From the IMG/VR virus record IMGVR_UViG_3300045988_011597: DNA of 5,727 nucleotides; one strand, written 5' to 3'. A program made the translations under genes and the position numbers. The notes under the pieces are model-generated. The model was not told the origin of the DNA. It saw nothing but the letters and a program-made list of their open reading frames with translations, and did no database searches. This stretch comes from a virus. This document shows positions 1 to 5,727 of this stretch, one piece after another (the stretch's first letter is position 1; every line of letters begins with the position of its first letter).

Positions 1-43
1 AAAAAAAAAAAAAACGCAAGCCTGATTTTCGTCAGACTCACGT
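1..43 (-). terminator. Rho-independent terminator for - strand transcripts
   Basis: The - sense RNA reads ACGUGAGUCUGA-CGAAAA-UCAGGCUUGCGU followed by 13 more U. That is a 12-bp stem (14..25 pairs with 32..43), a 6-nt loop and a U-tract at 1..13. Three stem pairs are G.U in the - sense RNA but C.A mismatches in the + sense, so the hairpin is better in the coding sense. It begins 13 nt after the stop codon of the 57..239 CDS. Confidence 0.8.
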
Positions 44-55
44 TTTTTTGCGGTT
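1..55. repeat. Direct terminal repeat copy A (identical to 5673..5727); circular-assembly overlap
   Basis: A14 followed by cgcaagcctgattttcgtcagactcacgtttttttgcggtt occurs identically at both window ends, by base-by-base comparison. Confidence 0.95.
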
Positions 56-56
56 T

Positions 57-239
57 TTACATTACTACGAATTCTTCGTGGTAGGTTTCTTCGTGCCGTT
101 TGCAGTAGGCGTCATAAAATTCTTGTTCTGTGCATGGTGCCATTTCCCTGTGCAGTTCTTCTCTGATTTCGTTGTCCATCAGGTTTACTGCTGCTTCGTA
201 GTCGATGTTGTTTCCGTTCTGGTCGATGACGTATTTCAT
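57..239 (-). CDS. Small highly acidic hypothetical protein (60 aa), accessory gene
   Basis: Product: MKYVIDQNGNNIDYEAAVNLMDNEIREELHREMAPCTEQEFYDAYCKRHEETYHEEFVVM. It has 15 D/E versus 5 K/R. The ATG at 239 has SD AAGGAG (247..252) 7 nt upstream. The 92-aa version in the ORF track (start 335) would run through the promoter at 279..307, so the shorter start is preferred. Confidence 0.7.
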   Translation of the reverse strand: MKYVIDQNGNNIDYEAAVNLMDNEIREELHREMAPCTEQEFYDAYCKRHEETYHEEFVVM

Positions 240-269
240 GGTTTTTCTCCTTTCGGTGTGTGTCTTTCT

Positions 270-301
270 TACACCTTTATTATACACCTTTTGCATACAC
301 T
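270..301 (-). promoter_or_regulatory. Operator-like direct repeats (A/G)GTGTA x3 at 13-nt periodicity overlapping the -10 and TSS of P1
   Basis: The + strand has TACACC at 270..275 and 283..288, and TACACT at 296..301. The same GGTGTA-N7-GGTGTA pair sits in identical register at P2. Confidence 0.5.
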
Positions 302-307
302 TGTCAA
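279..307 (-). promoter_or_regulatory. Consensus sigma70/sigmaA-type promoter P1 driving the acidic-protein gene
   Basis: The - strand reads TTGACA (302..307), a 17-nt spacer, then TATAAT (279..284). Both hexamers match consensus perfectly at optimal spacing, and the -10 lies about 40 nt upstream of the ATG at 239. Confidence 0.75.
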
Positions 308-324
308 CTACTTTTCGGTTGGTA

Positions 325-392
325 GGCTTGCCCATCAGACTCCCCGCCGCAGCGGCTCCGCTGTTAAGCTATTTGCGGCAAGCCGTCAGACT
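325..392. other. GC-rich structured spacer between the VP4 stop and P1, carrying terminator-related motifs
   Basis: ggcttgcc (325..332) is the reverse complement of ggcaagcc (377..384). The nested palindromes gccgc-a-gcggc and cagcgg-ct-ccgctg lie at about 345..364. tcagact follows each arm (335..341 and 386..392). Confidence 0.5.
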
Positions 393-425
393 TTGTGTCA
401 GCTGCCCCGCCTGCTTTATTTGCAT

Positions 426-1541
426 TTATATTTCTTCTCTTATCAGCTTTGTAAATTTATCTTGATTCTTTCGGTCTTTTGCGTCATAATATTCTTGCAT
501 GGTCAAGCCGGTCTGTTTGAGCTGGGCAAAGAGTGCATCGTTCGCGATTCTTCGCCGTTCGCGTTTGATGGCTTTCAGCTCTTCTGATTCGGCTTTTACT
601 ATTGTGTCTTCAATTCCCTCGCTTTCTGCTTCGGATAGTGGTGCAGCATTCGAATGTTCCAGATCAAAGAGTTTATCAAAGTATCTTGGTGGTTTGCATC
701 GTTTTCCGTTTTTCAGCTGGATTTCATCTTTTTTATAGATTTCTTCTTTGTGCTCCTCATAGTATTGCATTCCGATTGCCGGTGCTTTGCTCATCATGCA
801 TCGTTCTGGCAGCACTCCGAGTTCTTCGTAGTATTTTGCTGAGTCTTTGCCGTATATTTTTTTTGTGGTGTATCTGGCTGTGTATGCCATGTTTTTCCAT
901 TCTGCTGGTGCTATGACCACATGACCCATACCCCAGATTTTTGTTATCCAGTCTACATTGTAGTATCTGAATCCATTTTTTTGTTTGTAAACTTTGAGTT
1001 CGTCTTGTTTTATTGGTAGGTCATATACGATTGCATGATAATGCGGTCTGTGTGTCTGGCTTCCGTATTCGCCTGCCTGATAGTACATCAGTTTTCCGGT
1101 GTTTCTTTCATGGTATTCTAACCAGCGTCTTAGGCGTTTCCAAAATTTTTGCATGTCCTCATAGTTGAGTGTTAAGTTTTCTATGATGATTTCGCCTGTT
1201 TTTTTGTTAATGCCTAAACCCTGATTATAAGACCATGGTACATGTTCATTGTCGTATGTAAGTGTTAAAAACCATGCGTTTTCATGGTATGGCAGCTCCA
1301 TTTCCATCCTGTTTGCCCAGCTGCTTGCATTTTGCATTTTACAGCCTGCACAGTGTCCGCATGGTAGAATTTGCGCGTTTTCGTCTTTCAGCTTACGCAG
1401 CAGCTTTTTTTCTAGGCTTTCTTCCCAGAATGGTCCTTCAAAATTTTGCTGGTTGTTGTGTCTCTTGCCTGCCAGCAGGTATTTTTTCAGGGTCGTTATT
1501 TCGCCGTCTGCGAACCTGATCAGTGGTCTCGTGCACCCCAT
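426..1541 (-). CDS. VP4: Replication initiation protein VP4 (HUH rolling-circle endonuclease, Microviridae Rep)
   Basis: 371 aa. RCR motif I FLTLTY is at aa 91-96. HUH motif HYHAIVY was verified at 1023..1043. The catalytic double-Tyr motif YTARYTTKK was verified at 858..884. A CGHCAGC Cys cluster is at aa 61-67. SD GGGGTG lies upstream of the ATG at 1541. Confidence 0.9.
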   Translation of the reverse strand: MGCTRPLIRFADGEITTLKKYLLAGKRHNNQQNFEGPFWEESLEKKLLRKLKDENAQILPCGHCAGCKMQNASSWANRMEMELPYHENAWFLTLTYDNEHVPWSYNQGLGINKKTGEIIIENLTLNYEDMQKFWKRLRRWLEYHERNTGKLMYYQAGEYGSQTHRPHYHAIVYDLPIKQDELKVYKQKNGFRYYNVDWITKIWGMGHVVIAPAEWKNMAYTARYTTKKIYGKDSAKYYEELGVLPERCMMSKAPAIGMQYYEEHKEEIYKKDEIQLKNGKRCKPPRYFDKLFDLEHSNAAPLSEAESEGIEDTIVKAESEELKAIKRERRRIANDALFAQLKQTGLTMQEYYDAKDRKNQDKFTKLIREEI

Positions 1542-1564
1542 ATGGATGTTTCACCCCGTTCGCC

Positions 1565-1610
1565 TCAGTGGGCCCCAATAACCGCTCTTGATGTTATTGG
1601 GGCCCACTGA
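1565..1610. other. Perfect 18-bp GC-rich inverted repeat (hairpin) with 10-nt loop, between the RHH gene and VP4
   Basis: 1565..1582 (tcagtgggccccaataac) pairs without mismatch to 1593..1610 (gttattggggcccactga). The loop is cgctcttgat. On the + strand a T8 run follows at 1616..1623 after a 5-nt gap. On the - strand there is no U-run after the stem. Confidence 0.85.
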
Positions 1611-1635
1611 CACAATTTTTTTTGTCAAGCCTGAT

Positions 1636-1845
1636 TTACTCATGGACTTTTGTTGTTTTGATGTTCCATTCATTTGCGAATGTGTAGCCTGTTACCTGTG
1701 TGCAATATGCTGCTATTGCGTCTCTGATAATGTCGCTTGTGTTCCCGCTCCATCCTCTGAGTATCATTTCATCTTTGATGGCTTCTAGTGCTGTGATTTC
1801 TCTGTCTGTGAGATTGATGTTGATTCTTTTTGTTACGTTTTTCAT
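1636..1845 (-). CDS. Ribbon-helix-helix (CopG/Arc/MetJ-like) DNA-binding protein, 69 aa
   Basis: Product starts MKNVTKRININLTDREITALEAIKDEMILRGWSGNTSDIIRDAIAAYC... It shows a beta-strand (RININL), helix A, a turn (SGNTS) and helix B (DIIRDAIAAY), which fits the RHH pattern. SD AAGGGG lies 7 nt upstream of the ATG at 1845. It has its own promoter P2. Confidence 0.7.
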   Translation of the reverse strand: MKNVTKRININLTDREITALEAIKDEMILRGWSGNTSDIIRDAIAAYCTQVTGYTFANEWNIKTTKVHE

Positions 1846-1880
1846 TATTTTACCCCTTTCTAGGTGAGGCGTGTGATTAG

Positions 1881-1899
1881 TACACCCATAATATACACC
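1881..1899 (-). promoter_or_regulatory. Operator-like direct repeats GGTGTA-N7-GGTGTA overlapping the -10 and TSS of P2
   Basis: The + strand has TACACC at 1881..1886 and 1894..1899. Spacing (13 nt) and register relative to the -10 are the same as at P1. Confidence 0.5.
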
Positions 1900-1918
1900 C
1901 CTTTTCTTTGTTTGTCAA
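1890..1918 (-). promoter_or_regulatory. Near-consensus sigma70/sigmaA-type promoter P2 driving RHH gene and probably VP4
   Basis: The - strand reads TTGACA (1913..1918), a 17-nt spacer, then TATATT (1890..1895). The -35 starts immediately after the VP2 stop codon (1919..1921). Confidence 0.7.
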
Positions 1919-2899
1919 TTATTTACGGTTTCTCGGGTCTGTTTTTCTAGCGAAGTCTGTTATGTTGTCGTAGTGGTCCATTCCGGTCATTTCGCTTTCG
2001 TTTTTGTTTCCGTTTTTGTTTCCGTATCTCTGGTTCGGTGCCAGACCTGCAAGTTTTTTGTTGCTTTCGTTTTCGTTTCGGTTGCTGCTTGTGATATTTT
2101 GCATATTTTTTGCGGATGTGCTCCCTACTTGGTTTGCCATCTGCTGCATGTTGGATGCAATTCCATATTGGTTTGTTTCTTTTGCGGTGTTGATCACTTG
2201 CATTGCGTTTTGGAGGAACTGCGCTGTGTTGTTACCGTAATCGTACATTGCTTGCATGTTTGCGGTGTGCGCTGTCGGTATGGCTGCGCTCTGCGTGTGG
2301 CTAAAGCTTTGGATGCCACTGCTTGCTGTTCCGCCGCTCGGTGCCTGACCTGCGCCGAATCCGTTGTATGCTGCAAGTACAGGGTTAAGCCCTGCTGCTT
2401 TCATGTCGGTAACGCCGCGCTGGTAACTGGTGTTGCTCATGCGTTCTTGCCATGCGCGTTGTGTTGCAGCTTCGTTTGAGTTGTAGCGCTGTGCGCTTGT
2501 CTGGCTTGCTAAGTTCAGGCCGTTGGCGAACATGTTCGAGAACATGTTCATGGTGTTTGCCATGCTCCACATTCCGCTTTGCAGGTTGTTTGCTGTCTGT
2601 GCCTGTCCTGCGTTGAATGCTCCGGCTGCTCCTGCGTTGTTTCCTGTCGGCGTTCCCATTGCTGTTTTCAGCGCGTCTACGATGCCTGATACACTGCCGG
2701 TTTTTACGCTTGCACCGCTTTCGCTGCTGCTGCCTGCGGTCGTGCTGCTCATGTTGCTGCTTGTGTCGGCTGTGCTGTTCATGCTCTGCTGTCCGCTGCT
2801 CGAACTGATGTTTTTTAACCCGCTCTGCAGCAGACTGCCGCCCACGTTGATCATTGCCGGTAAGCCGTATTGTATAAGTGCTCCTAGGATTGGATCCAT
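1919..2899 (-). CDS. VP2: Minor capsid / DNA pilot protein VP2
   Basis: 326 aa. It sits directly downstream of VP1. It has a hydrophobic N-terminus ([21 protein letters not shown]), S/T/N/Q/G/A-rich low-complexity flanks, and a conserved-looking core [20 protein letters not shown] typical of gokushovirus VP2. SD AAGGGGGTG starts right after the VP1 stop. Confidence 0.8.
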
Positions 2900-2910
2900 G
2901 TTGCACCCCC

Positions 2911-4557
2911 TTAGATTGTGTCAAGGCCCGGCACACTGTATACCGGCATCGGTCGTGTCCAGCTCTGGTCGAAGAAAAAGTTGCAGATAAACTGGTGACT
3001 GTTGCTTGACTGTACTGCAAGTGTTCTGTCGATGTTTTCCGTTCCTTCTTTGATCCAGCTGCTGGAGAGCGTCGGAAGTGTGTCGTACTTGTCTGCGTAG
3101 TGCCATGCGTCCAGAGTCTGAGCGTAGGTGCTGCGCATTTCGCTGGTTACCATGTTCGTCCTGTAGCGGTAGTCCGCCCAGGCCTCCTGATAACCGAATA
3201 CTTCTTCATCCTTTTCGGTCCCCTGTGCATAGATTTCGCGGTTAAGTACGGCCTGTTCCCCGAGGTTTGCAAGCATCGGATCATAGTAGCTAAATCGTGT
3301 GGTTCTCGTCCACATGCGCGGCAGTCCCTGCTGATAGCTGTGATCTACTCGGATTGCTGCCAGTCCCAGCACATAGCCATGCTCTGTTGCGCTGTAGGTG
3401 CACATGTTCCGGCTCATGGTCGTCATGGAGTATGCTGCAGTGTTGCCCTGCGGAGACGTGCTGTCGGTGCTGGATGTCTGAATCACCTGATTGATATTGA
3501 TCGGCAGTCGATATCCGCCGATATATTCGCTCCGGTCAAGTCGTGCGTCTGGGCTGGTTACTCCCCATGCGCCTTTCAGGATTTCTTTGTACCGCGTGCC
3601 GGTTCTTGCATCTCGTTCAAAGATGTGCTGCACTGCGATGGCTTGCCGCAGTTCGTTGATGGTTGCGCCTGCTACGTTGCTCAGGTCTGCCCATAAGTAT
3701 CCGCCGTCACCTTGTGTGCCTGCTGATGTTCGAGCGCCGATTACTTGTGTGGCTAGTTTCGGGTAGCCTGGTGTCGTGAAGCTCATGTTGTGCATGCTTC
3801 CTTGTGCATTTGCTGCTGTTGAGTTGAGATAGATGTATTGCGTTGTTGGGTATTCTTTTCCATCGGCGAAGCCCATAAAGATAGGTGCATTGCCAAGCAT
3901 CGGAATGGTTACCGGTTCGCTTGCTTTCTGCGGAGATGGCAGGCAGCTGGTGAAGTAGTCTTTGTACTTACAGACCTTCAAAGGCAAACCGCCTGCTTCT
4001 GCGTCGGTCAAGGCCGTGCCGGTGTTGCTGCCTGCGGTCGTCGTGTCGTCTTTGCTCTGTGTGACAGGCTGCTGCAGGTTTTCGTCCCTGAACCACTCGT
4101 TCCAGATTTTTGCATATGCTCTGAACGGCATACTGTTGACGCTCAGACCTTTCACGCCGGTCGGGATGCCCATATAATCCGCGATCGTGCCCACGTTCCA
4201 GCCGTTTTCCGGTGCAGTTGTCTGCGGAGTGGTGTATTCGGTTGTTTCTGCCCAGAAAGTGGAGTCGTTCTGTCCCATCAGGTTTTCGAAGTGGTTCCAC
4301 AGCAGTCGTGCCGGCACGAAGAAAAAGTAAAAGTCGATGTTTGCGTTATCCATGACAGGATAAAGCGGAGTCGCCATGCGCACCAGCGCGTTCAGGTTGA
4401 TCTTGAAAGTATCTGCAGGAAGTACCTCGTCAACGTAGATCGGTACAAGGTCGCCTTCGTTCATCGTGGTCAGCAGGTTAAAAGGCCGGTCGAATTTTGC
4501 GCGTCGGATTTCTGCATGCGGCACCTGTGCAAAGTGCTGCTCACTGTTTCTGTTCAT
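2911..4557 (-). CDS. VP1: Major capsid protein VP1 (Microviridae F-like jelly-roll capsid)
   Basis: 548 aa. The N-terminal signature is [43 protein letters not shown]...[27 protein letters not shown], characteristic of gokushovirus VP1. SD GAGGT lies 8 nt upstream of the ATG at 4557. Confidence 0.93.
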
Positions 4558-5050
4558 CTGCGTTTACCTCGTTTTTCGTCATTTTGTCGGTTCCGTTGTT
4601 CTGATCAGCCTGTGCTGCAGGATCGTTTTTCGTCGAAATGCCCATTTTTTCGAGCCATTCTTCTTCGCCTGCGGTTGCTGCCCAGTTCTGGAAGTTCATG
4701 CCGAACTTCTGCCTGATCTCCAGCGGCAGCTGGTCGAACTTTTCCCGCTGCTCGTTCATCAGGTTCAGGTATTCTGTGTACGTTTTCGGCAGTTTGGTTG
4801 TGTCGATGTAGTATCCCGGAGTTGCCAAAGCGCTTTCATCGCCTGCGGCGTATCGGCTGAGGATTGCCATTACGTCGCATTCGTCGCGGTAGCTCTGGAT
4901 TTTTTCGTAGGTGTTGACCTCTCCGACTTTTACAAGATACGGATGGCCTTTTTCGTCATATCGTTCTTTATACTCTGGTTCGAGCACGTTGCCTGCACAG
5001 TTCGGCTTTGCTTCTGGCTTCTCCTTTTCATACGGCTTGAAGATTTTCAT
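4541..5050 (-). CDS. VP3: Internal scaffolding protein VP3
   Basis: 169 aa. The ...YRDECDVMAILSRY... and ...FDQLPLEIRQKFGMNFQNW... blocks match the conserved ECDI and FDxLPxxIRxxFG pattern of Chlamydia-phage-type VP3. SD GGAGG lies 8 nt upstream. Its start overlaps the upstream gene stop as ATGA, and it overlaps the VP1 start by 17 nt. Confidence 0.8.
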   Translation of the reverse strand: MKIFKPYEKEKPEAKPNCAGNVLEPEYKERYDEKGHPYLVKVGEVNTYEKIQSYRDECDVMAILSRYAAGDESALATPGYYIDTTKLPKTYTEYLNLMNEQREKFDQLPLEIRQKFGMNFQNWAATAGEEEWLEKMGISTKNDPAAQADQNNGTDKMTKNEVNADEQKQ

Positions 5051-5325
5051 GCTTTCTTCCTCCGTGCCGGTTTTGCTGCCGGTTCCGTCATGGCTTTCTT
5101 TTCCTGCTCGATGTTGTAGACCAGTTCCGGCTGCTGCGGCATGATCTGGCCGGTTTCGGTGTCGTATTCGCCAAGCTTGTAAATGCGCTTGTCCTCGCAG
5201 TCCTGCTTTTCGGTTTCTTCGGTCAGCCAGTGGAAAGTACGCTGCGCCACTTTCGGGTTGATCACCATCAGATTGCCATATGTCCCCGCGAGTTCGTCCT
5301 TAATGCTGTAAATTTCGAGAATCAT
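5047..5325 (-). CDS. VP5: VP5-like small non-structural protein of gokushoviruses (92 aa from the ATG at 5325)
   Basis: MILEIYSIKDELAGTYGNLMVINPKVAQRTF...RIYKLGEYDTETGQI fits my recollection of the VP5/ORF5 pattern (M-x-I-F/Y-x-I-Y/F-D...A-x-R-x-F...Y-x-L-G-x-F/Y-D-x-x-T-G). AAGGAG lies 13 nt upstream of the ATG at 5325. The track start at 5367 adds 14 residues with no better RBS, so the start is uncertain. Confidence 0.6.
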   Translation of the reverse strand: MILEIYSIKDELAGTYGNLMVINPKVAQRTFHWLTEETEKQDCEDKRIYKLGEYDTETGQIMPQQPELVYNIEQEKKAMTEPAAKPARRKKA

Positions 5326-5524
5326 TTTCGTTGTTCCACTCCTTTTCGATTTGTTCATACAGTTCATCTTTGTGCCTGAGTCCTACTTTGATTGCTGCGC
5401 GTCCTGTGGTTGACAGGCTCGTTCGTTCTGCTTTTGCCCATTCGACGATTTCTGCAGCAGTCTCAGCTCCGACATAGATGTTCATCGTTGATTTAGGGTC
5501 TTCGCTTCTTCGGTATCCTTTCAC
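5300..5524 (-). CDS. Second RHH-like small protein (74 aa from the GTG at 5524; alternative ATG at 5485 gives 61 aa)
   Basis: The core MNIYVGAETAAEIVEWAKAERTSLSTTGRAAIKVGL fits a strand-helix-turn-helix RHH layout, preceded by the basic arm KGYRRSEDPKST. The GTG at 5524..5522 has SD GGGGAGGA 8 nt upstream and overlaps the TGA of the upstream basic ORF as GTGA. The 115-aa track call starts at a GTG only 1 nt from the SD, which is not credible. Confidence 0.5.
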   Translation of the reverse strand: MKGYRRSEDPKSTMNIYVGAETAAEIVEWAKAERTSLSTTGRAAIKVGLRHKDELYEQIEKEWNNENDSRNLQH

Positions 5525-5640
5525 AGCCTGATTCCTCCCCGGCTCGGCTTCGGCGAAATATTGATTTTTTTCGTCTTCTTCGCCGTGTTGGTAAAGATTT
5601 TCTTGTCGGTTTTCGGTTTTACGGTCTTTCTGTATGCCAT
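5521..5640 (-). CDS. Hidden 39-aa highly basic protein, candidate DNA-condensing/packaging protein (phiX174 J / gokushovirus VP8 analogue)
   Basis: Hand-translated product: MAYRKTVKPKTDKKIFTNTAKKTKKINISPKPSRGGIRL. It has 13 K/R and 1 D. The ATG at 5640 is preceded by the best SD in the genome, AAGGAGG (5649..5655), with an 8-nt spacer. It is the first gene after the terminator. It falls below the length of every ORF in the supplied track. Confidence 0.6.
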   Translation of the reverse strand: MAYRKTVKPKTDKKIFTNTAKKTKKINISPKPSRGGIRL

Positions 5641-5664
5641 TATGCACGCCTCCTTTTTTCTCTC

Positions 5665-5691
5665 ATTTTAACAAAAAAAAAAAAAACGCAA
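5665..5691 (-). promoter_or_regulatory. Weak candidate promoter for the structural operon, with the T14 tract as spacer
   Basis: The - strand reads TTGCGT (5686..5691), a 15-nt spacer (T13 + GT), then TAAAAT (5665..5670). The -35 match is poor and the spacer is short. It is listed only because no other promoter precedes the late genes. Confidence 0.2.
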
Positions 5692-5727
5692 GCCTGATTT
5701 TCGTCAGACTCACGTTTTTTTGCGGTT
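5673..5727. repeat. Direct terminal repeat copy B (identical to 1..55). It carries a second image of the terminator, at 5673..5715.
   Basis: Same 55-mer as 1..55. It is the same physical locus in the circular molecule. Confidence 0.95.

Follow-up and report, generated by a model that had tools for sequence, protein, structure and literature searches.

An AcrIC5-family anti-CRISPR gene in a variable slot downstream of Rep in a gokushovirus-like gut microvirus

The window, i.e., the whole stretch of 5727 bases that was analysed, consists of a 5672-nt circular microvirus genome plus a 55-nt terminal redundancy, and every gene of the circle lies on the minus strand. Contigs identical to this genome come from human gut metagenomes; no near-identical phage records were found, and VP1 was matched only partly, by pig and human faecal microviruses. 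The carrier is a gokushovirus-like gut microvirus, in which a small gene, here denoted acr, is located between Rep and the structural operon. The features used below are as follows.

307..279, minus strand: promoter of the sigma-70/sigma-A consensus type (TTGACA at 307-302, 17-nt spacer, TATAAT at 284-279)
300-296, 287-283 and 274-270, minus strand: three direct GTGTA repeats, 13 nt apart, over the spacer, the -10 box and the start site; candidate operator
261-254, minus strand: CACACACC element, partly complementary to the GTGTA repeat (GGTGT / ACACC)
252-247, minus strand: Shine-Dalgarno sequence AAGGAG, 7 nt before the ATG at 239-237, read directly from the sequence
239..57, minus strand: acr ORF, 60 aa plus TAA (59-57), product MKYVIDQNGNNIDYEAAVNLMDNEIREELHREMAPCTEQEFYDAYCKRHEETYHEEFVVM, AcrIC5 family
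49..1, minus strand: intrinsic terminator, with core stem 42-32 / 25-15, loop 31-26 and 14 T at 14-1
5665..5673, minus strand: extended -10-like element TGTTAAAAT, directly after the T-run
5640..5521, minus strand: VP8-like basic protein, 39 aa (profile searches)
5367..5047, minus strand: ORF5/VP5 (profile searches)
5050..4541, minus strand: VP3 scaffold (profile searches)
4557..2911, minus strand: VP1 capsid (Phage_F, E=1.7e-166)
2899..1919, minus strand: VP2 pilot protein (profile searches)
1918..1881, minus strand: promoter of the ribbon-helix-helix (RHH)-like gene (TTGACA, 17-nt spacer, TATATT; score 11/12)
1845..1636, minus strand: RHH-like gene, 69 aa (KRININLT...SDIIRDAI), clade-wide, candidate Aca-like regulator
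1541..426, minus strand: Rep/VP4 (profile searches with Pfam and PHROGs)

The expression signals of acr are largely those of the original prediction. The consensus promoter scored 12/12, making it the top site in the window, where the promoter pattern with at most one mismatch was found twice, compared to 0.01 occurrences expected from 200 shuffles. Transcription of acr probably starts near 272-270, and the AAGGAG Shine-Dalgarno sequence was found as described. Public gene callers report a longer acr ORF of 79 or 92 aa that extends through the promoter; the 60-aa start is the one provided with a ribosome-binding site, and the same start is used in the 60-aa microvirus alleles.

The terminator after acr has a core stem of 11 bp with three G-U pairs, formed solely by the minus-strand RNA, and the A-run at 49-43 is able to lengthen this stem. 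Its folding energy is -21 kcal/mol (z = -4.2), none of 200 shuffles being as stable, and a compensatory change from U-G to G-C is found in the stem of relatives. A scan of the window revealed no other terminator-like site on the coding (minus) strand, in agreement with the claim that this is the only strong intrinsic terminator; the site appears twice in the site list due to the 55-nt terminal redundancy at the window ends. The same scan found no terminator in the stretch between Rep and acr, and therefore read-through from Rep into acr is possible as well; the GC-rich spacer in this stretch (300-430) folds no better than its shuffles (z = 0.05). The terminator also ends the Rep transcripts and is part of the backbone common to the clade. 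Thus, the description of acr as an autonomous unit appended after Rep holds as far as its own promoter and terminator are concerned; however, these signals belong to a conserved slot, and Rep lacks a terminator of its own. The extended -10-like element that follows the T-run reads TGGTAAAAT in relatives and is kept at this position in all of them. In the window, this element (TGTTAAAAT) is the probable promoter of the VP8-like/structural operon and the probable downstream boundary of the slot.

We compared the slot, i.e., the stretch from Rep to the VP8-like gene, across approximately 50 related gut microvirus genomes. The promoter is kept as TTGACAAGTGTAT-N6-GGTGTATAATAAAGGTGTA and is located upstream of differing payloads in about 30 related microviruses, and the terminator is kept as AAAAACGTGAGgTTGACGAAAATCAGcCTTGCG, followed by 13-14 T and then by TGGTAAAAT. 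The ORF within the slot varies, belonging to one of about ten families or being absent altogether. The payloads include: (i) AcrIC5; (ii) an acidic protein of 51-54 aa with the signature AALYDGGWR, which is carried more often than any other payload (in about 16 genomes, including longer variants); (iii) a basic protein of 53 aa; (iv) a Cys-rich protein of 53-55 aa; (v) a peptidase M15; and (vi) several further small ORFs. Apart from the peptidase M15, none of the non-AcrIC5 payloads has a Pfam or PHROG annotation. In two genomes (L022 and L026), the slot is empty and the terminator is retained; in L022, the promoter and the payload are gone by an apparent clean deletion that left the terminator.

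Because the same promoter and terminator surround about ten different payloads, the cassette is moron-like only in its sporadic payload, whereas its signals belong to the backbone. The original label of a moron-like cassette is thus appropriate with respect to the sporadic presence of the gene among close relatives, but not with respect to mobility, since promoter, ORF and terminator do not move as one unit. The likeness to the morons of lambdoid phages is in the arrangement of one ORF between a promoter and a terminator, in its sporadic occurrence among close relatives and in its dispensability for the core cycle; the difference is that here the promoter and the terminator stay in place as backbone, and only the coding payload, sometimes with the 5' UTR, is exchanged. 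We propose that the slot payload is swapped by recombination while the promoter and the terminator remain fixed.

The product of acr is as acidic as had been noted (15 D+E and 5 K+R in 60 aa; pI 4.4), and it clearly belongs to the AcrIC5 family of anti-CRISPRs. The match to the Pfam family PF22147 (AcrIC5) has E=2.7e-26 and 91.9 bits, versus a cut-off of 27, and spans positions 2-53 of the 53-position profile. With phmmer, 7YHR, the AcrIC5 of Pseudomonas for which a crystal structure is available, was matched with E=1.1e-11 and identity in 27 of 53 aligned residues (51%). An AlphaFold2 model calculated from 25 homologues (pLDDT 89.3) predicts a short beta-hairpin and three helices. The sole significant PDB match of this model is 7YHR (TM 0.88/0.90, rmsd 1.3 Å), the only structural match with E<0.001, all others having E>3; the best matches in BFVD are AcrIC5-like proteins of tailed phages. 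Modelling had been suggested together with the original prediction of a small acidic anti-defence protein, and both the model and the sequence matches bear that prediction out. The more specific analogy to the anti-restriction proteins Ocr and ArdA fails, since the protein falls into an anti-CRISPR family instead; no Ocr or ArdA family was found among the Pfam matches at E<=1 or among the structural matches.

For three microvirus alleles of the acr ORF, we obtained dN/dS values of 0.12-0.33, which are indicative of purifying selection, so the ORF is a real gene under constraint. All gut-clade sequences have the central motif APCT, where the Pseudomonas protein has EWTN. It should be noted that PADLOC and NCBIfam returned nothing for this protein, PHROGs gave only a weak match to which no function is assigned there, and the public annotation is "hypothetical". 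The original prediction could not name a family; the protein is not an orphan, however, but AcrIC5 by Pfam. Since current Pfam suffices to place it there, the protein is of limited surprise in itself.

The Pseudomonas AcrIC5 was first found beside aca1, has orthologues in Proteobacteria, Firmicutes and Actinobacteria, inhibits the type I-C systems of both P. aeruginosa and Eggerthella lenta, and is not among the proteins reported as type I-E inhibitors in the tested panel (PMC7913775). A homologue from a Bifidobacterium prophage is a type I-C inhibitor too (PMC10651486). The structural literature characterises AcrIC5 as a highly acidic Acr that is small and monomeric, and groups it with the Acrs that occupy the DNA-binding site (PMC10478522). 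It blocks CRISPRi, which implies that DNA binding is prevented, and in an AlphaFold 3 model the acidic protein lies on the site at which Cas8c recognises the PAM (bioRxiv 10.1101/2025.06.06.658234). This DNA-mimic mechanism directed at Cas8c is a proposal of the literature, derived from CRISPRi data and a predicted rather than a solved complex. The family is large: our searches yielded 2011 representative clusters at E<=1e-3, and the AcrIC5 domain often forms the C-terminal part of proteins of 100-150 aa.

Compared to the Pseudomonas protein (WP_089394111.1; 7YHR; PF22147), the acr product is alike in length (60 aa), in fold, in being carried by a phage, and in acidity, 11 of its 15 acidic positions being acidic in 7YHR as well. 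The differences are that acr is carried by an ssDNA microvirus of 5.7 kb instead of a tailed phage or conjugative element, that no aca1 or HTH gene is adjacent, that the APCT motif stands in place of EWTN, and that the inhibition is predicted. The identity of about 50% to a validated AcrIC5 leaves room for a shifted target.

An RNA anti-CRISPR is located 11 nt downstream of the Bifidobacterium AcrIC5 homologue. We considered such an element (Racr) after acr and rejected it: there was no Rfam match at E<=1, CRISPR-DR families included; the handle motif ATTGAAA[CT], taken here as the signature of type I-C repeats, was absent, and the homologue loci had no CRISPR arrays; and the downstream hairpin is the T-run terminator common to all payloads.

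The distribution of acr is sporadic. The whole cassette was found after Rep in three human-gut microvirus lineages (protein identity 100%, 73% and 75%). Of 53 IMG/VR microviruses with Rep proteins 51-100% identical, 52 lack acr, the sole carrier being the copy of the window genome, and eleven microviruses lack acr despite Rep identities of 91-93%. Two GenBank microviruses carry unannotated acrIC5 homologues, MG945373.1 from pig faeces (69% identity) and KT264799.1 from human faeces (Gokushovirus WZ-2015a, 55%). In IMG/VR, 241 viral contigs have AcrIC5 relatives; among the best 80 of these, the 79 others carry neither the capsid nor the Rep of this clade, and most are of tailed-phage size.

Gut Clostridia encode the closest non-microviral relatives (55-70% identity), in tailed prophages and in MAGs, the closest cellular homologues coming from Acutalibacteraceae, Lachnospiraceae, Oscillospiraceae and other gut Clostridia. 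This agrees with the likeness to small proteins of Firmicutes mobile elements that had been noticed from the sequence. The neighbourhood analysis suggested at that time placed homologues in microvirus slots after Rep and, in Clostridia prophages, beside HTH_3 genes, which adjoin the closest prophage homologues. The Clostridia homologues, together with sigma-A-type promoters and strong Shine-Dalgarno sites, point to Clostridia as the host of the microvirus, and acr itself is a clue to Clostridia with type I-C systems.

The acr promoter shares its repeats with one other promoter of the genome. The arrangement GTGTA-N8-GTGTA occurs three times in the window, versus 0.01 expected: two overlapping occurrences in the acr promoter and one in the promoter of the RHH-like gene, the two GTGTA repeats of which keep the register of those before acr. 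In the 50 genomes compared, all occurrences are on the coding strand, and all belong to these two promoters except for a few single extra sites inside the Rep-to-VP8 interval (L019, L037 and L043). Among relatives, the repeats are fixed and the intervening spacers are variable.

A homologue of the 69-aa RHH-like gene is present in every clade genome compared, with invariant KR.N.NLT and SDIIR motifs. The model of the protein has an extended N-terminus and two helices. The Pfam RHH_1 match (E=0.072) is below threshold, and the Foldseek matches to RHH proteins are non-significant (E>2.7), so the RHH label is tentative; the profile of the protein had no match among PDB sequences. A second RHH-like protein is encoded in the window at 5524..5300. 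In MG945373.1 and an independent contig (L171), the 69-aa RHH-like gene is preceded by an acrIC5 homologue, which follows the GTGTA promoter and whose stop codon overlaps the RHH-like start codon in an ATGA. The two genes are, by this overlap, translationally coupled, in the classic acr-aca layout. In the window, no DNA-binding gene adjoins acr, which has Rep upstream and the terminator downstream, and no canonical HTH aca stands next to it. Given the GTGTA repeats common to both promoters and the acr-aca layout of these two relatives, it is moderately likely that the RHH-like protein represses the acr promoter as well as its own. The RHH-like gene is present whether the slot is filled or empty, which suggests a regulator of the clade rather than a dedicated Aca.

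The acr loci of Mu-like Pseudomonas phages (the JBD30 family) and acr-aca operons in general offer a close parallel in organization: small acr genes are exchanged at a fixed position between conserved genes, a strong promoter carries repeats that are a possible site for a small DNA-binding protein, and acr stands immediately upstream of the candidate regulator in MG945373.1 and L171. Unlike in those loci, the candidate regulator of the window is RHH-like rather than HTH, is located 1.4 kb away under its own promoter, and is present in every clade member, with or without a payload in the slot.

Taken together, the family assignment, the predicted fold, purifying selection on the ORF, its sporadic distribution and the slot architecture lead us to the interpretation, at a probability of roughly 0.75, that the cassette encodes a functional AcrIC5-family anti-CRISPR in a gokushovirus-like gut microvirus. 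The incoming single strand would be converted to the double-stranded replicative form, on which host RNA polymerase would use the consensus promoter early and at a high level to produce a monocistronic mRNA of about 270 nt ending at the terminator; read-through from Rep may contribute to the acr message. Large amounts of the 60-aa acidic protein would then be made and would bind the type I-C Cascade of a Clostridia-type host, most likely at Cas8c near the PAM-recognition site, as suggested by homology. Cascade would thereby be kept off the double-stranded replicative form, and Cas3 would never be recruited. The terminator would insulate the structural operon, whose extended -10 element follows directly.

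The only serious rival, which we consider unlikely, is that the protein has the AcrIC5 fold but inhibits another CRISPR subtype, e.g., type I-B, which is common in Clostridia, or some other nucleic-acid-binding defence. The moderate identity to the validated protein and the APCT/EWTN difference are compatible with such a shift, as are the size and diversity of the family and its frequent occurrence as a domain of longer proteins. Against it, type I-C is inhibited by both validated homologues, which are distant and stem from a proteobacterium and from an actinobacterium, and one of them is active across Cas identities of 35-55% (PMC7913775, PMC10651486); the absence of AcrIC5 from the type I-E inhibitors of the tested panel argues in the same direction (PMC7913775). 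A DNA mimic of the Ocr/ArdA kind, directed against type I restriction-modification or BREX, would account for the high acidity and for a small gene behind a strong promoter; Ocr (T7 gp0.3) and ArdA are likewise small, acidic, early and anti-defence. However, AcrIC5 is the sole significant match in the Pfam search and in the structural search, there is no similarity to Ocr or ArdA in sequence or fold, and their target class is another one. The elongated Ocr or ArdA dimers are far larger than a 60-aa monomer, and we regard this reading as highly improbable. We give equally little credence to a role of acr in the phage's own cycle, i.e., in replication, packaging or lysis timing, with an incidental likeness to AcrIC5. 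The position directly after Rep and the promoter motifs shared with the clade-wide regulator gene would fit such a role, but nearly all close relatives do without acr, having unrelated payloads or an empty slot, and the homologues on the 241 IMG/VR contigs occur in many unrelated tailed phages.

If the cassette does encode a functional anti-CRISPR, it is carried by one of the smallest groups of phages, in which it takes up about 5% of a 5.7-kb genome while sharing 55-70% protein identity with tailed-phage homologues of gut Clostridia. According to published work, microviruses carry very few accessory genes and stand genetically apart from the gene pool of other phages, methyltransferases being the only anti-defence candidates noted so far (PMC9239249). 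The anti-CRISPR, the slot and the candidate regulator run counter to this view of minimal, isolated repertoires. Carriage of the anti-CRISPR implies that gut microviruses are under real selection from CRISPR systems that target their double-stranded replicative form. We found no report of anti-CRISPRs in microviruses in the open-access literature; within that literature, a microvirus anti-CRISPR that occurs in several lineages and in two places of the genome, a swappable slot with fixed signals and an RHH-type candidate regulator all appear to be unreported. The slot may also supply a minimal promoter/operator/terminator module for the construction of synthetic microviruses.

Through guilt by association, the conserved slot is a very compact starting point in the search for new inhibitor families. 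It may, although somewhat less likely than not, be a plug-in anti-defence locus, into which small inhibitors would be recombined and which an RHH-type Aca would restrain by binding the GTGTA repeats; on this reading, the other payloads would represent undescribed anti-CRISPR or anti-defence families. The strongest candidate for a new inhibitor would be the acidic AALYDGGWR domain. A 112-aa protein of a tailed-phage contig (L101) combines this domain, as its N-terminal part, with an AcrIC5 domain, and at least four representative clusters contain the fusion (hmmsearch E between 1.6e-15 and 9e-8). In two prophages (L014 and L016), a 214-aa ORF directly downstream of acrIC5 ends C-terminally in an AALYDGGWR domain (hhalign probability 95%, E=2.6e-8). 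A word-based homologue search with the AALYDGGWR payload returned microviruses only, the link to AcrIC5 coming from local tblastn/hmmsearch and hhalign; comparison of the AALYDGGWR and AcrIC5 profiles revealed no relationship between them. The other small slot ORFs may be further inhibitor candidates if the slot is such a locus, and so may the Cys-rich protein, which is found in one microvirus (L172) in tandem with AcrIC5, behind a single slot promoter and before a single terminator.

Comparing the Rep-to-VP8 interval of the window with that of its microvirus relatives (loci L018-L064), we found that the promoter and the terminator of this slot are conserved and that its contents, i.e., the ORFs lying between these two signals, are hypervariable.

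1-425 and 5665-5673, minus strand: hypervariable slot, from the comparison with the Rep-to-VP8 interval of relatives L018-L064

About ten alternative payloads were observed in the window and these relatives: AcrIC5, an acidic family with the motif AALYDGGWR, a basic 53-aa protein, a Cys-rich protein of 53-55 aa, several other small ORFs, and a peptidase M15; the slot can also be empty. The peptidase (122-136 aa), likely a lysis enzyme, occupies the slot in four relatives (L030, L048, L054 and L055), in all of which the TTGACA slot promoter is missing; therefore, the locus is not reserved for small acidic proteins. Two payloads can share one slot: in the microvirus contig L172 (2495-2960), a Cys-rich 53-aa ORF is followed, after 3 nt, by AcrIC5, with a single promoter and a single terminator common to both.

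The commonest alternative payload is the AALYDGGWR domain. In tailed phages, this domain is fused N-terminally to AcrIC5 (L101, 2842-3180; proteins P0156, P0229, P0144 and P0137), and in two prophages it forms the end of a 214-aa ORF located directly after acrIC5 (L014, 10240-10884; L016, 3833-4477). We consider AALYDGGWR a candidate for a new domain with anti-CRISPR or anti-defence activity.

The GTGTA repeats of the acr promoter are present in one further promoter of the window, that of the RHH-like gene.

1636-1845, minus strand: RHH-like gene (69 aa), with its promoter region at 1881-1918

In the microvirus L169 (MG945373.1, 3694-4133) and in the contig L171 (63-427), an acrIC5 homologue sits between the GTGTA promoter and the RHH-like gene, which it overlaps by ATGA; this arrangement is an acr-aca-like operon. 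It should be noted that the AcrIC5 homologues of two published GenBank microvirus records have no annotated feature over them.

L170 (KT264799.1), 3702-3902: unannotated AcrIC5 homologue
L169 (MG945373.1), 3769-3954: unannotated AcrIC5 homologue

In public gene annotations, the acr ORF is longer at its upstream end and runs through its own promoter (window 57-335, minus strand), reaching 79 aa (P0001) or 92 aa (P0083); both extended products are named hypothetical protein. Another AcrIC5 homologue, P0010, lies at 10001-10180 of L008 (GCA_964306795.1, a 229-kb contig), inside an integrase-bearing island; its identity is 61% in alignment A1 and 69% by BLASTP. The neighbouring genes match PilB3_N, DUF7289 and DUF7504, which we take to be archaeal families, and the island may represent a provirus of a gut archaeon.

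A second RHH/Arc-like ORF was detected after the VP8-like gene, with its GTG start overlapping the stop of that gene (GTGA); gene callers fused it into one 115-aa ORF.

5300-5524, minus strand: second RHH/Arc-like ORF, 74 aa (VKGYRRSEDPKSTMNIYVGAETAAEIVEWAKAERTSLSTTGRAAIKVGL...), weak matches

The families matched, both weakly, are a PHROG of an Arc-like repressor and the copy-control family ORF56; a counterpart of the ORF is present in MG945373.1.

Finally, a perfect hairpin separates the RHH-like gene from Rep.

1561-1610: perfect 17-bp hairpin, CAGTGGGCCCCAATAAC / GTTATTGGGGCCCACTG

It is not followed by a T-run on the coding strand. Of 50 relatives, 33 have its core, GGGCCCC...GGGGCCC, in which compensatory changes occur; the loop, ATCAAGAG, is nearly constant among them. 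The hairpin may be a replication origin or the Rep nick site; in KT264799.1, a similar hairpin is located after VP4.

Follow-up and report, generated by a model that had tools for sequence, protein, structure and literature searches.

Few phages of the human gut are as abundant as the Microviridae, which, to our knowledge, have been treated as minimal genomes whose transcription is constitutive and unregulated and which carry no counter-defence genes. In one such genome, two strong promoters carry the same short repeat in the same register, and this raises the question of which factor reads the repeat and which genes it connects. In this study, we believe that the RGTGTA repeats are probably operator sub-sites of a phage-encoded ribbon–helix–helix (RHH) repressor, here called RHH-A, and that this one repressor most likely silences its own replication operon together with an exchangeable gene cassette.

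The stretch of DNA that was analysed (5,727 nt, hereafter the window) begins and ends with the same sequence, a direct terminal repeat (1..55 = 5673..5727), so the window represents a circular genome of 5672 nt, which belongs to a gokushovirus-like member of the Microviridae. ORF analysis together with Pfam and PHROG matches placed every gene on the minus strand. The structural part consists of an ORF5-like protein (5367..5047), the scaffold VP3 (5050..4541), the major capsid protein VP1 (4557..2911; Pfam Phage_F, E=1.7e-166), and the pilot protein VP2 (2899..1919). The RHH-A gene (1636..1845, 69 aa) lies between VP2 and rep (426..1541), which encodes VP4, the HUH rolling-circle initiator (Pfam REP_ORF2-G2P, E=3.2e-15; phrog_942, E=2.5e-98). 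The gene after rep encodes an acidic protein of 60 aa (57..239), and an intrinsic terminator with an 18-bp stem and a T run (8..49, minus strand) closes this cassette. A perfect 18-bp hairpin, with no strand assigned, lies between RHH-A and rep (1565..1610); since it has no U tract on the minus strand, it is not terminator-like for the operon. The GC-rich spacer at 308..430 did not fold more stably than its shuffles, and no Rfam family matched in the window. At the nucleotide level, the GenBank relatives were pig and human faecal microviruses, with the match restricted to VP1. In a 48-kb ENA contig, a microvirus copy was seen beside plasmid-like genes, which may be a prophage or a chimera.

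The best two sigma-70-like sites of the window were P1 and P2, both on the minus strand. P1 (307..279) has TTGACA (302..307), a 17-nt spacer and TATAAT (279..284), matches the consensus at 12/12 positions, and reads TTGACA AGTGTATGCAAAAGGTG TATAAT AAAGGTGTA. P2 (1918..1890) has TTGACA (1913..1918), which lies one base past the VP2 stop codon, a 17-nt spacer and TATATT (1890..1895), matches at 11/12 positions, and reads TTGACA AACAAAGAAAAGGGGTG TATATT ATGGGTGTA. By their hexamers and spacers, both can be regarded as putative sigma-70-type promoters, with start sites placed from the position of the -10 alone.

The repeats lie on the minus strand in both promoters. Site 1, GGTGTA, covers the first two bases of the -10 of P1 (283..288) and likewise overlaps the -10 of P2 (1894..1899). 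Site 2, again GGTGTA, lies over the presumed start, from about -3 to +3 in P1 (270..275) and in the same position in P2 (1881..1886; RGTGTA in the relatives). A third copy at P1, AGTGTA, had been noted and is present at 296..301 (site 0), with its GTGT at offset -12 from site 1. One further element was found beyond those of the original prediction, namely an inverted ACAC 13 nt downstream of site 2, at offset +27 (site 3; 258..261, within CACACACC at 262..255). P1 of the window has all four sites, at 301..296, 288..283, 275..270 and, for ACAC, 261..258. P2 of the window keeps both inner sites intact and has degenerate outer sites; in its site 3 region (1869..1874, minus strand), ACAC stands at 1874..1871, that is, at offset +25 and 2 nt out of register, and offset +27 reads ACGC. 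We also considered GGTG as an extended -10 or "-16 TRTG" element and rejected it, because the TG directly adjoins TATAAT and is out of register for this reading, and a -10 shifted by one base would be a poor hexamer.

The in-register GGTGTA pairs of P1 and P2 were confirmed by coordinates, counts, shuffles and an alignment on the -35. On both strands, GGTGTA/TACACC was observed 6 times against 1.29 expected, none of 200 shuffles reached 6, and 4 of the 6 occurrences were the P1 and P2 pairs; the genome-wide count thus bore out that the hexamer is rare outside both promoters. With at most 2 mismatches, GGTGTA-N7-GGTGTA occurred 3 times (twice at P1, overlapping, and once at P2) against 0.15 expected. 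When P1 and P2 were aligned on the -35, 21/22 positions were identical in the -35, the -10 and the hexamers, and 13/33 elsewhere. The composition-based chance that the 10 free hexamer bases recur in register is about 3e-7, and the shared GGTGTA register of the two promoters is not due to chance. The repeats had been described as lying about one helical turn apart, which does not hold: the spacing is 13 bp, or about 1.24 turns. This spacing sets adjacent sites about 85 degrees apart round the helix, unlike the one-turn sites of CopG and Arc, and to bind them cooperatively a protein would have to distort the DNA or adopt another geometry.

Relatives were gathered in three ways, by an RHH-A search (13 loci), by a Rep search (53 genomes) and by DNA patterns. 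The Rep-only search gave a motif-independent sample of 53 distinct microvirus genomes, with Rep proteins 51–100% identical. A single IMG/VR dataset (3300045988) supplied most of the relatives, which moreover share ancestry; the genome counts therefore overstate the number of independent events. In 52 of the 53 Rep-retrieved genomes, RGTGTA-N7-RGTGTA was found within a TTGACA-17-TATAWT promoter directly before an RHH-A homologue (site 1 of P2, 52/53), and the 53rd contig ends at the position of the P2 array. The gene order P2, RHH-A, hairpin and rep was preserved in all relatives, and the arrangement of array and RHH-A was also the same in four gokushovirus records of GenBank, which came from pig and human faeces.

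The DNA upstream of the -35 was unrelated between lineages, and the hexamers were near-invariant. The information content was 2.0 and 1.83 bits per position in the two hexamers and 1.61 in the third element, compared with 0.29 upstream of the -35 and 0.54 further downstream, which agrees with the earlier expectation that the repeats are conserved above their flanks. Counting GTGT and ACAC by offset revealed an exact 13-nt periodicity. In the 29 P1 copies, GTGT was found at -12, +1 and +14 in 86%, 97% and 79%, respectively; in the 51 P2 copies, GTGT was found at +1 and +14 in 100%, and ACAC at +27 and -12 in 96% and 43%, respectively. Certain P2 variants have a direct AGTGTA or GATGTA at -12 instead of ACAC. 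Site 3 was absent from most P1 copies and present in some, including that of the window. The array is about 45 bp long, from the -35 to about +15, and the only parts that the consensus sequences of P1 and P2 share are the -35, the -10 and the hexamers. A permissive DNA-pattern scan of viral contigs returned many non-microvirus matches as well; their number lay within the chance range for 14 specified bases, RHH-A was found in none of them, and they were discarded. Two pattern matches that share the P1 upstream flank (L059 and L069) were also rejected, and in these the motif lies inside a 545-aa structural gene and encodes ...VYNKGV....

A P1-type promoter, with its TTGACA kept, was found in 29/53 genomes, in each case between the GC-rich spacer behind rep and a small ORF, after which comes the same terminator. 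The cargo ORFs belong to at least eight unrelated families. An exact-pattern metagenome scan added 25 further P1 copies, whose cargo came from these same families; the contigs of at least nine copies bore the label human gut metagenome. In one genome (L013), where the cargo ORF is absent, the eroded P1 reads TTAACA, AGTGCA and GATGTA; another (L012) has a fused, degenerate version of P1. Such erosion of both the -35 and the hexamers in genomes with a missing or fused cargo gene suggests that the P1 array is tied to cargo expression and not to replication or packaging. Ten other cargo proteins searched against Pfam, and one searched against NCBIfam, gave no significant match.

The cargo of the window was the exception. 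A 92-aa ORF at 57..335 had been assigned to it, and this length proved to be an artefact of an upstream ATG, since the true start is at 239, preceded by the ribosome-binding site GGAG. The protein matched Pfam AcrIC5 (PF22147) with E=2.7e-26 and 91.9 bits against a cut-off of 27, over 52/53 profile positions, and it matched AcrIC5 in the PDB (7yhr) with E=1.1e-11. By these matches, the acidic protein is a homologue of the anti-CRISPR AcrIC5. AcrIC5 is an inhibitor of type I-C systems with orthologues in Proteobacteria, Firmicutes and Actinobacteria, and the anti-CRISPR activity is known for the Pseudomonas protein (León et al., PMC7913775). In IMG/VR, 249 stretches encode AcrIC5 homologues, and the best 80 of these 249 were non-microvirus contigs, save the window's own genome (L001). 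A second microvirus case was found in MG945373.1 from pig faeces, where a P2-type promoter with four sites stands before the genes for an AcrIC5 homologue (3769..3954) and an RHH-A homologue (3951..4133), with the hairpin and rep coming next. The acrIC5 stop overlaps the RHH-A start by ATGA, and judged by its sequence this gene order is the classical acr–aca arrangement. Because acrIC5 is the P1 cargo in the window and lies inside the P2 operon in MG945373, it occupies two places in the clade, each behind the same putative operator-bearing promoter.

It could be argued that no repressor is involved, that P1 and P2 come from one duplicated strong promoter, and that GTG and GTGTA are an optimal promoter and initial transcribed sequence. 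Conservation does extend beyond the hexamers over the entire core promoter, which runs from the -35 to about +30; GGTGTATAAT is also found in unrelated phage promoters, for example that of an AcrIC5 locus (L014) and several pattern-scan matches; and the P1 hexamers and -35 decay together on cargo loss, as those of a plain promoter would. However, this explanation accounts neither for the third direct copy by the P1 -35 nor for the inverted P2 copy at +27 and the exact 13-nt phase. The GTGTA array was found at 0 of the 78 AcrIC5 loci of tailed gut phages, which have near-consensus promoters with other inverted repeats, and the presumed late promoter (TGnTAAAAT) of the same microvirus genomes is without the array. 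The low identity of P1 and P2 outside the motifs also indicates that recent duplication is not the cause of their motif identity. We therefore consider a promoter without a repressor unlikely, and the repressor operator remains the preferred reading.

The candidate for this repressor is RHH-A. A search for its family gave 362 homologues in a collection of 5.8 billion proteins, and among the 120 listed, all but one were on contigs of at most 5.9 kb; with clustering at 50% identity, 47 were found among 1.84 billion representatives. The relatives were thus almost exclusively on microvirus-sized contigs. RHH-A and the array were found in none of 185,579 bacterial and archaeal species genomes, a result that is neutral on a host factor. 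The RHH-A proteins of the relatives diverge to about 30% identity, and the residues K6 R7 x N9 x N11 L12 T13 and S37 D38 x x R41 are invariant or near-invariant. We take these residues to be the DNA-reading face of the beta-strand and the phosphate-contacting start of helix 2 of the RHH fold, and their invariance matches the invariant half-site. In one relative (L132), F replaces N11 and the hexamers are unchanged.

The AF2 monomer model of RHH-A (pLDDT 79) has extended residues 1–13 and helices 14–29 and 36–52, and its top Foldseek matches include the RHH proteins AtaR, Reg576 and SegB, with non-significant E-values. The window protein matched Pfam RHH_1 weakly (E=0.072), and 7/19 members of the family matched RHH_1 below the cut-off, the best with E=6.4e-4. 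The family profile matched TTHA0139 in the PDB weakly (E=0.019). A distant relative detected by profile (P0164) scored 22.8 bits with RHH_1, above its cut-off of 20.5, and another four gave full-domain matches below the cut-off. The structural and transitive evidence together suggest that RHH-A is a ribbon–helix–helix protein. In the window, no minus-strand promoter-like or terminator-like site was found between RHH-A and rep, and we presume that both genes are co-transcribed from P2.

Another DNA-binding protein might occupy the array: a host regulator, or Rep itself, which would use the repeats as iteron-like sites to control its own gene, in the manner of geminivirus Rep. Iterons typically consist of direct repeats, Rep accompanies the array in all 53 genomes, and an SSB-like acidic tail on some RHH-A homologues hints at a link with replication. 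Since RHH-A, Rep and the array occur together in all 53 clade genomes, their joint presence does not tell which of the two proteins is the binder. Against Rep or a host regulator, the arrays keep the register of the promoter and not that of the conserved origin-like hairpin beside rep, and the P1 array is missing in 24/53 genomes and decays with cargo loss, which indicates that it is dispensable for replication. The second array stands at an anti-CRISPR gene, whose control is a job known for small dedicated repressors, and RHH-A lies directly behind the array in every genome, as a typical autoregulator does. The sole outgroup found for separating RHH-A from Rep was a distant microvirus (L272, Rep 36% identical), which has neither an RHH gene upstream of rep nor the array; its own RHH gene lies after rep, and the promoter of that gene is AT-rich and palindromic. 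A distant RHH protein with another beta-strand (KQVQVRLT) has promoter repeats of ATCAG (x4). Both outgroup cases fit the pairing of RHH-A with the array, and we regard a binder other than RHH-A as improbable, slightly more so than a promoter without a repressor.

We also asked whether the repeats act as nucleic acid structure. Site 2 and the inverted site 3 could pair into a hairpin in the mRNA 5' end or in the ssDNA genome and affect stability or translation, perhaps beside a DNA operator, as for Aca2 and Aca1. In the 51 P2 copies, the base that opens site 2 changes in step with the one that follows site 3, in the manner of a base pair (A-T 23, G-C 15, G-T 13, A-C 0). However, this is a single varying pair whose three states largely follow lineages, and the inferred start lies inside site 2, so that most of the 5' arm of the hairpin would not be transcribed. 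The leader fold of the window was not above shuffles (z = -0.48), no Rfam match was obtained, and the P1 copies are mostly without site 3. A role as a hairpin is thus a slim prospect, a shade below that of another binder. Slimmer again is the chance that RHH-B (5524..5300, minus strand) binds the repeats, since this protein, whose sequence shows an RHH-like pattern and weakly matches the ORF56 family of plasmid copy-control RHH proteins (E=0.0075, below the cut-off), has homologues only sporadically, in the identical genome L001 and, at 30–40% identity, in a minority of relatives, and so is not the conserved partner of an array that is universal. Of the two RHH candidates named in the original prediction (1636..1845 and 5300..5524), the first therefore stands, being directly behind the array in all relatives, and the second falls away.

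With RHH-A as the probable repressor, the operator would consist of up to four GTGT/ACAC cores, 13 bp apart, starting directly behind the -35 and reaching to about +15. The P1 operator would have three direct cores and, in some genomes including the window, one inverted core, and the P2 operator would have two direct cores with inverted cores on both sides. We propose that the circuit works as follows. After conversion of the ssDNA to the double-stranded replicative form, both near-consensus promoters would fire, P2 giving RHH-A and Rep, and P1 giving the cassette gene, here the AcrIC5-type anti-CRISPR. As RHH-A accumulates, its dimers would bind the GTGT sites and fill those over the -10 and the start, excluding or dislodging RNA polymerase and so repressing P1 and P2. 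The synthesis of RHH-A, rep expression and the cassette would then all be shut down, and this shared shut-down would join a CopG-like copy-control loop to an Aca-like brake on an anti-defence gene. The proposal that the RHH/Rep unit and the acidic-protein cassette form one regulon gained support from three results: the array stands before RHH-A and rep in every relative, the P1 copies stand before exchangeable cargo, and an AcrIC5 homologue lies inside the RHH operon in MG945373.

Dimers of the RHH proteins omega and ParG bind short repeated promoter sub-sites in direct and inverted orientation. The proposed array resembles the sites of these proteins and those of Arc and Mnt of phage P22, where RHH dimers of phages or plasmids sit on short repeats over promoters (for Arc, PMC2724298), but the half-sites and spacings differ, and no close sequence relationship was detectable. 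A further parallel is CopG of plasmid pMV158, whose gene is co-transcribed with repB and of which four dimers occupy four sites spanning the -35 and the -10 (PMC2724298). In both systems, a small RHH gene lies immediately upstream of the gene for an HUH rolling-circle initiator, here presumably in one transcript, and one strong promoter has a four-site operator (about 45–50 bp) over the -35/-10 region for an autoregulatory repressor, a role proposed here for RHH-A. The sequence similarity of CopG and RHH-A is at the level of the RHH superfamily only. CopG recognizes a 13-bp pseudo-symmetric TGCA element and flanking sites one helical turn apart, whereas the present array has GTGT cores with a 13-bp phase in direct and inverted orientation. 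In addition, the replicon is a virus and not a plasmid, and the putative operator occurs a second time, at a promoter for accessory genes.

For the anti-CRISPR side, the closest parallel is Aca14 of Pasteurella multocida (WP_005725436.1), which is of RHH type and represses its own and a neighbouring anti-defence operon via a repeat over the -10 (bioRxiv 10.64898/2026.07.27.740549). RHH-A can be likened to it by arrangement: both are small proteins linked to an acr gene, with RHH-A likewise predicted to bind DNA and to be of RHH and not HTH type, the repeats lie over the -10 of a strong acr promoter, and one regulator is predicted for its own operon and a neighbouring anti-defence operon. Repeats are indeed present in the acr promoter of the window, where the GTGT array covers the -35-proximal region, the -10 and the start of P1. 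The two systems differ in that Aca14 uses one AT-rich inverted repeat over the -10 for one dimer, in place of phased direct and inverted cores; in that the operon of RHH-A also encodes a replication initiator; and in the carrier, a 5.7-kb ssDNA microvirus. Furthermore, an acr-adjacent regulator gene, as is expected of an Aca, occurs only in MG945373, whereas acr and RHH-A of the window are in separate transcription units 1.3 kb apart with the same putative operator. In tailed phages, too, acrIC5–aca operons have an AcrIC5 homologue behind a near-consensus promoter with repeats, but there the regulator is an HTH protein encoded downstream of acr, as in the canonical arrangement of L014 (HTH_3, E=1.5e-8), and the palindromes lie in the promoter spacer, none of them GTGTA.

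In the human and pig gut gokushovirus clade as a whole, one RHH repressor may run an early-gene regulon and serve both as the copy-control protein and as the Aca of an exchangeable anti-defence cassette; we put this forward tentatively, at somewhat less than an even chance. If it is true, the at least eight unannotated small and often acidic cargo families are candidate new anti-CRISPR or anti-defence proteins of Microviridae. Each component is already known singly, namely an RHH protein that represses its own promoter, a copy-control loop for the rep gene of a rolling-circle replicon, and an Aca that governs acr; the novelty lies in the variant that brings these together within an ssDNA phage of 5.7 kb and in the phased layout of the four proposed operator sites. 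In the literature searched on Microviridae and Gokushovirinae, we found no anti-CRISPR genes, anti-defence cassettes, RHH proteins or transcriptional regulators.

This locus suggests that even an ssDNA phage of 5.7 kb regulates its genes in an early/late programme, and it provides a bona fide anti-CRISPR homologue in a microvirus. The conserved cassette of promoter, putative operator and terminator offers a handle for the discovery of anti-defence genes by guilt by association. The coupling of RHH and rep mirrors the copy control of rolling-circle plasmids and fits the proposed kinship of plasmid and microvirus Rep proteins, and the compact pair of putative operator and repressor is a potential synthetic-biology part for Firmicutes-type promoters. 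There is also a gain for annotation: the RHH gene was missed in GenBank entry KX513873, where it is unannotated, and the tblastn RHH matches in MG945186 and MG945797 lie under no annotated feature.

Proteins of at least eight unrelated families (40–85 aa) were found as cargo downstream of a P1-type promoter, the promoter that drives the cargo cassette. Such P1 cassettes with varied cargo were present in loci L003, L006, L011, L023, L031, L034, L135, L138, L139, L148, and L244–L268. The most frequent family bears the motif ALYDGGWR...EWTxAICEKLKEYE, one family is Cys-rich (DYRYEHCDGxCExCPCH), and none of these P1 cargo families had a Pfam match. We consider the P1 cargo families to be candidate anti-defence proteins. 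In locus L005, the P1 cassette in the cargo region past rep is replaced by a 136-aa ORF and the GTGTA promoter is absent; the sequence motifs of this ORF suggest a peptidase of the M15/VanY type. In the AcrIC5 loci of tailed gut phages (L166–L243), the acr promoters were near-consensus, and family-specific palindromes, such as TTGACATATACGGTAATACCGTATATAAT, were located between the -35 and -10 elements. These palindromes offer a ready-made collection of candidate operators for Aca (anti-CRISPR-associated) repressors.

Many homologues of RHH-A, the proposed repressor, carry acidic C-terminal tails (EEEDLPF, DDDDLPY, EEDELPF, etc.), as observed in L006–L013, L136, L149, P0126, P0127, P0158, and P0160; the RHH-A of the window has no such tail. 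Bacterial SSB has a similar C-terminal tail, a likeness which hints that the RHH-A tails may recruit host replication proteins. RHH-B, the second small RHH-like ORF (5524..5300, minus strand), weakly matched ORF56, a family of plasmid copy-control proteins, at a score below the cut-off (E=0.0075). Its occurrence among the relatives was sporadic, and in L002 and L003 its position was occupied by another, different small RHH-like ORF.

A perfect hairpin with an 18-bp stem and a 10-nt loop was located at 1565..1610, flanked by the RHH-A stop (1636) and the rep start (1541). At the equivalent position in approximately 50 relatives, a hairpin of 15–18 bp was retained, with stem sequences that differed by compensatory changes. 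The loop CATCAAGAGG was conserved among these hairpins, as was the 5' flank AAATTTTGTGTCA, and the coding strand has no U tract at this hairpin. We regard the hairpin as a candidate for a replication origin, a nick site, or a complementary-strand origin.

Immediately past the T run of the terminator and ahead of the structural genes, TGTTAAAAT (5673..5665, minus strand) is probably an extended -10 promoter for late transcription, with neither a -35 element nor GTGTA sites. The matching position in the relatives reads TGGTAAAAT, also a putative late promoter. A highly basic 39-aa ORF (MAYRKTVKPK...SRGGIRL; 5640..5521, minus strand) with a strong ribosome-binding site was conserved across all relatives and probably encodes a J/VP8-like DNA-binding protein. 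Because the ORF list started at 40 aa, this ORF is absent from it.

A nearly full-length copy (5664 nt) of a related microvirus was found at 6174..11837 of a 48-kb contig (L159; ENA ERZ27281030 k141_41694), where it adjoins plasmid- or ICE-like genes (ParM-like ALP_N, HTH, and ABC transporter). The microvirus may have integrated there, or the contig may be an assembly chimera; a real junction would give a host.

The 12-mer CAAGCCTGATTT occurred twice in the window, at 17..28, where it forms half of the terminator stem, and at 1626..1637, right behind the RHH-A stop codon. The repeat could be a recombination scar or could have arisen by chance. About one such 12-mer repeat is expected by chance per 5.7 kb.

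Follow-up and report, generated by a model that had tools for sequence, protein, structure and literature searches.

The small polybasic protein VP8 is an established component of gokushoviruses (PMC7062461; PMC11281519). It is an arginine- and lysine-rich polypeptide analogous to the J protein of phiX174, is important for DNA packaging and lines the capsid interior (PMC11281519). Two structures provide the closest described cases, 8DES (gokushovirus phiEC6098) and 9CGM (SpV4): in phiEC6098 the C-terminal residues of VP8 are ordered against the capsid interior, and in SpV4 residues 9-38 line the inner capsid surface with the C-terminal Phe buried in a hydrophobic pocket of VP1 (PMC11281519). 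The J protein of phiX174, also polybasic and about 38 aa long, enters the procapsid with the ssDNA and has its C-terminus anchored in the same buried region of the capsid (PMC11281519). In Escherichia gokushovirus prophages, the group to which phiEC6098 belongs, VP8 follows VP2 (PMC7062461).

The DNA analysed here is the 5,727-nucleotide stretch of IMG/VR record IMGVR_UViG_3300045988_011597 (hereafter the window). PHROG and Pfam scans of the long minus-strand ORFs identify it as a gokushovirus-type Microviridae genome with all genes on the minus strand. Since its first and last 55 nt are identical (an exact terminal direct repeat, positions 1-55 and 5673-5727), we take it to be a circular genome of about 5672 nt that was assembled with an overlap. 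By megablast against GenBank phages only 13-14% of the whole genome was matched, inside the VP1 region, and therefore no close genome is deposited among them. The following core genes were assigned:

426-1541, minus strand: VP4, replication initiator (PF23343 and PHROG)
1919-2899, minus strand: VP2, pilot protein (PHROG and Pfam scans)
2911-4557, minus strand: VP1, major capsid protein (PF02305 and PHROG)
4541-5050, minus strand: VP3, scaffold protein of the Chlamydia-phage type (PF09675 and PHROG)
5047..5325, minus strand: VP5, 92 aa from ATG 5325 (PF20577, E=1e-10; phrog_1670)

The PF20577 and phrog_1670 alignments to VP5 begin at residues 15-19 of a 106-aa ORF (5047-5367), and in relatives the tblastn alignment runs from residue 1 of the 92-aa form. 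Between VP2 and VP4 lies a small ORF of 69 aa (1636-1845, minus strand) with weak RHH matches (PF01402, E=0.07; phrog_29639, E=0.002); it is preceded by a promoter-like site (1918..1890) that matches 11 of the 12 positions of the sigma-70 consensus.

The locus of interest lies upstream of VP5 and comprises these features, given in the direction of translation:

5673..5721, minus strand: terminator-like hairpin (12-bp core stem, 6-nt loop) followed by T14 (terminator scan)
5649..5655, minus strand: Shine-Dalgarno (SD) sequence AAGGAGG serving the VP8 ATG (duplex -11.6 kcal/mol; conserved in relatives)
5645..5647, minus strand: GTG that opens a mechanical 115-aa ORF, not a real start as judged from the SD spacer, substitutions and relatives
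5521..5640 with the stop included, minus strand: VP8, putative 39-aa Lys/Arg-rich DNA-binding/packaging protein (phrog_10695, relatives, pN/pS and PDB matches)
5533..5538, minus strand: GGAGGA in the Gly-Gly codons of RGGIRL, likely SD for the downstream gene (-11.0 kcal/mol)
5521..5524, minus strand: GTGA stop/start overlap, a predicted translational coupling junction (TGA/GTG overlap and relatives)
5300..5524, minus strand: RHH-like accessory gene, 74 aa, from the junction GTG (substitution pattern, L102 and family profile)

The minus strand around the VP8 start reads ...AAAAAAGGAGGCGTGCATAATGGCA..., and the 39-aa frame translates as MAYRKTVKPKTDKKIFTNTAKKTKKINISPKPSRGGIRL, a peptide that opens MAYRKTVKPKTD... 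and ends ...SRGGIRL. With ten Lys, three Arg and one Asp this 4.4-kDa peptide has a net charge of +12 and a pI of 11.3; at 39 aa, with 13 K/R against a single D, it has the size and charge of a VP8 (about 25-45 aa, Arg/Lys-rich, very high pI). The ATG (5640..5638) lies 8 nt from AAGGAGG, and the stop codon TGA (5523..5521) overlaps a GTG (5524..5522), itself 8 nt from GGAGGA (5538..5533), to give GTGA. In all of these details, read on the minus strand, the coordinates of an earlier sequence-only reading were correct, and our ORF listing reproduced both its 39-aa and its 115-aa ORF. Its description of AAGGAGG as the strongest ribosome-binding site held in part: no other exact copy occurs in the window, but the site comes second in anti-SD duplex energy (-11.6 kcal/mol), behind the VP2 site at 2914 (-12.4) and ahead of GGAGGA (-11.0). 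Because 0.57 copies of AAGGAGG are expected by chance, its presence is not significant alone. Likewise, an ORF of 39 codons is unremarkable by itself in a window with 64 ORFs of at least 30 aa, and therefore the case for a gene rests on comparative evidence. For the predicted 39-aa gene that evidence is strong.

Relatives of VP8 were sought by tblastn, by pattern scans of IMG/VR and by exact cluster look-up. The peptide matches phrog_10695 over its full length (residues 1-39 of 39, E=3.2e-9), a family that PHROGs labels 'unknown function', and a Pfam scan of the 39-aa protein gave no matching model. By tblastn, 23 GenBank microviruses matched with at least 92% coverage and 64-82% identity; they come from samples of pig, human, chicken, lemur, rodent and ruminant. 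When a profile of 12 family members was searched against all PDB chains there were exactly two matches, 8des_E (E=8.9e-4, aligned over 1-39) and 9cgm_0 (E=0.075). The SpV4 match is thus borderline with the profile, and the single VP8 sequence matched 9cgm_0 at E=0.29; hhalign of the VP8 family against the 8DES chain gave a probability of 95.2%. We conclude that the 39-aa ORF at 5640..5521 is very probably VP8, the small DNA-binding protein that gokushovirus-type Microviridae have as their functional analogue of phiX174 J. The sequence-only reading had guessed at a genome-condensing protein of the J/VP8 kind, and these homologies, together with 'DNA binding protein' annotations of similar proteins, argue for that guess. 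As J itself was absent from the PDB matches of the family profile at E<=10, it counts here as an analogue, with no claim of homology.

The likeness to the solved proteins is closest at the C-terminus. Chain E of 8DES, deposited as 'Putative DNA binding protein', is a 39-aa polybasic protein like that of the window and has the identical C-terminal RGGIRL, although the two share only about 37% identity overall and phiEC6098 VP8 is Arg-rich (16 basic residues) whereas that of the window is Lys-rich (13). SpV4 VP8 ('DNA binding protein ORF8', 9CGM chain 0, 38 aa) is also small and basic with an RGGxR[LF]-type end, RGGRRF, in which the terminal residue is Phe and not the Leu found here. The J protein of phiX174, from another subfamily (Bullavirinae), ends in a different motif. 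Closer in sequence are proteins of Dulem viruses 202 and 206 and bajarodmic virus 406 (XCD03966.1, XCD07337.1 and XHH66864.1), which are 38-39 aa long, are 72-79.5% identical over the aligned stretch and are named 'DNA binding protein' by similarity only. In position, the VP8 of the window differs from that of the Escherichia gokushovirus prophages in lying between the VP4 side and VP5 and in its predicted coupling to the gene downstream. The Dulem and bajarodmic viruses likewise have VP8 upstream of VP5, but none has the RHH-type insert: in Dulem viruses 202 and 206 there is a gap of about 120 nt lacking an annotated gene and then VP5, and in bajarodmic virus 406 VP5 itself begins at the stop/start overlap.

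If this VP8 works as its solved relatives do, the basic N-terminal and central part would neutralise and tether the ssDNA genome during packaging, and the RGGIRL tail would plug a mostly hydrophobic pocket on the side of VP1 that faces the capsid interior, one copy per VP1 (PMC11281519). Solely from 8DES and 9CGM, we infer that about 60 copies would be present in the virion and would bind the ssDNA genome. The strong SD would suit capsid-level amounts of VP8.

For the comparison of reading frames we assembled 102 related loci, 18 from GenBank, 80 from IMG/VR (of 210 relatives found there by pattern scan) and four from further contigs. The VP8 ORF is unbroken in all 102, and the case that would have spoken against the gene, a short frame interrupted in relatives with the 115-aa frame conserved, was not found. 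Of 98 loci, 91 have AAGGAGG or AAGGAG at 5-10 nt before the orthologous ATG. When 92 distinct nucleotide sequences are compared, the short frame has a pN/pS of 0.28, whereas the shifted frames have 1.40 and 1.65 (the latter in the +2 frame), and third positions of the short frame are about three times as variable as positions 1 and 2. Alignment A1 of VP8 has 13 invariant columns, among them the anchor residues R34, G35, G36 and I37; conservation at R38 and L39 is 90% or more. The sharpest comparison is with the nearest diverged relatives (L099-L101), which carry 7-8 substitutions in the ORF, every one of them at a third position and silent in the short frame. On this pattern the short frame is evidently a conserved protein-coding gene under purifying selection in its own frame only, and VP8 is predicted to be translated from ATG 5640 behind its strong SD. 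In one IMG/VR locus (L071, 1201-1323) VP8 has 40 aa and a scrambled tail, …PKTEPGGESRL against …PKPSRGGIRL, which points to indels in the anchor motif that compensate each other, or to an error of sequencing there.

The same DNA is also covered by the 115-aa ORF, a mechanical call from the first GTG after a stop, the N-terminal part of which reads HNGIQKDRKTENRQ.... The assignment could be reversed: the 115-aa ORF from GTG 5647 would then be the real gene and encode an RHH protein greatly extended at its N-terminus, and the 39-aa frame would be open by chance. Neither the window nor its nearest relatives have a stop in the 115-aa frame, and public gene callers have called versions of 121-143 aa. 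These calls from close relatives (P0001-P0005; L099-L102, which are Logan/ENA contigs) are the sole database homologues of the 115-aa product, and one of them runs through the T-run of the terminator and translates it as 'FFFFF'. An open alternative frame is not in itself telling, since about 20% of synonymous recodings of the Lys-rich VP8 leave the other frame open. The proposed start, GTG 5647..5645, is separated from AAGGAGG by a spacer of 0-1 nt (C5648 between), and the same 7-8 substitutions in L099-L101, none of which alters the 39-aa protein, each alter an amino acid in the 115-aa frame; its N-terminal 41 codons show solely non-synonymous change among close relatives. The synonymous-site comparison proposed in the sequence-only reading was in this respect decisive. 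Moreover, the 115-aa frame is interrupted by stops in 9 of the 18 GenBank relatives, and in most relatives with a gene in this frame the junction codon is the first ATG, GTG or TTG. An ATG further upstream (ATGAGAGAAAAA...) shifts among all three frames from one relative to another as an A-run varies in length, as expected of non-coding sequence that holds an SD. We conclude from these comparisons that the 115-aa call is, as had been suspected, a mis-start, an artefact of taking the first in-frame GTG, and we give the reversed assignment next to no weight.

A second possibility is that both frames are translated as overlapping genes in the manner of phiX174, or, as a variant, that a -1 frameshift on the A7 run within VP8 (5568..5562) fuses the basic VP8 N-terminus to the RHH domain. 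Microviruses are known for overlapping genes, and no stop interrupts the +2 frame over the length of VP8 in the window or in many of the relatives that carry an RHH gene. Such an open frame means little, being expected in about 0.2 of recodings, and the pN/pS of that frame, in which every change among close relatives is non-synonymous, speaks against its translation; we regard dual translation as highly improbable. The frameshift fusion was rejected: L101 and L102 have AAAAAG in place of the intact A7 run, and no sign of coding constraint is seen in the +2 frame.

The reading preferred here, a separate VP8 followed by a gene of its own, places the start of the RHH-like gene at the GTGA junction, as the sequence-only reading had it. 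Substitutions past the junction are third-position biased (2, 0 and 9; 1, 0 and 9; 4, 3 and 13 at codon positions 1, 2 and 3), and therefore the 74-aa gene is taken to be real from the junction on. The alternative start is the internal ATG 5485, which would give a protein of 61 aa. In its favour, ATG outranks GTG as a start codon, the predicted ribbon strand (NIYVG) follows ATG 5485 directly, and the 13-codon linker that separates it from the junction is missing from the closest RHH-like orthologues (L001, L002, L041 and L042); yet those orthologues have no other start before the first strand, and orthologues start at the junction, with ATG as the junction codon in four RHH-type relatives (L030, L031, L041 and L047). 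ATG 5485 has no upstream SD (-1.0 kcal/mol as against -11.0 at the junction GTG), and in L102, which is about 90% identical, it is replaced by ATA so that the junction GTG is the only start. Codon changes in the linker, which include AGA to CGA, are synonymous in seven cases and non-synonymous in five. Taken together, these data support a predicted start of the RHH-like gene at the GTGA junction; initiation at ATG 5485 instead is unlikely, and that codon may be an additional start in this genome. Three loci in which VP8 is followed by a VP5-type or unidentified ORF (L010, L013 and L095) likewise have ATG at the junction. At its other end the RHH-like gene is overlapped for 26 nt by the start of VP5.

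Ribosomes that terminate at the VP8 UGA would, judging from the sequence and its comparison with relatives, re-initiate at the overlapping GUG (GUGA), probably aided by GGAGGA within the Gly-Gly codons. The outcome would be a coupled and probably lower translation of the 74-aa RHH-like protein and then of VP5. An overlap of the VP8 stop with the start of the next gene, as RTGA or TAATG, is present in 71 of the 102 loci, and GGAGG occurs in the Gly codons of 51 of these 71 as against one of the 31 loci with no overlap (raw p=2e-11), where a separate SD past the VP8 stop serves the next gene. Once related sequences are collapsed, this association shrinks to p=0.02-0.3 and the idea of an internal SD is no more than suggestive. 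The frequent overlaps, together with an SD inside the last VP8 codons, could also mean that the short ORF is mainly a leader or coupling device for expression of the downstream RHH and VP5 genes, its peptide having no structural role. The strong conservation of the VP8 amino-acid sequence (its invariant columns and low pN/pS), its homology to proteins resolved inside capsids and the persistence of the ORF in the 31 loci that lack an overlap leave this only a very slight chance.

The slot between VP8 and VP5 is variable, as seen in the window (5300-5524, minus strand) and in loci L001-L060. About 35 of the 102 loci hold in it an ORF of 60-74 aa, and these ORFs fall into at least five very divergent sequence types, all with an RHH-like pattern; in other relatives VP8 is followed directly by VP5. 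Profile A2 of the inserted genes matched pRN1 ORF56 (2k9i_A, E=5.9e-5) and, more weakly, ArtA, TraM and AvtR. Matches to Pfam RHH_1, RHH_3 and RHH_5 stayed below threshold (E=0.013-0.07), and a PHROG Arc-like repressor matched at E=0.045. A single-sequence AlphaFold2 monomer mixed strands with helices and had no clean RHH fold; with a best pLDDT of 77.5 and 49-59 for the other models, it was too unreliable to serve for a fold search. The label 'RHH-like' for the 74-aa protein is therefore reasonable but not proven. The only mildly new angle is that the codons of the anchor Gly-Gly may also act as a ribosome-binding site for this coupled, highly variable slot. In its fuller form, which we put forward tentatively and would not expect to hold with even probability, the anchor Gly-Gly codons, spelt GGA-GG, double as the ribosome-binding site that, together with an RTGA or TAATG overlap, couples whichever gene comes next, and the slot is one gut clade's hot spot for divergent RHH-like regulators. 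If this were true, synonymous Gly codon choice in VP8 would be set by the translation needs of its neighbour gene, and gut gokushoviruses would have in the RHH slot a regulatory module that has not been described before.

Upstream of VP8, the hairpin and T14 end 17 nt before the VP8 SD and are kept in L019 and L099-L102. A promoter scan between this terminator and the SD found none that was credible, the best candidate being a 9/12 match (5666..5639) that overlaps the ATG itself, and 17 nt leave no room for a promoter. The series VP8-RHH-VP5-VP3-VP1-VP2 would thus need read-through from promoters further upstream, or else the hairpin serves some other purpose, for example as an origin or a packaging signal.

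As to its novelty, the VP8 call is a correct re-annotation of a kind already known and brings nothing new on VP8 biology. The view in the sequence-only reading that the 39-aa ORF is unannotated and would be missed went too far, since the exact protein is already deposited (NCBI nr, ENA and Logan, on 11 contigs). The main worth of the call lies in annotation quality, the true VP8 having been concealed by a longer spurious ORF. VP8 is absent from many microvirus annotations because such a longer ORF or mis-start hides the gene, also in public calls: in 15 of the 23 GenBank matches nothing is annotated at the site of VP8, and in OM869554.1 (L015, 4714-5100) the VP5 'nonstructural protein' is annotated as extended across it. 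Whether VP8 is called correctly bears on microvirus taxonomy, on the structural modelling of capsids and on core-gene counts.

More interesting than VP8 itself are the variable RHH slot and a compact anti-CRISPR-like cassette on the minus strand at window positions 57-307, consisting of a promoter, an SD, a 60-aa ORF and then a hairpin-plus-T14 terminator. That terminator (8-49) lies in a copy of the hairpin upstream of VP8, at 1..49, duplicated through the terminal repeat. The promoter is a perfect sigma-70 consensus, TTGACA-17-TATAAT (307..279), and an AAAGGAG SD precedes the ORF of 60 aa from ATG 239 to TAA 57 (239..57); the mechanical 92-aa ORF here (335..57) is probably another mis-start. 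No paper on AcrIC5 together with Microviridae was found in the literature searched. The 60-aa product matches AcrIC5 (PF22147, E=8.5e-26; PDB 7yhr_A, 60 aa, E=1.1e-11), and an AcrIC5-like gene is also present in relative L100, while in L099, L101 and L102 this slot is empty or filled by other genes.
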